Shown in pieces: positions 1 through 64,000 of a stretch of DNA of 64,000 nucleotides. Numbering within the stretch: position 1 is the stretch's first letter; each line of letters opens with the position of its first letter. A program made the translations under genes and the position numbers. Source of the stretch: Vulcanimicrobiales bacterium (GTDB lineage Bacteria > Vulcanimicrobiota > Vulcanimicrobiia > Vulcanimicrobiales > Vulcanimicrobiaceae); contig JBBRLI010000010.1 in NCBI GenBank assembly GCA_038231455.1, positions 32,001 to 96,000 on the forward strand, given 5' to 3'. The notes beneath the pieces were generated by a model that did no database searches, was not told the origin of the DNA, and was given only the letters and a program-made list of their open reading frames with translations.

Positions 1-779
1 CGCTCGAACGCAAGGCTGCGATCATCGATCAAGCGCTGCCGGTCATAGCAACGCTCGCGCGAGACGCGGATGCGGATCTGGGTCTCGCGCAAATTCTCGG
101 ACATAAAGCCGATTTGATGTTCACGCACTACGCGAAGTCGTTCGATGCGCTCGGCGAAATGCAAGTGACGATCGACCGGCTCGAACTTCGTGACTTCCTC
201 GAACCGCTGGCATCGTACGTCTCGATTCTCGAACTCGGCCTCTACGAAGCGACCGGCAAAATTCACGCCGATCTTACCGCCCGCGGACTCAAACCGCATT
301 CCGAGGATTGGAATACGGCCTTCGATGAAGCGCTTGCGATCCAAGCGCGTGAGCCGCGCAATGCCGGACGTCTTTGGGCCAAAATTCCGCGACGCCGCTA
401 TGTGTGTTTCTATCCGATGGATAAGAAACGCGGCGAAGCCGTGAATTGGTACATGCTGCCCTATCGCGAGCGCGCCGATATGATGCAAGATCACGGCAAG
501 ATCGGTCGCTCGTTCCATGGCCTTGTGAATCAAGTGATCTCGGGTTCGATCGGCTTCGACGATTGGGAATGGGGCGTCGATCTCTACGCCGACGATCCGC
601 TCACGTTCAAGAAGCTCGTCTACGAAATGCGTTTTGATGAGGCTAGCGCCAAATATGCGGCGTTCGGTCAGTTCTGGACGGGGATGCAGTTCTCGGTCGC
701 GCAGTTGCCGCAGTTTCTTGCCGGCGAAGCCTCCCCGCAACTGCTCGCTGAAGACATGCGCGAACTCGTTTCGCGCTAG
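1..779 (+). CDS. chdC: Coproheme decarboxylase / heme-dependent peroxidase (chlorite dismutase-like family), 5' truncated by window edge
   Basis: Frame open from nt 3. Motifs GHKADLM, YPMDKKR..NWYML..ER..MM.DHG.IGR and SIGFDDWEWGV are typical of HemQ/ChdC. Confidence 0.88.
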   Translation, partial: LERKAAIIDQALPVIATLARDADADLGLAQILGHKADLMFTHYAKSFDALGEMQVTIDRLELRDFLEPLASYVSILELGLYEATGKIHADLTARGLKPHSEDWNTAFDEALAIQAREPRNAGRLWAKIPRRRYVCFYPMDKKRGEAVNWYMLPYRERADMMQDHGKIGRSFHGLVNQVISGSIGFDDWEWGVDLYADDPLTFKKLVYEMRFDEASAKYAAFGQFWTGMQFSVAQLPQFLAGEASPQLLAEDMRELVSR

Positions 780-791
780 TATGCCGAGCAC

Positions 792-1685
792 GTGAACCGA
801 CACATCGCAGCACTCGCGATTGGACTCATGGCGCTTGCCGCGTGCTCAAACGAATCTCCGTGGGAATCGTTCAAGGCTGCACCCGCGCTCATCGGTACGC
901 AAACGCTGCCGCTTGGCAACGTCTTGATTCCGGCGAAGATCGACGGCATCGGATGGAGCTGGCTGCAACTAGATCTGGGCGCGGACACGACGTTCCTCTA
1001 CGGCGGCACGATCGCGCGCTTTCACGTGCCCGTCGGATCGGATTTGCGACTGCACGGGGCGCTCGGCGCACACGAGCAATCGTTCGACGGCGTCGTAAGC
1101 GGCGCGATCGACGGCGGTGAGAACGACGGGCGACCGATCGTCGGCGTCCTCGGTGCGGATTTTTTTGTCACCCACGCGCTCGCACTCGACTTCGTTCACA
1201 ACCGCTATGCGCTCGCGCCGACCGTCGCGCGGCTGCCGCATGAAGTAAGCGACGTAAGCTACGTTCCGCTTCGCTACGAGTCGACGGCGACGTACCGCAA
1301 CAAAGTCATCGTGTCGATGGACGTGGGCCCGCGAAGGTACGACCGCGCATTGCTCGACATTGGAGCAAGTCCGTTCGCGCTTGTCGTCAAAGGCAGCGAT
1401 TGGTTCGCCCGGACCGGTCGATCGCTCGGCGATCGACGCAATACCCGGGTAAACGCAAATCAGTTTGGCGCGCCGGTCGAGCTCGTGAGTGCGCCGGCGA
1501 TCGGTGATCTGCGCATCGGCGCTGCATCGCTTGCAACGCCACTCGTGTATACCGTGAGGTCTGGAAAGAGTGCAGCGACAATCGCGCAGCCGTTCGACGG
1601 GGTCATCGGCAATGCGCTTTTCGAGCATCGCATTCTCGTCCTCGATATTCCCGCCGGTCGGCTCGGTATGAAGGTCGCACCGTGA
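792..1685 (+). CDS. Lipoprotein with two retropepsin-like aspartyl protease domains
   Basis: Lipobox LAAC; LDLGA...GVLGADFF and LDIGAS...DGVIGNALF motif pairs. Confidence 0.6.
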   Translation: MNRHIAALAIGLMALAACSNESPWESFKAAPALIGTQTLPLGNVLIPAKIDGIGWSWLQLDLGADTTFLYGGTIARFHVPVGSDLRLHGALGAHEQSFDGVVSGAIDGGENDGRPIVGVLGADFFVTHALALDFVHNRYALAPTVARLPHEVSDVSYVPLRYESTATYRNKVIVSMDVGPRRYDRALLDIGASPFALVVKGSDWFARTGRSLGDRRNTRVNANQFGAPVELVSAPAIGDLRIGAASLATPLVYTVRSGKSAATIAQPFDGVIGNALFEHRILVLDIPAGRLGMKVAP

Positions 1686-2137
1686 TCGCCGAGCGACCCG
1701 ACGGGAAGGCGCTGCTGCAGATCTGTTCGCTTGCGGCGCCCGGACGTCTTAGCGCTTGCGCGTGGTGCGCCGCCGAGCTTCCGCCGCGGCGTCGCACCTG
1801 GTGCGGCGACAAATGCGGCGATGCGTTTTGGACCAATCATTGGTGGACGCTCGCACGCAGTGCTGCAAAACGGCGCGATAAATACCGCTGTATTCAATGT
1901 GGACACAAACCACCCGTACGTCCGAACAAAAAAACGACGGCGAATCACCGGGCGTATCTTGCCGCGATGCGCGATTGGCGCAAAGCAAAACGCACGGATC
2001 GCTTGGAGATCAACCACATCGTTCCGTGCAATGGAACGCACGGGATTCTCAGTTGTTCGCATCACTTGGAGAATCTCGAAACGCTTTGCGTTGTGTGCCA
2101 CCGCGCGCACACTAGCGCCATCCAACGCCCGGGATGA
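1682..2137 (+). CDS. HNH endonuclease with N-terminal Cys-rich zinc-binding region
   Basis: CAWC..WCGDKC; RRDKYRCIQCG..LEINHIVP..HHLENLETLCVVCH; 4-nt overlaps with both neighbours. Confidence 0.85.
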   Translation: MIAERPDGKALLQICSLAAPGRLSACAWCAAELPPRRRTWCGDKCGDAFWTNHWWTLARSAAKRRDKYRCIQCGHKPPVRPNKKTTANHRAYLAAMRDWRKAKRTDRLEINHIVPCNGTHGILSCSHHLENLETLCVVCHRAHTSAIQRPG

Positions 2138-2664
2138 TCGAGGTTGGATATCTGATACCGGGTCAGGAGCGCGAAGCGACGGAACTCTTTGCCGCCGTCG
2201 CCTCCGAGCGACAATGGATCGGAACGGAGGGACCGCTCGACATCGAAGCGCGCACCGCGGGCCTCGTCGGTTCGATCGCCTGCGGTCAACAAACGTTGAT
2301 CGTCGCTCGCTTGAGCGGTCGCATCGTCGGTACGCTCGGTCTCTATCGCGATACGAAGGGACCCCGTACGATTTCTCTTGGCATGATGGTTGCCGCGGAT
2401 CGTCGCGCGATGGGAGTCGGCTCGGCGCTGATCGACTTTGCCGTTGCGCACGCGCGCAGCGCCGGTTATGAGGAAATTGCGCTCGATGTGTTCCCGCATA
2501 ACGAAGCGGCGCGCGCCCTGTACCGGAAGTTCGGTTTCGTCGAAGTCGAGCGGGTGGCATCGGAGATCCCGCGCGCAAACGGAGACCGATGGGATGTGAT
2601 TCGCTGCAAATTGATGCTTCGCACGGATGAAACGGCCACCGATGGGGGAACGACTCTCGTATGA
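2134..2664 (+). CDS. GNAT family N-acetyltransferase
   Basis: VAADRRAMGVGSALI acetyl-CoA motif; LDVFPHNEAARALYRKFGF. Confidence 0.9.
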   Translation: MIEVGYLIPGQEREATELFAAVASERQWIGTEGPLDIEARTAGLVGSIACGQQTLIVARLSGRIVGTLGLYRDTKGPRTISLGMMVAADRRAMGVGSALIDFAVAHARSAGYEEIALDVFPHNEAARALYRKFGFVEVERVASEIPRANGDRWDVIRCKLMLRTDETATDGGTTLV

Positions 2665-2897
2665 ACGATCACGATATCGAAACCAAAATCGAAAAGCTCG
2701 CGGAAGAAGAGCAGTCCATTTTACAGGCCGGAAGCGGCAAAGCAACGCACGAGCACGACCGTCTCGAAGCGATTCGCGTCGAACGCGATCAGCTTTGGGA
2801 TTTACTACGCCAGCGCCGCGCCAAGGAAGAATTCGGCCAGAATCCGGCGGAGACCGAACTGCGCAAAGCGCGCGTGGTCGAGAACTACGTCGAGTAG
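2661..2897 (+). CDS. DUF2630 family small protein
   Basis: DQLWDLLRQRRA..G.NP...R...VVENY pattern. Confidence 0.8.
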   Translation: MNDHDIETKIEKLAEEEQSILQAGSGKATHEHDRLEAIRVERDQLWDLLRQRRAKEEFGQNPAETELRKARVVENYVE

Positions 2898-3349
2898 GTC
2901 GCCTCGGCGCTCTCGCTTGCGGTCACGGGAGTGATGACATCGCTGACGAGAGCTCCGCTTGTGGCCGGAGATTCGGCTACGGCGAACGTCATGGTGACGA
3001 TCGTCCCGTCGGGACCGCTGGTGCGTTCGAAAAGCTGACTAAGAGCCTGCATGATCGTATCGCCGCGCCCGCGATCGGCTTTCTCGTCGACCGTCCAGCG
3101 GCCACGATCGGCGACCACGCCCACAAGGTGCGTATCGTCGGCGCTGATGCGCACGGCGACTTCGCCTCGACGCCAACGATAGGCGTGCTCGACGGCGTTG
3201 TTCAGCGCCTCTGACATTGCTTGGCGCACGTCGTCACACTTACGGTCGGAGAGGCCGGCAGCCCGGCAAAAGGCGTGCAAATGCGCGCGTGCTTTGGCCA
3301 CGCCATGCTCGTTGGCGGGAAAAACGAAGTCGAGTTCCATTCCTGTCAT
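2885..3349 (-). CDS. RsbW-like anti-sigma factor / HATPase_c protein
   Basis: AMSEALNNAVEHAY, VADRGRW, RGRG..IMQAL, GTIVTM; start uncertain (3349 or 3340). Confidence 0.8.
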   Translation of the reverse strand: MTGMELDFVFPANEHGVAKARAHLHAFCRAAGLSDRKCDDVRQAMSEALNNAVEHAYRWRRGEVAVRISADDTHLVGVVADRGRWTVDEKADRGRGDTIMQALSQLFERTSGPDGTIVTMTFAVAESPATSGALVSDVITPVTASESAEATYST

Positions 3350-3533
3350 TGCAGTACTCCGGAAATGCGTCAAACGTCACGGCAACCGACCAGCATTGCC
3401 AGCTACAGTATAGGGCAAGCATGCCCTCTTTAAACCTGAACCCAAGCAATCGGGACCTTTGTTCCCAACCGACATCTTTTTGTAATCGGCAGCCGGGCGG
3501 GCGCACTGAAGTGCCGTACAAGAGGTTGCCTGC

Positions 3534-4730
3534 TTGAGCGGGCGCCTTGCGGCGTTTTTCGTGGCGCTCGTCAGCGCCGAAATTGCGGGGCAAATTCAGG
3601 AAGTCGCAATCGGCTGGTACATCTTCACGCTGCACCATCGTGTGTTTGATTTAGGACTCGTCGGTCTGACGTTGTTTCTCCCGACGATCGTACTCGCGCT
3701 GGTTGTGGGGCTCGCTGCCGACCGCTTCAGCCGCAAAGCGATTATCATTCTCACGATCGCGTGCGAGGTCGTCGCGACGGGCGCGTTCGTCGTCTTATCG
3801 AACCTGCACGTCGATCGACTGGGACCGTATCTCGCGCTCATTCTGCTGCTCGGAATCGCTCGCGCATTCGCCGCGCCGGCCGAACGCGGCATGTTGCTCA
3901 ACCTCGTCTCGCGCGACCGCTACATGCACGTTTCATCACTCTTTTCATCGATTCGCAAAGTCGTCCAAGTCGCCGGACCGGCGCTGGGCGGAGCGCTGGT
4001 AGCGATCGGCACGCCCCTCGCACTCACGACGTCGATCGTGATGCTCGCCATCGGTGGTGTGGCCATTGCGTTCTTACCGCTCCCGGGCCGCAAGCCGGAT
4101 GCGCCGGGCGCACAAACGACGTGGCACGACGCACTCGGTGGACTGCGATTCATTCGCGCGCAGCCCATTATTTTGGGAGCGATCTCGCTCGATCTCTTCG
4201 CGGTCCTCTTCGGCGGCGCCACCGCGCTCTTACCGGCGTTCGCCGATACGATTTTGCACGTGGGACCGATCGGCTTAGGCCTCTTGCGCGCCGCGCCATC
4301 GGTCGGCGGTTTCATCATCGCCGTGTTGCTGGCACGCAAACCGCCAAAGAATCACGTCGGTCGGACGCTGCTGATTTCGGTTGCGGTCTTTGGAGTCGGG
4401 ACCGTCGTCTTCGGAGTCTCGCAATCACTGTGGCTCTCGCTCGTTGCACTCGCTGTGCTCGGCGGCGCGGATATGATCAGCGTTGCGATCCGCTCGGGAC
4501 TCGTTCAACTCAACACGCCCGATGCGATGCGCGGACGTGTCTCGGCCCTCGAAAATGTCTTTATCGGCGCGTCGAACGAACTGGGCGCTTTCGAGTCGGG
4601 GACGCTCGCCGCGCTGCTCGGAACGGTTCCGAGCGTCGTCTTCGGCGGATCGGCAACGATCGTCGTCGTTGTCCTGTGGGCGCTGGTCTTTCCGCGCTTA
4701 GCAAAAATGGATGCGCTACACGAGGCGTGA
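3534..4730 (+). CDS. MFS transporter
   Basis: Many hydrophobic segments; GLAADRFSRK motif A; TPDAMRGRVS. Confidence 0.9.
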   Translation: MSGRLAAFFVALVSAEIAGQIQEVAIGWYIFTLHHRVFDLGLVGLTLFLPTIVLALVVGLAADRFSRKAIIILTIACEVVATGAFVVLSNLHVDRLGPYLALILLLGIARAFAAPAERGMLLNLVSRDRYMHVSSLFSSIRKVVQVAGPALGGALVAIGTPLALTTSIVMLAIGGVAIAFLPLPGRKPDAPGAQTTWHDALGGLRFIRAQPIILGAISLDLFAVLFGGATALLPAFADTILHVGPIGLGLLRAAPSVGGFIIAVLLARKPPKNHVGRTLLISVAVFGVGTVVFGVSQSLWLSLVALAVLGGADMISVAIRSGLVQLNTPDAMRGRVSALENVFIGASNELGAFESGTLAALLGTVPSVVFGGSATIVVVVLWALVFPRLAKMDALHEA

Positions 4731-7103
4731 TGCTGAGGTCGGTTGACCGCTCCGGTGGATCGGAAGTTCGACGATGAATTCCGTTCCGAATCCGGGTGCC
4801 GCTTGCATTTCGAAGCGTTCCGCGAACATGCGAATGAGAAAGAGACCGCGACCGTCTTCGGCCAACGCTTCGCTCGGAAGCGCGGTGACGAGTTCGGCAA
4901 GGCCCGGCCCCGAGTCGCGCAGGCGCAAGATGGGCCGGTCTGCCGTCCAGTCGATGCGCACTTCCACCAGGCCCGGCGCGTGTTCGACGGTATTTGCCAG
5001 CAGTTCGCCGAGGATCAATTCGGTATTGTAGAGATCGCACTCGTGCGCGGCGTGTTGACGTAAGAATCCCGTTAATTCGTGGCGCGCAGCGTATGCGCTT
5101 TGCGCGTGACTGGAATGGAAGCGCCACGTTTTGGAGAGTGACTGTTCACGCGTGTCCGCGTGCAAGCGTTTTGCACTGAATCGAAGCAAGAGCAGCGCAA
5201 CATCATCCGAGGGGTTCTTTTCGCAAAAGATGGACTTTAAGACGGCTTCGGCGCTTAGCGGTGCCGAATCGTTGGCGAGACTTTGGAGGGCGCAGAGGAG
5301 TTGCCGTTCGCCCGTATCGATATTGCGTTCGAATTCGATGGCGCCATCGGTGTAGAGAGCGACGAGCGCGCGAGGCGAGAGGGTGACCGAATGCGTTCCA
5401 ATCGTCAGCGTGCCGCCGGTCACAAATCCCGTTCCCAGCGGACCGTCGCTCGGCGCGGACAGAATTCGCGCGCCCTCGGGCATCACGACGATCGGTGCGG
5501 GATGCCCGGCACTTGCATACGTAATATCGCCGGTGAGCGGATCGAAGTAGGCGAGCAACGCCGTTGCGATCGTATCGCTTTGCGCGCGCAGCACACGATC
5601 GGCCATGACGAGGACGGCGCCGGGATCATCGTTTTCGATTGCCTGCGTGAAGATGGTTTGGCGTAAGCGACCTGCGACGATCGCCGCGTCCAGTCCGTGT
5701 CCCGCTACATCGCCAATTGAGATCAAGAGGCGGCCGTCAGGCATGAGAAATGCATCGTACCAATCGCCGCCGACGACGGCATCGCTTTCGGCCGGCCAGT
5801 ATGTCGCATCGAGCGTAAAATTTTCATGCACGGGAAGCGATTGCGGTAAGAATGCGTCTTGCATCATCGAGGCAATACGTTTGTCGCGATCGGCGTTGCG
5901 GCGTTGTACGTCGATGTCGGTGTTCGAACCGAACCAGCGGATCACGCGTCCGTCGCTATTCCGAAACGGTGCGATACGAGTGAGGAACCAGCGAAACTTA
6001 CCGTCCGCCCCGCGCAGGCGGAATTCCATCTCGAAAGCACTGCCGCGCGCGATTGACTCCGGCCACTCGCGCATGACTTCGGGCAGGTCCTCGGGGTGAT
6101 GGACAGACTGCCATCCCCAGCCGGCGGCTTCGTCGTGCGTCTGGCCCGTGTAGTCGTACCAGCGCTTATTATACCAATCGATCGATCCATCGGCGGTCGC
6201 CGTCCAGAGAATTTGCGGAACGGAATCGCCGAGCGCGCGAAACTCGATATCGTGGTCGGCCTTCGCCCGTTCGACTGCCGCTGAGCGCTCTAAACCCGCG
6301 GCGCGCCTCGCCGAGCGAATCGAGTCGCCCGCGACGGAGATCAACACCGCGAGGCCCGAAATCAACGAGAGGATGCGCCCGACGTAGGATCCCATCGAAA
6401 AGCGCACGAGCGACGAGGCGATGAGAAAGATTTCGCCGATTGCGGCAACGATCGCGATTGCTACCCATAATTCGAGGTCGCTGAGCTGGCGGAAATTGCG
6501 CAGGAGGCGGACAAGTGCGATTACATCGAGGCCGATTGCGATTGCGTAGATGGACCACAACACGCTCGTGAACGCGCCGTTCGGGAGTAGTAGCGCCGGG
6601 AGCATCGCCGTCGCGCCGAGCGCACAGGCGACCGCGATTAGCGAAACAGCAAAAGCGGCGCCGATCACGCGGTCGCTGCGTTGCTCGCGGCGTTCGGGGG
6701 TCCACGTGTAGGCGCAGATCAATGCAGCCCAGCCCAAATGCCAGAACGCCCACATCCACGGCGGCGTTTGGAATCCAAAGGTCGTACCGCTCGTCGCGGG
6801 CAGGGTAGCGACGTTCCCGAGAATTAGGGGCCAGGAGAGCGTGTACGCGCAGGCAAGGATCGTCGCGCGCCGGCTGCGGTGTTCGCGAGCCCGCGCGAAG
6901 AGCGTCGCGGCCGTGAGGAACTCCGTCGTGACCAAAATGGCGCCGTACGCGCCAAAAAACGTCGCGGAAGGTCCAAGCAAAATGTGACGCGTCGACCACG
7001 CCAGGATTGCCACGCCCACCATGAGCCCGACGATGATTGACGCTCGGAGTTGCTCGTTTACGGTCGCGGTGCGTTCGCCTGGCGACCAGGGCTCGTTTTG
7101 GAT
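4716..7103 (-). CDS. Membrane sensor phosphatase: MASE4-like + PAS + PP2C/SpoIIE + C-terminal RsbW-like HATPase
   Basis: QTPPWMWAFWH membrane region; PAS (WYNKRWYDYTG..HPED); VGGDWYD, IGDVAGHG, YTDG, DDVALL; ELLANTVEHA..DSGPG..GRGLFL. First ATG is at 7022; I propose a start at ATC 7103 (see findings). Confidence 0.85.
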   Translation of the reverse strand: MQNEPWSPGERTATVNEQLRASIIVGLMVGVAILAWSTRHILLGPSATFFGAYGAILVTTEFLTAATLFARAREHRSRRATILACAYTLSWPLILGNVATLPATSGTTFGFQTPPWMWAFWHLGWAALICAYTWTPERREQRSDRVIGAAFAVSLIAVACALGATAMLPALLLPNGAFTSVLWSIYAIAIGLDVIALVRLLRNFRQLSDLELWVAIAIVAAIGEIFLIASSLVRFSMGSYVGRILSLISGLAVLISVAGDSIRSARRAAGLERSAAVERAKADHDIEFRALGDSVPQILWTATADGSIDWYNKRWYDYTGQTHDEAAGWGWQSVHHPEDLPEVMREWPESIARGSAFEMEFRLRGADGKFRWFLTRIAPFRNSDGRVIRWFGSNTDIDVQRRNADRDKRIASMMQDAFLPQSLPVHENFTLDATYWPAESDAVVGGDWYDAFLMPDGRLLISIGDVAGHGLDAAIVAGRLRQTIFTQAIENDDPGAVLVMADRVLRAQSDTIATALLAYFDPLTGDITYASAGHPAPIVVMPEGARILSAPSDGPLGTGFVTGGTLTIGTHSVTLSPRALVALYTDGAIEFERNIDTGERQLLCALQSLANDSAPLSAEAVLKSIFCEKNPSDDVALLLLRFSAKRLHADTREQSLSKTWRFHSSHAQSAYAARHELTGFLRQHAAHECDLYNTELILGELLANTVEHAPGLVEVRIDWTADRPILRLRDSGPGLAELVTALPSEALAEDGRGLFLIRMFAERFEMQAAPGFGTEFIVELPIHRSGQPTSASRLV

Positions 7104-7750
7104 TGTTTCGGCCTCCCGCTCGCGGGTTTTTTAGGCCGTACCCTTGCTAGGTTGCAAAGAAACGTGCCCGACGAGACTGTTCAGCCGAAGGTCAATCCTC
7201 TATGCCTTCGTGTCTAAGCGAAGGCCGATACCCGCACCATGCTCGACTGGAGCAACCGGCGACGGGGCCGGGATTACGGCATCAATAGGGGTCTGGTACG
7301 CGACGAAACTCGCCGGTGTGTTCGGGCTTCAAGTTCCAAGACTGATGATCGTCATAGGGCGATTATCGTCGGCGTACGGGGCCTCGTCCGTAAGCGTGCG
7401 TACACTCCGGGATACCAACTGCGCCGAAGCTTACATCGGACGCTTGTGATCGATGCACGAAGGCGCGCTTTTAATCATTGGTTCTTCCGATGGGTTAATG
7501 ACCGCATTGCAGGCAGCGTTGAGTATCCCGTAACCGGGAATCGAATTGATCGGTTCCGGATTGCGTTCGACCGCCTTGATACTCGTTAAAACGTTCGCAC
7601 GTACGGGCGCTGATAACGCAAAAATCAGAAAAAAGACGTTTACTCTGGTAAATAGTCGCACATCGAGCATCGTTCAATCCGCAGGGACGGGAAGTCTTCG
7701 TCAAACGTGATATTCGTCGCAGCGCTCGAGGTCGGCACTCCGCGCGCAGA

Positions 7751-9292
7751 TTATGCTGCGCTCGATCGGGCGCCGCGCTCGATCATCCGGTAGAGTAATG
7801 CTTCTGCGACATGCTCGCGGGTGATGCGTTCGGCCGCCGCAAGATCGGCGATCGTACGTGCGACGCGGGCGATACGATCGAATGCTCGGGCGGAGAGTGC
7901 ACCGCGTGCCATCGCGATGCGGATGAGGTCCATCGCTGCGGGTTCGAGCGAGCAAAGCGCGCGCACGTCGGCGCCTTTGATTTGGGCGTTGCAGGCGATG
8001 CCCGATTCGGCGAGGCGCGCGCTTTGGCGATCGCGCGCGGCATCGACCCGAATCCGAATGGCCTGCGATGATTCCGCCGGCTCGGCGTCGACCATCTCTT
8101 CGAACGAGATGCGCGAAACGGTGACGTGCAGATCGATTCGATCAAGCAGCGGTCCGGAAAGCTTTGCGACGTACTTATCGACCAGCGCATCATCGCAGCG
8201 GCAGTCGTTCGTGCGCGTTCCGCGATAGCCGCACGGACACGGATTCATCGAAGCGACCAGCGTGAATCGCGCCGGATACGTAAACGTTCCCGCGGCTCGA
8301 GCGAGCGTCACCGTCCCCTCTTCGAGCGGCTGGCGCATCACCTCGATTGCGCTACGGCTGAATTCCGGGAGTTCATCGAGGAAGAGTACGCCGTGCTGCG
8401 CGAGCGAAATCTCGCCAGGCTTCGGGATCGTTCCGCCGCCGACGAGCGCCGTCTGCGAAATCGTGTGGTGCGGCGAACGAAACGGTCGGGTCGCGACGAT
8501 CTGCGGTGTTGCTCCGAGCAGTCCGGCGACCGAGTAAATCTTCGTCACGTCGAGCGACTCGGCTTGGCTCATGGCAGGCAGAATTGAGGGGAGCCGTCGA
8601 GCGAGCATCGTCTTGCCGCAGCCCGGCGGTCCGACAAGCAACACGTTATGCCCGCCGGCGGCGGCGATCTCGAGCGCGCGTTTCGCGAGCACCTGGCCCC
8701 GTACGTCCGCAAAGTCGCCGTCGTCGGTACTCGGTGTCCGATCGAGCACGGGCGGAGTCGTCCGGCGACGCCACTTTGCGCCGTGTCCGAGCACAACGGC
8801 TATTGCATCAGAGAGCGTCGCGACAGCGTAGACCTCGAGCCCGTCGAGCAAGGTCGCCTCGGCCAGATTCGCGACTGGTAAGATCACTTTCGTGAAGCCG
8901 TCCGCGCGCGCGGCGATGAGCATCGGCAACATTCCGGCAACGGCCCGAAGCGATCCATCGAGCGCGAGTTCGCCCATCGTCACAAAGTTGGCGAGCGACG
9001 CCCCACCAAGCTGATCGTCGGTCGCGAGAAGCGCGAGGGCGATTGGCAGATCGTAACCCGGGCCGGCTTTGCGAATATCTGCGGGGGCTAAGTTTACCAG
9101 CAATCTGCCAGGTGGATACCCAAAGCCGGAATTGACGATGGCTGCGCGTACACGATCGCGCGCCTCATTTAAAGCACGATCGGGGAGCCCGATGATCGAG
9201 AAGGTCGGTACGCCGGGCGAACTATCGGCCTCGACGCGCACGATATGCCCGTCGACGCCGCGCATCGCGCACGTAAAAGCAGCAGAGAGCAT
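7751..9292 (-). CDS. comM: YifB/ComM Mg-chelatase-like AAA+ ATPase
   Basis: IIGLPDRALNEARDRVR, GPPGCGKTMLARR, PFRSPHHT, GVLFLDELPEF, MNPCPCGY, SGPLLDRID. Confidence 0.95.
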   Translation of the reverse strand: MLSAAFTCAMRGVDGHIVRVEADSSPGVPTFSIIGLPDRALNEARDRVRAAIVNSGFGYPPGRLLVNLAPADIRKAGPGYDLPIALALLATDDQLGGASLANFVTMGELALDGSLRAVAGMLPMLIAARADGFTKVILPVANLAEATLLDGLEVYAVATLSDAIAVVLGHGAKWRRRTTPPVLDRTPSTDDGDFADVRGQVLAKRALEIAAAGGHNVLLVGPPGCGKTMLARRLPSILPAMSQAESLDVTKIYSVAGLLGATPQIVATRPFRSPHHTISQTALVGGGTIPKPGEISLAQHGVLFLDELPEFSRSAIEVMRQPLEEGTVTLARAAGTFTYPARFTLVASMNPCPCGYRGTRTNDCRCDDALVDKYVAKLSGPLLDRIDLHVTVSRISFEEMVDAEPAESSQAIRIRVDAARDRQSARLAESGIACNAQIKGADVRALCSLEPAAMDLIRIAMARGALSARAFDRIARVARTIADLAAAERITREHVAEALLYRMIERGARSSAA

Positions 9293-9622
9293 GCGGCTCC
9301 ATCACACGCACCGCTCGCGCCGCTAGGGTACTCGTATATTTTAAGGCTGGTCAACGTCGTGAGATCCTTAAACGGGGCACAAGAAGATCTTTCGCTAGAG
9401 ACGCTAGCTACCAATTTGACTCTGCGGCTTACGGTGGCGCCCGCCAAGCGAACCATTTGCTCGAGCCGAGGCCTTTTTCGCCTATTCGCGTGTCTTCGCA
9501 TGATTTGCAATCACGCATCGATCGACGCCCCCTCGTGCCCCGTATTGCGCGAAGGCATCGATTTCCGGCCTCCGGAACGCTGGAATCCATGATTCCTTTC
9601 AGTTTCCACACCGTGCACAGGT

Positions 9623-10858
9623 GTGCGGGCCGCCACTGTGGATAACGGCTCGCACGAGCGCCCCGAAGCGCACGTTGACACCGCGGCCGTTCACGCCGGG
9701 TCCTTCCCACAACCAGAAAATCGTCCGTCCAGCCCGGCGCTCTATCAGGCCTCATCGTACGAGTTTGCAGACCTCGAGGAAATGGAAGCGATCTATGGTG
9801 GAAGCCGCCAGGGATCGATTTATGGGCGATACGGGGGCCCAAACGCGCTCCATTTCGAGTCCGCCATGGCCCAATTGGAGTTTTCTGAGGATGCGGTCGG
9901 CGCCGCGAGCGGCATGGCCGCGATCGACGCGGCGCTTGCTCTCGTGCTTCGGGCAGGTGATCGCGTGATCTGCACTACGGAACTGTACGGTGGCACGTAT
10001 TCACTTCTTGAGAATGATTACCAAGAACGAGGCGTGATCGTCGATTTCGTCGATCAAACGGACCTCGCGGCCGTGGAAGCCGCGTTCGAATGCGGCAAAG
10101 CAAAGGCCCTCTATGTAGAGTCCTTAACAAACCCCCTCATGCACGTAGCCGACATCCCGCGTCTGGCCACGATTGCACACCGGCATGGGGCGATCTTGAT
10201 CGTTGATGCGACGTTCGCGTCGCCAGCCCTTGCACAGCCCGTTCGTTGGGGAGCGGATATCGTGCTCCATAGCGTTGGAAAATATTTGGGCGGACATGGC
10301 GACGTGGGCGCGGGCGTGCTCTCGGGTCGCCGCGACCTCATCGAGCGCGCCCGGGCCTATCTCGTGCGCACGGGGGCTACGCTCCCGCACTTCGAGGCGT
10401 GGCTCGCGCTGCGCGGCGTGCGGACCCTCGCGCTGCGGATGACCCGCCACGCGGAGAACGCGCGTGCGGTCGCGGCGGCCCTTGCGCGCATGCCCGGGAT
10501 CGTACGCGTGCATCACCCGTCGCTTCCCGGCCATCCGCAACACGCGCTAGCGCGCGAACTCTATCCACAGGGGACCGGCGGCATCGTCGCATTCGACATC
10601 GTCGGCGGGCGGCCCGAGGTCGCTCAGTTCGTCAAAGGACTCGAGAGGATCGCGATCGTTCACAGCCTCGGCGAAATCGCATCGACGATTTCCTATAGCG
10701 TCGCAAGCTCGCATCGCCCCGTTCCGAAAATAACGCGCGACAAGCTCGGTGTGACCGATGCGACGCTCCGTCTTTCGTGCGGCATCGAACACGCAGACGA
10801 CATCATCGCCGACCTCGCGCGCGCGTGCGCAGGGGTAACCGTACGCGTTCCCGCATAG
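9623..10858 (+). CDS. PLP-dependent trans-sulfuration enzyme (cystathionine gamma-synthase/lyase, Met gamma-lyase family)
   Basis: YGRYGGPN, ASGMAAI, ESLTNP, VDATFASP, HSVGKYLGGHGD, LRLSCGIE; start may be GTG 9638. Confidence 0.9.
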   Translation: MRAATVDNGSHERPEAHVDTAAVHAGSFPQPENRPSSPALYQASSYEFADLEEMEAIYGGSRQGSIYGRYGGPNALHFESAMAQLEFSEDAVGAASGMAAIDAALALVLRAGDRVICTTELYGGTYSLLENDYQERGVIVDFVDQTDLAAVEAAFECGKAKALYVESLTNPLMHVADIPRLATIAHRHGAILIVDATFASPALAQPVRWGADIVLHSVGKYLGGHGDVGAGVLSGRRDLIERARAYLVRTGATLPHFEAWLALRGVRTLALRMTRHAENARAVAAALARMPGIVRVHHPSLPGHPQHALARELYPQGTGGIVAFDIVGGRPEVAQFVKGLERIAIVHSLGEIASTISYSVASSHRPVPKITRDKLGVTDATLRLSCGIEHADDIIADLARACAGVTVRVPA

Positions 10859-10878
10859 CTCGCGGCTGGAGGATTTCT

Positions 10879-11871
10879 ATGGTTCAACGTATTCTCACGT
10901 GCGCGGTTGCCGTCGCACTCGGCGTAACGTTCGCTGGTTGTTCGGTGAAGACCGAGACGAAGACCACGATCACATCAGCGGACGGCACAAAAACGACGAC
11001 GAGCGCTTCGTCGGCTGCTCCCGGAAGTGGTTCGAAAGTCATCGGTTTCTCGGTACAGAATCGTGAAGCGCAGTTCTATCAGCAGCTCGAAGCGGGCATG
11101 AAAACCGAAGCCGAAAAAGCGGGCTACACCGTCACGGTCGTCGACGCGAGCCGCGATAACTCCAAACAGCAAAGTCAGATCGAAGACTTTATCTCGCAAA
11201 AAGTCGCCGCGATCGTCATCACGCCGTACGATTCCAAGGCCATCGGCAGTGCGATCGCCGAAGCGAATAAGGCCGGCATTCCGGTCTTTACGGCGGATAT
11301 CGCGAATGCATCGAGCAATGGCACGGTCATCTCGCACATCGCAAGCGACAACGTTCAAGGCGGCGCGCAGGCCGCGAAACTCATGTGTGCGGCGCTCGGC
11401 GGAAAAGCCGGCGCAGTTGCAATTCTCGACGAGCCCGAAGTCTCGAGCGTCCAGGATCGCGTGAGCGGCTTCAAAGCGGAACTCGCAAAGAGTTGCCCGG
11501 GTGCAAAAATCGTCGCCGATATCGACGGTGGTGGCGAGCGAGCCAAAGCCAGCAGCGCGACCGACGACATCCTGCAGTCGCATAAAGATCTCAAAGGCGT
11601 CTTCGGGATCAACGACGACTCGGCGCTCGGTGCCGCAAAGTCGATCCAAGCCGCCGGCATGGCGGGTAAAGTGCTGGTCGTCGGATACGATGCAACGCCC
11701 GAAGCGCAAACCGCAATCAAAGCCGGTACGATGTACGGCGATGCGATCCAACACCCGGATCAAATCGGTGTGAAGACGATCGATGCGATCACCGGTTATT
11801 TCGCGGGCAAGAAACCCGCCGCGAAGATTGCGGTCCCCGTCGGAACGTTCACCAAGGCCGACGCGAAATAG
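10879..11871 (+). CDS. Sugar ABC transporter substrate-binding lipoprotein (RbsB-like)
   Basis: SD GGAGG before ATG 10879; lipobox FAGC; IASDNVQGG, FGINDDSALGA, VGYDA. Confidence 0.9.
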   Translation: MVQRILTCAVAVALGVTFAGCSVKTETKTTITSADGTKTTTSASSAAPGSGSKVIGFSVQNREAQFYQQLEAGMKTEAEKAGYTVTVVDASRDNSKQQSQIEDFISQKVAAIVITPYDSKAIGSAIAEANKAGIPVFTADIANASSNGTVISHIASDNVQGGAQAAKLMCAALGGKAGAVAILDEPEVSSVQDRVSGFKAELAKSCPGAKIVADIDGGGERAKASSATDDILQSHKDLKGVFGINDDSALGAAKSIQAAGMAGKVLVVGYDATPEAQTAIKAGTMYGDAIQHPDQIGVKTIDAITGYFAGKKPAAKIAVPVGTFTKADAK

Positions 11872-11885
11872 ACCCGCTACTCGCG

Positions 11886-13361
11886 ATGCGCGGCATCGAG
11901 AAGTCATTCCCGGGCGTCAAGGCGCTCTCGGGCGTGACGCTCGATGTCAACGCGGGCGAGCTGCTGGCACTCGTCGGCGAAAACGGCGCGGGTAAATCGA
12001 CGCTGATGAAGATTCTCTCCGGCGCACAACCCGCTGACGCCGGAGAGATCGTTGTCGACGGCGTGGTCGCGAAGATCGCGGGTCCAAAAGACGCCGAGCA
12101 CCTTGGTATCGGCATGATTTATCAGGAATTCAACCTCGTCCCGGATCTGGGCGTGATCGAAAATATTATGCTCGGCATCGAGCCGGTCCGCGGCCTCTTT
12201 CTCGATCCGAAGGGCGCGACGCACGCGGCGAGCACGGTGCTCGCAGAGCTCGGCATCGAGTTGCCGCTCGACGTTCCCGTGCGCCGCCTCTCGGTCGCAC
12301 AGCAGCAGATGGTCGAGATTTGCAAGTGCCTCGTGAAGAAAGCGCGGCTCATCGTGATGGACGAGCCGACGGCGGCACTCACCGACCGCGAGATCGACCG
12401 GCTCTTCGAATTGATCCTGCGTCTCAAGAAGAGCGGCGTTGCGATTATCTACATCTCCCACCGGCTCGAAGAATTACCGCGAATCGCTGACCGTGTCACG
12501 GTGCTGCGAGACGGCAAAGCGATCGAGACGCGGGCGCTCGCCGATCTGCCGCAAGACGAAATGATTCGGCTCATGGTCGGACGCGCGCTCGACGCGCATT
12601 TCCCCGAACTGCCGCCGGTCCGAGCGGACGCACCCGTGATGCTTCAAGTCGCGGGGCTCCGTCGCGGGAATCGCGTGAATGGCGTCGATTTTTCGGTGCG
12701 CGCGGGTGAAATTATCGCGCTTGCCGGCCTCGTTGGCGCCGGCCGAACCGAAATCGTGCGCGCGATTGCGGGTGCCGATGTGCCCGATGCGGGGACGGTT
12801 ACGGTCGAGGGTAAGGTCGTGCGGATTACGAGCCCGCGGGTCGGGATCGCAGCCAAAATCGCGCTCATCACGGAGGATCGCAAGAATCAAGGCCTAGTCC
12901 TCGGGATGAGCGTGCGCGCGAATACGACGCTTGCCCACCTCGAACAATTCACCACGCGTGGCTTCATCGACAAACACAAAGAAGATACGGCCGCGAATCA
13001 GTCGATTGCCGAACTGCGAATCCGCACCCCAAGCGACGAACAACTCGTGCGCAATCTCTCCGGCGGTAACCAGCAGAAGGTCGTTTTGGCCAAGTGGCTC
13101 GTCGGAGACGCGCGCATTTTTCTCTTCGACGAACCCACGCGCGGCATCGACATCGGCGCGAAAGCGGAAATCTATACGTTGATGGTCGATCTTGCACGCA
13201 AGGGAGCGGCAATCGTGATGGTTTCAAGCGAACTACCGGAAGTCTTAGGTATGGCGCACCGGATTCTCGTCATCCGCGATGGTTTGATCCGCGCCGAATT
13301 TTCGCACGCCGATGCGACGCAAGAGAAGATCATCGCCGTTGCAGCCGGAGCAGCAGCGTAA
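11886..13361 (+). CDS. Sugar ABC transporter ATP-binding protein, two domains (RbsA-like)
   Basis: GENGAGKSTL, MDEPT, LSGGNQQKV, FDEPTRGID. Confidence 0.95.
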   Translation: MRGIEKSFPGVKALSGVTLDVNAGELLALVGENGAGKSTLMKILSGAQPADAGEIVVDGVVAKIAGPKDAEHLGIGMIYQEFNLVPDLGVIENIMLGIEPVRGLFLDPKGATHAASTVLAELGIELPLDVPVRRLSVAQQQMVEICKCLVKKARLIVMDEPTAALTDREIDRLFELILRLKKSGVAIIYISHRLEELPRIADRVTVLRDGKAIETRALADLPQDEMIRLMVGRALDAHFPELPPVRADAPVMLQVAGLRRGNRVNGVDFSVRAGEIIALAGLVGAGRTEIVRAIAGADVPDAGTVTVEGKVVRITSPRVGIAAKIALITEDRKNQGLVLGMSVRANTTLAHLEQFTTRGFIDKHKEDTAANQSIAELRIRTPSDEQLVRNLSGGNQQKVVLAKWLVGDARIFLFDEPTRGIDIGAKAEIYTLMVDLARKGAAIVMVSSELPEVLGMAHRILVIRDGLIRAEFSHADATQEKIIAVAAGAAA

Positions 13362-14413
13362 TGGCGGAAGTTCAAGCCGAGGTCAAAGCGAATCTCGAAA
13401 ATCGCGCCGGAGACGCGCGCGCGAAAGCGCGCCGGACGTACTGGACGCGCTTCGGCATTTTTGCTGCCGTGCTCGCAGCGATCGTCATCGTCGTCAATAT
13501 TTTCACGCACGGCAACTTCCTCACGGCCGGTAACCTCACCAATGTCTTACGGCAGATCACCTACAACGCGATTTTGGCGATCGGGCAAACCTTCGTCATC
13601 ATCACGGGTGGTATCGATCTCTCGGTCGGTTCACTGATCGAACTCTCGGGCGTCGTCATGGCGCTCTTCGCGAACGCCACCGGACTCGATGGCGTCGTTC
13701 TCGTTCTCGCGACGTTGCTCGTCGGCGTGCTCGTCGGCGGTTTTGCGGGCTTCGTCAATGCCGTTCCCGTCGTGCGCTTGAATCTGCCGCCGTTCATCAC
13801 GACCCTTGCGATGATGCTCATGGCACGTGGTCTCGCCTTCAAACTCAGTCACGGTCAGCCGATCGCGCTCAATTCGCACGCGTTCGATTCGATCGGCACG
13901 GGCTATATCTTGAGCGGCGTTCTCGCGCCGCTGCATCTTCCCGGCATCCCGATTGCGGTACTCTGGATGCTCGCACTCGTTACGATCTTTGCCGTGCTGC
14001 TCACGCGCACGCGTTTCGGCCGCTACGTGTACGCGCTCGGCGGGAATGAAGAAGCCGCGCGCCTCGCCGGCATCGACGTCGCGCGTGCGAAAACAATCGT
14101 CTACATGATCTCGGGTGCCTGCGCGGCCGTCGCGGGCATGCTGCTCATGGCTCGCTTCTCATCGGGCTCCCCGAATACCGGGATCGGCAACGAGCTGCAA
14201 TCGATCGCTGCGGTCGTCGTCGGTGGGACGAGCCTGACCGGTGGTCGCGGCAGTGTCGTCGGCACGTTTGCCGGCGCGCTGCTGATCGGCGTGCTGAACA
14301 ACGTGATGAACTTGCTCAACATCGAATCGTACACGCAAGAGATCGTGCTCGGTGCCGTCATCTTGCTTGCGGTGATCGTCGACCAGCTGCGCCGGAAGTA
14401 CGTTGCGGCTTAG
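13361..14413 (+). CDS. Sugar ABC transporter permease (RbsC-like)
   Basis: TAATG coupling to upstream gene; GGIDLSVGS, YALGGNEEAARLAGI, ELQSIAAVVVGGTSL. Confidence 0.93.
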   Translation: MAEVQAEVKANLENRAGDARAKARRTYWTRFGIFAAVLAAIVIVVNIFTHGNFLTAGNLTNVLRQITYNAILAIGQTFVIITGGIDLSVGSLIELSGVVMALFANATGLDGVVLVLATLLVGVLVGGFAGFVNAVPVVRLNLPPFITTLAMMLMARGLAFKLSHGQPIALNSHAFDSIGTGYILSGVLAPLHLPGIPIAVLWMLALVTIFAVLLTRTRFGRYVYALGGNEEAARLAGIDVARAKTIVYMISGACAAVAGMLLMARFSSGSPNTGIGNELQSIAAVVVGGTSLTGGRGSVVGTFAGALLIGVLNNVMNLLNIESYTQEIVLGAVILLAVIVDQLRRKYVAA

Positions 14414-15048
14414 AAGTTCGCGTCCGTCAGGCCAACATTGAGCTTGACGCTCGTCCATTTCTCGTCTTTGACGAGGCGTTCACCCTCGAAGCGTTCGCGG
14501 CGCACCGGCAGATGCGATGACTTTGCGAACGAGACGATTTCTTTGCTAACGCCGTGATTGGCGGCTGGATCGGCAACGATGAGTGTAACGGCTGTCGTCG
14601 CGATGCCGTCAACGGCTGCCCCATCGGCTTCGCTCATAATTCCCTTGATCGATTTAAGCTCGTCGATGACCGACCCAAACGTGCCCGTATCGATCGAATC
14701 GCCACGTAGCGAGAGCACGCGCTTGTCGTGCAAGTCCATATTCATCTTGATCATTGCAAGCATCCCACCCTTATGCGCGCGCACTTGCGTGCCGCCTTTG
14801 TACAAGATTCCAGCACCCGCGTCGGGTCCCGCAACCACATCGACGCTGATGAAATGCGGTTTCTTAAAGCGATAGCCATACGTGCGGTCTTGTGTTGAGG
14901 TTCCGAGAATCTCATGGACGACAAGCGACGTCGTATAATCGTTTATTTTGCCGAGCGCTTCGCTTGCATCATCGATTGCAGCGGCTTGTGCGACAAGCGG
15001 CGCGGCGACGAGTGCAAGGAGCATGGCGACGGAAAGAATCGGTTTCAT
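14410..15048 (-). CDS. Secreted LolA-like / outer-membrane lipoprotein-sorting-type protein
   Basis: Signal peptide (AQA); FKKP..; C-terminal VKLNVGLTDANF resembles LolA-fold proteins. Confidence 0.55.
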   Translation of the reverse strand: MKPILSVAMLLALVAAPLVAQAAAIDDASEALGKINDYTTSLVVHEILGTSTQDRTYGYRFKKPHFISVDVVAGPDAGAGILYKGGTQVRAHKGGMLAMIKMNMDLHDKRVLSLRGDSIDTGTFGSVIDELKSIKGIMSEADGAAVDGIATTAVTLIVADPAANHGVSKEIVSFAKSSHLPVRRERFEGERLVKDEKWTSVKLNVGLTDANF

Positions 15049-15103
15049 GGTGGGACCCTCCAGTAGTAGCATCGCTACGTCGGTCCGTTAACGTCGACCT
15101 GTC

Positions 15104-15688
15104 CTATTCCGTTCCGAGCAGCGTGCCGTGTTGTCCGGGAACCCCGATGAGGACGTCGCATTTCGCATGCGTCGCGATTTGTTCGATCGCTCGTCCGAGC
15201 GGTGCGCCCGTGTACTTGCCTTCGCGAAACGAGCCCATGATGAGTAAGTGCGCCTCTTCGCGTTTGGCAAGATCGAGCACGGCGCTGCTGATCTGACGCG
15301 CGTGAATCGTCTCTTTCCGGAGTTGGATGCCGTTGGTCTGCGCGATCGCCTCGGCGGTTGCAAGAACGTCGAGCGCAACGCGGTCTTGCTCGGGCGTACT
15401 TGCTCCCTCGGGTAGGATCAGTGGGACTTCGATGACGTAGGCGGCGAGAAGTTCGGCTTTCTCACGGCGCGCCAATCGTGCGGCAAGCACCATCATCGAT
15501 TCTGAGTGAATGTCCTCCGAGAACACGACGATGACCGAACCGACCATTTCTTTGAGTTCGGCCTCCGCCGCCTGCGCGGCCACGTCTGCCTTGGTCTTTG
15601 GCGGATGGAGCATCCACCAAATCGTTCCCGAGACGGAGAAGACGACGAAGAAGCCCGCAAGAACGCCGCTCGTATGCATCGTCAGCAC
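15104..15688 (-). CDS. Universal stress protein with N-terminal membrane anchor
   Basis: TM helix, then USP fold: AAYVIEVP, AHLLIMG..LGRAIEQIATHAKCDVLI. Confidence 0.85.
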   Translation of the reverse strand: MLTMHTSGVLAGFFVVFSVSGTIWWMLHPPKTKADVAAQAAEAELKEMVGSVIVVFSEDIHSESMMVLAARLARREKAELLAAYVIEVPLILPEGASTPEQDRVALDVLATAEAIAQTNGIQLRKETIHARQISSAVLDLAKREEAHLLIMGSFREGKYTGAPLGRAIEQIATHAKCDVLIGVPGQHGTLLGTE

Positions 15689-15689
15689 G

Positions 15690-15917
15690 CTATCGGCCGT
15701 CCCGCGCGAGCAGATAATTGCGGATGCGCATCACGCCCAGGCCCGCAAGTGCGAGAGAGAAGATGAGGCCGATCACGGCCTGCGTCGGTTGGTGCATCGT
15801 AAGCGCGATACCGACGACTTGATAGCCGATGATCGCGCCCATGGCGATAAACGCAAGCCCAAAGATCGCTCGTAGCCGCACGATCGCAAGCGGCGGCGGC
15901 GTGCGCCTGCGCATCAT
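15690..15917 (-). CDS. Small two-TM membrane protein
   Basis: Two hydrophobic helices; coupled to both neighbours. Confidence 0.65.
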   Translation of the reverse strand: MMRRRTPPPLAIVRLRAIFGLAFIAMGAIIGYQVVGIALTMHQPTQAVIGLIFSLALAGLGVMRIRNYLLARDGR

Positions 15918-17542
15918 GCGACGCCCGTCGTCGTTTTCGCGCGCGCCTCATCGCGCTTGCGCAAGTTGCTCAAATACTCGTCCATCAATTCAAGTTCGCC
16001 CGCATCGCGCAAGATCGCGATTTGCTGCTGTTCCCACTCGTGTTTGCGGGAGCCGAACATGGGCAACTTCTTTCGCTTGCGATACCAGATGTAGCCGAGG
16101 AAGCCTAGGACCACCCAGAGCGGACCCGCGACGCGACCGATTTCGTGCGTGTACAACGTGAAGCACAGAATCGAGAATATCCCGATGAAACCGATAACGG
16201 CGACGACGGGGAATTTAACCGCTTGTCCGTTCCACGTCATTGGAATATTGAAGGGAATCGTAAATTTTCGCGGCGAGAGGGGGTCTTTCAGGCGCAGTGC
16301 GATGAGCGCGATGAATACGAACGAGTAGCTCGTCGCCGCGCCAAATGCGTAAAGATCGGCGAGCACGCCGATACCGTTCTCACCGTGGAAAAGTCGCGTA
16401 TAGAGCGTATTCGCGCCTGCGTTGAGACTCGGCAACGCCGCGAAGAGCATGACGATAAACGCGAGCCCGCAGAACGTGATGATCGAAACCGCAGGTGTGC
16501 GAAACTGCGGATGCACTTTCTGGAAAACCGTGGGCATCAGGCGCGAGTGGCTCATGGCGTACGCGATACGCGATGCGCCGAAGACGCCCGAGTTGCTGGA
16601 GATCAACAGCAAGATCGCTCCGAGCACGGGAACGTAATACGCTGCGATCGCGCCGAAATACGGAACGTTCGCGGCGAGCACGGCGACGGAGCGGCCGTTG
16701 TTGTCGTCGTTACCGAGGAATTGCACGAACGTTTGCACGTGATGTTGCGCGTCGAGCGGCACCGGGTGGACCGGCGTCATGCCGAGCGCGAGATTCGAAT
16801 AGGCGAGCGCGTAGATCAAAATCGTGAGGATCAAGCTGATCGACGTGCGTGGAATGATCGAGGCTGGCCGCTGCGTTTCTTGCGCAGCCTGCGAGATCGA
16901 TTCCAAACCAACGAACGAGATGATCGCAAGCGACACGCCGTTGAGCAAGTTGAAGGGCGTCGGCCACGAGAACGTCATCGCGTGTACGAGAATGTTCGGA
17001 TCGAAGGCAAAGACGAAACCGAAGAAGAGGATCGCTGTTTCGCTCACCACGTCGAGCGCGCTCACGACACCGTTAAGCGTGGTCGACTCACGAACGCCGA
17101 TTACGTTGAGCAAGCAAAGGCCGCCGATCACGAAGGTGACGGCGATGAAGTGGGTGATGGGGTGGTTGCCGAGCGCCAGCGCCGGAATCAAGAACCCTAA
17201 ATAATCAATACACGACCACGCAAAGAGTGCAATGTCGATCGTGAAATCGAGCAGCACCGACCAGCCCGCGATAAAACCGAAGACATCGCCGAGGCCGCGT
17301 AAAACGAAATACTGCCCGCCGCCGGCGACCGGATAGGTCGCGGCAAGCTCGGTGTATGCAAGCCCGATACACACGTAGACGATGCCCGCGAAGAGGAACG
17401 CAACGTTCGATCCGCCGCCGGCGGCACCGAGCACGAGGCCGAGGCCGACGAAAATGTCGGCACCGACATCGGAATAGCCCCAAGAAAACGATCCCCACGG
17501 CGTAACCGAACGCCGGAGAGTAGCCTTACTTCCCGCAGACAT
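15914..17542 (-). CDS. APC family amino-acid/cation permease
   Basis: LAYTELAATYPVAGG, FVGLESISQAAQE, GASRIAYAMS, HPQFRTP. Confidence 0.92.
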   Translation of the reverse strand: MSAGSKATLRRSVTPWGSFSWGYSDVGADIFVGLGLVLGAAGGGSNVAFLFAGIVYVCIGLAYTELAATYPVAGGGQYFVLRGLGDVFGFIAGWSVLLDFTIDIALFAWSCIDYLGFLIPALALGNHPITHFIAVTFVIGGLCLLNVIGVRESTTLNGVVSALDVVSETAILFFGFVFAFDPNILVHAMTFSWPTPFNLLNGVSLAIISFVGLESISQAAQETQRPASIIPRTSISLILTILIYALAYSNLALGMTPVHPVPLDAQHHVQTFVQFLGNDDNNGRSVAVLAANVPYFGAIAAYYVPVLGAILLLISSNSGVFGASRIAYAMSHSRLMPTVFQKVHPQFRTPAVSIITFCGLAFIVMLFAALPSLNAGANTLYTRLFHGENGIGVLADLYAFGAATSYSFVFIALIALRLKDPLSPRKFTIPFNIPMTWNGQAVKFPVVAVIGFIGIFSILCFTLYTHEIGRVAGPLWVVLGFLGYIWYRKRKKLPMFGSRKHEWEQQQIAILRDAGELELMDEYLSNLRKRDEARAKTTTGVA

Positions 17543-18822
17543 TAACGATAACGCAGCCCGATGCGCTGTAGTGCATACAGAATCCGTTCACCCTCTTCAA
17601 GTTCTTTGAGCATCCGTCGTCCGCGGAGGACGGGAAGAGCCGTGTTAAGCGCCTCTTGGGCCTGGTCGATTTCATTCTTATCCGGCTTATCGATCTCGGT
17701 ATTTTTCTGTAGGATCATCGTTGCAAACTTGAGTGCGGTCTTCGCGTATTCCAGCTCGTTTGAGACATCCTGGAAGGCGCGCATCGCATTTTGATACGTG
17801 CGCATGGCTTCGGGATAGTCGCGCTTGCGAGTCGCAAGCATTCCCGCCAGAACCTGTGAATACGCTTCGTTGAGCGTGAATGTCGGCGCGAACGTTCGAT
17901 CCAGCGCTTCGCGCACGGACGTATCGGCCGGCGGTTCGCCGGGAGTCGGCGCAGCGCCGTTGATGGGAGCGGAATCCATCGCAGCTTTGGGACCACCGCT
18001 GCCGCCGGAGATGAGGTGCTGGAGATCGGCGATGACGTCATTTGCCGCCTGATAGCGACGATCGGGCTGCTTTTCGAGCAACTTCATTACGATGCGTTCG
18101 ATCGGTACGGGAACGCTGCGATTGATCGCGCGCATCGACGGCGGCGGCTCATTGACGTGCGCGAATATGACCGAGACCAAATCGTCGGTGTCGCTTTTGA
18201 ACGGCACGGTGCCGGCGAATACTTCGTACATCATGACGCCGACCGAGTATAGATCGCTACGCGCATCCGCAGCTTTCCCGAGAAAACGTTCGGGCGAGAG
18301 ATAGGCGATCGTCCCGACGATCTCGCCCGCTTGGCTGATCTGTGACATTTCACTCGTGCGGCGCGAGAGCCCGAAGTCCATGACTTTGATCGTGCTATCG
18401 CCAAGGACCATGATGTTCGCTGGCTTGATATCGCGGTGAATGATTTGCAGGTCGTGCGCGAACTGCAAAGCACCGAGCAGATCGATAAAGTATTTGATCG
18501 CCGTATGCGTGGTGAGTTCGTTTGCGGGAATCGCCGCGAGCGTGCGTCCGTTTACGAGTTCCATGACGATGTACGAGAGGCCGTTCGTCTGACCGGCATC
18601 GTAGACCGCGACGATGTTGCGATGATTGAGGCGCGCCATCGATTGCGCTTCGCGCAAGAAGCGCTTGCGCACGTCATCGGAACGCTCGGTGAGAATCTTG
18701 ATCGCGACCGTTCGCTCGAGCATCGTATCGACGCCGGAGTAGACGTCGGCCATGCCGCCGCGACCGACGAGAGCGTCGATCCGGTAGCGATTTCCAAGCG
18801 TCCGCCCGGCCAGTTCCATCAC
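17542..18822 (-). CDS. Hanks-type Ser/Thr protein kinase, cytoplasmic, with helical C-terminal domain
   Basis: GRGGMADVY, VAIK, HRDIKPAN, DFG, YLSPE, SDLYSVG; no TM segment. Confidence 0.95.
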   Translation of the reverse strand: MMELAGRTLGNRYRIDALVGRGGMADVYSGVDTMLERTVAIKILTERSDDVRKRFLREAQSMARLNHRNIVAVYDAGQTNGLSYIVMELVNGRTLAAIPANELTTHTAIKYFIDLLGALQFAHDLQIIHRDIKPANIMVLGDSTIKVMDFGLSRRTSEMSQISQAGEIVGTIAYLSPERFLGKAADARSDLYSVGVMMYEVFAGTVPFKSDTDDLVSVIFAHVNEPPPSMRAINRSVPVPIERIVMKLLEKQPDRRYQAANDVIADLQHLISGGSGGPKAAMDSAPINGAAPTPGEPPADTSVREALDRTFAPTFTLNEAYSQVLAGMLATRKRDYPEAMRTYQNAMRAFQDVSNELEYAKTALKFATMILQKNTEIDKPDKNEIDQAQEALNTALPVLRGRRMLKELEEGERILYALQRIGLRYR

Positions 18823-19161
18823 TTAGAATGCGCTCCGGTGATGGCGAACGGACGTTCCCTCGATCGTCACCACGTCAAACCGAGCGCGAGATTGCGGCGC
18901 GGTGAATTGCAAATAGTCCGCCGCGAGCAAACGCAGTTTCCGGCGTTTGCGGGCGTCGACGGCGTCGAGTGCCGTGCCGAAATTTCCTGAGGTACGCGCT
19001 TTCACTTCCACAAAGACAATGGTCTCGCCATCTGAACAAACGATGTCGATTTCTCCGCCCGGAACTCGGACGTTTCGGCCGATGAGGCGATACCCCCGTT
19101 CAGCCAAGTGCTGCCAGGCCAAATCTTCACCGAGACGGCCGCGCTGCGCGCGCTCGGTCAC
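18823..19161 (-). CDS. yraN: YraN family nuclease
   Basis: GRLGEDLA, GEIDIV, VFVEVKART, RFDVV; GTG start overlapping the rnhB stop. Confidence 0.92.
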   Translation of the reverse strand: MTERAQRGRLGEDLAWQHLAERGYRLIGRNVRVPGGEIDIVCSDGETIVFVEVKARTSGNFGTALDAVDARKRRKLRLLAADYLQFTAPQSRARFDVVTIEGTSVRHHRSAF

Positions 19162-19841
19162 GATGCAGCGATTCCGGGGAGTTCGAGCGCCGCTGCGACG
19201 TGCCAAAAACCCCGCCGGTGCTGGTCGCACGGGCCGTGCGCTGCTAGGGCCGCGAGGTGCCGCGGAGTCGCATAGCCTTTGTGCTCGGCAAAGCCGTAGA
19301 GCGGATGGAGCAGGTCGAGTTCGGCGAGTAAACCGTCGCGATGAACCTTGGCGATGATCGAGGCGGCCGCGACGGTCGCGCACTTCGCGTCACCTTTGAT
19401 CACCGGTTCTTGCTCGCCCACATACGACTTGATCCGGACGGCATCGGTGATCAAATAGTCGGGCGCCTGCGAGAGCGCCGCGATCGCGCGCTCCATCGCA
19501 AGAACGCTTGCCCAGTAGATATTGATGCGGTCGATTTCGGCCACCGATGCCGAGCCGATGCCCCAACCAACGACCGAGCCTTTGATGTGCTCGGCAAGCT
19601 CGATTCGGCGGTCCGGGCGGACTTTTTTCGAATCGTTGAGGCCGGCGAGCATGAGCGGCCGGTCGGTGAGGACGCACGCTGCGATCACGGGTCCCGCAAG
19701 CGGCCCGCGTCCGACTTCGTCGACGCCTGCGACCAAGAGCAGGCCGCGTTCGCGTGCAGCGTTTTCGTAGCGGTGCAGGCGCAGGAGGCGTCGGCGTTCG
19801 GCGGCGCGTGCGTTCGCGCGCTTTCGGGCCTCGTCGTTCAT
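19158..19841 (-). CDS. rnhB: Ribonuclease HII
   Basis: GVDEVGRGPLAGPV, DSKK, IKGD, AAASIIAKV.RD, HKGY.T. Confidence 0.97.
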   Translation of the reverse strand: MNDEARKRANARAAERRRLLRLHRYENAARERGLLLVAGVDEVGRGPLAGPVIAACVLTDRPLMLAGLNDSKKVRPDRRIELAEHIKGSVVGWGIGSASVAEIDRINIYWASVLAMERAIAALSQAPDYLITDAVRIKSYVGEQEPVIKGDAKCATVAAASIIAKVHRDGLLAELDLLHPLYGFAEHKGYATPRHLAALAAHGPCDQHRRGFWHVAAALELPGIAAS

Positions 19842-20647
19842 TCGGCGCTCGGCGGATCCTCGAACGTGATGCGTCCGAATTTGCCGTCGTTAAAATCCTT
19901 GATGTACGACCCGGCGGCGTTGTGATAATCTACCTCGCTGCCTTTGCGCATGAAGCCGCGCGTCTGCGCGAACGTCTCGAGGCTCGGCACTTTCGTGCGG
20001 CCGCCGGACGTCGCCACAAGCCAGGCGTGAAAACGATTCACAACGTCTTCGGAATCGAATCGTTCGCGCGGGATCGCACCGGTAAGCGCGAGCATCCACT
20101 GCGCTTCCGACGTCGCGATTTTCGGCACGAGAATACCGGGTGTATCCATCAGTTCGAGTGTCGGCAGGACGCGAAACCACTGCATCTGCCGCGTGAGCCC
20201 GGCTTTGTCTTCCGCTTTCGCCGCGGTGCGTCGCAAGAGTCCGTTGATGATCGACGACTTTCCGGTATTGGGAATGCCGAGCACGATCGCGCGCTGCGTC
20301 CCTTTGCCCGAGGTGAGCTGTCCGACGTGGAAGTTTGCTTTACTGATGCTGCCCGGATCTTTCGAGTTCACGGCAACGACGCGACGATGCTGACCATTAT
20401 AGTGCGCAAGCCATCTCACCGTTTGGGCGGGGTTGGCTAGGTCGTCGTGCGTCATCACGAGCATGCGCGGTTTTTTTCCGATGACCGCATCGAGCATGTC
20501 GTTCGAGGAAATGAGCGGGAGGCGCGAGTCCACGACTTCGATGACGACATCGATCAGCTTCATCTTGTCGACGAGCTGCCGCATGGCGGTCGCCATGTGT
20601 CCGGGATACCACTGAATGACGTTGTCTTGGCTGATCACGAGCGCCAT
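19838..20647 (-). CDS. rbgA: Ribosome biogenesis GTPase RbgA/YlqF
   Basis: IQWYPGHM, GIPNTGKSS, DTPGIL. Confidence 0.93.
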   Translation of the reverse strand: MALVISQDNVIQWYPGHMATAMRQLVDKMKLIDVVIEVVDSRLPLISSNDMLDAVIGKKPRMLVMTHDDLANPAQTVRWLAHYNGQHRRVVAVNSKDPGSISKANFHVGQLTSGKGTQRAIVLGIPNTGKSSIINGLLRRTAAKAEDKAGLTRQMQWFRVLPTLELMDTPGILVPKIATSEAQWMLALTGAIPRERFDSEDVVNRFHAWLVATSGGRTKVPSLETFAQTRGFMRKGSEVDYHNAAGSYIKDFNDGKFGRITFEDPPSAE

Positions 20648-21153
20648 CCGAGCGGCCGCAAAGGCCAGATACCGAGAACAGCGCGACCGATTACTTCGCT
20701 TTGCGGCACGAAGCCCCAGTCGCGAGAATCGTCGCTGTTTGCACGATTGTCGCCGAGCACGTAGATCGTGCCTGCCGGGACAGTGACTTCGGGGTAGCTG
20801 CGCGCGTCGCGGAAGGCAACGTAGTCTTCGCGAAGCGGCGTTCCACTCAGTCGCACGGTTCCCCGATCGATCATCACGCGATCGCCGGGGATGGCGATGA
20901 CGCGCTTGATGTAGTGCTGCGCTTCGCCGCTCGTTCTCGACTCATGCTTGAAGGCGATGATCTCGCCGCGGGCAATCGGTCCTACGCGATACGCGAAGGT
21001 ATTGATGAGGACGAACTCGCCCGGATGGATCCGCGGTTCCATCGAGAGCCCGCTGACTTGCGGGGTCCGCAAAAAGAACGCCGCCGCGATGAGCGCGAGG
21101 AGTGCGATTTGGATCGCAACGTTTGCCGCCGTACGGACGGTAGCCACGCGCAT
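20635..21153 (-). CDS. lepB: Signal peptidase I (paralog 2)
   Basis: GLSMEP, IKRVIAIPGD, LGDNRANSDDSRDWG. Confidence 0.92.
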   Translation of the reverse strand: MRVATVRTAANVAIQIALLALIAAAFFLRTPQVSGLSMEPRIHPGEFVLINTFAYRVGPIARGEIIAFKHESRTSGEAQHYIKRVIAIPGDRVMIDRGTVRLSGTPLREDYVAFRDARSYPEVTVPAGTIYVLGDNRANSDDSRDWGFVPQSEVIGRAVLGIWPLRPLGWRS

Positions 21154-21179
21154 ATTCTTCGACCTTAGGCCCGCTATTC

Positions 21180-21941
21180 CTAATGGAGAATACGGATGCG
21201 ATTGAGCGGCCAAAAGAGCAGAAATGCATGGCCGGTAAAGCCGGCAGCGACGCCTTTACGCGGGCCGGCAGCGAAGGTACCGCCGGTTTGGGAGAAGCCC
21301 CACATGTGCGAGTCCTCGGAGTTATTCCGATTGTCGCCCATCATGAAGTAGAAGCCCTCGGGGATGCGATCGGGAGCCTGCCACATTGTTTTCGGCGGGA
21401 TGTTCGCGATATCGGGCGTCAGCGGCACGCCGTCGACGGTAATCCCATAATTCTTGATTTCCAGCTCGTAGGCGGGCTTTTGCGCGATATACTTCTCGTC
21501 CTGGGGCACATCGTTGATGTACACGGTGCCACTGTGGATGCGGAATTTATCGCCGGGAATACCGATCGTGCGCTTGATAAAGTCGTTCGTCGTCGTGATC
21601 GGCGGCGGAAAGACCACGATGTCGCCATGGTGCGGCTTGGAGAAGCGGTACTCGAACTCATTGACGAGGAGCACATCGTGGATCTGCAAGGTCGGCTCCA
21701 TCGAGCCCGACGGAATGAAAAACGTCCGCACCACAAACGTGATGAGGAGCAGCGCCACGAGCCCGGCCACGATAAAGGCGTCCAGGTACTCGCGGATGAT
21801 CGTCCGCGCCGAGGGCGCGGGTTCGGCAACGCCGTCGGCGACTAGGGCAGTCGCAGCGACGGGTGCTTCGGGCTTGATGCTAATTGCGACGCGGACGACC
21901 GCGAAGACGCAAATCAGCGCAAAGAGTTCGAGGGGCGTCAC
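21180..21941 (-). CDS. lepB: Signal peptidase I (paralog 1)
   Basis: IPSGSMEPTL, FIKRTIGIPGD, MGDNRNNSEDS. Confidence 0.93.
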   Translation of the reverse strand: MTPLELFALICVFAVVRVAISIKPEAPVAATALVADGVAEPAPSARTIIREYLDAFIVAGLVALLLITFVVRTFFIPSGSMEPTLQIHDVLLVNEFEYRFSKPHHGDIVVFPPPITTTNDFIKRTIGIPGDKFRIHSGTVYINDVPQDEKYIAQKPAYELEIKNYGITVDGVPLTPDIANIPPKTMWQAPDRIPEGFYFMMGDNRNNSEDSHMWGFSQTGGTFAAGPRKGVAAGFTGHAFLLFWPLNRIRILH

Positions 21942-21947
21942 GACAGT

Positions 21948-22301
21948 CTAGCTGCGGACGACTTTCTTCTCTTTGATACGGGCGGCTTTACCGATCTTAT
22001 CCGACAGATAATAGAGGCGGCTGCGGCGCACGATGCCGCGCTTCGAGACTTCGACCTTCTCGAGGCGCGGGCTATGGAGCAAGAACGACTTCTCAACGCC
22101 GATGCCGTGCGAAAGACGACGGACCGTGATGGTCTCGCCGATCCCGCCGCCCTTGCGGACGGTCACGATCCCCTCGAACATCTGGGTACGTTCTTTGCCG
22201 CCTTCGACCACCTTGGAGTACACCTTGACGGTGTCGCCGGGGCGGAAGTCGGGGACGGAGGGTTTCTCCTGTTCCTTTTGGATCAGGTTGATGACGTTCA
22301 T
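21948..22301 (-). CDS. rplS: 50S ribosomal protein L19
   Basis: [30 protein letters not shown]. Confidence 0.98.
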
Positions 22302-22387
22302 AGCTTCGGCTCTCTCATGGCGCGCTCGCCCCGGGGGGTCGAGGGCCTTCATAAAGACAGGACAGCCCGCGAGCGGGCAACCCCGGG

Positions 22388-22417
22388 ATTGTATCACGCG
22401 AGCATCACCCCTGGCAA
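22388..22417 (-). promoter_or_regulatory. Putative sigma70 promoter of rplS operon
   Basis: Minus strand TTGCCA-N18-TACAAT with TG extended -10. Confidence 0.6.
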
Positions 22418-22434
22418 CGCCGGGCGGCGAGTTG

Positions 22435-23830
22435 TGTAGGCGCAAAGCACAGATGTCCGGTTCTTAGCAAAGCAGAGATGTCCGGATCGGCTAAGGCGGT
22501 CTCCCATGGAGCTGCTTGCCATGACTGCCCAAGAACAGGACCGCCTCCGTTGCCTCCAGCGCGTCGCGGATGGCTATCGAACCCAAGGGGAGGCTGCAAT
22601 CGAGCTTGGGATCAGCGAGCGGCACGTCCGGCGATTATTGCGGGGCCTGGCAAAAGACGGCCCGGCAGCGCTCATTTCCAAACGGCGAGGTCGATCCCCG
22701 AATAACCGCTTTCCAGACTCCGTCCGCGCTCTTGTGTTGGAACGCTACAACGCCGACTATCATGGCTTCGGGCCGACGCTCCTTGCCCAGGTCTTAGCGC
22801 AACGTGACAGCCTTTGCATCAATCGTGAGACGCTTCGAACGCTCCTACTCGCGAACGGTCTTTGGACGGCAAAACGAAATCGTCGTAAACGCCATCCCAT
22901 GCGCGAACGTCGAACGCGATTCGGTGAGTTGGTGCAAATGGACGGATCGCCGCACGCCTGGTTTGAGGATCGTGGACCGCGTGCAACGCTGCTCGTTGCA
23001 ATCGACGACGCGACGAGCTGCGTGACCGCCGCACGCTTCGAGACCTCTGAGACCACAAACGGATATTACCGATTGCTGCGCATGCATTTCGCCAAGTTTG
23101 GCCGGTTCAGCGCAGCATACACCGATAAACACAGCATTTTTCGCTACTCAGGACCAAGCACCCGAGAATCAATCGAGACGCAACTTCAGCGCGCACTCAC
23201 GGAGCTCGACATCGAACTCATCTGCGCAAATTCACCGCAGGCCAAAGGCCGCGTCGAACGGGCCAACCGTACATTTCAGGATCGACTCATCAAGATCATG
23301 CGCCTCGAATCGATCGCAACGATCGACGCCGCAAACGCCTTCCTTCCAAGTTATCTTGAGGAACATAACGCGAGCTTCGCCAGTGCGCCAACCTCAACCC
23401 AAGACGCGCATCGAAGCATCTCATCATTCAATCTCGACCGCATTCTGTGCCGACGCGAAGAACGCACTGTTACAAAAGATCTCACATTTCAAATCGACGA
23501 TACGTATTTTCAACTCCACGATTCGTACTCTCGATGTAATCTTGCACGCGGGTCACGGGTCGAATTCCGACTTCAACCCGACGGCAACCTGACCGTTCAC
23601 CACGGCGACCACCTGCTCCAAGCAATGGCTGTCGGCCGGCTACCACGGCACGTCCCGATCGTGGAGTCGAAAGACCTTAACGTTGTCCTCGATCGCCGTA
23701 CCCCCGACCCAAAAAAGGTCCGCACCCCCGCCAAGAATCATCTTTGGAGAAGCTCGGCCACCCCCGCCGCCTCGCTAAAACCGGACATCTCTGCTTTGCT
23801 GCGACCGGACATCTCAGCTTTGCGCTAACA
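22435..23830 (+). mobile_element. Complete IS1202-family (ISNCY) insertion sequence, 1396 bp, with 17-bp target-site duplication
   Basis: Ends TGT...ACA. ~50-bp imperfect terminal IRs, each with two GCAAAGCnnAGATGTCCGG units. Direct repeat CGCCGGGCGGCGAGTTG at 22418-22434 and 23831-23847. Confidence 0.93.
22506..23828 (+). CDS. DDE transposase (IS1202/ISNCY type)
   Basis: N-terminal HTH; QMDGSPH, AIDDATS, YTDKHSIF, KGRVERANRTFQDRL. Confidence 0.93.
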   Translation: MELLAMTAQEQDRLRCLQRVADGYRTQGEAAIELGISERHVRRLLRGLAKDGPAALISKRRGRSPNNRFPDSVRALVLERYNADYHGFGPTLLAQVLAQRDSLCINRETLRTLLLANGLWTAKRNRRKRHPMRERRTRFGELVQMDGSPHAWFEDRGPRATLLVAIDDATSCVTAARFETSETTNGYYRLLRMHFAKFGRFSAAYTDKHSIFRYSGPSTRESIETQLQRALTELDIELICANSPQAKGRVERANRTFQDRLIKIMRLESIATIDAANAFLPSYLEEHNASFASAPTSTQDAHRSISSFNLDRILCRREERTVTKDLTFQIDDTYFQLHDSYSRCNLARGSRVEFRLQPDGNLTVHHGDHLLQAMAVGRLPRHVPIVESKDLNVVLDRRTPDPKKVRTPAKNHLWRSSATPAASLKPDISALLRPDISALR

Positions 23831-23880
23831 CGCCGGGCGGCGAGTTGCCTCAAGGTTAGCTAAGATGGTAGACTAAGGTG

Positions 23881-24108
23881 GTGAAGACCGTGAACGTCCA
23901 CGAGGCCAAAACGACCCTCTCACGCCTGCTTGAAGAAGTCGAACGTGGCGAGACGATCGTCATCGCGCGTAACGGTCAACCCGTTGCCGAACTGACGGCG
24001 ATCAAGAAAAAATCGTTCGCCGATGCGGTGGCGGGAATCAAAGCACGCCACAAAATTTCGATCGCCGGACTCTCGATTCCGGACCTGATCAACGAAGGCC
24101 GACGTTGA
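23881..24108 (+). CDS. Phd/YefM family antitoxin
   Basis: VNVHEAKTTLSRLL..VE.GE..VIARNGQPVAEL; start GTG 23878 or 23881. Confidence 0.92.
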   Translation: MKTVNVHEAKTTLSRLLEEVERGETIVIARNGQPVAELTAIKKKSFADAVAGIKARHKISIAGLSIPDLINEGRR

Positions 24109-24512
24109 GGCTCGTTCTCGATGCGAGCGTGATCATCGCGCTCGTCGCTGAAGATGAATCGAGCGACTACGCCCAAGCTGCTTTAGAGATGTGCCGAGAG
24201 TACGACGCGATCGTTCCTAGTCTGTGGCGCTGGGAGGTTGCCAACACGCTCGTCGTCCTCGAGCGTTGGGGGCGCGTCTCGGACGCAGCTGGCATTTTTG
24301 CGATGGTAGCACGCGACGTGCCGGTCCATATTGCGAGCGATGCGCGCATCGACGACGAGATCGCGCTTGCGAAGGCGCATCAGCTCTCGGTTTACGATGC
24401 TGCGTATCTCGCGCTTGCGATTCGCGAGAAGTGCGTTCTTGCGACGCTCGACGCGCGGCTCGCTCGCGCCGCCGCGCGCGAAGGAGCGATGTTCGAACCG
24501 GGCGTGAGGTGA
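24105..24512 (+). CDS. vapC: VapC/PIN domain toxin
   Basis: LVLDASV, WEVAN, LSVYDAAYLALA, LATLD; overlaps the antitoxin stop. Confidence 0.92.
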   Translation: MRLVLDASVIIALVAEDESSDYAQAALEMCREYDAIVPSLWRWEVANTLVVLERWGRVSDAAGIFAMVARDVPVHIASDARIDDEIALAKAHQLSVYDAAYLALAIREKCVLATLDARLARAAAREGAMFEPGVR

Positions 24513-24527
24513 GCGTCTACGCGACGA

Positions 24528-25484
24528 TTAGGTTGCGTACCGCGCGCCGGTTGCGGGTTCGATCGCGTCGAGTTCTGCAAGATCGGCGCTGCTGAGCTTC
24601 ACGTTTGCTGCGGCGACGTTTTCTTCGAGATACGGAATGCGTCGCGTCCCTGGGATCGGAATCACGTTGTCGCCTTGTGCTAGCACCCATGCGAGTGCGA
24701 CTTGACCGGTCGCGGCGCCGAGTCTCTTCGCTACGGCTTCGACGCGCTGAACGAGTCGAAAATTGCGATCGAAGTTCTCTCCTTGAAAACGTGGCAACGT
24801 CGCGCGGAAATCATCGGGAGCGATGGCATCTTGCATGAGTTTCCCCGTGAGAAAACCGCGACCGAGTGGCGAGAAGGCAAGGAAACCGACGTCGTGCGCT
24901 TTACACCACGGCAGAACGTCAGTGAGAGCATCGCGCGTCCACAGTGAGAGTTCCGATTGCAGCGTTGCAATCGGATGGACGGCATTTGCGCGTTCGAGTG
25001 TCGGCACGTCGACCTCCGAGAGTCCGATGAACCGAACTTTTCCAGCGCTGACGAGTTCTGCGAGCGCCCCAACGCTTTCTTCAACCGGCACGTTCTCATC
25101 GACGCGGTGCAGTTGATAGAGATCGATGACATCGATGCCCAGTCGCATCAGCGAACCGTCGACGGCTTTGCGAATCGTCTCGGGACGTCCGTCGCGGCGC
25201 ATCGTAGCGCCCGGTGCCTGCGGCGCGAAGCCGGTCTTCGTTGCGACGACGACCTCATCGCGTCGTCCGGCAAGACCTTTGCCGACGAGTGTTTCGTTCG
25301 TGAACGGCCCGTACACTTCGGCGGTGTCGAATAGCGTTACGCCGAGGTCGATCGCACGATGGAGGAGCGCAATTGCATCGCGCTCTGCCTCGCCCACGAT
25401 CGGCTTACCGTACGCCCACGTCAGTCCCATCGCGCCGTAGCCGATCTCACCGACGGAAGTCTTGCCGAACGTTCGCTGCTTCAT
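24528..25484 (-). CDS. Aldo/keto reductase
   Basis: IGYGAMG, FDTAEVYG, IDLYQLHR, IGLSE, PIPGT. Confidence 0.95.
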   Translation of the reverse strand: MKQRTFGKTSVGEIGYGAMGLTWAYGKPIVGEAERDAIALLHRAIDLGVTLFDTAEVYGPFTNETLVGKGLAGRRDEVVVATKTGFAPQAPGATMRRDGRPETIRKAVDGSLMRLGIDVIDLYQLHRVDENVPVEESVGALAELVSAGKVRFIGLSEVDVPTLERANAVHPIATLQSELSLWTRDALTDVLPWCKAHDVGFLAFSPLGRGFLTGKLMQDAIAPDDFRATLPRFQGENFDRNFRLVQRVEAVAKRLGAATGQVALAWVLAQGDNVIPIPGTRRIPYLEENVAAANVKLSSADLAELDAIEPATGARYAT

Positions 25485-25517
25485 ATCACGCGTAACCGCA
25501 GCGGCCGCGCGACGGAT

Positions 25518-26186
25518 TCAGCGTTTGCGAAGTGCTGCGCGCGCGCGCGATTGTTCGCGTCGCCACGCGGCAATTGCTTGATGATCGCCGGAGAGTAAAA
25601 CAGCCGGAACATCGATACCGCGAAAACGCGGCGGGCGCGTGAATGACGGGTGATCGACGCTGCCGTTGGCAAACGAATCTTCCGCCGCAGAGTCTGCCGC
25701 AATCGCACCCTCGATCAAGCGCACGGTCGCATCGAGAAACGCCATCGCCGGAATCTCACCGCCCGTCAGGACGAATTCGCCAAGCGAATACGCTTCCACC
25801 GGATACAGCGCAGCCAAACGTTCATCGACGCCTTCGTAATGTCCGCAGACCAAGATCAAACGATCGAGTTTCCCAAACGCGACGGCATCGGCGTGTGCGA
25901 ACGACGTTCCGTCGGCGGCAGTAAGAATGATGCGGCGGGCTTCATCCGGTGGCGCAGCGGCGATGATGCTATCGAGAATATTCGCAAGCGGCTCGATGCG
26001 GAGCACCATCCCGGGTCCACCACCGAATGGCCGGTCGTCGGCGCGCTCGCCGGGGGGCAGCACATCGATGATCGGGTGCATGCGCACGTCGACGAGTCCG
26101 CGCTCGATCGCGCGGCCGACGATCGAGAGGCCGATAACCGGAGCGAACATCTCCGGGAAGAGCGTGATGACATCGATGGACAACAT
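25518..26186 (-). CDS. trmD: tRNA (guanine37-N1)-methyltransferase
   Basis: ITLFPEM, DDRPFGGGPGMV, CGHYEGVDER, SLGEFVLTGGE, LLSGDH. Confidence 0.97.
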   Translation of the reverse strand: MLSIDVITLFPEMFAPVIGLSIVGRAIERGLVDVRMHPIIDVLPPGERADDRPFGGGPGMVLRIEPLANILDSIIAAAPPDEARRIILTAADGTSFAHADAVAFGKLDRLILVCGHYEGVDERLAALYPVEAYSLGEFVLTGGEIPAMAFLDATVRLIEGAIAADSAAEDSFANGSVDHPSFTRPPRFRGIDVPAVLLSGDHQAIAAWRREQSRARAALRKR

Positions 26187-26192
26187 AGCGGT

Positions 26193-26672
26193 GTGCCGTT
26201 CTTCGACTTCCTTCGCCGATTCGCCGCCGGGCAGCCGCCCGAGCGTTCGCCGTACGCCGAAGGCACGATCGCACTCGAGCGCGGCCGCCTCGCTGATGCG
26301 CTCGCGTTCTTCACCCGTGCAGCTGATGAGGCAAGCGATGACCTCCAGCGCGCCGATGCCCTCAACAAGCGCGGCGTTACGTACATTCGGCGCGGCGACC
26401 GTGACGCCGCGCTCGTCGACTTCATCGCCGTGCTGGATCTCGACCCACGCTACGTCCCCACCATCACCAATATCGGAAACCTCTTACTCGAAGACGGTGA
26501 CCATGACGAGGCGATCGAGCACTACGAAACGGCGCTCCGACTCGACGACGACTACCACATCGCGCACCTCAATTTAGCGGTTGCTTACAAGAAGACCGGC
26601 CGCCGTGCCGAATCAGTCCGACATCTCCGACGGGCCAACCGGCTCGAAGGCAAGCGAAAACGAAAGGTCTGA
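26193..26672 (+). CDS. Tetratricopeptide repeat protein
   Basis: Repeated TPR helices (ALNKRGVTY, NIGNLL..GDHDEAI, HLNLAVAY); GTG start inferred. Confidence 0.8.
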   Translation: MPFFDFLRRFAAGQPPERSPYAEGTIALERGRLADALAFFTRAADEASDDLQRADALNKRGVTYIRRGDRDAALVDFIAVLDLDPRYVPTITNIGNLLLEDGDHDEAIEHYETALRLDDDYHIAHLNLAVAYKKTGRRAESVRHLRRANRLEGKRKRKV

Positions 26673-26673
26673 C

Positions 26674-27168
26674 GTGGACGTCGAGCAGCTCTCCCTCTCT
26701 CGCGATCTCCTCGAACTCATGCGCAAGGCCGCGGGCTATGCGGGTGAGGACCATATGGAATACATCACGCCGCCGCACGTGCTGCTCGCCTTGCTCGACG
26801 ATCCGTCGTTTGCCGAAGCGGTCGGCGGGGAAGTCGATCGCGAGCGCGTTCTCGATTCGGCAAAGGAGCCGCGCCTGCCCGAGGTCTTCGAGATCCCCGA
26901 AGGCCCGCTGCCCGAAGGCGAGAGCGTCCCGTTCAAGCGCTTCGACACCTTGATTTTCCACAGCACCGATGGCTCGACGTCAGCCTGGCTCGACAAACAG
27001 TCGTTTCGCATGTTCATCGAGGGTGCGCGGCGCGTGAGCGATGGTCCGTACAAACCCAAACACCTTGCGCTCGGCTACGTCGCAGAAGCGCTCAAGGATC
27101 GCGAGTTGCTCGATCTCTTCGGTAAAGAGCCGCAGTCGGTCAACGCAAAAATCTACGCGATGACATAG
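26674..27168 (+). CDS. Stand-alone Clp N-terminal-domain-like protein
   Basis: YITPPHVLLALL and YKPKHLALG resemble the two Clp-N repeats; no ATPase domain. Confidence 0.55.
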   Translation: MDVEQLSLSRDLLELMRKAAGYAGEDHMEYITPPHVLLALLDDPSFAEAVGGEVDRERVLDSAKEPRLPEVFEIPEGPLPEGESVPFKRFDTLIFHSTDGSTSAWLDKQSFRMFIEGARRVSDGPYKPKHLALGYVAEALKDRELLDLFGKEPQSVNAKIYAMT

Positions 27169-27223
27169 GGATTCGCCCAGCCTGCGCTGTGCGAATCCGT
27201 TCGCCCAGCTGTTGCTGGGCGAA
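27169..27223. repeat. Two tandem related hairpins (REP-like or terminator) between convergent genes
   Basis: GGATTCGCCCAGC-ctgc-GCTGTGCGAATCC and TTCGCCCAGC-tgtt-GCTGGGCGAA. Confidence 0.65.
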
Positions 27224-27267
27224 TTCGCTTGCGCAACTAGGCTGGGGAAATGTGCGCCGAGGTTGCC

Positions 27268-27744
27268 TTAGTCCTTGACCGCGAGGATGTCGGCGCTCGT
27301 TATTTCTTCGAGATATTCGAAGAGTTGCGGAAGCGTTATTTTCTCGAGGGCGCTCTTGGACTTGATTCCGTCGCCCTCGTCGCCTTCGTCACGCAGGTAG
27401 CAGCGCGATTCGACGCCGCCGGCGTTTTCGCTCAGGAACGAGACGGCAAACCCTTTACCGAGTGTGTCGTCGTAGATGCGCATGGCGGCGGGGTTGAGGA
27501 TCTCGATCGAGTGGCTCGCGTTGTGCGCATCGAAAATCGTGATCGTCAAATAATCGCGGTTCACGATCTCGATCGAGCCAACGACAAAGGTGTTCTTCGC
27601 GGAGAAGAACTCATGGCCGCGCTTATTGCGCGAACTCACTTCGTAGAAGACGCGGTGGGCAACGAACCGGTTGAGAATTTTTCGGAGCGTCGCAATCGAT
27701 GCGAGCGTTTCGGTCCGGTTGCCCCGCGTGTAGATGATCTTCAA
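27268..27744 (-). CDS. Hypothetical protein
   Basis: Protein-like composition and host codon style; no family recognised. Confidence 0.7.
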   Translation of the reverse strand: MKIIYTRGNRTETLASIATLRKILNRFVAHRVFYEVSSRNKRGHEFFSAKNTFVVGSIEIVNRDYLTITIFDAHNASHSIEILNPAAMRIYDDTLGKGFAVSFLSENAGGVESRCYLRDEGDEGDGIKSKSALEKITLPQLFEYLEEITSADILAVKD

Positions 27745-27830
27745 GCGATTCGGTCACGCCTTCGTTTGTATTTTGCCTATTTCGCGGACGGGTGGGATTG
27801 TACGACGTGCGGAAAGAGCCCTTCTGAACT

Positions 27831-28319
27831 ATGCTTTCCATTCCCGATCTCGCAATCGTTGGTGTCTTCGCCCTCCTCGTGTTTGGCCCGGATAAACTTC
27901 CCGGTGTGATGCGCAAGGCCGGGCACGTCATGCGCGATCTTCAGAACACCTCGCAAGGCTTTATCCGTGAGATGGAGCGCGCGGCCGATGTGAACGAGCC
28001 GCCGCCGAAACCGTGGGCGCCTCCGGAGCATCCGGAAGACCCGGCGTACCCGATGCACGGCTACGGCGCAAGCTCGAATGGCGACGAACTGCATCACCCG
28101 ACGGCAGAAGAACTCGACGCGATCGTCCCTCCCATCGCGCACCAACCGGAGATGGTGGGACCGCATGCCGACCCGGCGCATGCCGAAGCCCCGCTCGAAG
28201 AACCGGACCGCGCTCCTATCGCGATGCAGCACGACGCGCAAACGCCCGATGCCGTGAACCAGGCGACCTTATATCCCGGCAAGGCGACGCCAGAGCCCGA
28301 TCACTCGGCGAACATATAG
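27831..28319 (+). CDS. tatB: Twin-arginine translocase TatA/TatB subunit
   Basis: ALLVFGPDKLP, amphipathic helix, long Pro-rich tail. Confidence 0.82.
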   Translation: MLSIPDLAIVGVFALLVFGPDKLPGVMRKAGHVMRDLQNTSQGFIREMERAADVNEPPPKPWAPPEHPEDPAYPMHGYGASSNGDELHHPTAEELDAIVPPIAHQPEMVGPHADPAHAEAPLEEPDRAPIAMQHDAQTPDAVNQATLYPGKATPEPDHSANI

Positions 28320-28799
28320 CTGCGTCTCGGCATACGGCGGGATCCCGCCGTACCGATCGACGGCCCCCGCGCCCGCGTTGTAGGCGGCGATCGCGCGCAC
28401 GTAGCGCTGCTGTGCCGGAAACCGTTTGTAGCGGTCGAGCAAGCCGCGTAGGTGCCGAACCGTTCCGTGGAGATTCGCCTCGGCGTCGATCGGATCGACG
28501 CCAAGCCCCGCCGCGGTCCCCGGCATAAGCTGACCGAGACCCAGTGCCCCCGTCGGCGAGACGGCGTGCGGATTCCAGGACGACTCGACGGCGACGAGAG
28601 CGACGACCAGGCGCGCATCCAGTCCCGAGGCATCCGCCTCGTCAACGACGCGCATCGCTAGCCGATAGGATTCGTTGCTTCCGAGTGCGCGGTCGAAATG
28701 GCGCAACGCCGATGCGTAGGCGGCCGGAATCGATTCGACCGCCGACACGGGTGCTGCGAGCGCGCACAGAAGTGCGAAAACGAAAAGGCACCGTCGCAT
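28269..28799 (-). CDS. Lytic transglycosylase (SLT domain)
   Basis: VESSWNPHAVS..GALGLGQLMP, AAYNAG, IPPYAETQLYV. Confidence 0.92.
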   Translation of the reverse strand: MRRCLFVFALLCALAAPVSAVESIPAAYASALRHFDRALGSNESYRLAMRVVDEADASGLDARLVVALVAVESSWNPHAVSPTGALGLGQLMPGTAAGLGVDPIDAEANLHGTVRHLRGLLDRYKRFPAQQRYVRAIAAYNAGAGAVDRYGGIPPYAETQLYVRRVIGLWRRLAGI

Positions 28800-28835
28800 G
28801 TCTGCGGCAGTGCCCGGGCGCGAATCGCGTGATTC

Positions 28836-29072
28836 TTAGATGTTGAAGTTTTGGCGGAGTTCGTTGATGCGCGACTCGAGCAGCGAGCGTACTTGCTTGT
28901 GCAGACGGTCGCGCTGTTCGTCGGGGAGGCGCTGGTACACGAGGTAGCCTGCGGCGGAAACGAGTCCGCCCAGGACGCCGACGAGCACCGTGCGACCCGC
29001 ATCGGCCGGAACGCTCGGGGTTTCTTTGGGCAGGCCGCTGCCGTTGCCGGTGGGTTTGTAGGTGTCCGTCAT
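28836..29072 (-). CDS. Small single-TM hypothetical protein
   Basis: One TM segment plus coiled tail; overlaps the prp stop. Confidence 0.65.
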   Translation of the reverse strand: MTDTYKPTGNGSGLPKETPSVPADAGRTVLVGVLGGLVSAAGYLVYQRLPDEQRDRLHKQVRSLLESRINELRQNFNI

Positions 29073-29455
29073 GAGGTTGATTGCTCTCCTTTGTCCGTGC
29101 TGATACCCGCATTCGACGCGCGAGTGTCAGGTTCAGGCTCGGTTCGCACGCGAACGTGCGTTTCATATTGGCGCGCAATTTGTCCGAGCGCAAGCTCGGC
29201 TGTCGCAACGATCGCGATCAGGTCGATGCGGTCGCGGTCGGCCTCGGGCCACGCGAGCGAAAGCCGCCCTTTCTCGCGCTCGGCGGTGACTTCGACGTGC
29301 GCGTGTTCGGCCAGACCCATCCAGGCGGCTTGCAAAATCGCGGAGGCGGCGGCGCAGACGATGTCCTCGCCGTCCTCAGCCCAACCCGCATGGCCGTCCG
29401 CAAAAACAGAAGACAGCCGCTTCCGGCTGTCTCTGCGAAATACGATCTCGAGCAT
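29069..29455 (-). CDS. prp: Ribosomal-processing cysteine protease Prp (YsxB)
   Basis: GHAG..GEDIVCAAAS catalytic motif; directly downstream of rplU. Confidence 0.9.
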   Translation of the reverse strand: MLEIVFRRDSRKRLSSVFADGHAGWAEDGEDIVCAAASAILQAAWMGLAEHAHVEVTAEREKGRLSLAWPEADRDRIDLIAIVATAELALGQIARQYETHVRVRTEPEPDTRASNAGISTDKGEQSTS

Positions 29456-29458
29456 TCC

Positions 29459-29776
29459 CTACGGAAGGTCGATCTTCGTGATCTTGACTTCGGCGAAGCG
29501 CTGGCGGTGGCCGATCAGCTTGCGGACGCGCTTCTTCGGCTTGTAGCGGAAGACGAGGATCTTCTTGTCTTTTGCCTGGCGGAGAACCGTGCCCGACACG
29601 ACGGCGCCGGCCACAACCGGGCTGCCAATGCTGAGCTTATCGCCTAAGCCGGAGGCAAGGACAATGCGGTCGAATTTCACTTCAGCGCCGACTTCGGTTT
29701 CGATGAGGTCGGTGCGAATGATATCGCCTTCCGACACGCGGTACTGTTTCCCGCCGGTCTCGATGATCGCGTACAT
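29459..29776 (-). CDS. rplU: 50S ribosomal protein L21
   Basis: MYAIIETGGKQYRV..GHRQ. Confidence 0.98.
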   Translation of the reverse strand: MYAIIETGGKQYRVSEGDIIRTDLIETEVGAEVKFDRIVLASGLGDKLSIGSPVVAGAVVSGTVLRQAKDKKILVFRYKPKKRVRKLIGHRQRFAEVKITKIDLP

Positions 29777-29845
29777 AACTTGGGGAGTTTATCACGGCGG
29801 CGCAAACCGCGTCAACGGCCTTCGGCGGGTTTTCCCGGCGGGAGG

Positions 29846-30682
29846 CTAGGCGGCGACAACCGCCGCGGCCGGGCCGTCGTCGAGCTTGAGCGTGAGGCAT
29901 TTGGACGAGCCGCCCGCCTTGTGGAACTCCCCAAGGTCCGTACAGAAGACCCGGTAGCCCGCGGCGTGGAGGCGTTCGCGGAGGGCGCTTGAGGCGGCAT
30001 GCATCACGATCGCGTCGCCGACTTCGACGGCATTGGCGGCAAAACTGAGGGCATCCTCGAGCGAGAGTTCGATCAGGTAGCCCGGGTCGATGCTCCGGCG
30101 TAAGAGTTGCTGGGCGTGCGGCGAGAAGGCATCCATATAGGCCATCACGTGGCCGCTCGCAAGCGGGCACAGCGCCGTGTCGAGATGGTAGAAGCGCTCG
30201 TCGACGAGCAAGAGCGGGACTACGCGGGCATCGAGATGCTCGGCGAGTTGAATCGTCGCGTTGCGCTCCGAGCGCCATCCGTAACCGGCGTAGATCTGGG
30301 GACGTGCGCGATCGAACAGCGCATCTCCGGCGCCTTCGAAAAACGTCTGCTGCAGGTACGTCGTTGCGAAACCGTTCTGTGCTAGCCACGCGCGGTACAC
30401 CGCTTGTTCGCCGCGGCGCTGTTCGTGACGGAAACTGCTGACGAATGCGAGCTTGCCGCTCACGAGCGCCGCATTTGCGGTGAAGACGAGATCGGGCAAA
30501 TGCGGGACGGGATCGAGCAAATCGATCTGCACGTCTGCGGCGACGGTTAGCGTTTCAACGAGCCGTTCCCATTGACGCTTTGCATCGGGCGCGGAATAAC
30601 CGACGTTCCGCGTCATCCACGGGTTGATATCGTAGCTCACGTTGAAGTGCCTCGGTTCGCACATCAGTATCCGCGTCTTCAT
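29846..30682 (-). CDS. Amidinotransferase / pentein-fold enzyme (arginine dihydrolase/citrullinase-like)
   Basis: ILMC.P.HF.V.Y.INPWM, PDLVFTAN, FEGAGD, FYHLDT, KAGGSSKC. Confidence 0.88.
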   Translation of the reverse strand: MKTRILMCEPRHFNVSYDINPWMTRNVGYSAPDAKRQWERLVETLTVAADVQIDLLDPVPHLPDLVFTANAALVSGKLAFVSSFRHEQRRGEQAVYRAWLAQNGFATTYLQQTFFEGAGDALFDRARPQIYAGYGWRSERNATIQLAEHLDARVVPLLLVDERFYHLDTALCPLASGHVMAYMDAFSPHAQQLLRRSIDPGYLIELSLEDALSFAANAVEVGDAIVMHAASSALRERLHAAGYRVFCTDLGEFHKAGGSSKCLTLKLDDGPAAAVVAA

Positions 30683-30871
30683 GATGAAAGTGTAGCTCGC
30701 TTGGAGTATGTCCACATTGTGCAAAGCGTAAAGGGTCCGCGTGCGGCGTTGGCTGTGCGGGTTCTCGCGCAAAATCGGGTGCATGGACAAATCGAGCGGC
30801 AAAGTCGTCATTCGTGCCCCATATGAAGCGCACAACCAGGACGAGCACGTACCATCGGCGGAGAGGCGAGG

Positions 30872-31375
30872 ATGATCAAACGATTCTTCGCCTTACTTCT
30901 CACGCTCGCCACATTTGGAACCTCCGTAGCGCTTGCGTCGACGCCGCTCCCGACCGGTTCTCCCAAGTCCATGCCGAAAGCCGTCGCTAAGCCCGCAAAG
31001 GCAACCAAGCCTGCGATGAAAACCGCGCCGGCGTTGCACACCACCGCTTCGGGTCTTCAATACGAAGATCTCAAAGTGGGAACGGGCCCATTGCCCAAAA
31101 CCGGGCAAACCGTTACCGTGCACTATACGGGTACGCTCGTTGATGGGAAGAAGTTCGATAGCTCGCGCGATCGTAACGAGCCGTTTAAGTTTCAGATCGG
31201 TTTAGCGCAAGTGATCCGCGGTTGGGACGAAGGCGTGGGATCGATGCGCAAAGGCGGTCGTCGTAAACTCATCATCCCCGCAAAACTCGGCTACGGTGAT
31301 ACCGGTGCGGGCAACGGATTGATCCCGCCCGGCGCGACGCTGATTTTTGATGTCGAATTGCTCGACATCAAGTAA
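30872..31375 (+). CDS. Secreted FKBP-type peptidyl-prolyl isomerase
   Basis: Signal peptide; [36 protein letters not shown]. Confidence 0.96.
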
Positions 31376-31690
31376 TTACAGCTGGATGTGAATCTGGTCG
31401 CCCTCGATCCTCACCTCGTACGTGGGGATCGGGAGGATCGCCGGTAATGTGAGCGCTTTGCCCGTCGTCACGTCGAAATATGCGCCGTGACGCGGGCACA
31501 TGATACGGCAGTCCTCGAGCTCGCCTTGATCGAGTTCTCCGCCGTCGTGCGAGCAGACATCTTCGATCGCGTGGATCGTGCCGGCGACGTTGCATAGCAG
31601 CACGTCGGTCGCGCCGATCGTGATTTTCTTCGTCGTGCCCGGTGCGATGTCGCTGAGCTTCGCGACGGCATTCGTTTGGTTTGTCATCAC
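31376..31690 (-). CDS. Rieske [2Fe-2S] ferredoxin
   Basis: CSH...CPRHGA.FD. Confidence 0.92.
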   Translation of the reverse strand: MMTNQTNAVAKLSDIAPGTTKKITIGATDVLLCNVAGTIHAIEDVCSHDGGELDQGELEDCRIMCPRHGAYFDVTTGKALTLPAILPIPTYEVRIEGDQIHIQL

Positions 31691-31702
31691 GCGCGAGGTT
31701 CG

Positions 31703-32218
31703 CTACGCGTTCGGACAGATGCTCTTTCCAAGCGTCGTCGGGATCGCAAGGACGGTGAAGGCGAAGCCGGGTCCGAGGGTGATGTTCTTGCCGAAGCGCA
31801 CCAAATTGACGCCGCTCATCACGATTCCCGAGACCGGATTGACGCGCGTCGCACCCTTTTCGATGAGCGAATCGCGCGGCGACCAGCTCGCGGGGAGATG
31901 CGGGTCCATCGTGACGGGGATTTCGCGTTTGCCAAGCATCAGGTAACGCGGTTCCAGAGCAAGCGAGCCGTCGTGATCGCGACGTCCGGCGCGGTCGACA
32001 TTCCTCACGATGCCATAGCCGATCGTCCCAGCGGGGAGCGCCGTCGTCCCCGCGCTCGAGGTGACCGACGTCTTGAAACGATAGACTTGGCCGGGTTTCG
32101 CCGTCGCTGACTCAACCGTATCGACCATGACCGCGGAGATCGTGCCGGGACAATCGACGGCGAGCGCGGGCGAGGCCGCAAGCAGCAACAGAAAAGCGAT
32201 GACGATCGAGCGACCCAT
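31703..32218 (-). CDS. Secreted hypothetical protein
   Basis: Signal peptide (ALA); beta-rich; family not recognised. Confidence 0.65.
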   Translation of the reverse strand: MGRSIVIAFLLLLAASPALAVDCPGTISAVMVDTVESATAKPGQVYRFKTSVTSSAGTTALPAGTIGYGIVRNVDRAGRRDHDGSLALEPRYLMLGKREIPVTMDPHLPASWSPRDSLIEKGATRVNPVSGIVMSGVNLVRFGKNITLGPGFAFTVLAIPTTLGKSICPNA

Positions 32219-32307
32219 CCGTCGCGAGTACCGGAAACGGCCGCGCGATCCCCGCCGACCCGACCAAAGCCGTTCAAATGTGAAAATCGCGGTACTATGC
32301 TTTCCAT

Positions 32308-33630
32308 ATGGAACATGTCATCGCCGCGCGAGCCCAAATGGGGACGTCGCTTGCGTTCCACATCGTCTTTGCTGCGCTGGGTGTCGGGTTGCCGCTCTTG
32401 GTGTTTGCCGCCGAAGGCATGTGGCTTCGCACGAAGGACCGCGCGTACTACGATCTCGCGCGCTCGTGGGCCAAAGGTATGGCGATTCTCTTTGCCGTTG
32501 GCGCGGTGTCGGGCACCGTTCTCTCGTTCGAGCTCGGGCTGCTCTGGCCGCGTTTTATGGGCTACGCGGGCGGCATCATCGGTCTACCGTTTTCGCTCGA
32601 AGGCTTCGCGTTTTTTATCGAGGCGATCTTTATCGGGCTCTATCTCTTTGGCTGGGATCGTCTCTCGCCACGCGCCCACTGGTTAACGGCACTGCCGATC
32701 GCAATTAGCGGACCGATCTCTGCGATGTTCATTACCATGGCAAATGCGTGGATGCAGATGCCGACCGGTTTTACGCTGGTCAACGGGAAGGTGACCGACG
32801 TCCATCCGATTGTCGCGATGTTCGCGAAGCCCTGGGCGACGGAGGTCGCGCACGGGACGCTCGCGGCGTTTGTGTTCACCGCTTTTGGCACCGCGGCGGT
32901 ATGTGCGTTTGCACTCTTACGCGGCGACCGCCGCCCGCAAGTCGTTGCCGGTTTGCGGATTGCGATGGTAATGGCCGCAGTCGCTCTGCCCGCGCAAGTT
33001 GTCTTAGGCGATGTTGCGGCACGATTCGTTGCAGAAAATCAACCCGCAAAATTTGCGGCGATGGAAGCGCTCTATCATACTCAGCGCGGCGCGCCGATTA
33101 CGATTGGCGGGATTCCGGTCGGCGGCGACCGCGTTGTGGGCGGCATCGAGATTCCCAAACTCTTGAGCTTTCTTGCGAACTTCAATTTTAATAGCGAAAT
33201 CGCCGGACTCGACCGCGTTCCGCGCGGGGACCGTCCGCCGGTGCTCGGGACACATCTCTCGTTCGATGCGATGGTCGGTTCGGCGTCGGCGCTGCTCCTC
33301 ATCACGCTTGGATGGCTCTGGTTCGTGTTGCGTAAGCGTGCACTGCCGCGTTTGATGAACGTCGCGATCGTGCTTTCCGCGCCGCTCGTCCTCGTCGCGC
33401 TCGAGGCGGGATGGTTCGTAACGGAATTCGGTCGCCAACCTTGGATCGCGCGTGGACTCTTACGCACGAGTGACGGCGTAACGATCGCGCCCGGTGTCGA
33501 CATCGCCTTTTACGGATTCTCGATCGTGTACGTCGTGCTCGCGGCAGCGTGCTGGTGGTTGATGCGTCGCGTGGATCGCGTGCCGGCGGTGACCGGGACC
33601 CACGATCGCGTAGCGGGCCTCGCGCGATGA
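32308..33630 (+). CDS. cydA: Cytochrome bd ubiquinol oxidase subunit I
   Basis: FHIVF, GAVSG, EGFAFFIEA, QPAKFAAME, GWFVTEFGRQPW. Confidence 0.97.
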   Translation: MEHVIAARAQMGTSLAFHIVFAALGVGLPLLVFAAEGMWLRTKDRAYYDLARSWAKGMAILFAVGAVSGTVLSFELGLLWPRFMGYAGGIIGLPFSLEGFAFFIEAIFIGLYLFGWDRLSPRAHWLTALPIAISGPISAMFITMANAWMQMPTGFTLVNGKVTDVHPIVAMFAKPWATEVAHGTLAAFVFTAFGTAAVCAFALLRGDRRPQVVAGLRIAMVMAAVALPAQVVLGDVAARFVAENQPAKFAAMEALYHTQRGAPITIGGIPVGGDRVVGGIEIPKLLSFLANFNFNSEIAGLDRVPRGDRPPVLGTHLSFDAMVGSASALLLITLGWLWFVLRKRALPRLMNVAIVLSAPLVLVALEAGWFVTEFGRQPWIARGLLRTSDGVTIAPGVDIAFYGFSIVYVVLAAACWWLMRRVDRVPAVTGTHDRVAGLAR

Positions 33631-34604
33631 CACTCGCGATCGGCGCGGCGCTTGTCGGATTGTTTGCCATCACGCTCTATGCCGTGTTCGGCGGCGCGGA
33701 TTTCGGCGGCGGCGTGTGGGATCTCTTGGCGACAGGCCCGCGGAAGCAAGAACAGCGCGATGCGATCACGCATGCGATCGGTCCGGTATGGGAAGCCAAT
33801 CACGTCTGGGTTATTTTTGCGATCGTCGTGCTCTTCACGTGTTTCCCGCCGGCGTTTTCGGATATCGCGACGGGACTCAATGCGCCGCTCACCTTCGCGC
33901 TCGTCGGAATCGTGATGCGCGGCGCGGCATTCGTGTTTCGCAATCACACCGATGAAGCGCCGCACTTCGCCCACTTCTGGACGGTCGTTTTTGGAATCGC
34001 TTCGCTCCTCGCGCCGTTTTGGCTCGGCGATGCCGTCGGCGCGCTCGCAACGGGCGACTACGCGTGGACCTCGCCGTTCGCGCTCTCGGTCGGCGTCTTC
34101 GCACTGGTCGTCTGCGCGCAAATCGCGGCGGTGTTCTTAGCAAAAGAAGTGAGCGACGAAGACGAACTGCGGCGCGATTTCCGGCGTCGTGCCGTGCGCG
34201 CGACCTTCGCCGTGTGGATCATCGGTGCCGTCCCCGGCCTGATCGCGCAGCGCAGCGAGCCGCGCCTCTTTGCCGCGCTCTTCACGCCGACGGCGTTCAT
34301 CGCGATCGGCGTCGCGATGGCGCTCGGACTTGGCGTCGCGTATGCGCTGCATATCCATCGCAACGGCTGGGCACGCGTCCTCGTCGGACTGGAAGCGTTG
34401 GCGATCCTCGTCGGCTGGTTCGGCGCGCAAGCACCGGCGCTCGTCCCCGGACGCTACACGCTTGCGAACGCCGCATCGAGCGATGCAATGCTGCAAGCGT
34501 TCCTCATCGCGAGCGGGATCGGTGCGGTGTTTTTGATTCCGTCGCTGATCCTTCTGTTTACCGTTTTTAAGGGACCGAATTCAAAACCGGTGTCTTCACA
34601 TTAG
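33627..34604 (+). CDS. cydB: Cytochrome bd ubiquinol oxidase subunit II
   Basis: GGADFGGG, IGPVWEANHVW; ATGA overlap with cydA. Confidence 0.95.
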   Translation: MTLAIGAALVGLFAITLYAVFGGADFGGGVWDLLATGPRKQEQRDAITHAIGPVWEANHVWVIFAIVVLFTCFPPAFSDIATGLNAPLTFALVGIVMRGAAFVFRNHTDEAPHFAHFWTVVFGIASLLAPFWLGDAVGALATGDYAWTSPFALSVGVFALVVCAQIAAVFLAKEVSDEDELRRDFRRRAVRATFAVWIIGAVPGLIAQRSEPRLFAALFTPTAFIAIGVAMALGLGVAYALHIHRNGWARVLVGLEALAILVGWFGAQAPALVPGRYTLANAASSDAMLQAFLIASGIGAVFLIPSLILLFTVFKGPNSKPVSSH

Positions 34605-34719
34605 TGCTTGTATCATTACCTGAAAATCCAGCGGACCGCTTCGCCGACGGATATATAAGCTTTGCGGCCAGTGTATTTCTGACGCGTATCGAATTGGAGC
34701 CACGGCGGAAGGACGAATA

Positions 34720-34920
34720 TTGATGTTGACATCGTTTCGACTCGTATTACCTGGTTTGGCGTTCGCAGTTATTGCGTGGTTGCTCTTTAGCCGCGGATTT
34801 TATCTTGCGGGGAGCGCCCTCTTGCTGTGTTACCTAACGGCGATAACGTTCATTATCGTCTCCGTGTTCAAAGCTGAACGACGACTCCGCGCTCGAAATC
34901 TCAAGGAACCGCTCTCGTAG
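34720..34920 (+). CDS. Small membrane protein
   Basis: Two hydrophobic helices; purine-rich SD-like sequence upstream; ends just before a terminator. Confidence 0.5.
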   Translation: MMLTSFRLVLPGLAFAVIAWLLFSRGFYLAGSALLLCYLTAITFIIVSVFKAERRLRARNLKEPLS

Positions 34921-34940
34921 AGAGGTCGCGCGAGAAATAT

Positions 34941-34972
34941 AAAAAGGCCGATCCGAAGATCGGCCTTTTTTG
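34941..34972. terminator. Bidirectional intrinsic terminator
   Basis: AAAAAGGCCGATC-cgaa-GATCGGCCTTTTT between convergent genes. Confidence 0.88.
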
Positions 34973-34992
34973 TTTTACGCCTGAAGTCCGGT

Positions 34993-36414
34993 CTAGCCGA
35001 CCGAGCCTTCCATTTCCATTTTGATCAAGCGGTTGAGTTCGACGGCGTATTCCATCGGCAGCTCCTTGACGAAGAAGTCGAAGAAGCCGTTGACGATCAT
35101 CGCAGTTGCGTCCGCTTCGCTCAAGCCGCGGCTCATCGCGTAGAAGAGTTGCTCTTCGCCGATTTTCGAGACGCTCGCTTCGTGTTCGACCGTCGAACGC
35201 TGTTCGTTGACCTTCATCGTCGGCTTCGTATCGCTGGCCGAGATGTCGTCCATGATGAGGGCGTCGCACTTCACGCGCGTCTTCGCGCCAACGGCGCCGG
35301 GGAAAATTTCAACCAGTCCGCGGTATGTCGTTTTGCCGCCGTGCGCGGAGACGGATTTATTCGTCACAACCGACGTTGTATTCGGGGCTGCGTGGATGAT
35401 TTTTGCGCCCGCGTCCTGATGCTGGCCTTCGCCGGCAAACGCTGCGGAGAGAATCTCGCCGCGCGCGCCTTCGCCCATCAAGTAGATCGCGGGATACTTC
35501 ATCGTCAGACGCGAGCCGATGTTGCCGTCGACCCATTCAACAGTCGCGTTCTTATACGCAACGGCGCGTTTGGTGACGAGGTTGAAGATGTTCCGATACC
35601 AGTTTTGGATCGTCGTGTAGCGGATCGACGCGCCTTCCATGGCGATCAGCTCGACCACGGCTGAGTGCAGCGAGGCGGTCGAGAACTTCGGCGCCGTGCA
35701 ACCCTCGATGTAGTGAACTTTCGAGCCTTTGTCCGCAATGATCAGCGTGCGCTCGAACTGGCCCATGTTTTCTGTGTTGATACGGAAGTAGGCTTGCAGC
35801 GGCGTCTTCACTTCAACGCCCGGCGGCACGTAGACGAACGAGCCGCCCGACCACACCGAGGAGTTGAGCGCGGCGAACTTGTTGTCGCCCGGCGGAATCA
35901 CCGTTGCGAAATATTTTTTGAGGATCTCCGGATATTGCTTGAGCGCGGTATCCATATCGCAGAAGAGCACGCCCTCTTTCTCGAGGTCCTCGCGGACCGA
36001 GTGATAGACGACTTCTGATTCATACTGCGCGGAGACGCCGGAGAGAAACTTGCGCTCGGCTTCCGGAATGCCGAGGCGGTCGAACGTCTTCTTGATGTCA
36101 TCGGGAACGTCGTCCCATGACTTTTCCGTGCCGTCGGTCGACTTCACAAAGTAGTGGATATTATCGAAGTCGATCTCGGAGAGCAGCGCGGTGTCGGCCC
36201 ACGGCGGCATCGCCTTGGAGCGAAACGTCTCGAGGGCTTTGAGGCGGAACTCGAGCATCCACGCGGGCTCGTTTTTCATCGAACTGATGCGCTCGACGAT
36301 CTCGCGGTTGAGCCCCTTATCCGATTTGAAGACGTACTTCTCTTCAGAATCGTGGAAACCGTGGCGGTAATCCTCGACCAGATCCTGGGGCGTCGTCTTC
36401 ACTTCGATTGCCAT
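34993..36414 (-). CDS. sufB: Fe-S cluster assembly protein SufB
   Basis: [48 protein letters not shown]. Confidence 0.97.
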
Positions 36415-36470
36415 ATTGGGTGTGCTGACCTCAACGAAAAGTGCGGCGAACGGAGTCCGCCTCAACCTGT

Positions 36471-36499
36471 AGACTACCCCGCTGGCGGACCAACGTCAA
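36471..36499 (-). promoter_or_regulatory. Putative sufB promoter
   Basis: Minus strand TTGACG-N17-TAGTCT. Confidence 0.6.
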
Positions 36500-36623
36500 G
36501 ATAGTGCAGGGGTATCTGTATTATCTAACCCATGCAAGAGCGGATTCGTGGCAAGGGTCGATCTGTTTGACAACTACTTGAAGCGAATCGTGCTCGGCTC
36601 GATGGACCCAATAACCGCTCGAC

Positions 36624-36652
36624 TTGAAGTATCCTCTCCGGCATAGTAAAAT
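36624..36652 (+). promoter_or_regulatory. Putative promoter of the wHTH-nucleotidyltransferase pair
   Basis: TTGAAG-N17-TAAAAT, followed by SD GAGGAG. Confidence 0.55.
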
Positions 36653-36674
36653 ATACCGTGAGGAGTACTCAAGT

Positions 36675-37043
36675 ATGCCGACTGATACACATTCATACAC
36701 CGACTACGAGTGGGATTTGCCAGCCCCGGTACTGTTCGGATCGAAGATGCGAACAGCTCTCCTCATGCTTGTCGCAGTGCTCGAAGAGACCTATCCCGCG
36801 GAACTCGCCCGGTATCTCTCCTCAACCATCTCGTCCGTCCAGCGGACGCTCGATAAAATCGAAGAGGACGGATTAATCGCTTCGCGCCCGCTCGTCGTGC
36901 GGGCGGTAACGCTCAATCCGCTGTACCCGGCAGCAAAGGAGCTGCGGGCGCTCTTGCTGCGCCTCGCTGAGGGGTACCCGCAGTATCGCGAGCTACGCGA
37001 GTCTCGCCGTTTGCGGCCCCGTCGGCGCGGAAAGCCGCTGTGA
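36675..37043 (+). CDS. Winged-helix DNA-binding protein (putative antitoxin/regulator)
   Basis: LFGSKMR..LL, YPAELARYL..ISSVQRTLDKIEEDGLI, LNP.YP..KEL. Confidence 0.75.
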   Translation: MPTDTHSYTDYEWDLPAPVLFGSKMRTALLMLVAVLEETYPAELARYLSSTISSVQRTLDKIEEDGLIASRPLVVRAVTLNPLYPAAKELRALLLRLAEGYPQYRELRESRRLRPRRRGKPL

Positions 37044-37618
37044 TCGGACCAGACTCGACGCTCGCGGACGTCTGCTTCGCGGTTGCAGAATCACTCCGAG
37101 CGGCCGGGCTAACCGCGGTTCTCACCGGCGGAAGTGCGGCGACACTCTACGCTCCCGCGTCCTACCAATCGTTCGATGCCGATTTTGTGCTGGACGTCGA
37201 AGCGCCGCTGCGGGTGGTCGCGGCTGCGCTCGAGCCCCTCGGCTTCCATCGATCCGGCCGCATCTTCGCTCACCGGAAATCGCATTACACCGTCGATTTT
37301 CCGCGCGGGCCGCTTGCCGTCGGCGGCGATTACGTGCGTGAGACCGTGGAAATCGAATCGGGCGGCCGGCGTTTGCGCATCTTGAGCCGCACCGATTGCG
37401 TACGCGATCGATTGGCGCATTATTACCACTGGGAAGATTTCACGGCGCTCAACGCCGCGGTTGCTGTCGCAGCCAGTGATCCGGCGACCGTCGATCGCCG
37501 ATCGCTCATCGATTGGACCGAGCGCGAGTCGCCGGCCTTTCTCGAAAAGTTCGCCGAGTTCGAGCGGCGGCTCGCGGCATGCGGCGCGGCTCTGTCGCAC
37601 GGAAACGGCTTTCCTTAA
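37040..37618 (+). CDS. Pol-beta-like nucleotidyltransferase (putative toxin)
   Basis: VLTGGSAA.LY....SFDADFV (GG..DxD) motif; GTGA overlap with the wHTH gene. Confidence 0.7.
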   Translation: MIGPDSTLADVCFAVAESLRAAGLTAVLTGGSAATLYAPASYQSFDADFVLDVEAPLRVVAAALEPLGFHRSGRIFAHRKSHYTVDFPRGPLAVGGDYVRETVEIESGGRRLRILSRTDCVRDRLAHYYHWEDFTALNAAVAVAASDPATVDRRSLIDWTERESPAFLEKFAEFERRLAACGAALSHGNGFP

Positions 37619-37656
37619 CCTAAGCCTACATTAAGGTCATTATGAAGGAAGAGTAC

Positions 37657-37685
37657 TTTACAGGGGGGGGTGCAGGGGGTATCAT
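37657..37685 (+). promoter_or_regulatory. Putative speD promoter with poly-G spacer
   Basis: TTTACA-N17(GGGGGGGGTGCAGGGGG)-TATCAT. Confidence 0.65.
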
Positions 37686-37689
37686 GTTC

Positions 37690-37914
37690 GTCGGACTCGA
37701 CTTCACCCCGAGCTTAGAACTCGGGGTCTGTATGTCGGGGACGGGTAGAGGGACGGCGCGCCCAACGCGCCTGTGCGACGAGTCGTTCGGATGTATCGAA
37801 GGACATCCCAGCAAGCACTTGTCGATAGGTCACGGACGAGACGATGTACCGCATGCGTTCGCTGACGAGCCTGGAGGTGGGATTCCCCCGCGTAGCCCTA
37901 AGGAGGCCCTAAAA
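37690..37914 (+). ncRNA. Candidate structured cis-regulatory leader of speD
   Basis: Several stems (37705-12/37720-27; 37741-45/37770-74; 37776-83/37817-24; 37789-94/37803-08) and a SAM-I-like AGAGGGAC..GCCC segment. Confidence 0.45.
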
Positions 37915-38334
37915 ATGAAAGCACTCGGTACCCATATTGTCTGCGAGCTCTCGGGATGCGACCCGGCAGCGTTGACCGATATCGAAGCGGTCCGCACCAT
38001 GATGATTTCCGCAGCCCGGGAAGCCAACGCGACGGTCATCGAGACCGCCTTTCACCGCTTCCAACCCCAAGGCGTCTCCGGCGTCGTGGTGATCCAAGAA
38101 TCGCACCTCTCGATCCATACGTGGCCCGAGACCGGTTACGCAGCGATGGATTTCTACACGTGCGGCGACCACACCGATCCCTGGGCAGCGTGCGAATACG
38201 CCGCCAAGATCCTCGGCGCCGAATCGATCCTCACAACTGAGGTGAAGCGCGGCATCGAAGCCTCGGCCGGCCGGTTCACGCACGTCGTGACCGCCGACCA
38301 CGAAGAGCAGACATTCGCGAAAATGACCGCTTAG
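37915..38334 (+). CDS. speD: S-adenosylmethionine decarboxylase proenzyme
   Basis: SD AGGAGG; FHRFQPQGVSGVVVIQESHLSIHTWPE (E-S cleavage site), DFYTCG. Confidence 0.95.
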   Translation: MKALGTHIVCELSGCDPAALTDIEAVRTMMISAAREANATVIETAFHRFQPQGVSGVVVIQESHLSIHTWPETGYAAMDFYTCGDHTDPWAACEYAAKILGAESILTTEVKRGIEASAGRFTHVVTADHEEQTFAKMTA

Positions 38335-38361
38335 GCGATTCTTCGCCGCCTGGAGAGGTAC

Positions 38362-38395
38362 GCAAACGGCCGACGCTTAGGCGTCGGCCGTTTGC
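38362..38395. terminator. Stable hairpin between speD and speE (terminator or mRNA stabiliser)
   Basis: GCAAACGGCCGACGC-ttag-GCGTCGGCCGTTTGC. Confidence 0.65.
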
Positions 38396-38456
38396 ATGTC
38401 CGCGCGTTAACCTTGCAAAGGTCCCCGCGACCGCACGCCCAACCCTCGCAAGCGCT

Positions 38457-39347
38457 ATGCCGAAAACCGAACACTGGCAGTGGTATGTCGAGGAATTCGC
38501 CCCAACCGAATTCCACCACCACGCTATCGACGAAACCTATTACGCCGGAACGACACCGTTCCAATCGGTCGCGGTCATTCGCACGCCGGTCTTCGGGAAA
38601 ATGCTCGTGCTCGACGGCGACACGCAAAGCTCGCAGCACGATGAGAAAATCTACCACGAGTCGCTCGTGCATCCAGCGCTTGCCGCGTGCGAAACCCGGG
38701 ATGAGGTGCTGATCCTCGGTGGCGGCGAGGGCGCGACATTACGCGAAGTGCTGCGACATCCCGGTGTGAAGCGCTGCACGATGGTCGACATCGACGGCGA
38801 AGTCGTGGAGCTCTCGAAAAAGTATTTGCCCGAGTGGGCCGATGGGGCGTTCGAAGATCCGCGGGCCCGCGTTATCATTGGCGATGCGCTCGCATTCTTA
38901 AAAGAAGATACGGGTTCGTATGCCGCAGTGATCTCCGATCTGACCGAGCCGCTGCCGGACTCCCCGTCGTTCCCGCTCTTCAACGGTGAGATCTTCCGCG
39001 ACATCAAGGCGCGCCTGGTTCCCGGCGGCGTTTACGTGCTGCAAGCTAGCACCGCGGGCTTCCATAATATGGCCTTGCACGCAAAGATGGCCCGTTCGCT
39101 GCGCTCGCACTTCAAGCACGTGCGCAGTTTCTACACCCATGTTCCCGCCTTCGATAACGATTGGGCGTTTATCGTGTGCAGCGATCGCGCGGATGTCGCG
39201 AAGCTGGATCCAGCGACGATCGATGCGTACGTCGCGCAGCTGCGGGGCGAAAACTACTTCTACGATGCCGAGACGCACCGGCGGCTCTTCAGTTTGCCCC
39301 GCTACTTGCGGGCCGAACTGGAAAAATCAGGCGACGTTTTCCGTTAA
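38457..39347 (+). CDS. speE: Polyamine aminopropyltransferase (spermidine synthase)
   Basis: FGKMLVLDG, YHESLVHP, LILGGGEGATLRE, MVDID. Confidence 0.93.
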   Translation: MPKTEHWQWYVEEFAPTEFHHHAIDETYYAGTTPFQSVAVIRTPVFGKMLVLDGDTQSSQHDEKIYHESLVHPALAACETRDEVLILGGGEGATLREVLRHPGVKRCTMVDIDGEVVELSKKYLPEWADGAFEDPRARVIIGDALAFLKEDTGSYAAVISDLTEPLPDSPSFPLFNGEIFRDIKARLVPGGVYVLQASTAGFHNMALHAKMARSLRSHFKHVRSFYTHVPAFDNDWAFIVCSDRADVAKLDPATIDAYVAQLRGENYFYDAETHRRLFSLPRYLRAELEKSGDVFR

Positions 39348-39545
39348 CGTCGCCACGACGAGCAGCGCGAGCTGGGTGCGCTTGCTCAGCGAGAGCTTCC
39401 GGAAAATCGATTCTAGGTGGTGCTCCACCGTCCGCGAGCTTACGACGAGCTCATCTGCGATGCCGCGGTTGCTCAAGCCGCGCGCGACCAGGGCGGCGAC
39501 TTCGCGTTCGCGCTGGGTCAGCAACTCGAGTGGTTTGAGCAACAA
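39327..39545 (-). CDS. Stand-alone LuxR-type HTH protein
   Basis: LTQREREVAALVARGLSNRGIADELVVSSRTVEHH; GGAG SD before TTG 39545. Confidence 0.85.
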   Translation of the reverse strand: MLLKPLELLTQREREVAALVARGLSNRGIADELVVSSRTVEHHLESIFRKLSLSKRTQLALLVVATLTENVA

Positions 39546-39630
39546 GGCGACTCCGGATGCAAAGCAGGTCGGATGGCGAACTCGGCACGATGTGAATCGC
39601 ACACCGTGCTTTCCTTGGACATCGGCATAA

Positions 39631-40062
39631 GTGGCCGAGAAAATAAGCGTTGACCCCGCCGCTCTTTTGGCGGGCTGGTCAAGCGAGCGAGCGCCGTTCG
39701 TCGCGCTCCTGGGCTTAGAGCTGCTGGATATCGGCAAGGGCACGGCGCGCATGCGGATGCCGTATCGACGCGAGATCACCAATGGAACGAGCGCCATCCA
39801 CGGCGGCGCGATCGTTGCCCTGTGCGATTCGGCGTTTTATCTTGCACTCGCTTCGATCTACGGGCACGAGCAAGAGACGACAACTGCTGCGCTCTCGTGC
39901 AATTTTCTCGCACCCGCGATTCCGCCGCACGACCTCATCGCCGAGGCGGAGGTTCTCAAAGCCGGTCGGCGCATCGTTTACGGTGAGGTGCGCGTGACCG
40001 GTGGGGATCGTTTGGTCGCGCACGCGACGCTCAATTTTCTCAATACGCCGCCCAAGAAATAG
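39631..40062 (+). CDS. PaaI family thioesterase (hotdog fold)
   Basis: NGTSAIHGGAIVALCD, NFLAPA, GRRIVY. Confidence 0.9.
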   Translation: MAEKISVDPAALLAGWSSERAPFVALLGLELLDIGKGTARMRMPYRREITNGTSAIHGGAIVALCDSAFYLALASIYGHEQETTTAALSCNFLAPAIPPHDLIAEAEVLKAGRRIVYGEVRVTGGDRLVAHATLNFLNTPPKK

Positions 40063-40068
40063 GTCATC

Positions 40069-41172
40069 ATGGTTAGCGAACCAATTCTCCGTCGTACCGC
40101 GCTCTTCGACGCGCACCGCGCCCTCGGCGCGAAGATCGTGCCATTCGGCGGCTTCGAAATGCCCGTGCAATATGCCGGCATCCTCGCCGAACACGACGCC
40201 GTGCGCAATCGCGCGGGGCTCTTCGATCTCTCGCACATGGCGCAGTTCGAACTCCGTGGTGAAAACGTCGCTGCGTGGGCAGATTCGCTCACGGTCAACA
40301 ACGTCGCGACGATGAAGCCGCTGCAAGCGCGCTACAATATTTTCCCAAACGAACATGGTGGCGCGCACGACGACGTGATCTTCTATCGTTTGCCCGATCG
40401 CTGGTTGCTCGTCGTGAACGCCGGAAATGCCGACAAAATGTGGGCGCACATCAACGCCCATCGATCGGGCGACGTGAAGCTGACCAACTTTCACGGTGTC
40501 CGCGCGCTTATCGCGATTCAAGGCCCGCGCTCGGTTGAAATTTTGCAAGAATTTGTCGACATCGAGCTCGCGCCGATGAAATACTACACGTGTGCCGAGG
40601 CGACGATTGGCGGCGTGCGCGGCGTGATCGCGCGAACGGGTTATACGGGGGAAGACGGCTTCGAACTCTTCGTCGAGGGCGATGCCGCGACGGCACTTTG
40701 GGATGCAATCTTAGCTGCTGGTCGCGCGCACGGACTCGAACCCGCGGGCCTTGGGGCGCGCGACGTGCTGCGCCTGGAGGCGGGCATGCCGTTATACGGC
40801 CACGAGATGACCGAAGAAATCGGTCCGATTCAAGCGGGACTCGGCTGGGCAGTAAAACTCACAAAGCCCGCCTTTCGCGGCAAAGCCGCACTCGAGGCAC
40901 AATCGGCCGACGCGACGCTTCCGAAGATTGTTGGCATCGTGCTCGACGGCAAAATCCCGGCGCGTGCGGGATATCGCGTGGTTCACGATGGCATCGATGT
41001 CGGTGAGATTCGCAGCGGGTCGCTCGGTCCGTCGGTTGGAAAAAATATTGCGACGGGTCTGCTCGCACCGGGTGCTGCAACCATCGGCTCAAAAGTGAGC
41101 GTCGAGATTCGCGGGACACCTCACGACGCAACCGTCGTCGAACTACCGTTCTACAAACGCCCCAAAGTTTAA
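40069..41172 (+). CDS. gcvT: Glycine cleavage aminomethyltransferase
   Basis: FGGFEMPVQY, GLFDLSHM, RTGYTGEDGFE, GLGARDVLRLEAG. Confidence 0.97.
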   Translation: MVSEPILRRTALFDAHRALGAKIVPFGGFEMPVQYAGILAEHDAVRNRAGLFDLSHMAQFELRGENVAAWADSLTVNNVATMKPLQARYNIFPNEHGGAHDDVIFYRLPDRWLLVVNAGNADKMWAHINAHRSGDVKLTNFHGVRALIAIQGPRSVEILQEFVDIELAPMKYYTCAEATIGGVRGVIARTGYTGEDGFELFVEGDAATALWDAILAAGRAHGLEPAGLGARDVLRLEAGMPLYGHEMTEEIGPIQAGLGWAVKLTKPAFRGKAALEAQSADATLPKIVGIVLDGKIPARAGYRVVHDGIDVGEIRSGSLGPSVGKNIATGLLAPGAATIGSKVSVEIRGTPHDATVVELPFYKRPKV

Positions 41173-41184
41173 GGAGAGCACCAC

Positions 41185-41568
41185 GTGGCGCAGCCGGCCG
41201 GACTTCTGTACAGTAAAGAACACGAGTGGGTGAAGATGGACGGCGATGTCGCCACCGTCGGTATCACCGAATACGCGCAAAATTCGCTCGGCGATATCGT
41301 CTACGTGGAACTGCCGCGCATCGGCGCGGAACTCCAGCAATTCGGCAACATCGGCGTAATCGAATCCGTGAAAGCGGTCTCGGACATCTACACGCCCGTC
41401 GGCGGTGAAGTGGTCGAAGTCAACGCCGAACTCGAGGCCGATCCCGCGCTGGTCAACCGCGAACCATTCGGCACGGGCTGGCTCTTCAAAGTGAAGCTCG
41501 CCGATGTCACGCAGAATCAAAATCTGCTCTCACCCGAAAAATACGACGAACTCGTCGCCTCCGCTTAA
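41185..41568 (+). CDS. gcvH: Glycine cleavage H protein
   Basis: HEW, GITEYAQ..LGDIVYVELP, ESVKA (lipoyl Lys). Confidence 0.97.
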   Translation: MAQPAGLLYSKEHEWVKMDGDVATVGITEYAQNSLGDIVYVELPRIGAELQQFGNIGVIESVKAVSDIYTPVGGEVVEVNAELEADPALVNREPFGTGWLFKVKLADVTQNQNLLSPEKYDELVASA

Positions 41569-41903
41569 GGCTGGTCGGCGGGGTGGTTCACCCGCATCGT
41601 CGAGCCGAATAAATAGCCGCCGCGCGCGTGCGAAAACTGGATGATCTCCGGGTCGCCGATGCGCGTGCGCAGACGGTGGATCGAAACTTTGAGCGCGTTG
41701 ACGGCAACGCGCTCTTCGATTCCCGGGAGGACCATCGCGCCTAAATCGGCGGGCGCGATCGGCGCACCGTGGATCGCAAGCGATGCGATGATAGCAAAGT
41801 CGCGCTCGCTGATGGGTACGGGCCGGCCTTCCCGCGTTAGCTGGCCGACCGCAAGATCTAAATCGTAAACAACCCGCCGGCCCAGGCGATAGACTCCATC
41901 CAT
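41565..41903 (-). CDS. Stand-alone OmpR/PhoB-type winged-helix protein
   Basis: ISERDFAII, NALKVSIHRLRTRIG, RGGYLF; TATACT 9 nt before the ATG. Confidence 0.7.
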   Translation of the reverse strand: MDGVYRLGRRVVYDLDLAVGQLTREGRPVPISERDFAIIASLAIHGAPIAPADLGAMVLPGIEERVAVNALKVSIHRLRTRIGDPEIIQFSHARGGYLFGSTMRVNHPADQP

Positions 41904-42009
41904 GGCCGATGGAGTATAGCCCAGGCGGCCGCTTGCGTGAATAGGGATTTCCACCCATTGTTCGGGAACCTGAAACGGTTCCGCCCCAGCCGTCAGTCTA
42001 ACGAGGGTC

Positions 42010-43374
42010 ATGTACACACCGCACACGCAGCGCGACATCGAGGCGATGCTCCGCCTCATTGGCGCATCGTCGCTCGACGAGCTCGTCAAAGTCCCCGATG
42101 CCGTCGCCATCAAGGTTCCGCTCGAAGTCGCTCCGGCGCTTCCGGAGTCCGAACTCACCCAGCGTTTTGCGAGCTTCGCAGCGCGCGTCGGCGCGACGGA
42201 CTATATCTCGTTTCTTGGCGCGGGGGCGTACCGGCATTACGTGCCCCCGGTGATCGCGACGCTTGCGATGCGCGGCGAATTCCTCACCGCCTATACGCCA
42301 TACCAGGCGGAAGTCTCACAAGGCTATCTGCAGGCGATCTACGAGTGGCAGAGTTATATCGCGCTTCTCACCGGCATGGATGTCGCGAACGCCTCGGTGT
42401 ACGACGGAGCGACGGCGCTTGCCGAAGGCACGATCATGGCGGTGAATGCAACGGGTCGCAAAGCCGTCCTCGTCTCACGCGCCGTGCATCCCAACTATCG
42501 TGCCGTCCTTCAGACGTACGCCGATGGGCTCGATCTCGATGTCGACGAGCTGCCGTACGCCGCTGAGGGCACGACCGATCTTTCGTCGATCGAAGCCGCG
42601 CTTGCCGATCAGCGTTACGCCGCTGTCGTTCTTCAAACACCAAACATGTTCGGCGCGCTCGATGCACTGCCGAGCGGCATGGCCGAGAAGATCAAGGCAA
42701 CCGGAACGCTCGTCATCGGCGTGATTGCCGAAGCGCTTTCACTTGCCGCACTCGCAACGCCCGCATCATGGGGCGTCGATATTGCCGTTGGTGAAGGGCA
42801 GAGCTTCGGCGTGTCGCTGGCGTACGGAGGGCCGTATGTCGGCTTCATCGCCTGCACGACCGAACATTTGCGCCGCATCCCCGGACGCCTGGTTGGCAAG
42901 TCGCTCGACAAAGATGGCAACGAGGCGTACGTTCTCACGTTGCAAGCGCGCGAACAGCATATCCGCCGCGAAAAAGCGACCTCGAACATCTGCACCAATC
43001 AAGCCCACTGCGCGCTCGTCGCGACGATCTATCTTGCAGCGATGGGCAAGACCGGGTTGCGCAACTGCGCCTCGGCAAACCTCAAACGCTCGCGCGAACT
43101 CGAAAAAGCGGTCACCGCAATCGACGGGTTCACGAAGCGTTTCTCCGCTCCGTTTTTCAACGAATTCGCCGTTCGCGTGCCGGGCGGCAGTGCCGGTAGC
43201 GTCCTCAAGGCCCTGCAGAAACAGGGTATTCTGGGGGGCGTCGACCTCGGCCGCTGGTATCCCGAACTCGAAGACACGATCCTGATGACGGCGACGGAAG
43301 TCACCACGGATGCGGACATCAAGCAGCTCGTCGCTGCACTCCAGGAGGTTCGCAGTCTTGCCGGCGTTCGCTGA
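42010..43374 (+). CDS. gcvPA: Glycine dehydrogenase subunit 1
   Basis: FLGAGAY.HY, TAYTPYQAEVSQG, NASVYDG, REQHIRREKATSNICTNQ. Confidence 0.97.
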   Translation: MYTPHTQRDIEAMLRLIGASSLDELVKVPDAVAIKVPLEVAPALPESELTQRFASFAARVGATDYISFLGAGAYRHYVPPVIATLAMRGEFLTAYTPYQAEVSQGYLQAIYEWQSYIALLTGMDVANASVYDGATALAEGTIMAVNATGRKAVLVSRAVHPNYRAVLQTYADGLDLDVDELPYAAEGTTDLSSIEAALADQRYAAVVLQTPNMFGALDALPSGMAEKIKATGTLVIGVIAEALSLAALATPASWGVDIAVGEGQSFGVSLAYGGPYVGFIACTTEHLRRIPGRLVGKSLDKDGNEAYVLTLQAREQHIRREKATSNICTNQAHCALVATIYLAAMGKTGLRNCASANLKRSRELEKAVTAIDGFTKRFSAPFFNEFAVRVPGGSAGSVLKALQKQGILGGVDLGRWYPELEDTILMTATEVTTDADIKQLVAALQEVRSLAGVR

Positions 43375-44857
43375 AACCCCACTGATCTTCGACATCGGCC
43401 AAGACGGTCGGGCGAACAACTATTTTGCCGAAGGCGCGCCGCTCTCGGATTTTCTCCCCAAAGAGGCGCTCCGCGACGAACTACCGCTGCCGGATAATAG
43501 CGAACTCGACGTCGTGCGTCACTTCACGCGCCTTTCGCAAAAAACGTTCAGCATCGATACGAATTTCTATCCGCTGGGCTCGTGCACGATGAAGTACAAC
43601 CCGCGCGTCAACGACGCGATGGCGAATCTTCCGGCGCTGCGTGATTTGCATCCGCTCGTCCCCGACGAACTCGCGCAAGGAGCGCTCGCCGTCATGTGGG
43701 AGCTGGAGAAGAGCCTGGTCTCGCTCTTCGGCATGGCCGCATTCTCGCTCAACCCCGCCGCCGGCGCGCACGCCGAACTCACGGCGCTCCTCATCGCAAA
43801 GAAGTACTTTAAAAAGTACGGTCAGGCGTTGACGCGCACGACGGTGATCGTCCCGGACACCGCACACGGCACGAACCCCGCTTCCGCAGCGATGGTCGGC
43901 TTCAAAGTCGTTTCGCTCAAGTCCGATGCGCGCGGACGCGTCTCGGTCGAGGAAATCAAAAAAGCGATCGGCCCCGATACTGCCGTCGTCATGATGACGA
44001 ACCCGAACACCCTGGGCCTCTACGAAGATCAGATCAAAGAAATCACCGACGCGGTGCACGACGTCGGCGGCCTGATGTACTACGACGGAGCAAACGCAAA
44101 CGCGCTCATGGGCAACTCGCGCCCAGGCGACATGGGCTTCGACCTCATGCATCTCAATCTGCACAAAACGTTCTCGATTCCGCACGGCGGCGGCGGCGCG
44201 GGCGCAGGCCCCGTCGGCGTCGCGCGTCACCTCGTGCCGTTCTTACCGACCCCCGTCGTGCGCGCAACGAACATCGTAAGCGAACACGAAGGCTGGCGCC
44301 CAAGCGACGAGATGACCTTCGCACTCGACTTCAACCGCGAAGACTCCATCGGAACGATGCGCTCGTTCTGGTCCAATTTCGCGCACATGGTCCGGGCACT
44401 CTCATACACCTATGCAAACGGCGCCGAAGGCCTAACGATGGTGAGCAAACTCGCCATCCTTAACGCCAACTATATCCGCGCCTCAGTCAAAGACCTCATC
44501 GAAATCCCCTACGACGAATACAACCGCCACGAATTCGTAGCTAGCGCCCAAGCCTTAAAACGCGAAACGGGCGTACGCGCCCTCGACATCGGCAAAGCAC
44601 TCCTCGATCGCGGCTACCACGCCCCAACGGTGTACTTCCCGCTCCTCGTCCCCGAGTGCCTCATGATCGAACCAACGGAAACAGAATCAAAAGAAACACT
44701 CGATGGCTTCATCGCCGCCTTCCGAGAAATCCTAACAGCAGCCCGAGAAAACCCACAATCAATCATGGACGCGCCAATAAACACCGCAGTAAAACGAATC
44801 GACGAAACCCGAGCCGCCCGCCAACCCGACCTCCGGTGGCGACCAGCCCCAAAGTAG
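43358..44857 (+). CDS. gcvPB: Glycine dehydrogenase subunit 2
   Basis: SD AGGAGG + TTG; YPLGSCTMKYNP, HGTNPASA, HLNLHKTFS.PHGGGG, MIEPTETES. Confidence 0.97.
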   Translation: MPAFAETPLIFDIGQDGRANNYFAEGAPLSDFLPKEALRDELPLPDNSELDVVRHFTRLSQKTFSIDTNFYPLGSCTMKYNPRVNDAMANLPALRDLHPLVPDELAQGALAVMWELEKSLVSLFGMAAFSLNPAAGAHAELTALLIAKKYFKKYGQALTRTTVIVPDTAHGTNPASAAMVGFKVVSLKSDARGRVSVEEIKKAIGPDTAVVMMTNPNTLGLYEDQIKEITDAVHDVGGLMYYDGANANALMGNSRPGDMGFDLMHLNLHKTFSIPHGGGGAGAGPVGVARHLVPFLPTPVVRATNIVSEHEGWRPSDEMTFALDFNREDSIGTMRSFWSNFAHMVRALSYTYANGAEGLTMVSKLAILNANYIRASVKDLIEIPYDEYNRHEFVASAQALKRETGVRALDIGKALLDRGYHAPTVYFPLLVPECLMIEPTETESKETLDGFIAAFREILTAARENPQSIMDAPINTAVKRIDETRAARQPDLRWRPAPK

Positions 44858-44880
44858 TGGGCAAAAAACAAAACCGCATG

Positions 44881-44915
44881 AAAAAACGGAGTCGGGATCA
44901 CCGACTCCGTTTTTT
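44881..44915. terminator. Bidirectional intrinsic terminator
   Basis: AAAAAACGGAGTCGG-gatca-CCGACTCCGTTTTTT. Confidence 0.9.
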
Positions 44916-45080
44916 ATTTGCGAAACGAGTTCGCTTCAAAAACCGCTTTCAAGTCCGGCGGCAAGTCATCGATCTCCTGAACCTGCCGAACCTTATAAAT
45001 CCGTGTTCATCCCAAATCTCACCCGACATGAAAGCGTCGATCGAACAACACCAATTTCGACAACCCAACACCAATAGTTC
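44914..45080 (-). pseudogene. Remnant small gene with two in-frame TGA stops
   Basis: Reads ..LSKLVLFDRRFHVG*DLG*TRIYKVRQVQEIDDLPPDLKAVFEANSFRK*; the final stop lies at the terminator edge. 5' end undefined. Confidence 0.4.
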
Positions 45081-45140
45081 GCCACCACCCCCCCTCTCTA
45101 CAAAACCCCACCGAACCCAACGCCACCGTTGCGACCGAAA

Positions 45141-45331
45141 GTCGTGCCGGAGGGGCTGGTGGGGTGCGTTGCCGGTGGGGTCTATGAGCTTTTCGCGGAG
45201 CGTGTTGGCCCAGCGTAGGCTGGGACAACACATCAGGATGGCGGGAGCGAAAAGTCATGAAGCAGGGCTTTTCCAAGGACGGGAAAGCCCGGCGTCCCCA
45301 CCGGCAACCCGCCCCGCCAGCCACTCACGAC
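45141..45331 (+). repeat. Multi-stem inverted-repeat element (MITE-like or structured ncRNA)
   Basis: Perfect 13-bp arms 45168-80/45296-308, extended by 45154-64/45312-22 and 45141-46/45326-31; three internal stems. Confidence 0.7.
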
Positions 45332-45356
45332 ACAATCCCCGAACAAAACGAAGTGA

Positions 45357-45370
45357 CGAACAAACGTTCG
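45357..45370. promoter_or_regulatory. LexA-type SOS box
   Basis: CGAAC-AAAC-GTTCG matches the Gram-positive CGAAC-N4-GTTCG consensus. Confidence 0.7.
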
Positions 45371-45397
45371 ATGGGGTAGTTTCTTCTTGGCCCCCAT

Positions 45398-45406
45398 TGC
45401 TATAAT
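45398..45406 (+). promoter_or_regulatory. Extended -10 promoter
   Basis: TGCTATAAT upstream of the Nudix-scpAB run. Confidence 0.65.
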
Positions 45407-45449
45407 AAAAGGTACCCCCGAACCACGGGGAGCGCTCGGGAAAGCAACG

Positions 45450-45941
45450 ATGCGGATCAAATATGAGGTGTCTGCCGGAGGGCTAGTCCTCCGTCGGAAT
45501 GGAGCTCAGCTCGAGGCCCTGCTCATCGGCAGAGGCCAGCCTCGCGTATGGTCCTTGCCCAAAGGGCACGTCGAACATCGCGAGACCCACGAGCAAGCCG
45601 CCTTGCGCGAAGTCCGCGAAGAAACCGGCTGCTGGGCCGAGATCCTCATGAAGCTCTCGGATATCTCGTACTGGTTCTACCTGAACCGCAGCAAGCACAA
45701 AAAGTCGGTCCACTTCTATTTGATGCGCTATCTCTCAGGCGATACGGCCAACCACGACCACGAAGTCGATGAAGCCGCCTGGTTCGAGATCCGCGCGGCG
45801 AAGAAAAACCTCAAGTACGTCAACGAAAAGCGCCTGATCGACCTTGGCCTGGAGTATCTCCAAGCCGAAGGCACCGGTCTCTTCGAGACCGAGACCGTTG
45901 CGCTCGTTACTGAGGCTCTCCAGGACATCAGCGCAGGTTGA
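45450..45941 (+). CDS. Nudix hydrolase
   Basis: LPKGHVEHRETHEQAALREVREETG Nudix box. Confidence 0.93.
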   Translation: MRIKYEVSAGGLVLRRNGAQLEALLIGRGQPRVWSLPKGHVEHRETHEQAALREVREETGCWAEILMKLSDISYWFYLNRSKHKKSVHFYLMRYLSGDTANHDHEVDEAAWFEIRAAKKNLKYVNEKRLIDLGLEYLQAEGTGLFETETVALVTEALQDISAG

Positions 45942-46702
45942 ACCCGGGCGCCCCCGTCGAGGACGAGCGCGCCTGTCGTGTTTCGCTCGCCAATCTTTTT
46001 GATGGCCCACTCGATCTGCTCCTGAGTCTGGTTAAGGAACGCCAACTCGACATCGCGACGGTGCCGCTGGCGCTGGTCTGCGACCAATATTTTGCCTTCA
46101 TCGAGGCGATGGAGTCGATCGACGTCGAGCTTGCCGCCGAATATCTCGTGATCGCGGCCACCTTGGTGTTCCTCAAGTCAAAGGCGATGCTGCCGGCGAT
46201 TCCGGCCGAGTTCGAGGATGCCGAAGAGTCCGCCGAGGTGGTCGAGCAACGTCTGCGCGAGCGCCTAGTTGCCTACTCCATCTACAAGGCCGCGGGCGAT
46301 GAGCTCAAAAGCCGGGCCGATGAAGCCAAGGCCTTCTACCTGCGCGACGCCGGCGACCCGACAACAGACATCACCCAACGCTACCGCATCAATGCAGCGA
46401 AGCTCTCCGCGGCCCTGGCGGCTGCGTTGCGAGCGGCGAAGCCCGAGAAGCGCACCATCGTTCGCGAGCGCGTCTCGCTCATCGAGCAGATGGAGCTGGT
46501 CGCCCGCACGGTCCGTACCCAGGGCCGGGCGTCATTTTTCGAACTGTGCTTGGGCCTGGATCGCGGCGGGATCATCGTGACGTTCCTTGCTGTTTTGGAA
46601 CTGGTTCGGCGGCGCCGGCTGGTTTTCGCACAGAGTAACGCCTTCGCCGACATCGAACTCTTGCCGCTCGTGGAAGATCCGATACCCGCCAATGCAAACT
46701 GA
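45938..46702 (+). CDS. scpA: Segregation and condensation protein A
   Basis: FDGPLDLLL.L, AAEYLVIAATL..LKS..LP, IVTFLAVLEL. Confidence 0.95.
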   Translation: MNPGAPVEDERACRVSLANLFDGPLDLLLSLVKERQLDIATVPLALVCDQYFAFIEAMESIDVELAAEYLVIAATLVFLKSKAMLPAIPAEFEDAEESAEVVEQRLRERLVAYSIYKAAGDELKSRADEAKAFYLRDAGDPTTDITQRYRINAAKLSAALAAALRAAKPEKRTIVRERVSLIEQMELVARTVRTQGRASFFELCLGLDRGGIIVTFLAVLELVRRRRLVFAQSNAFADIELLPLVEDPIPANAN

Positions 46703-47402
46703 CGAGCTCGCTCCGCCGGCCGAGGCCGCCGCCGAGCACGAGCCCATGCAAACCGAACTGATCGAGACCGGGACGCTGCAGCGCAGCATCGAGGCGGTCC
46801 TTTTCGTCGCCTCCGAGGCGCTCTCGATCAAAACGCTCTCCAAACTCACCGGCGCGGAAGAAACCGAAGTCGCGCGGGCACTTCAGCAGATCGCTGAGGA
46901 CTTCGGCGATCGCGGCATCGTGCTGCGCGAGATCGCCGGCGGCTACCGCTTCGCGAGTTCCTCGGCCGCGCGCGAAGTCGTCGAAGCCTATCTCTTGCCG
47001 CCGAAGACCAATCTTTCGCCCGCGGCGCTCGAGACGCTCGCAATCGTTGCGTACATGCAACCCGTAACGAAGAGCGAAGTCGAAGGCGTACGCGGTGTCA
47101 GTGCGGATTCGGTGATCTCGACGCTCGTCGACCGGCGGTTTCTCGTTGAAGGCGGCCGCAAAGAAGTTGCGGGTCGTCCGATCCTCTACAAGACGACGGC
47201 CGAATTCTTGGAAGCCTTTGGCTTACGCAGTTTAGAAGAGTTGCCGCCAATCGACATCGATGCGGGTCTGCCGATCGAAATGGCGCTCCCGATTCCGACC
47301 GAAACGGTCGCGACCGCCATCGACGAAATCGTCGCCGATGAGATTGCAGAAGAAGCAAAATCAACCGAAGAGAGCGAGACAACGGAATCAACACCCACGT
47401 GA
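46692..47402 (+). CDS. scpB: Segregation and condensation protein B
   Basis: IEAVLF, LSPAALETLAIVAY.QPVT, GRPILYKTT..FL..FGL.SL.ELP. Confidence 0.96.
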   Translation: MQTDELAPPAEAAAEHEPMQTELIETGTLQRSIEAVLFVASEALSIKTLSKLTGAEETEVARALQQIAEDFGDRGIVLREIAGGYRFASSSAAREVVEAYLLPPKTNLSPAALETLAIVAYMQPVTKSEVEGVRGVSADSVISTLVDRRFLVEGGRKEVAGRPILYKTTAEFLEAFGLRSLEELPPIDIDAGLPIEMALPIPTETVATAIDEIVADEIAEEAKSTEESETTESTPT

Positions 47403-48640
47403 TGAACGACGATGACGCGATTTGGGATCGTATCGACGCGAACTGCCAAGCCGTTGCGATCGCGCACGAATTGATCCAGCCCGGTGAGACCTTCAGCCTT
47501 ACCGAAGACCAAGGAAAAGCGGTCGATGCGATCTGCGATGGTCTCGAAGACGGCGGCTTTGAATTCTTGCTTAAGGCACCGACAGGTTCGGGAAAAACCG
47601 AAGTCATGATGCGCGTTGCGGTCGATACGATTCTCGCAGAAGACTCGTACATCACGCTGATCGCGCCGACGCGCGACCTCGTGCGCCAGCACTTCACGTA
47701 CTTTACCGAACGCCTCGAAGGAACGGGACTCGGCGTTGCGCAGATTCATGGCGGCATTTCACCCGCCGAACGCAAAGCGACCATGGCGGGCCTCGCGGAC
47801 GGATCGATCCGCGTTGTGGTCGGCTCGGCGATGATGCTCGTGAGCGACCAGCTCTGGCGCATGATCGATGAGAGTTCTCTGCTGGTCGTCGACGACGTCA
47901 ACGCGTTCGACGAGCGCGAACATCTACGGTTACTGGAAGATCTCGACTGTCCGATGCTCTTCGCGACCGCGACGCCGGATGAGTTGCGCTCGTTTCTCAC
48001 GCGCGTCGGTGCTTACAATAACGTCATTTCGATGAAGAAAATGCCGTTCGATGTCATTCCGACCAAAGTGCACAAGGTCGAAGGTGTCTGGGGCGAACCG
48101 CCGATCGAGCAGATGTCGCGCGCGGACGAACTCATCCGCATGCACCTCGAGCGCAAGTCGCGCATCTTCGTCATCAGCCGCACGCGCCACGATGTGCCCA
48201 AGCTCGCGCAGCGGCTCGAAGAGACGTATGGATTTCCGGTTCAGCAATTGCGCGGCGATATGGCCGACACCGGCGAGCACAAGAGCCGCCACGCGCGTCG
48301 CGGAGTGAAAGTCAGCAACATCGGCACACGTGTTGAAATGATGGAAGCATTCCGTCGGGGGGCGCCCGCGATTCTCGCCGCGACCAATCTTGTCGGCAGC
48401 GGTCTCGACATTCCGGCAGCGGATCTCATCGTGATCACCGATGCCGACGCATTCGGTGAGGGCGAGACAGAACAACTCATCGGTCGCGTCGGTCGCCGCG
48501 AGCGCCCCTCCGATGCCATTCTTCTCACCGGGACCACCTTTGAGAAAAATCCCTCGCGGTCGCTCGCCAGCGGTCGCGCCAAGACATTTATGCCGCGCGG
48601 CATGCGTGCCAACCAGTTACGTTTCACGCGTCGCAAGTAA
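47399..48640 (+). CDS. Minimal SF2 helicase, RecG-like core
   Basis: LTEDQ, APTGSGKTEV, APTRDL..QH, ATNLVGSGLDIP, QLIGRVGRR; motif II reads DDVN. Confidence 0.8.
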   Translation: MMNDDDAIWDRIDANCQAVAIAHELIQPGETFSLTEDQGKAVDAICDGLEDGGFEFLLKAPTGSGKTEVMMRVAVDTILAEDSYITLIAPTRDLVRQHFTYFTERLEGTGLGVAQIHGGISPAERKATMAGLADGSIRVVVGSAMMLVSDQLWRMIDESSLLVVDDVNAFDEREHLRLLEDLDCPMLFATATPDELRSFLTRVGAYNNVISMKKMPFDVIPTKVHKVEGVWGEPPIEQMSRADELIRMHLERKSRIFVISRTRHDVPKLAQRLEETYGFPVQQLRGDMADTGEHKSRHARRGVKVSNIGTRVEMMEAFRRGAPAILAATNLVGSGLDIPAADLIVITDADAFGEGETEQLIGRVGRRERPSDAILLTGTTFEKNPSRSLASGRAKTFMPRGMRANQLRFTRRK

Positions 48641-48646
48641 CCACCG

Positions 48647-49399
48647 ATGACGGACGTCGCGGCGAACAACGGCTCGTTTGACGACCTCGCGGCCGACTAC
48701 GACCAGTACCGCACCGGATACAGCGCCGAACTCTTCGACGAACTCGTCGGCCTTGGAGTAACGCCGGGCACGATCGTTCTCGATATCGCCTGCGGGAACG
48801 GGATTGCAACGGCTCCACTCGTGGCGCGGGGATGCAAGCTCACCGGCGTCGATCCGTCCGAACCGATGCTCGCGAATGCCCGCACGCGCGTTCCGGCAGC
48901 GACGTTCGTTCTGGGCTACGCCGAGAAACTGCCGTTTGGCGACAACCACTTCGACCACGCGATCTGCGCGCAAGCATTTCATTGGTTCGATCAACCACGC
49001 GCGTTTGAAGAGGCGATTCGCGTTGTCAAACCGGGCGGCAACGTGGCCGTCTGGTGGAAGCGGCTCACGCAGGATGCGGCGATTCGTGCGCTCCGCGATT
49101 CCGCGTATGAAGAAGTCGGCGTTGCGCCGCCAAAAGATGCGCTGGGCGGATCGTTCCGTGCTTACTACGGCGCGGCGTTTAGCGATCGACACCTGCGCGT
49201 GCTTCCGTTCACCTGGCGGACGACGGTGAAGACGTGGATCGGCTACGAGCACTCGCGCGCGACCGCGCGCAACGCGTTCGGTGACAAGCGCGATGCGTAT
49301 CTCAAAGCGCTCGAACGGCGTTTAGTCAAAGAGGCCGGTTCGCTTGAATCGGCGATGATCGCGCCGTACATGCAATACGTCTACATTGGAGTGGTTTAG
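48647..49399 (+). CDS. Class I SAM-dependent methyltransferase
   Basis: VLDIACGNG, GVDPS, AQAFHWFD, VKPGG. Confidence 0.92.
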   Translation: MTDVAANNGSFDDLAADYDQYRTGYSAELFDELVGLGVTPGTIVLDIACGNGIATAPLVARGCKLTGVDPSEPMLANARTRVPAATFVLGYAEKLPFGDNHFDHAICAQAFHWFDQPRAFEEAIRVVKPGGNVAVWWKRLTQDAAIRALRDSAYEEVGVAPPKDALGGSFRAYYGAAFSDRHLRVLPFTWRTTVKTWIGYEHSRATARNAFGDKRDAYLKALERRLVKEAGSLESAMIAPYMQYVYIGVV

Positions 49400-49401
49400 C
49401 G

Positions 49402-50247
49402 TTGCGTCTTGGTCTACACATTGGCGTCAGCGGCGGGTACGACGCAGCGGTCGATTATGCGCAGCGTTTAGGCTGCACGGCGCTGCAAATCTTTAGCGGA
49501 AATCCCAAAACGTATCGGGTCGGAAAAATGAATGTGCCGGCGCTCGAGGGGTTTCGAGATAAGCGCAAAGCCGCGGGGCTCGACCCGGCCGTTATCCATA
49601 CATCGTATCTGATCAACCTTGCAAGCGAAGATGAGAAGATGGTCGCGGGGTCACTCGGCCTCTTGAAAAACGATCTCGCGGTCGCGGCCGTCGGCGGCAT
49701 CCGCTACGTGAACACGCATCTCGGTTCGTACGGGAAGCGCGATCGTGAGGACGGCTTCGGCGCGGTCTGCCGCGCACTCGAGGCGGCACTCGAAGACATC
49801 GCGCCCGATGTTTTTCTCGTGTTGGAAAACAGTGCGGGCGCCGGGCAGCTTTGCGGCGGCACGATGGAGGAGCTGGGACGCTTCCTGCGCGCCGTCCCGC
49901 ACCCGCAGCTCGGTATTTGCATCGACACCGCCCATACGTGGGCTGCGGGCTATGCCATTAATGATTTTGACTCGGTTAGCCGATTCATATCACATGTGGA
50001 GGAGACGATCACCTTAGAAAAGGTGCTTCTTTTCCATTTCAACGACACGCAAATTCCGCTCGGCGGGCACCGGGACCGCCACTGGCACATCGGGGAAGGG
50101 CTCATCGGCTTTGAGGGCTTTCGCGCACTCGCGGGTCACCCGGAGCTGCGCGGCAAGACTGCGATCCTCGAGACGCCCGGTGAAGAGGCCGACGACGAGC
50201 GAAACATGCGTGCCATCCGCCTGATTTTTGAGGGAGCAACGACATGA
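49402..50247 (+). CDS. nfo: Endonuclease IV (AP endonuclease)
   Basis: HTSYLINLAS, HLGS, LENSAG, CIDTAH, HFND, DRH.HIGEG, ILETP. Confidence 0.95.
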   Translation: MRLGLHIGVSGGYDAAVDYAQRLGCTALQIFSGNPKTYRVGKMNVPALEGFRDKRKAAGLDPAVIHTSYLINLASEDEKMVAGSLGLLKNDLAVAAVGGIRYVNTHLGSYGKRDREDGFGAVCRALEAALEDIAPDVFLVLENSAGAGQLCGGTMEELGRFLRAVPHPQLGICIDTAHTWAAGYAINDFDSVSRFISHVEETITLEKVLLFHFNDTQIPLGGHRDRHWHIGEGLIGFEGFRALAGHPELRGKTAILETPGEEADDERNMRAIRLIFEGATT

Positions 50248-50567
50248 CGATGACGGATGACGAGCGACGGATCGCCACGCGCATGAAAACGAGCCTCAGC
50301 GTCACCTTTCGCGTCAATCGGGGTGCGGCAAAAGTAGGTGTCGTGGAGAACATTTCGCGAAGCGGACTGCTCCTGGTTTCTACGGATGCGCTGCTTGCTA
50401 CCGACACGATCGAAGTCACCTTTTCCGATCCGATCCACGGCCACTCGCACGATGTGGAAGGCGATGTCGTGCGCAGCGCGCCCGCGGGCCGCTTCGGCGT
50501 TTCGTTTATCCGCGTTACCGAAGAAGCGCTCGACTTCGTCCGCAAAATGGTCGGTATCGCCGCGTAG
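50244..50567 (+). CDS. PilZ domain protein (putative c-di-GMP receptor)
   Basis: RxxxR (RIATR) and NISRSG motifs. Confidence 0.85.
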   Translation: MTMTDDERRIATRMKTSLSVTFRVNRGAAKVGVVENISRSGLLLVSTDALLATDTIEVTFSDPIHGHSHDVEGDVVRSAPAGRFGVSFIRVTEEALDFVRKMVGIAA

Positions 50568-50576
50568 GAGCGACGG

Positions 50577-51056
50577 TTGATCGCGCGCGGCGACCGCGTT
50601 GCGTTCGTCGGCCCATCGGCCCCGGCCGATGAAGCGCTGGCCCTCGCGCTTGTGGGCCTGCGTTTTGGGCGCGTCGCCCGAGCCGGTCGAGACCTGCGGC
50701 CCTATCCCTATATGAGCGTCGGTGGTGCCGAACGCTTTCAATCTGCGATCTCAAAACCGTGGGATTCCGCGCGCTTCGCAGCGGTCTGCGCTGCGGCCGG
50801 ACTCGAGTCGCACCACGCGATTCGACGGCTCAAGCGCTCGTACGCACGCGCGCTCGTCGTCGCGCTTCTCGTTGCGACATCGCCCGACGTGCTCGTCATC
50901 GAGGGGATCGAGGAACTGGACGAAGCCGCCGCCGGTGCGCTCGATCGTGCCTTCGCACTGGTTCCTACCGTTCTCGTCAGCTGTGCGACGGAAGAAACGG
51001 CCGCGCGCTTCGGTGCACGTATCGTTTCGATTGCGCCGCTGGAGGCCGTTTCGTGA
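50577..51056 (+). CDS. Degenerate ABC ATPase-like protein
   Basis: GDRVAFVGP (no GKT); PDVLVIEG..ELD Walker-B-like; upstream of an ABC-2 permease. Confidence 0.55.
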   Translation: MIARGDRVAFVGPSAPADEALALALVGLRFGRVARAGRDLRPYPYMSVGGAERFQSAISKPWDSARFAAVCAAAGLESHHAIRRLKRSYARALVVALLVATSPDVLVIEGIEELDEAAAGALDRAFALVPTVLVSCATEETAARFGARIVSIAPLEAVS

Positions 51057-51805
51057 CGCGCGCGCTGCTGGGCAAGGAATTCTTCGAGCGGCGCATTTAT
51101 TTTGCGATCGGTTTCGTGTTGGTCTGCGCGATCGCCGCGCTGATGCCGCGTTTCTTTGCGTTTTCGTACGCGCTTGCCACGACGAATTCAAAAGCCCCCG
51201 CCGATATCGTCGCCGACATTCTGCACAACGTGCGATCGTATTCAGCGTTTATCGAGACGCAGTGGTGTGGCCGCGGCTTGGCGCGCGCTCTCATCATCCT
51301 CGCCCTCATCGCCGGAATCGGAACCGTCGCGACGGAACGTGAGAGTCGCACGCTGGGACTGCTCACGCAGTCCTCGCTTCGCCGTTCGACGATCGTCGTC
51401 GTGAAATTCGCCGTGATCGGGATGTGGCTGTCGCTCATTGCGCTCTGCAGCGTTGCGATCGTGGCAGCGGCTTCGCTCGTCGACCATCGCATTATCGGTC
51501 TTGCAAGTCTCGCGCAGCCGTCGTTTGTCGCGCTCGTTTGCGCGTGGGCGGTGTTGGCGCTTGCGATGCTTGCAAGCGTGCTGTTTCCGACGTCGCTCAA
51601 AGCGACCGTTTTCGCGCTCGGTTTGGTCATCTTCGTTGCGGCGGCCGGATCGCCGTTCGGCTATAATCTCATTACGCTCCCGGAAAATATCTTCACAACC
51701 GACGGTGTATTTCTTGCCGGACGTTTCATTACGGACTGTGCCTTCGCGTTCGGTGTCGGTTTCGTTGCGCTCATCGCCGCGATCGCGCGTTTTCAAGAGA
51801 CGTGA
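51053..51805 (+). CDS. ABC-2 type permease
   Basis: ATERESRTLGLL..LRRSTIVVVKF; about six TM segments; SD GGAGG + GTG. Confidence 0.8.
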   Translation: MTRALLGKEFFERRIYFAIGFVLVCAIAALMPRFFAFSYALATTNSKAPADIVADILHNVRSYSAFIETQWCGRGLARALIILALIAGIGTVATERESRTLGLLTQSSLRRSTIVVVKFAVIGMWLSLIALCSVAIVAAASLVDHRIIGLASLAQPSFVALVCAWAVLALAMLASVLFPTSLKATVFALGLVIFVAAAGSPFGYNLITLPENIFTTDGVFLAGRFITDCAFAFGVGFVALIAAIARFQET

Positions 51806-52848
51806 TCGCGCACTTCGACCTCGATGCGTTCTACGCATCGGTGGCGCAGCGCGACGATCCATCCCTGCGGGGAAGGCCGCTTGCAGTCGCGGGTTCCGGT
51901 CGACGATCGGTCGTGCTCACGGCATCGTACGAGGCGCGTCCCTACGGCGTCCGTTCCGCAATGCCGCTTTGGAAGGCGCTCGCGGCGTGCCCGCAGCTTC
52001 TCGTCGTTCCGCCGACTTTCGAACGGTATAAAGAAAGCTCGGCCGCCGTCTTCGCGATTTTCGCCGACGGCGCGACGGCCGTTGAGGGTCTGTCGTTCGA
52101 TGAGGCGTTTTGTGCGTTGCCCACCGACGATCTCGTGGCGGCGCGCGTGTGGGCAGAACACGTTCGTGCCCGGATTTTCGCCGAAGTGGGTTTGACGGCG
52201 AGTGCCGGAATTGCACGCGGCAAGATGGTCGCGAAAATTGCGAGCGATTCGTGCAAGCCGAACGGCATCGCGGTCGTTGAGCCGGGAACGGAAGCGGCGT
52301 ATCTTGCGCCGATGCCCGTTGGACGGCTGTGGGGAATCGGTCCGAAGACGCAGATTCGCATGAGCGAAGCCGGGGTTCAAACGATCGGTGACGTCGCAGC
52401 GCTCGATGACGCGCGCGCATTCGCGTTGTTCGGCAAGTGGGGCCGCGACGTGCGCGAACTCGCGCGCGGAAACGACGAGCGGGAAGTCGATGGCTCGCGC
52501 GAACGAAAATCCGTCTCGACCGAAGAAACATTCGAGTACGACGTGCGTGATGAGGAACGCGTCTTAGCGCTGCTCGCAACGCAGGCCGCGGAACTCTCCG
52601 CGTACCTCAAAAAGCGCAACCTGCGCGGCTCGACGGTTGGCATCAAGATCAAACGATCCGATTTTACCGTCCTCGGTCGCCAAACGCATCTCGTCGTTGC
52701 GACCGACGATGAAACGACGATCCTCGATGCAGCACGCCACTGTTGGTCTCGCGCCGGAATCGCTGGCCAACCGATCCGACTCCTCGGCACACGCATCGCG
52801 TCGCTCACCGAAGAAGCCGAACGCCAAATTTCGCTCTTCCCGGGCTAA
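51802..52848 (+). CDS. dinB: DNA polymerase IV (Y family)
   Basis: HFDLDAFYASV, SYEAR.YGV.SAMP, SFDEA, AKIASD..KPNG, LWGIGPKT. Confidence 0.96.
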   Translation: MIAHFDLDAFYASVAQRDDPSLRGRPLAVAGSGRRSVVLTASYEARPYGVRSAMPLWKALAACPQLLVVPPTFERYKESSAAVFAIFADGATAVEGLSFDEAFCALPTDDLVAARVWAEHVRARIFAEVGLTASAGIARGKMVAKIASDSCKPNGIAVVEPGTEAAYLAPMPVGRLWGIGPKTQIRMSEAGVQTIGDVAALDDARAFALFGKWGRDVRELARGNDEREVDGSRERKSVSTEETFEYDVRDEERVLALLATQAAELSAYLKKRNLRGSTVGIKIKRSDFTVLGRQTHLVVATDDETTILDAARHCWSRAGIAGQPIRLLGTRIASLTEEAERQISLFPG

Positions 52849-54449
52849 AGTCCGAGCGCTGCAGAGTCCGCGCGCGGGTCGGCTCCTCCGGCGAGCGTGC
52901 CGGCTTCGCGATCGATGAGGATGGCGTGCGCGTGCCCCATGAGATTTTCGAACGCGCCGATCGGTACGACGTCGTGACCGCGTCGCGCTAAGTCGGCGAT
53001 GAGCGCCGGATCGGTGCGCGATTCGACGCGGACGGAGTCCAGCTTTTCTGCGACGTTGATGCGGCCGTGCAGCCAGCGCGGCGCATCGAGCGCTTGTTGC
53101 ACGGACATGCCGCGTTCGAAGATGTTGTGGATGAGCTGCATCTGCGTCTGCGGCTGACCGTCCGCGCCCATCGTACCGTGCACCAGTTTCGGCTTGCCCT
53201 CGAGGAACACCATCGCCGGAGAGAGCGTGTGGACGGGCCGCTTGCCGCCGCCGAAGCAATTGGGATGCCCATCGACCGTGTTGAAATAGGCGCCGCGATT
53301 GTGCAGAAAAATGCCGGTTCCGCGAGCCATGATGCCGCTGCCGAAATTCATGTAGAGGCTCTGGATAAGCGAGACGCAGCGACCGGCTTCGTCAACGACG
53401 ACGAGTGCGATCGTATCGCCGTCCCCAAGCGAGGAACGTTCTTGCAAAGCCCGCTCGTCGATGGATGCGCGCATCGAGCGCAGACCAGCCGGCGTGAGGA
53501 ACTCCTCGACCCGCGTATCGACGAAGCGCGGGTCGCCGAAGAGCGCATCGCGCCGGTGAAAGGCGCGCTTCACCGCCTCGATTGCGTGGTGTGTCCAGGC
53601 GCTTTCACTGGCGAACGTGTCGTCCGCGATTGCGCCGAGAGCCATGAGGGTCGTCGCGCCTTGTGAATTCGGCGGATGCGCGATGAGCTCGAGGCCCCTC
53701 CACGGGATCCGCAAGGGCTCCACCACCTCGGTTCGATGCGTGGAAAGGTCGTCGAGCGTCATCGCGCTACCGCGGGCTTGAAGTGTCGAAACGATCGACT
53801 CGCCGATTGCGCCGTCGTAGAATGCGCTTGGGCCGTCGCGCCGGATCGTCGCAAGCGACTCCGCTAAGGGCTCGTTGTGGGCAATCGAACCGGCGAGTGG
53901 CGTTCCGTGCGCGAAGAACAGAGCCCGCGCATCGTCATCGGCGAGCAGCAGCTCCGCATTGATTTCAAAGTAGCGCGCTGCGACGTCGCTGAGGGCGAAG
54001 CCGTCGCGGGCGTACGTTTCGGCTGGCGCAAGGAGCTCCGCCATGTCGATTGTGCCGTGCTTTGCATGCACGTCATACCACGAACGAACGGCACCCGGTA
54101 CCGTGACCGCTAGGCCGTCGCGGATCGGCATCTCGCCAAGGTTCGCAACCTGATCGAGCGTCGCGTGGCGAGGCGCAGCGCCGCCGCCATTGTACGCGAT
54201 CGTCTGACCGGTGGTCGGTTCGTAGACGATCCAGAGCGCGTCGCCGCCGATCCCACACGACGCCGGATACACGACGGTGAGCACGGCATTTGCAGCGATC
54301 GCGGCATCGACGGCATTTCCGCCGCGGCGCAAAACCTCGAGGCCGATCTGGGATGCGAGCGCGTGCGGCGATGCAATCATCGCGCGGGTCGAGCGCGCCA
54401 CGGCACGCGTGGGAAACGGGAAACTCACGGAGTTACTGCTTGAGTTCAT
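52845..54449 (-). CDS. ggt: Gamma-glutamyltransferase
   Basis: GGNAVDAAIA, GIGGD, VPG.V, GDT autocleavage site, KRPVHTLSP, GADPRAD. Confidence 0.93.
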   Translation of the reverse strand: MNSSSNSVSFPFPTRAVARSTRAMIASPHALASQIGLEVLRRGGNAVDAAIAANAVLTVVYPASCGIGGDALWIVYEPTTGQTIAYNGGGAAPRHATLDQVANLGEMPIRDGLAVTVPGAVRSWYDVHAKHGTIDMAELLAPAETYARDGFALSDVAARYFEINAELLLADDDARALFFAHGTPLAGSIAHNEPLAESLATIRRDGPSAFYDGAIGESIVSTLQARGSAMTLDDLSTHRTEVVEPLRIPWRGLELIAHPPNSQGATTLMALGAIADDTFASESAWTHHAIEAVKRAFHRRDALFGDPRFVDTRVEEFLTPAGLRSMRASIDERALQERSSLGDGDTIALVVVDEAGRCVSLIQSLYMNFGSGIMARGTGIFLHNRGAYFNTVDGHPNCFGGGKRPVHTLSPAMVFLEGKPKLVHGTMGADGQPQTQMQLIHNIFERGMSVQQALDAPRWLHGRINVAEKLDSVRVESRTDPALIADLARRGHDVVPIGAFENLMGHAHAILIDREAGTLAGGADPRADSAALGL

Positions 54450-55408
54450 ACGTGGTCGGTGCTCCAAATTCGATCGGCATCATCGGCAAGAATCGCAGGA
54501 GCGGCCGCTTTCCATGCCGTGCGCGCGGCGCGAGTGAGGGGTACGAGCATGGTAATCGCGGTCTTGCGTTTACGAACGGCTCCGCGCGGAAGCGCGGCAC
54601 GCGCGATGTCGGGCGGCAGCCAGCCGGTAACTTTCTGTAAGTCGCCGGCTCCGCTACGTAAGAGCGCGGGGATCGCATCGAAGCCTTCATCGCCCGTATA
54701 GGCGAACTCGTCGACGACAAACGCGTCGCGTTCCGGCATCCGTCGACCGAAGACGTATGCGGAAACCGTACGGCCTTTCCGAACGAGCATTTCAACGAGC
54801 TGACCGTTCTGCTCGCGCGATCGCGACCGCATGCGAATAAAGTCCCACACTAGCGGCGTTCGTCGCAAGCCCATCGCACGTCGCGATTCGAGCTGCTCGA
54901 AGCAGCGGCGAATCCCCGCCCAATCGCTCTCGCCGACGCGTTGCACGTCGATGCGCCGGTCCTCGAACAAGTCCGCATTGAGCGTTATCGCGCGCGAGGG
55001 GAGCGCGATGAATCCAAGTCGCTCGTAAAATGCGGGGTGAATGTCCGAAAAAAGATACGCGACATCAACTCCCGCCGCGCGCTCCGCATCGAGCGCTGCG
55101 CCGAGCATCGCCGATGCATACCCGTGTCCTCGATCTTCAGGAGGCGTGAAGACGGCGCCAATCCCAAATGCCCGAAGCGCGCGATCGCCACAGCGTAATT
55201 CGCGTTCGTATCGTTTAAACGAACAGACTAGCCGACCGCCAACGCGCAGGCCCATCGTGCGAAATCGCTTCGCGCCATACGGTGACGCTGCGATCTCTTC
55301 GAGTTCCGCGACGTATTCGGCATAGGTGCGCGATCCAGCCCAGAGCACTTTGCTCAGGGGCAAGACCGTCGCCACGTATTCCGGGATCGGGATCGTCGCG
55401 AGGCGCAT
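54446..55408 (-). CDS. GNAT acetyltransferase (Eis-like)
   Basis: IGAVFTPPEDRGHGYAS, LFSDIHPAFYERLGF. Confidence 0.85.
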   Translation of the reverse strand: MRLATIPIPEYVATVLPLSKVLWAGSRTYAEYVAELEEIAASPYGAKRFRTMGLRVGGRLVCSFKRYERELRCGDRALRAFGIGAVFTPPEDRGHGYASAMLGAALDAERAAGVDVAYLFSDIHPAFYERLGFIALPSRAITLNADLFEDRRIDVQRVGESDWAGIRRCFEQLESRRAMGLRRTPLVWDFIRMRSRSREQNGQLVEMLVRKGRTVSAYVFGRRMPERDAFVVDEFAYTGDEGFDAIPALLRSGAGDLQKVTGWLPPDIARAALPRGAVRKRKTAITMLVPLTRAARTAWKAAAPAILADDADRIWSTDHV

Positions 55409-55459
55409 CGCGGTGACCTTTTGCGACCGTGTTCCGCGCGGCCTGGTCGCGAACCAAAC

Positions 55460-56692
55460 TTAGACGAACGCGAGCGTGTCGAATTGCCCTGCAAGCACGT
55501 CATTCGGATTGCGCCCGAGCCACTTCGAGAGCACCGTCGCGTAGACGGAGCGGAAGTCCGTGTTGTATTTGAGATCGCCGTGGTCGAGATCCGTGAGCGA
55601 GGGATGTGCGCCGTAAACGCCGCCTTTGAGCGCGCCGCCGATAACGAAGAGCGGCATTGCGGTCCCGTGGTCGGTCCCGTTGTTCGCGTTTTGCTGGACG
55701 CGACGTCCGAACTCGGAGAACGTCATCGTCATCACGTTCTTGTTTTTGCCATGCGCCTTGAGGTCTTGATAGAATGCAAGCAGTCCCGAGCCGAGGTATC
55801 CGAGCAAGCGGTCCTGCTGCTGGCGCTGGTTGACATGCGTATCGAATGAGCCGATCGACACGAAGATGATGCGCGTTCCGGTGTCGCTGCCGATCATCTG
55901 CGCTGCGAGTTGCAGCTGTTGCGAGAACCCGTCTTTGGGATACGCAACCGCCGGCTTGTAGGCGGCGACTTTTTGACGCAAAACGTCGCCGCCGTGATAC
56001 GCCGAACGGGCGGTATCTTCGAGCATCGTCAAATACGGCGACTGACCCGGACGTGCGCCGTCATAGAGCACACCCGCGCTAGTCTTCGCGTTTGCGTCGC
56101 GACCGACGTTGAAGTTGAAGGCGTTGAGCGCGCCGATCGCCGGCACGTCGACGTGCTGCGAGACGAGTGCGGCGGGAATCTGATCGCCGAGGGCAACGGC
56201 TTGAAACGGATTCTTCGGCTTTTCTCCGGCGGAATTGGTTTTATCAAGGTAGCGGCCAAGCCACCCCGTTTGCTCGCGCAAACCCGGCGATGCGGTTTCC
56301 CATATCTGCGTTGCCTCGAAGTGCGAACGGTTGGGATTGGGATAGCCGACGCCTTGCACGATTGCGACTTGCCCATCTTTATATAGTTCGTTCAGACCCG
56401 CGAGCGCCGGATTGAGACCGATTCGCTCGTCGATTTTTAGGACGGTATTTTCCGCGACCCGAATGACCGGTCGCACGTTGTGATACGCGTCGTCCGAATA
56501 CGGCACGACCGTATTGAGGCCGTCGTTCCCGCCACCCATTTGAATGACAACGAGCACATTGCCGGGATCGATGCTCGATCCAAGCGCCGGAAGCGCTTGC
56601 GCGGATGCGGCGCGCATAAATGCAAGCGGCATCGTGCCGCCGAGCACGGCGATTCCAAGACCCTGGTGGATGAACGTACGACGTGAGGACAT
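55460..56692 (-). CDS. DUF1501 family Tat-exported protein
   Basis: SRRTF twin-arginine signal; GGNDGLN, SHF, FDTH, SEFGR, GTDHG, DFRSVY. Confidence 0.9.
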   Translation of the reverse strand: MSSRRTFIHQGLGIAVLGGTMPLAFMRAASAQALPALGSSIDPGNVLVVIQMGGGNDGLNTVVPYSDDAYHNVRPVIRVAENTVLKIDERIGLNPALAGLNELYKDGQVAIVQGVGYPNPNRSHFEATQIWETASPGLREQTGWLGRYLDKTNSAGEKPKNPFQAVALGDQIPAALVSQHVDVPAIGALNAFNFNVGRDANAKTSAGVLYDGARPGQSPYLTMLEDTARSAYHGGDVLRQKVAAYKPAVAYPKDGFSQQLQLAAQMIGSDTGTRIIFVSIGSFDTHVNQRQQQDRLLGYLGSGLLAFYQDLKAHGKNKNVMTMTFSEFGRRVQQNANNGTDHGTAMPLFVIGGALKGGVYGAHPSLTDLDHGDLKYNTDFRSVYATVLSKWLGRNPNDVLAGQFDTLAFV

Positions 56693-56701
56693 CAGCGGCT
56701 C

Positions 56702-58219
56702 CTAGTTGAGTTGGTTGACGGGGAGGTTGAGCGTGAGCGCGACGACGCCCCGGATCTTGTCTTGATAGTTTTCCGGCCCGAACGGAATTGCGTTGCCGGG
56801 CGGCGGTGCGGCGGCGGCAGCGGCGGCCGGTGCAGCAGTCGTCATCGCGGTCGCGACCGCCGCACGCGTATTCGTCGAATTGACGAACGATACGAGCGTC
56901 GAGCGCACGTCCGAGGTGACGTCGTCTTGGAGCGCGGCGTTGACGATGTTGCCGACGATTTTTTGTGCGTCAAACCCGCCGGCTTGCGCGACGATCGCAT
57001 CGGGTGAGATCGTGGATGCGGCCAGCGGAACGGCGGGTGCCCCGGCTGCGGGTTTCTTTTGGATCGACGTTGCGATGAGCGCATTCACAAAGTTGAACCG
57101 CGCGAGCAACGTTGCCGTATTGATCCACGTCGGACCGCCGTCCCAGCCTTTGACGCTGGGTGGGTTCAGCGGATCTTGACCCATGCGCGCGAGTGCATAC
57201 GGGAGATTGTCGGGGGCGGTTGTGAGGCCCATGTAGCGCAGCGTTCCGACCGCAAACTCGATCGGACTCTTGGGGATCGCGCGATAGGCACGCGTCGAGT
57301 AAAAGACGTTCGAACGCAGAATCGTGCCCACGGTCCTCGGAATATCGTAACCCGAGAGCGCGTACACACTTGCCAGCGCTTCGATCAGTTCGGGTTCGGG
57401 ATCGCTATAAACGAAGAACTCGAGGAGTTTGTGCGCCATGAACCGCGAATGCGCGGGATGTTGCACGATGATATTGATAACGTCGTCGCCCGTCCAGTTT
57501 CCCGTCTTTCCGAGCACCGTCTTCGGACCGTCGTCGTGGACTTTTGGATTGTCGATATACGCAAGACTGCGGTCGAGCGTCCAGCCGGTGAATGCGCGCG
57601 CCGATTCCTTGACGTCGTCTTCGGTGTAGTTGCCAAGGCCAAGCGTAAAGAGTTCCATCACCTCGCGTGCAAAATTTTCGTTCGGATGCGCTTTCGAATT
57701 CCCGCGATTGTCGAGCCAGACGAGCATTGCGGGATCTTTGGCGACGGAAGACAGCAGTGAGGGGAACTTGCCCAGGCCTTGCGCGCGGAAGAGGTCCATC
57801 TGCTGCGCCATGAGCTGCGGCGGCACTTTCTGCATGCTCGTCGCAAAATGGCCGTGCCAGAAGAGCATCATCTTCTGGACGAGCGGTTGATTCGTACCGA
57901 CGAGCTGATCGAGGAACCAGAGCTGTGTTGCGTGGCGATTCTTCTTTTGATCGAAGAGGATATCGGTTGGCGGGTAGGCCGGAAAGTCGACTGCCGCGCC
58001 GGTTGGATGGAGAAGCGATGCGACTCCGCGATCGGCGCCCAGCGGTACCAAGGCGGAAATATCTGCAGCGGTGCCGCCGAACCCGGCGCGGCGGAGCAAG
58101 TGTGCGGCGCTCCGCATGGTGAAGTGACCGTCGTAGCGCGCGAGTGCCGTGGTGGCGTCGCCGAGTGCGCCGGGCGGGCGAAATCCGGTTTGCGGATCGG
58201 TCGATGTATCGAGTTTCAC
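56702..58219 (-). CDS. DUF1800 family protein
   Basis: AHLLRRAGFG, FWHGHF, NENFAREVMELFTLG, ARAFTGW, KSP, PPSVKGW. Confidence 0.9.
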   Translation of the reverse strand: MKLDTSTDPQTGFRPPGALGDATTALARYDGHFTMRSAAHLLRRAGFGGTAADISALVPLGADRGVASLLHPTGAAVDFPAYPPTDILFDQKKNRHATQLWFLDQLVGTNQPLVQKMMLFWHGHFATSMQKVPPQLMAQQMDLFRAQGLGKFPSLLSSVAKDPAMLVWLDNRGNSKAHPNENFAREVMELFTLGLGNYTEDDVKESARAFTGWTLDRSLAYIDNPKVHDDGPKTVLGKTGNWTGDDVINIIVQHPAHSRFMAHKLLEFFVYSDPEPELIEALASVYALSGYDIPRTVGTILRSNVFYSTRAYRAIPKSPIEFAVGTLRYMGLTTAPDNLPYALARMGQDPLNPPSVKGWDGGPTWINTATLLARFNFVNALIATSIQKKPAAGAPAVPLAASTISPDAIVAQAGGFDAQKIVGNIVNAALQDDVTSDVRSTLVSFVNSTNTRAAVATAMTTAAPAAAAAAAPPPGNAIPFGPENYQDKIRGVVALTLNLPVNQLN

Positions 58220-58324
58220 GGTGGCCTCGCGGGAGTAGGGCGTAGCGTCGTAACGTATCGTACGTCCAATCGATCTCGCTTTTGTCTCCCTCGAGCGATT
58301 CTCAGCCAAACTCTAAGGTACGGT

Positions 58325-60781
58325 TCATGTTGGCCCCTCGATTCGCCACGTCTGCGGCGAACGTTCGCTCGGCGCGAACGCACCCGGAGATGCAAGCGAG
58401 GCCAGCAATACCGACTCGAAGCGCCCGCCCGGATCGCCGGGCAGGAGGACGACCGCCGGCATTTCCACCGACTCGACCGCGTCGCGTTCGCGTGGTGTCT
58501 CTGCCGCACGAGCGACCGTGCGCGTCGTCCGTTCGGCCACGATTGCGGCGGGGCGCAGTGATTGTAACTCGACTAGGAACTCCGGCGCGGCGACCGCGCG
58601 CGTCGGGCGACCGCTGGTACTGACGGTCACCGTCTCGTCGGCGCGAACCATCGCACACGCGAGTCGTCGGCGGTCTTCGCGTGCATAGGCATCGCGCAAC
58701 TTTGCCTGATGCGAATACCACGTGAACTTGGCGGTGCGTGCCGCGGTTGCATCACCAACGTTGTCTTTGGGGATCATGCCCCATTGCGGACTAAAAAGGA
58801 ACGCGTCGGGGACGTAGTAGGGCGGGAATGCACCGGCTCGCGCATCGAGGATGAAGACATGTGCGAAACGCCGTGCTTTGACGGCGTCGATTGCAGCGAG
58901 CGTAACCAAGCCGGGATGCGCCGACCCGGCAACGCTCAGCGGCGTGTCGGACTGCGCGATGCGTTCGCAGTAGAGCAGCGCATCGAGCAGCGTATCGTTC
59001 GGCCGCCGCGTGGCGAACCGTTCGATCCGCAAGAGAAGAGATGCGATCCGTGCCGTCCGCTGCGCTTGCCGTGCTGATGTCTCGCCGCCGCCGGATTCGG
59101 CGATTCCACTTTCCGAGACGATCGTGCGCGCGAGTCGGGCGAGCGGCATCCTCGAGCGCAGGGCGACCCATCGCGCGCGCCGCTCGCGGAACGCTTGCAA
59201 GCGCGCGCGTGCATCATCAGAGAGATCACCATCGCGGTCGGCGCGCAGGACGTTGGTCCCCAAACGTAAGTCTCGGCGCTTGTCCCAGCGACGGTTACTG
59301 CGATCGGTCTCTTCGATTGCGGGGAGTTCGAAGAGCAGTGCCTGCGGATTTGGCGGATCGCCGCAGAGCAGGGCGAGGCTCGCATCGCTCAGTCGAAGTA
59401 CCGGTGATTCGAGGACGCGCAGCAGCCAATCGTGGCGGAATGGATCGGCAACCGACCACAACATCGCAAGCGCGTCCTGCGTATCGTGATGGGCGAAGAG
59501 TTGGTCGTCGCCGACGAGATCGATTGGGACGTCGCGGTCGAGCAGTGCCGCTTCGTACGGCGCGATACAACGCAGCGAACGCGCGAGGACCGCGATTTGC
59601 TCCGGTGGCGTTCCCGCGTTGATGAGGCCAGCGACCCGGTCGGCGACGAACGCCGCTTCGGCTGGTTGGTCGGATGCGCGGTGAACGGCAATCGACTCCC
59701 CTACGGGAAGCGCGGTTCCGAAGTCCTCGGCGATCATCGCACGCGCCGCCGCAGCGATTTGCGCTGGGACTCGAACGCCGTGCGCTAGCGTGATTGTCGT
59801 TCCACCTAAGGCGAACGTCCGTTCCGGACGTGCGCCGGCGAACGTTTCCGTCGCCGCATCCGGATCGCCGGCAAAGGTGACGCCGATGAGATCTTTCCCG
59901 AAGATCGCTTGTAAGAGTCGCAGCTCGCCGGTGCGCAAATCATGCACGTCATCGACGAGAGCGAATCGAAACCGGCTTCGCACGATTCGCGCGAGGCTCG
60001 CATCGGCGCCGAGAATTCGGATCGCCTCCGCGATCGCATCGGTCGCCGTAAGACAACCGTGCGCGCCGAGTTCATCCAGATACGCGCGATACAGTTTGGC
60101 GATGATCTTCGCAAGATCGAGTTCGCGGCGCCGCTGTCGTTCCAGCTCCTGCGGTCCGATGCTCAGCGAGTCGCGATAGGAGTCTTTTGTGGCAAAGAGC
60201 AGGGAGGGGTTTGCAAAATTTGGCGGCTTCGCGTAAAAGGCGTTCGAGCCGCGCAGTGCCGCCGCAAGAAAATCGTCCGGACCGATCTGCGCATCGCGGA
60301 GTTTGCGAATGAGCCGCAAGGCGGCAGCGGCAAACCGTTCCGGCGCGCGCAATCCCGGAATCTCCGGATCGATCTCGGCGCTAATGAATTCGGTCCACTC
60401 GAGTGCGAAGAGCGGCGCAGCAGCGCGCTCGAAAATCTCCTCGGCATCGACCTCATCGATAATCTCGATGTCGAGTGCCAGGCCTGCGCGCAGCCCTTGT
60501 TCGCGTAAAATTTCGATTGCGACGGCTTCGAGCGGAACGCCGACGAAGGATCCCCTCGGGCCGTCGATTGCGGCGATCCGGACGCCGAGGGCCGTGGCCC
60601 CGCTCGCGCGGGCCGCGCTGACGATGATCTCCTCGGGGGTCGCGTGCGCGAGAAGTGCGACGTAGCGGCGCGCGAGTAGTGTGGACTTTCCGCTTGCGGC
60701 CGGACCGACCAGTGTAAGGAGCGGCGCATCGGCAGATGCATCGATCACACTGCGCGCGAGGGGTCCGGTAATGTCGATCAT
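58325..60781 (-). CDS. UvrD/AddA/AdnA-like SF1 helicase without nuclease domain
   Basis: GPAASGKST, LVDDVHD, AGDP, IAVLARS, EDRRRLACAMVRA; ATG overlaps the upstream stop. Confidence 0.8.
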   Translation of the reverse strand: MIDITGPLARSVIDASADAPLLTLVGPAASGKSTLLARRYVALLAHATPEEIIVSAARASGATALGVRIAAIDGPRGSFVGVPLEAVAIEILREQGLRAGLALDIEIIDEVDAEEIFERAAAPLFALEWTEFISAEIDPEIPGLRAPERFAAAALRLIRKLRDAQIGPDDFLAAALRGSNAFYAKPPNFANPSLLFATKDSYRDSLSIGPQELERQRRRELDLAKIIAKLYRAYLDELGAHGCLTATDAIAEAIRILGADASLARIVRSRFRFALVDDVHDLRTGELRLLQAIFGKDLIGVTFAGDPDAATETFAGARPERTFALGGTTITLAHGVRVPAQIAAAARAMIAEDFGTALPVGESIAVHRASDQPAEAAFVADRVAGLINAGTPPEQIAVLARSLRCIAPYEAALLDRDVPIDLVGDDQLFAHHDTQDALAMLWSVADPFRHDWLLRVLESPVLRLSDASLALLCGDPPNPQALLFELPAIEETDRSNRRWDKRRDLRLGTNVLRADRDGDLSDDARARLQAFRERRARWVALRSRMPLARLARTIVSESGIAESGGGETSARQAQRTARIASLLLRIERFATRRPNDTLLDALLYCERIAQSDTPLSVAGSAHPGLVTLAAIDAVKARRFAHVFILDARAGAFPPYYVPDAFLFSPQWGMIPKDNVGDATAARTAKFTWYSHQAKLRDAYAREDRRRLACAMVRADETVTVSTSGRPTRAVAAPEFLVELQSLRPAAIVAERTTRTVARAAETPRERDAVESVEMPAVVLLPGDPGGRFESVLLASLASPGAFAPSERSPQTWRIEGPT

Positions 60782-63498
60782 CGCCCAAACCGTGCGTCGA
60801 CGACGGGGGGACGTTCGCGGCACGCGTTGCGATACGCGCAATACGTGCACGCGTCGGGATCGTCGGTCGCCGGAAAATCAGCGAGCGCGCCACTTGCGAT
60901 TTCGGATGCGAGTTCGATCATTTTTGCTTTCGCACGTTCGAGATCGGCGATGCCGATCACGCCGATCGTCGAGCGATCGTTGCGGCGCGATTCGATCGGA
61001 ACCAGGGCAATTTCAAGTTCCACCGGCGCGACATCGAGCAGCGCGTCTTTGAGTGGGATGAGCGAGAGGCGCGTCACGCGATCGCCCGCTGCCGTGCGCG
61101 CCCAGTAGTAAAATGGCAGCTGGAAATCGGTGAACTTCACGACCTTATCGCGATATTCTGAGGCGCTTTCGGCAATCGTTCCCGTCTTATAGTCGACGAC
61201 GGTCACGCCGCCGCTGCGATCGTCGCGGTCGAGCCGATCGATGTAACCGACGAATGCATGGCCCGCGAGTTCGAGGTCGGCAGAAACTTCGTTGCCGATG
61301 ACGGTGAACGGTTCGCGTGCAGTACGCTCGAGAATCCACTTGACATATTTGATCGCCGTCCGTCTGGCGCGGCGTTTTTGGAGTTCGAACTCTACGACCG
61401 CATCGAAGCGCGTTCGGAAGCGATCGAAGGCGCCGTTGATACAGGCTTCAAGAAACCGTTCCAGCGTCGGGCGGTCGACGCCGTCGACGCGCGGATATTT
61501 TTCGTGAAATTCTTCGAGCGCGGAATGGAATGCCGTCCCGTAAAATGATGCCGACGAGCCGCGATCTTCGACCGCCGAGCAGACATACCGGTAATACCAC
61601 TTGCGTCTGCATTCCGCGAATGCGTTGAGCGAGGAGGCACTAAAGTGCATCTTCCGCATCGGGACGGCGCGACCGGGTTCGCGTTCGCGCGTCGGTAGCG
61701 ACTCCGCTCCCGCGACGACCGGAACGGAAGCGCGCGCCGTGCCCGTCTCAGCAGCAAGATCGGCGAGAAAGGAGCGTGCTTCCCACGCCGGTGCGAGCGC
61801 GCGGGCGGAGTCGAAATCGCGCGCGATTTGCGCGAGTGTCAGCAGCGTACGCTGCGTCGTCTCGTCCGCGTCGGCTGCCACGCCGGTCGCAACGACGATC
61901 GCGCCCAATACGCTTCCGGCCCCCGCATCGGGCGCGCGGTACGCAGAAGTAATGGCTGCGAGTAAATCGCGCAGGCGCAGCGCAGGGTGCATGTCGGTTG
62001 GGGTAAGACTCGCGCGTCCAGATGCAATTGCTTCGAGGAGCGCTCGCTCACCAGTCGCGACTAAGAGCGCGCTCGCATTATCGGCGGCGATCGGCGAGAG
62101 CGCGCCGACCGCCACGCGACGCGCGTCGACATCACGTTCGTAGGCCGCGAACCGGACGAGCGTCGCAACCGCATCCACCAGACCCCGATCGAGCGCCGGC
62201 GGCAGGACCGGTCCAAGGTCGACCGATTCGATATCGATCGCTTGTGCAGCGAAGAGGCGTCTGAAAACAAAACCGCGTTCGCCCTCGAGGAGCGCGGCAT
62301 CGACGCGGAGCTGCGATGCTGGCGTTGCGGGCGATTCCGCAATTGCCTTGGTCAGAGCCGAGCGTTCATCGTAGACGTTCCCGAAGGCAAGGAGCGTGCG
62401 ATAATGGGCGATCAATGGCTCGAAGAACGCGCGCTCGGGATGGTCCGCCTGATCGCACGCGGCGGCGGCGCGCTGCGCGAATGACGCACTCTCGATCACC
62501 GCGGGTGCGAGGCCGATGTCATCGCGCGTCCGCGCGAGCGCACGGAGGATCGCGCGCCGCTCGCTCTGGCTGATCACACGTGCGCCGATAAGCGATTCGA
62601 GAAACGCCGCCGGCGTGAGGACGCGGGCGCTTCCCACATGTAGCGCAACCGCGGGTCGAAGACCGGCGGATAGGCGGCCTTCGTCGACGAGCAGCGTTAC
62701 CACGATGCGAGTGATACGGAGCGCCGGATGCGCGACCTTCCCTCGGGTTCGGTTCGCAAGGCGATTCGCCAGCGCGACATCGCTTACTCGATCCACGTTC
62801 ACGGCGATTTCGGGATAGCGGCTGAGGATCGCACCGACCGGCGCGCCGAGCAATCGGCTCGCGCGCTCTTCGGCCATGGCGATGCTCAGGCGTCCAAGAG
62901 CAAACTGCACGAAGATGTCCCAGCCGAAAATCGCCGCGAGTTGCAGCGGATTTTTGCGCGCGGCGCCGAGCCGTTCCAGGAACAGCAGAAGGCCCGGCAA
63001 CACACGCGGTTTGATCGCGATGAAACCCGCGCCACAAAACGAACCTTCACGTAGGCGCGCCCACGTATGCGGAACTTCGGGGAAGCGCGCGAGGTGCTCG
63101 CGTTTCTCAACGCACGCATACGCAAGGTCGCAATCGCGAGCACGGGCCTGCGCGATAAAGTCATCGATGCCGACGGTTGAAAGAAACGGCAAATCCGATG
63201 TGCTGACGAGGACGAGTTCCTCGGAATGCAGCGATGCAAGACCCGCGAGAAGGCTCTCGCTGATACGCGCGCCTGCGGGACGAAGTTCGTCTGAGCCGAG
63301 CAGTTCGGGCCTCTCGAAGGTGTCCGGAGGGGCAACGGTCACAATGCGCGCGATCTGCGTGCTCGTCCGCAAGGCGTCGACCGTGCGCTGGATAAGCGCA
63401 ACGCCGCCAATCTGCACGAATGCTTTATTCGGCACGCTTTGCAGCGCGCTGACGCGGTCGGGCCCGCCGCCGGCGAGAACGACAGCGGTTATCGCCAC
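60778..63498 (-). CDS. Fusion ORF: MobA-like NTP transferase + AddB/AdnAB-like PD-(D/E)XK nuclease with Fe-S cysteines
   Basis: N-terminal VVLAGGG..NKAF..SDLP..NVDR; C-terminal SASSL.AF.EC, GTAFH, GYIDRLD, VVDYKTG, QL..Y, CTYCAYRNAC. Confidence 0.8.
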   Translation of the reverse strand: MAITAVVLAGGGPDRVSALQSVPNKAFVQIGGVALIQRTVDALRTSTQIARIVTVAPPDTFERPELLGSDELRPAGARISESLLAGLASLHSEELVLVSTSDLPFLSTVGIDDFIAQARARDCDLAYACVEKREHLARFPEVPHTWARLREGSFCGAGFIAIKPRVLPGLLLFLERLGAARKNPLQLAAIFGWDIFVQFALGRLSIAMAEERASRLLGAPVGAILSRYPEIAVNVDRVSDVALANRLANRTRGKVAHPALRITRIVVTLLVDEGRLSAGLRPAVALHVGSARVLTPAAFLESLIGARVISQSERRAILRALARTRDDIGLAPAVIESASFAQRAAAACDQADHPERAFFEPLIAHYRTLLAFGNVYDERSALTKAIAESPATPASQLRVDAALLEGERGFVFRRLFAAQAIDIESVDLGPVLPPALDRGLVDAVATLVRFAAYERDVDARRVAVGALSPIAADNASALLVATGERALLEAIASGRASLTPTDMHPALRLRDLLAAITSAYRAPDAGAGSVLGAIVVATGVAADADETTQRTLLTLAQIARDFDSARALAPAWEARSFLADLAAETGTARASVPVVAGAESLPTREREPGRAVPMRKMHFSASSLNAFAECRRKWYYRYVCSAVEDRGSSASFYGTAFHSALEEFHEKYPRVDGVDRPTLERFLEACINGAFDRFRTRFDAVVEFELQKRRARRTAIKYVKWILERTAREPFTVIGNEVSADLELAGHAFVGYIDRLDRDDRSGGVTVVDYKTGTIAESASEYRDKVVKFTDFQLPFYYWARTAAGDRVTRLSLIPLKDALLDVAPVELEIALVPIESRRNDRSTIGVIGIADLERAKAKMIELASEIASGALADFPATDDPDACTYCAYRNACRERPPVVDARFGR

Positions 63499-64000
63499 GC
63501 GAGAGCGCCGACAAACGGAACGACAACGAGTCGCGTGCCGCTCGGAACCTCGACCGCACGCGCCAAATCGCGTGCATCGGATTCACTCTGGCAGAGGCCA
63601 AACGAACACGCGCCGCTTCCGCTCAGCATCGCAAGCGGTGCGCCGGCAGCGCGAAGCGCGCGCAGGTCGTCGGCAATTCGGGGCTCGAGGACGGTCACGA
63701 TCGGTTCGAAATCATTGCTTGCGTGCGCGCACACGGCAGAAAAATCGCCACGTTGCACGGCTTCGAGCACGCGCAGACTCGCCGAATCACTACGCGGCCG
63801 GCTCGGCGGCGGCGAGGCGAGCCGCGCCTGCGCGAGCGCGCGGTACGCATCGCCCGTGTTCACGGAAACCGGCGGAATCGCGACGATCACCCACCACGGC
63901 GGGAGCGCGCCAAGGGCCGTGACGCGCTCCCCGGTTCCCTCGACGAGTGCGCCGCTCTCGACGAGAAAAAACGGGATATCCGAGCCTAGCGATCGGGCAA
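63489..64000 (-). CDS. ispE: 4-diphosphocytidyl-2-C-methyl-D-erythritol kinase, 5' truncated by window edge
   Basis: LGSDIPFF..G.GE, NDFE, MLSGSG. Confidence 0.9.
   Translation of the reverse strand, partial: ARSLGSDIPFFLVESGALVEGTGERVTALGALPPWWVIVAIPPVSVNTGDAYRALAQARLASPPPSRPRSDSASLRVLEAVQRGDFSAVCAHASNDFEPIVTVLEPRIADDLRALRAAGAPLAMLSGSGACSFGLCQSESDARDLARAVEVPSGTRLVVVPFVGALAWR

Follow-up and report, generated by a model that had tools for sequence, protein, structure and literature searches.

The 3' end of gcvPB in this Vulcanimicrobiales genome has an A/C bias that is real and far beyond chance. It was studied in a window of 64,000 nucleotides (the whole stretch of DNA analysed, to which positions refer), and it lies on the 5' side of a structured repeat element that is present in the genome in 10 copies, each 160 to 190 nt long. 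Our leading reading, which is still tentative, is that what is seen at gcvPB may be one local trace of a substitution bias that acts on DNA, treats the two strands unequally and is tied to this repeat. The data suggest that the repeat may steer mutation of its own neighbourhood.

The gcvPB gene encodes subunit 2 of the glycine cleavage P-protein (43310..44857, + strand; Pfam GDC-P, Aminotran_5 and GcvP2_C), and its 3' two-thirds lie within the gradient. Third-position A+C, calculated in 50-codon windows, was 0.44 to 0.58 at 43310-43834, about 0.70 at 43985-44284 and 0.84 to 0.90 at 44435-44809, a gradual climb in which a sharp boundary was absent. The final 62 codons (44669-44854) ended in A 31 times, C 24 times, G 6 times and T once, exactly as counted in the preliminary description. 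Among them were CCA and CGA (five each), ACA (three), TCA (two) and CTA, GTA and ATA (one each). Over the 152 codons at 44399-44854, the third base was C in 81, A in 50, G in 15 and T in 6 (A+C 0.86), compared with a third-position A+C of 0.61 in the 343 codons at 43370-44398.

The strand-specific gradient extends over coding and intergenic DNA at 43850..45141, with a gradual 5' limit. The intergenic part (44858-45140, 283 nt) contained 96 C, 89 A, 52 T and 46 G (A+C 0.65). Compared with genome windows, the final 1000 nt before the element had an A+C of 0.629 (z 4.9), and the final 500 nt one of 0.664 (z 5.2); the genome-wide mean was 0.501 (sd 0.0365; 73,633 windows of 300 nt). In 200-nt windows within 44300-45199, the GC skew ranged from -0.18 to -0.41 and the AT skew from +0.09 to +0.51, and in the remainder of 41000-48000 the GC skew stayed inside +/-0.13. 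Right behind gcvPB is a perfect 15-bp inverted repeat (I3, 44881..44915, 100% complementary), preceded by an A-run and followed by a T-run, which looks like a two-way terminator. The A+C skew crosses it. For about 100 nt 3' of the element (45326..45425, + strand), A+C is still high (62% in the first 100-nt bin), and the bias ends there. The region 45340-45450 is near-identical between this genome and its congener. The Nudix hydrolase gene that follows (45451..45941, + strand; Pfam NUDIX) is without bias, with a third-position A+C of 0.47 in 163 codons (45451-45939). The weaker bias in the 5' part of gcvPB, the A/C-rich intergenic DNA and the unbiased Nudix gene had all been described correctly.

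The shift in gcvPB had been called synonymous, and this is mostly so, because the conserved GcvP2_C domain (residues 379-482) falls in the skewed part and the GcvPB protein is 97-98% identical to that of the congener. The claim did not hold in full: the last 150 amino acids contained 19 G, V, W, F or C residues, versus 26.5 +/- 2.7 in 28 other orthologues. A small part of the pressure therefore reaches the protein.

The gcvPB 3' end could in principle be a foreign recombined segment, a misassembly or a case of gene-specific codon usage, and the local change in composition alone (GC from about 0.65 to about 0.54) would be in line with this. We regard it as scarcely credible. The rise is smooth, and an independent contig spanning 43585-45214 showed 0 differences, indicating that the skew boundary is not an assembly joint; this contig came from the only public run with this DNA, which may be the source sample. 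The host was read as a soil bacterium. In the congener, gcvPB occupies the corresponding position, its bias is intermediate and a remnant of the element is kept there. Furthermore, the same pattern is found at nine further loci, and it is missing from 28 orthologues.

All 10 copies of the element are preceded by an A+C gradient on the 5' side: A+C is 50% at -3 kb, climbs to about 65% where the element begins and is back at about 50% within a few hundred bases 3' of it. The skew thus peaks on a fixed side of all copies, a positive outcome of the check proposed in the preliminary description. A+C in the 500 nt 5' of the ten copies was 0.664, 0.588, 0.546, 0.672, 0.618, 0.636, 0.642, 0.638, 0.566 and 0.608 (null sd 0.032), and eight of the ten fell in the top 0.5% of genome windows. 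On the 3' side, the first 100-nt bin had a mean of 62% A+C over the ten copies, followed by 54-50%, and the mean A+C of the first 500 nt was 0.548 and that of the first 1000 nt 0.519. In the congener, the 7 copies with measurable flanks were all preceded 5' by a gradient of 1-2 kb. A weak case is the dnaA-side copy, for which the upstream 500 nt had a z of 1.5 and the last 100 codons a value of 0.57, compared with 0.53 +/- 0.05 in 28 orthologues.

Five of the flanking genes are co-oriented with the element and have an A+C-rich sense strand; the other five are opposed and have a G+T-rich sense strand. Four-fold sites were binned by distance from the element (0-400, 400-800, 800-1200, 1200-1600, 1600-2400 and 2400-4000 nt). 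From the nearest to the farthest bin, A+C on the element's strand was 0.72, 0.72, 0.63, 0.57, 0.56 and 0.52 in co-oriented genes and 0.81, 0.79, 0.69, 0.67, 0.67 and 0.58 in opposed genes, with a background of 0.52 on the sense and 0.48 on the antisense strand. These values show that the bias at four-fold sites tracks the element's strand whatever the reading direction of the gene, and that, at four-fold and intergenic sites, the strand carrying the folded form becomes poorer in G and T and richer in A and C. A bias bound to the DNA strand and not to gene sense fits the earlier proposal that one strand is acted on in one direction from the element.

Orthologues in other genera, about 28 each for gcvPB and gatA, did not show the bias, so that a bias common to orthologues without the element, one way in which the preliminary description could have failed, was not found. 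In the last 150 codons of gcvPB, third-position A+C was 0.86 here, 0.72 in the congener and 0.52 +/- 0.04 in the 28 others. For gatA, the sense-strand third-position G+T was 0.85/0.72/0.78 here, 0.77/0.71/0.76 in the congener and 0.50/0.48/0.51 (+/- 0.04-0.05) in 28 others. At three loci the element was lost in one of the two congeners, and the near-zone skew was weaker in the losing genome each time. The value for gcvPB was 0.72 in the congener, in which the intact element was lost and a remnant is kept at the same gene position, versus 0.86. For the first 160 codons of gatA it was 0.77 with the element lost versus 0.85, and for the last 700 nt at the carB-side locus A+C was 47-58% versus 50-64%. 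In the carB-side near zone, 88 differences were towards A/C in the holder of the element and 30 were opposite, compared with 97 and 132 in the far zone. The DNA segments replacing the elements at the congener's gcvPB locus and at the C5 locus of this genome showed no relation to each other. The comparison of the two genomes shows a bias that weakens where the element was lost.

Outside this genus the effect is small and uneven. Mean A+C was 57% in the last 200 nt before 19 copies in other genera; for 20 such copies, the 500 nt upstream had 0.542 and the 500 nt downstream 0.502, and only 5 of 20 reached at least 0.58. The 52 near-identical young copies of another genome (G005) had a mean A+C of only 52-55% in the last 300 nt.

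The element itself is located at 45142..45325 on the + strand, which is the folded strand (nhmmer E 4.8e-34), and has a long variable basal stem (P1) and two hairpins (P2 and P3). A covariance model matched 45159-45318 with 118.7 bits. Alifold gave 60 pairs with compensatory change in 38. In an alignment of 80 distinct copies, which was fitted to the model and hence leans towards the structure, 96.0% of 4036 cells were paired, versus 67.9% in shuffles and 37-51% in slid controls, and double (compensatory) changes occurred in 50 of 51 pairs. None of 500 shuffles equalled the observed value on any of five measures. G-U plus U-G pairs numbered 153 and A-C plus C-A pairs 30, a G-U tolerance of one strand. 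The minimum free energy was -126.6 kcal/mol (z -8.7). Judged from this covariation, the element is probably a structured RNA or a single-strand element with a fold under selection. No Rfam 15 family matched at its gathering score; the best matches, MIR1858 (27.3 bits, gathering 137) and AaHKsRNA41 (21.8 bits, gathering 97), are chance-level. The P3 loop A(A/U)GGAUG is conserved among copies and is a predicted match to the consensus site of CsrA. The CsrA gene (PF02599) was found in five of five genomes, including one (G007) where no element was found. A 30-nt mini-hairpin inside the P2 tip (45202..45231, + strand) is present in 3 of the 10 copies; a pattern search of the genome located it at four places, within elements on contigs C10, C4 and C11 and alone on C8.

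Among carriers, the number of copies per genome ranged from 1 to 52, and the element shows both bursts of near-identical copies and clean loss through deletion. The congener (G001) has 8 copies, and since 6 of the 8 are orthologous to copies in this genome, these are old. The element adjoins dnaA in this genus only (2 of 30 dnaA loci). Searching the genome with 44860-45420 by blastn returned other copies of the element alone, and profiles of half-elements found no additional remnants. When ORFs from 46 loci were compared all against all, no recurrent protein was found near the copies, only ORFs overlapping the element.

These traits (intergenic position, multiple copies, hairpin formation, bursts and losses by deletion) are shared with REP, BIME, REPIN and MITE-like repeats. 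The element differs from them in its far greater length, three-helix fold, RNA-type covariation and G-U bias, and we know of no repeat of these kinds that biases its flanks. A REP/REPIN repeat was rejected, as no cognate RAYT/IS200-type Y1 (HUH) transposase (PF01797) was found in five genomes (this genome, the congener, G003, G005 and G017), in a search whose controls matched in 6 of 14. Diversity-generating retroelements likewise produce directional change at a gene 3' end beside a hairpin. In contrast to them, the changes here are synonymous, have no adenine specificity and are found next to either end of a gene. Such a retroelement was also rejected: there was no reverse transcriptase match (PF00078) in this genome, which is 93.7% complete, and no pair of template and variable repeats, the direct repeats in 44800-45500 being of 10-14 nt only where a template or variable repeat would be about 100 nt. 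PF00078 was absent from the congener, G005, G017 and G019 as well, and G003 had one match.

The preliminary description raised the possibility of a local mutagenesis system. If this is understood as a raised rate, it was not borne out by the divergence between the two congeners at six shared loci. Four-fold divergence was 0.354 at 0-500 nt from the element (384 sites) and 0.339 at 1600-3000 nt (443 sites), and it was flat with distance (0.354, 0.357, 0.341 and 0.339). The G/T<->A/C class of four-fold changes was slightly lower near the element (0.232 versus 0.262). Divergence was higher only where one genome had lost the element (0.197 versus 0.113, all sites). A local hypermutation system is not supported by the four-fold rate, which is not raised near the element. 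The proposed deamination signature was supported in part. With polarity assumed, as there is no close outgroup, the substitutions at the two discordant loci included 44 G>A and 45 T>C changes, but 38 G>C and 42 C>A changes were as common. Flanking bases revealed no deaminase-like motif (3' base A in 16 of 44 G>A changes, versus a baseline of 28%). With a rate that shows no increase and with G>C and C>A among the changes, the bias is one of direction and not hypermutation, and because these two classes are as frequent as the two deamination-type transitions, simple deamination is insufficient.

An asymmetry in strand damage or repair that is anchored on the element is favoured as the cause. The element would render the two DNA strands unequal on its 5' side, such that pre-mutational changes would tend towards fixation when they arise on the complementary strand (as C>T, C>G, G>T and A>G) and towards erasure when they arise on the element's strand. 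In the simplest route, a discontinuity at the hairpin might be the point from which the element's strand is repeatedly removed and resynthesised, or from which repair is targeted to that strand. This would leave the complementary strand, partly single-stranded, as the sole template, and the distribution of tract lengths could produce the gradient. Candidate triggers include a hairpin that forms on one of the template strands during replication, a nick specific to the structure and a bound factor. As the overall rate is not raised, such a process would redirect substitutions rather than add many; and if it works at about the neutral rate, strong skew is expected in old fixed copies only, as in this genus. 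A bolder version, in which the repeat is the cis-acting site of an undescribed oriented DNA transaction that rewrites 1-2 kb on one strand, appears decidedly improbable. Such a transaction might consist of a hairpin-directed nick followed by long-patch resynthesis, depend on a factor for editing or repair that the repeat recruits, or start from a one-way priming site similar to a D-loop.

Transcription could also make the strands unequal if the 5' edge of the element held or adjoined a promoter that fired away from it, into divergent genes or as antisense RNA. The complementary strand would then be the non-template strand, displaced in R-loops and without transcription-coupled repair, and would become G+T-rich. 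Geometry and sign agree with this, the non-template strand being the one expected to be G+T-rich. In 5 of the 10 copies, a gene starts 63-135 nt from the 5' edge and runs away from it, and an up/down asymmetry without a net rate increase agrees with the flat divergence. The R-loop pattern at eukaryotic promoters, a GC skew declining over about 1 kb from the start site, also counts in its favour. However, the flanking gene runs towards the element in the other five copies, so that an unseen antisense RNA is needed. Such RNA would hit the terminator-like hairpin at 44881-44915, and the strongest skew lies beyond it. A promoter scan of 44300-45600 found no sigma-70-like site on either strand; a sequence on the reverse strand at the 5' end of the element that could be read as sigma-54-like differs among copies. 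The highly expressed tuf has a sense strand that is A+C-rich, not G+T-rich, and 39 tRNA genes showed no upstream skew (means 48-50%). To our knowledge, no transcription skew comes near the amplitude seen, and we judge this explanation quite unlikely. A skew caused by transcription of the flanking gene was rejected, as the skew does not follow the sense strand (5 versus 5).

Weak per-site selection is another candidate, if the 1-2 kb on the 5' side must be poor in G and T on the element's strand. This might serve a precursor RNA that has to stay unstructured and poor in G, insulation of the element through Rho loading, or some property of the DNA. The four-fold rates, not raised and slightly lower in the G/T<->A/C class near the element, are as fixation bias predicts; a flat rate would be expected from weak selection just as well, the flux by hand arithmetic being about 0.84x as predicted and 0.89x as observed. 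Each of the four substitution classes by which A increases or G/T decreases is enriched, and these include transversions. The conserved, RNA-like fold and the presence of a CsrA gene together with a P3 loop resembling the presumed CsrA site are consistent with selection as well. On the other hand, the bias is independent of gene orientation, and half of the cases would need an antisense RNA starting more than 1 kb away. The smooth decay past 2 kb is unlike a functional module, and since 52 young copies exist without the bias, the element does not require it. A C-rich upstream RNA would probably compete with the G-rich 5' arm of the element, and amino-acid changes in conserved enzymes would be a cost. 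Selection on base composition is considered unlikely.

Replication gives bacterial chromosomes a GC/AT skew in which the leading strand is G+T-rich. Like the bias at the element, it is seen at neutral sites as a keto/amino skew, is indifferent to gene orientation and needs no higher rate. Replication skew spans replichores and switches at the origin and terminus, whereas the GC skew here reaches -0.41 locally in a genome where it is at most 0.05 in absolute value per 20 kb, a local effect roughly ten times larger. G+T in the +/-40 kb around the copies was 0.484-0.512, and the genome skew was too weak for orienting forks at the 10 copies. In G005, with forks oriented from dnaA at 2.04 Mb and two partial tandem copies omitted, hand arithmetic gave a mean A+C in the upstream 600 nt of 0.530 for head-on copies (n=21) and 0.510 for co-directional copies (n=18). 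Orientation relative to replication thus made little difference in G005, with no clear dependence. This and the extent of 1-2 kb speak against a replication-associated strand skew. The replication-associated skew of bacterial chromosomes has been reviewed (PMC10030826).

The closest likeness is to the vertebrate mitochondrial genome: one strand is A+C-rich at four-fold sites independently of gene sense, and the bias is graded from a stem-loop. In those genomes, gradients are measured from the stem-loop origin OL, and the H strand is single-stranded during strand-displacement replication. The four-fold amino/keto skew decayed monotonically from the element in both gene classes, as in the mitochondrial type, and the cause would be similar too, namely damage that the complementary strand takes when single-stranded. 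The differences are that the effect here spans 1-2 kb on a bacterial chromosome, at 10 sites on a repeat of 160-190 nt, that there is no sign of replication starting there, nor a raised rate, and that the changes include G>C and C>A. Mitochondrial strand asymmetry is covered in general reviews (PMC3269012, PMC4182315). R-loop asymmetry resembles the bias here in its kilobase scale, one-sidedness from a fixed point and G+T enrichment of the displaced strand. It is known from non-template deamination, GC skew after promoters and AID-targeted switch regions. The skew at the element differs from transcription asymmetry in ignoring annotated genes (5 co-oriented, 5 opposed).

Substitution that differs between strands has been described for replichores, for transcription units and for mitochondrial genomes. 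We know of no kilobase-scale gradient that is tied to a dispersed repeat in bacteria, disregards the orientation of genes and is about 10 times as strong as the replication skew of the genome; a keyword search of the literature, not exhaustive, returned nothing on the repeat or on local skew near repeats. Under a mutational cause, a process specific to one DNA strand would have natural reporters at these loci, replicated 10 times per genome and gained or lost among relatives, and small repeats would alter the codon usage, and slightly the amino acids, of the core genes gcvPB, gatCAB, thiC and dnaX. Scans for codon usage, horizontal transfer or selection would misread such tracts. Should there be an oriented transaction, mobile repeats would reshape the codon usage, and slowly the protein sequence, of adjoining housekeeping genes. 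If the cause is selection, the bias would reveal a long-range requirement of a new RNA family of Eremiobacterota.

In the genome-wide scan of A+C, the gcvPB-side patch (C10:76301-77150) had a peak of 0.673 and was in the top 7 of 87 outlier patches. Those of the other outlier patches that were inspected were either short blocks of 300-600 nt without a gradient or low-complexity coding sequence, for Lys-rich, Pro/Thr-rich and Asn/Gln-rich proteins and the start of tuf.

The skew gradient sits on a new repeat family. At gcvPB, the share of third codon positions ending in A or C (A+C3) climbed gradually in 50-codon windows, from 0.44-0.58 at the 5' end through ~0.70 in the middle to 0.84-0.90 at the 3' end. 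The preliminary description had counted third bases in the 62 codons at 44669-44854 exactly (A 31, C 24, G 6, T 1) and had rightly called the Nudix gene beyond the element unbiased (A+C3 0.47). The 283 nt between gcvPB and the element had 65% A+C. In 200-nt windows at this patch, GC skew fell to -0.41 and AT skew rose to +0.51, and the A+C maximum was 0.673 vs a genome mean of 0.501 (sd 0.0365; 73,633 windows of 300 nt). The ORF is gcvPB, and its skewed part encodes the conserved C-terminal domain. An independent contig from the sole public run with this DNA, possibly the source sample, spans 43585-45214 with 0 differences. Misassembly, a foreign segment or gene-specific codon usage was rejected as the cause of the 3' bias with near certainty.

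The noted palindromic element (45142-45325, + strand) belongs to a repeat family. A profile search of the genome under study (G000; 3.7 Mb, 106 contigs) detected 10 copies, and a covariance model search recovered the identical 10. The element consists of a long basal stem, whose sequence varies between copies, and two hairpins: P2, which in 3 copies carries an inserted 30-nt mini-hairpin, and P3, whose loop reads A(A/U)GGAUG. Among 80 distinct copies from 25 genomes, aligned by fitting to the covariance model, 96% of 4036 pair cells held standard pairs vs 68% in shuffles and 37-51% with partners slid, and double changes occurred at 50 of 51 pairs. G-U pairs exceeded A-C mismatches (153 vs 30), indicating that the folding strand is the + strand. 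The window copy has a predicted fold of -126.6 kcal/mol (z -8.7).

Of 41 related genomes, 25 carry the family, at 1 to 52 copies per genome, and a pattern scan of all species genomes matched almost solely MAGs labelled Eremiobacterota/Vulcanimicrobiota. An Rfam search with the element gave no match, and a non-exhaustive keyword search of the literature retrieved no account of the repeat and none of skew next to repeats. The element represents a so far undescribed family of structured repeats or RNAs in Eremiobacterota, in which the long stem varies and the two hairpins are conserved. The copies in G005, a closed genome of another genus, are near-identical, which indicates a recent burst. No reverse transcriptase gene was found in G000, no Y1 transposase in the 5 genomes examined (G000 included), and no protein recurring beside the copies when the ORFs of 46 loci were compared. 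The P3 loop resembles a CsrA binding site and is a putative one; a CsrA gene was found in all 5 genomes checked.

The asymmetry is anchored on the element. The skew was expected to lie on a fixed side of the copies, and the averaged profile of the 10 copies, oriented by folded strand and taken in 100-nt bins, had a 5' gradient. Mean A+C rose from 50% at -3 kb to 55% at ~-1.7 kb, 60% at ~-800 and, in the final two bins before the element, 65% and 64%; on the 3' side it was 62% in the first 100 nt and thereafter 54-50%. In the 500 nt immediately 5' of each copy, A+C was 0.546-0.672 (null sd 0.032), placing 8 of the 10 copies in the top 0.5% of genome windows and the remaining two at 0.02 and 0.07. 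tRNA genes, used as a control, had no upstream skew (means 48-50%; 39 of 46 with enough flank). The strongest A+C patches of G000 without an element were low-complexity coding sequence or short blocks.

The bias follows the DNA strand, not the gene. Four-fold sites were read on the element's (folded) strand at distances of 0-400, 400-800, 800-1200, 1200-1600, 1600-2400 and 2400-4000 nt. A+C in these bins was 0.72, 0.72, 0.63, 0.57, 0.56 and 0.52 in co-oriented genes (gcvPB, dnaA, a Vgb-lyase-family gene, ogt and pdxT) and 0.81, 0.79, 0.69, 0.67, 0.67 and 0.58 in opposed genes (a beta-lactamase-family gene, dnaX, gatCAB, thiC and a crtC-like gene), declining with distance in both classes. Background four-fold composition was A 0.11, C 0.41, G 0.36 and T 0.12; near the element, A was ~0.30, G 0.16-0.20 and T 0.04-0.08. 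Because both gene classes share the same-strand bias, codon preference and selection on the flanking mRNA are excluded.

Orthologues without the element did not share the bias that the preliminary description had reported. In the last 150 codons of gcvPB, A+C3 was 0.86 in G000 and 0.72 in its congener G001, vs 0.52 +/- 0.04 (range 0.42-0.61) in 28 other orthologues, none with an element nearby. For gatA, the sense share of third positions ending in G or T was, by thirds, 0.85/0.72/0.78 in G000, 0.77/0.71/0.76 in G001 and 0.50/0.48/0.51 in 28 others. dnaA was a weak case (A+C3 0.57, 0.69 and 0.53 +/- 0.05, respectively). Some tallies and orthologue sets include loci of G009, G020, G022 and G036 (unpublished), on which no conclusion rests.

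The skew depends on the element. In G001, 6 of 8 copies are orthologous to G000 copies, and the gradient was present at all 7 with measurable flanks. Three loci are discordant. At gcvPB, G001 retains the element's 3' part, with ~1 kb of other DNA in place of the rest; at gatCAB, ~155 nt have been cleanly deleted from within the element in G001 (locus L265 at ~1100, vs L264:944-1107); after carB, G001 holds an element where G000 has 1.3 kb of other DNA. Each time, the near-zone skew was weaker in the genome without an intact element. Differences in gcvPB with G/T in G001 and A/C in G000 numbered 46 vs 17 in reverse. At the carB-side locus, those with A/C in the element holder G001 numbered 88 vs 30 in the near zone and 97 vs 132 in the far zone.

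The bias is small at copies in other genera. In G005, mean A+C in the last 300 nt was 52-55% over 40 of the 41 profile hits (two of these 40 are partial tandem copies; the remaining hit had too short a flank). At 19 loci in other genomes, it was 57% over the last 200 nt. The usable pattern-scan hits (20 of 82) had 0.542 upstream vs 0.502 downstream.

Between G000 and G001, four-fold divergence at six shared element loci was 0.354, 0.357, 0.341 and 0.339 at 0-500, 500-1000, 1000-1600 and 1600-3000 nt from the element. Changes between the G/T and A/C classes were 0.232 in the bin next to the element and 0.261-0.285 across the three farther ones; within-class changes were 0.122 near the element and 0.072-0.080 farther out. 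Our own arithmetic, with a two-state model set to 74% A+C, predicts a flux of ~1.5x if one strand suffers extra damage and the reverse rate is unchanged, ~0.84x for fixation bias, and ~0.77x for a paired rise and fall. The observed near/far ratio was 0.89, which, together with the flat divergence, indicates that the force alters the direction in which substitutions go but leaves their rate unchanged. These rates would also fit weak selection on base composition, but that explanation is unlikely, having no plausible function and facing a bias that ignores orientation and is missing at young copies.

The preliminary description had proposed a deamination signature. At two discordant loci, with the element-bearing genome assumed derived, G>A (44) and T>C (45) were indeed enriched, but so were G>C (38) and C>A (42), so the spectrum is not purely one of deamination; the opposite changes were A>G 10, C>T 16, C>G 16 and A>C 16. 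No flanking-base motif was found around the substitutions at these loci. On the complementary strand the enriched changes are C>T, A>G, C>G and G>T, the set expected when a template that is damaged and in part single-stranded is copied. Transcription directed away from the element, with R-loops, would give the right sign of skew; it is quite improbable as the cause, requiring unseen antisense RNAs that pass a terminator-like hairpin. An asymmetry between the two DNA strands, anchored on the element and acting on its 5' side, is the best-supported reading, although we give it somewhat less than an even chance. The element's strand would undergo rounds of excision and resynthesis that start at a discontinuity at the hairpin and extend over tracts of up to 1-2 kb, such that complementary-strand changes would become fixed and element-strand changes erased. 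The data themselves establish the asymmetry, where it is anchored, which strand it obeys and that it depends on the element; the excision or exposure is our inference. Running at about the neutral rate, such a process would leave strong skew at old orthologous copies and hardly any at young ones.

Among known systems, the element-anchored gradient most resembles the skew gradient of mitochondria, which is measured from the stem-loop origin OL. For each of replication skew, transcription skew, REP-like repeats and diversity-generating retroelements, a defining feature was tested for and found absent. If the cause is mutational, the element loci serve as natural replicate reporters of a DNA process specific to one strand.

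Several further features were observed. Very Lys/Ala-rich repetitive protein genes (AKKxx repeats; G000 C8:115951-116475, C1:147151-147700 and C1:316276-317325) explain some of the strongest element-free patches. The A+C-rich intergenic patch at C7:109276-109800 has three tandem units ending ...CAACCGGCAAGCCAC, which resemble the outer stem of the element at its 3' end; half-element profiles gave no score there. The mini-hairpin (window 45202-45231), found within 3 elements, occurs once alone, at C8:115954-115983, after a Lys-rich histone-like gene. The dnaA-dnaN spacer holds one copy (L002:2776-2934; C4:199775-199933) beside DnaA-box-like words; dnaN, directly 3' of it, has a sense A+C3 of just 0.29, and 2 of 30 dnaA loci, in this genus only, have the element. 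The G001 gatCAB deletion leaves ~17 nt of the element's 3' arm and a conserved upstream motif, and could be an excision footprint. G005 copies often form facing pairs ~270 nt apart (among loci L046, L042, L048 and L052), and one partial tandem array is present. A purine-rich conserved word, AAACGGCTAAGAAGAAG or a near variant, lies 25-45 nt 5' of the copies on C11, C9, C3, C10b and C4a and could be part of a promoter or an additional piece of the element.

Follow-up and report, generated by a model that had tools for sequence, protein, structure and literature searches.

A multi-copy structured element in intergenic regions of one Eremiobacterota/Vulcanimicrobiota clade

The window, a stretch of 64,000 nt from contig JBBRLI010000010.1 of a Vulcanimicrobiales bacterium, contains on its + strand an element at 45141-45336, which we hold, at slightly better than even confidence, to belong to a family of structured repeats, intergenic and uncatalogued, that resembles in kind the REP/BIME, ERIC and MITE-like sequences. 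Its members have a stable fold with covarying pairs and a strand bias, occur in many copies within a limited clade of uncultured soil bacteria, and are placed between genes, mostly at gene 3' ends. Congeneric genomes differ in the presence or absence of individual copies, and within the complete genome G005 the copies are nearly identical. A sequence-only reading had proposed a candidate novel ncRNA or a non-autonomous mobile repeat, and this description is borne out by the multiple copies, the strong covariation, and the absence of both an Rfam match and an encoded protein.

Position, fold and anatomy of the element

The bounds given above were set by comparison with other copies. The sequence-only reading had placed the element at 45132-45331, which was right as to its existence and slightly off as to its ends. 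On the + strand the region 45120-45345 folds with a minimum free energy (MFE) of -129.6 kcal/mol (z -8.25), against -91.5 ± 4.6 for 200 dinucleotide-preserving shuffles, none of which equalled the native value, and every helix listed in that reading is present both in the sequence and in this fold, in which three hairpins are surrounded by a long closing helix. The reverse strand of the element is also well folded (-128.3 kcal/mol, z -6.88). The parts of the window copy are collected in the table.

Parts of the element in the window, in window coordinates
Part	Position	Strand	Remarks
5' terminal motif GTCGTGCC	45141..45148	+	Other copies have ATCGTGCC; first six bases pair with 45326-45331
P1 5' arm, G/T-rich	45152..45180	+	Copy-specific sequence, ending in conserved GGGG
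P2 5' strand TCTATGA-G-CTTTTCGC (bulged G), then conserved GGAGC	45181..45201	+	Compensatory changes in P2
Nested 28-nt hairpin and linker, GTGTTGGCCCAGCgtagGCTGGGACAAC-ACAT	45202..45233	+	Secondary insertion at the P2 apex
P2 apical mini-hairpin and junction, CAGGATGGC-GGGAG	45234..45247	+	Within the near-invariant CGGAGCC-AGGAUG-GCGRGAG block
P2 3' strand GCGAAAAGTCATGA and junction AGCA	45248..45264	+	Junction is AAGTAG in most copies
P3 hairpin GGGCTTTTCC-AAGGAC-GGGAAAGCCC	45265..45290	+	Copy-variable stem, loop of the type CA(N)GGAUG
GGCGT linker, then C/A-rich P1 3' arm CCCCACCGGCAACCCGCCCCGCCAGCC	45291..45322	+	From the fold and the alignment of copies
3' terminal part ACT-CACGAC-ACAAT	45323..45336	+	(C)AAGCCACAAT in other copies

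The window's own genome (G000; 3.71 Mb in 106 contigs) yielded nine places by BLAST. A covariance model built from nine own-genome copies recovered ten, among them the window copy (C10a), at 125-176 bits, with reverse-strand matches at the same places scoring 45-66 bits. The earlier reading had suggested counting copies and looking for empty sites, and both were found, the latter in relatives. The element is thus neither a single copy lacking conserved structure nor a match to a known Rfam family or IS end.

Units of the family are 160-195 nt long and are bounded by a 5' motif (A/G)TCGTGCC and a 3' motif (C)AAGCCACAAT. Only these end motifs of 8-10 nt are common to all ten own copies, the arms differing throughout; the 5' motif is kept with small variants in all nine aligned own-genome copies and belongs to the outer helix of the RNAalifold consensus. 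The closing stem P1, of about 29-33 bp and ending in GGGG/CCCC, differs in sequence in every copy of this genome and carries a conserved three-way junction (AAGUAG). P2, in which one G is bulged, ends in the near-invariant cap CGGAGCC-AGGAUG-GCGRGAG. P3 is a hairpin of 9-11 bp with a variable stem and the loop CA(A/U)GGAUG or CACGAUG; beyond it come GGGCGU, then the 3' arm and finally the 3' motif. With an invariant centre and arms that are free to change, the element reverses the usual logic of bacterial repeats.

Two hairpins of the earlier reading, though present, do not belong to the common core. The other copies do not share the small left-end hairpin CGAC-cgaaa-GTCG, although its right half is the conserved (A/G)TCGTGCC. 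The hairpin GTGTTGGCCCAGC-gtag-GCTGGGACAACAC (45202-45231) is part of a secondary insertion of 28-32 nt at the P2 apex, found in only three of the ten own copies (C10a, C11 and C4a). The same 28 nt, GTGTTGGCCCAGCgtagGCTGGGACAAC, occur identically at C11:36022-36049 and C4:164555-164582 and nowhere else in the genome, and are absent from the orthologues of C11 and C4a in G001, a genome of the same genus. They may represent either a tiny nested insertion with a strict site preference or gene conversion between copies, and their identity in three otherwise different copies suggests exchange between copies. Variants of 206 nt with a longer insertion at the P2 apex come from an unpublished genome (G009).

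Mechanical calling places two open reading frames across the element, at 44656-45405 (+) and 45019-45324 (-). The differences between copies consist of compensatory changes in pairs and of an indel of 32 nt, a length not divisible by three. We conclude from this that no protein is encoded by the element, in agreement with the earlier judgement that it holds no credible ORF. A search of Rfam 15 gave nothing overlapping 45141-45336 at E<=10 and no match at gathering thresholds in the whole window; the earlier reading had recognised no tRNA, 6S, SRP, RNase P or known riboswitch. Among the papers listed by a literature search on intergenic repeats and ncRNA of the Eremiobacterota, none describes such an element. 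We therefore appear to be dealing with a candidate-phylum family for which neither an Rfam entry nor a published description was retrieved, and a covariance model of it would remove many false calls of "novel ncRNA".

A motif AAACGGCT(A/T)AGAAGAAG was seen 25-42 nt 5' of several G000 copies, at variable distance (C9:88962, C3:143841, C11:35921; weaker at C10b and C4a). At C9 it is preceded by ATCGTGCCACCAC, which resembles the two end motifs of the element joined together.

Covariation and strand preference

RNAalifold predicted 62 pairs from nine own copies, 37 of which had changed on both sides. In an alignment of 75 rows fitted to the covariance model, consisting of 73 sense rows from many genera and two reverse-strand rows, both-sided change was seen in 60 of the 62 pairs, including all 11 pairs of P3 (helix 9); the P2 apex is fixed in the rows from 39 of the 69 source loci, as these had been retrieved by an exact 19-mer. 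Standard pairs make up 92.2% of the 4583 cells in this alignment, against 55.6% when columns were shuffled (none of 500 shuffles reached the observed value) and 31.6-45.7% when partners were slid by one to three columns. The covariation that the sequence-only reading had put forward as a check is therefore found, here by pair counts with shuffled and slid controls. At 60 of 62 covarying pairs, the structured-RNA signature is as clear as that of many accepted ncRNA families.

In comparing mismatches between the strands, an A.C opposition on the + strand counts as a G.U pair on the opposite one. Among 111 copies of at least 140 nt, the + fold is the more stable in 96 (mean 8.2 kcal/mol; Wilcoxon p 2e-16), and the + folds hold 352 G.U pairs versus 148 in the - folds. 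In the P1 arms alone G.U outnumbers A.C by 94 to 37, and in the core by 56 to 16. Family-wide, the 5' arm of P1 consists of 50% G and the 3' arm of 48% C. Both the G.U excess and the greater stability of the + fold indicate that one strand is kept foldable as a single-stranded molecule, which extends to the whole family what had been proposed for the window copy. RNA is the simplest reading of such a folded single strand; single-stranded DNA is also compatible.

Distribution, placement and turnover of copies

The element was found in 25 of 41 relatives, the window's own genome and the unpublished carriers G009 and G022 included (family f1 17/24, f2 5/5, f3 2/11). In an even sample of the phylum 56 of 151 genomes carry it (f1 52/71, f2 1/1, f3 2/9), with no carriers among 69 genomes from 18 further families. 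Searching named public genomes for the exact 19-mer GGAGCCAGGATGGCGRGAG yielded at least 121 stretches, almost all labelled Eremiobacterota/Vulcanimicrobiota, and the covariance model confirmed most of the 80 loci fetched. The family is thus confined to one clade of the phylum, its named public carriers being labelled Eremiobacterota/Vulcanimicrobiota. A few true members by the model stand in records labelled Binatia, Krumholzibacteriia, Acidiferrales, Limnocylindria, Pirellulales and Babeliales, which may reflect either mislabelling or mis-binning, or else transfer. Five loci with the 19-mer and no model match (L067, L077, L107, L110 and L127) were taken as chance occurrences, and carriage by phages was rejected, as the one exact 19-mer match among viral contigs was not recognised by the model.

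Copy number ranges from none found, complete genomes such as G007 included, up to the 43 matches scoring 64 bits or more in G005, also a complete genome. In the small genome G013 (1.9 Mb) just one copy is kept, and its site is syntenic with that of a copy in another genus, the unpublished G022, between a shikimate-dehydrogenase-like gene and an unknown gene; this counts against the repeat-element reading. Matches are frequently located at contig ends, and a covariance model of the family would also explain contig breaks in the assemblies of this clade.

All ten copies of the window's genome are intergenic and adjoin unrelated housekeeping genes: gcvPB and NUDIX-scpA for the window copy, dnaA and dnaN for C4b, and dnaX, thiC and glnA for others. 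Three are co-directional with their neighbours, two (C4a and C10b) lie between divergent genes, three are antisense to both neighbours and two lie between convergent genes. At C11, C9, C3, C31 and C12 the element ends, on its 3' side, 7-60 nt beyond the stop codon of an opposite-strand gene. In G005, where context was judged from crude GC3-based gene calls in 300-nt flanks, 36 of 45 callable flanking genes have their 3' end toward the element, and the 11 cases that could be called on two sides comprise six convergent, five co-directional and no divergent arrangements. With respect to the gene reading into them, 14 of the G005 copies are sense and 22 antisense, so that there is no sense preference. 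Along the G005 chromosome, examined for a replication-strand bias, + and - copies are interleaved. Head-to-head pairs of copies, spaced by 32-50 bp, are common.

Several other features adjoin the copies. The copy C4b (G000 C4:199772-199933, L015), which has an orthologue in G001, is followed just 3' by DnaA-box-like GTGGATAAT and CATCCACAA, and therefore likely stands in the replication-origin region. A different palindromic repeat (about GCTCACCCTTCGACGGGCTCAGGATGA) often adjoins the element in several genomes, namely in the 3' flanks of L201, L204, L205, L207, L212, L214 and L232 in G005 and also at L036, L075, L088, L100, L113 and L136; the intergenic regions of this clade thus seem to gather more than one repeat family, in the manner of BIME-like mosaics. 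Short tandem repeats were observed as well, with a unit of about 16 nt (GCCGGCCGTCAAACGC) in the 3' flank of L209 (G005) and a 7-nt unit (CGTTTCG/CCTTTCG) in the 5' flank of L047 (G019).

The flanks of G000 and G001 are about 87% identical. Six of the eight G001 copies are syntenic with copies of G000, and two stand where G000 has other DNA. Conversely, at the site of the window copy G001 retains only the 3' third of the element, at the C10b site its match resumes 33 nt before the element end, and at the C9 site about 156 nt are missing, leaving the end motif and the 13 terminal nt of the 3' arm. The genes flanking the window copy are 91 nt apart in a relative's contig, compared with 508 nt in the presence of the element; this contig (run X3) comes from a set of four runs labelled "METAGENOMIC RNA-Seq", possibly DNA, in which fragments of related cores are also present. 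Between G005 and its congener G151 one copy is absent from the latter, with 7 nt instead of 237 nt between two convergent stop codons, at another locus the head-to-head pair of G005 is matched by just one copy of G151, and at a third the copies are in opposite orientation with different arms. At the filled and empty pairs examined (G000/G001 and G005/G151) no target-site duplication was readable.

Across the six orthologous pairs of G000 and G001 (386 pair positions), 293 positions are unchanged, 22 have changed on both sides and 14 on one side with the pair kept, 23 are gapped and 34 are broken, the last count being inflated by what is probably assembly or sequencing noise at GC-rich hairpins: in the G001 copies L046, L059 (and L056), stretches of the arms have given way to long homopolymers of G or C. 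The copies in the window's genus are old and give no sign of recent movement there, and the pattern among orthologues is better accounted for by a function that is maintained, or by conversion between arms, than by the decay of a selfish repeat. In G005, about 36 of the 42 fetched copies have nearly identical cores and one of two arm types, a sign of either recent amplification or homogenisation through gene conversion. This subfamily has its own end motifs, 5' (A)GGTAGCG and 3' CGCGGGCC.

Two origins of the arms were considered and rejected. That the 3' arm is regenerated by folding back at the conserved GGGG/CCCC clamp is contradicted by several G005 copies that have the same P1 U.G wobbles (e.g. 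TTTCTCC opposite GGGGGAA), from which it follows that arms are inherited and not re-templated. Insertion of the core into pre-existing terminator hairpins was discarded because element-free sites hold no hairpin.

Comparison with known systems and possible roles

Taken as a repeat family, the element is a gene-less unit for which no promoter of its own was found, and whose + strand, as a single-stranded nucleic acid and most simply as RNA read through from neighbouring genes, folds into a closing stem that carries the conserved three-way junction. The units would be duplicated and/or homogenised within genomes by some machinery, such as gene conversion between copies or some type of transposase. 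A trans-acting factor may make its contact at the invariant apex and loops, whereas the arms would need only to pair. At the insertion sites the putative effect would likely be a large stable hairpin at transcript ends, which could protect the 3' end or bar convergent genes from each other. Were the partner identified, either a novel mechanism for mobilising small DNA or a novel type of protein-RNA regulation would come to light.

A REP unit is a short palindrome (about 20-40 nt) with a conserved 5' GTAG that forms inverted doublets, and the REP and REPIN sequences of Proteobacteria are mobilised by RAYT, a Y1 HUH transposase. The element described here is likewise gene-less, palindromic, strictly intergenic and mostly placed at gene 3' ends, with tens of copies per genome, head-to-head doublets, vertical inheritance within its clade and a variable copy number. 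Unlike REP it measures 160-195 nt, and its conserved part is the central three-way junction instead of the palindrome arms; moreover, a RAYT/Y1 gene was not found in most carriers. A 5' end with GTAGCG is restricted to the G005 subfamily. A second group of relevance comprises ERIC (or IRU), the enterobacterial repetitive intergenic consensus of about 127 bp, and other MITE-like repeats that fold as RNA, such as Correia/NEMIS, RUP and BOX. These share with the element the size class, a long imperfect palindrome, copies in transcribed intergenic DNA, a species-variable copy number, internal insertions at fixed sites (here the P2 apex) and conservation above the expectation for junk. The element differs from them in that it has no sequence or Rfam relationship, has copy-specific arms in G000, shows no target duplication of the TA or other type at the sites examined, and adopts a three-way junction supported by covariation. 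In contrast to MITEs it is conserved at its centre and not at its termini, and terminal inverted repeats are not common to the G000 copies; in G005, the arms are common to many copies.

The main alternative, which we consider possible though doubtful, is that the unit is a domesticated protein-binding RNA module, in which the apical loops and the GGA junction present sites of the CsrA type, and that copies dispersed in 3' UTRs and read-through transcripts titrate or recruit CsrA or another dimeric loop-binding protein. The SELEX consensus of CsrA is RUACARGGAUGU, with the GGA in a hairpin loop, and we take both apical loops of the element, C-AGGAU-G at the P2 apex and CA(A/U)GGAUG in P3, to match it. 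A permissive regular expression finds GGA in one or more of the apical regions in 77 of the 78 anchored copies, and in both regions in 52. The compensatory evolution at syntenic loci and the selection of the + strand also fit a role as RNA. On the other hand, the P3 loop reads ACGAU without GGA in 43 of 105 copies, as does the P2 apex in 17 of 42 G005 copies, no promoter or terminator was found for the unit, and the G005 copies have, as described, no sense preference toward the gene reading into them.

A csrA gene was found in 23 of 25 carriers, G000 among them, and in 8 of 16 non-carriers, the two carriers in which it was not found being 75% and 85% complete. It is placed in a cluster flgA...flgK-flgL-fliW-csrA-flagellin, and in three lineages copies are close to it: the only two copies of G010 lie within 12 kb, a copy of G035 at 2.7 kb and copies of G025/G026 at about 9.5 kb. 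Flagellin leaders have AUCAUGGAGGA or AUCAAGGAGGA at the ribosome-binding site, of the type CA(U/A)GGAGG and resembling the P3 loop. However, eight csrA-positive genomes are without the element, the co-occurrence is confounded by phylogeny, and the cases of proximity were noticed post hoc. We consider it unlikely that the copies act jointly as an RNA decoy or landing pad, distributed over the genome, to which CsrA or another dimeric reader of A(N)GGAU hairpin loops would bind. Csr/Rsm sponge RNAs (CsrB, RsmY/Z) similarly present GGA in hairpin loops, several per core of about 90 nt, in genomes that encode CsrA; the units of the element differ by having no promoter or terminator of their own, by being closed with a long stem, by occurring in tens of dispersed copies, by a GGA that is invariant in neither loop, and by a CsrA that sits with FliW. 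The flagellar, FliW-partnered type of CsrA is not known to have an sRNA or other RNA antagonist. If the proposal were true, the repeat would be a domesticated mobile module whose copy number tunes a global post-transcriptional regulator.

In G000 the fliW-csrA-flagellin genes are found at C58:2668-3730 (L193), with a sigma-28-like TAAAG-N15-GTCGATAT between csrA and the flagellin gene and a ribosome-binding region CAUGGAGGA before the flagellin start, a layout typical of the FliW/CsrA partner-switch known from Bacillus.

It is improbable that the copies are independently transcribed genes of trans-acting small RNAs, paralogous in the manner of Qrr or RsmX/Y/Z and each with its own promoter. 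The strong conservation of structure and the + strand bias would suit such genes, as would C4a and C10b, which in their divergent intergenic regions receive no read-through from neighbours. However, no promoter-like motif is common to the copies at a fixed upstream distance, no U-tract terminator was found, and near-identical G005 copies have only a few bases in common outside the hairpin. The spacing of 32-50 bp in head-to-head pairs also speaks against this reading, and it would be unusual for regulator genes to reach 43 copies in one genome while sister genera have none, and to be present or absent at orthologous sites.

The sequence-only reading had suggested an element moved as single-stranded DNA or RNA by an enzyme of the HUH (Y1/RAYT), HNH or RT type encoded elsewhere, a proposal that is consistent with strand-specific folding, which suits enzymes acting on one strand, and with the start GTAGCG of the G005 subfamily, reminiscent of the REP GTAG tag. 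It nevertheless has very little chance of being correct. The genome-wide search covered the Y1 and RT families with Pfam models on six-frame DNA, so that a very divergent enzyme could be missed; Y1_Tnp (PF01797) was detected in six of the 41 relatives and only three of the 25 carriers, and not in G000 or G005, and RVT_1 (PF00078) in two of the 41 relatives, both among the 25 carriers, and not in G005. The family spreads or homogenises in genomes where Y1 transposase and RT genes were not found. An HNH gene does lie beside one copy, C10b, at 117 nt downstream, the sole such case; it is conserved and single-copy, occurs also in the element-free G007 and is about 24 kb from the nearest copy in G005, and is thus unrelated to the element. 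Apart from it, no mobility gene was found beside the G000 copies, and no mobility family, HUH, HNH and RT included, was present among the Pfam-matched neighbours (metabolic and transport genes) of 12 low-copy loci, where many neighbouring ORFs are without a Pfam match.

The three-way junction might suggest a riboswitch or other cis-acting leader of the NUDIX/scpA operon, as might the location of the window copy, which precedes the NUDIX start by 114 nt and has its orientation. This reading is ruled out by the unrelated neighbours and by orientations that vary from copy to copy (three of ten antisense to both neighbours, two between convergent genes). In addition, a relative lacks the element at this very locus, and an extended -10-like TGCTATAAT (45398-45406) stands between the element and the NUDIX gene.

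A promoter/terminator consensus scan gave no promoter-like site and did not list a hairpin at the other side of the window copy. This hairpin, with 9 bp of GC-rich pairing (CGGAGTCGG/CCGACTCCG, 44887-44909) and a flanking A-run and T-run (44887-44915 in all), follows the gcvPB-like gene and resembles an intrinsic terminator that acts in both directions. With the hairpin upstream and TGCTATAAT downstream, the window copy is located between a terminator-like and a promoter-like site.
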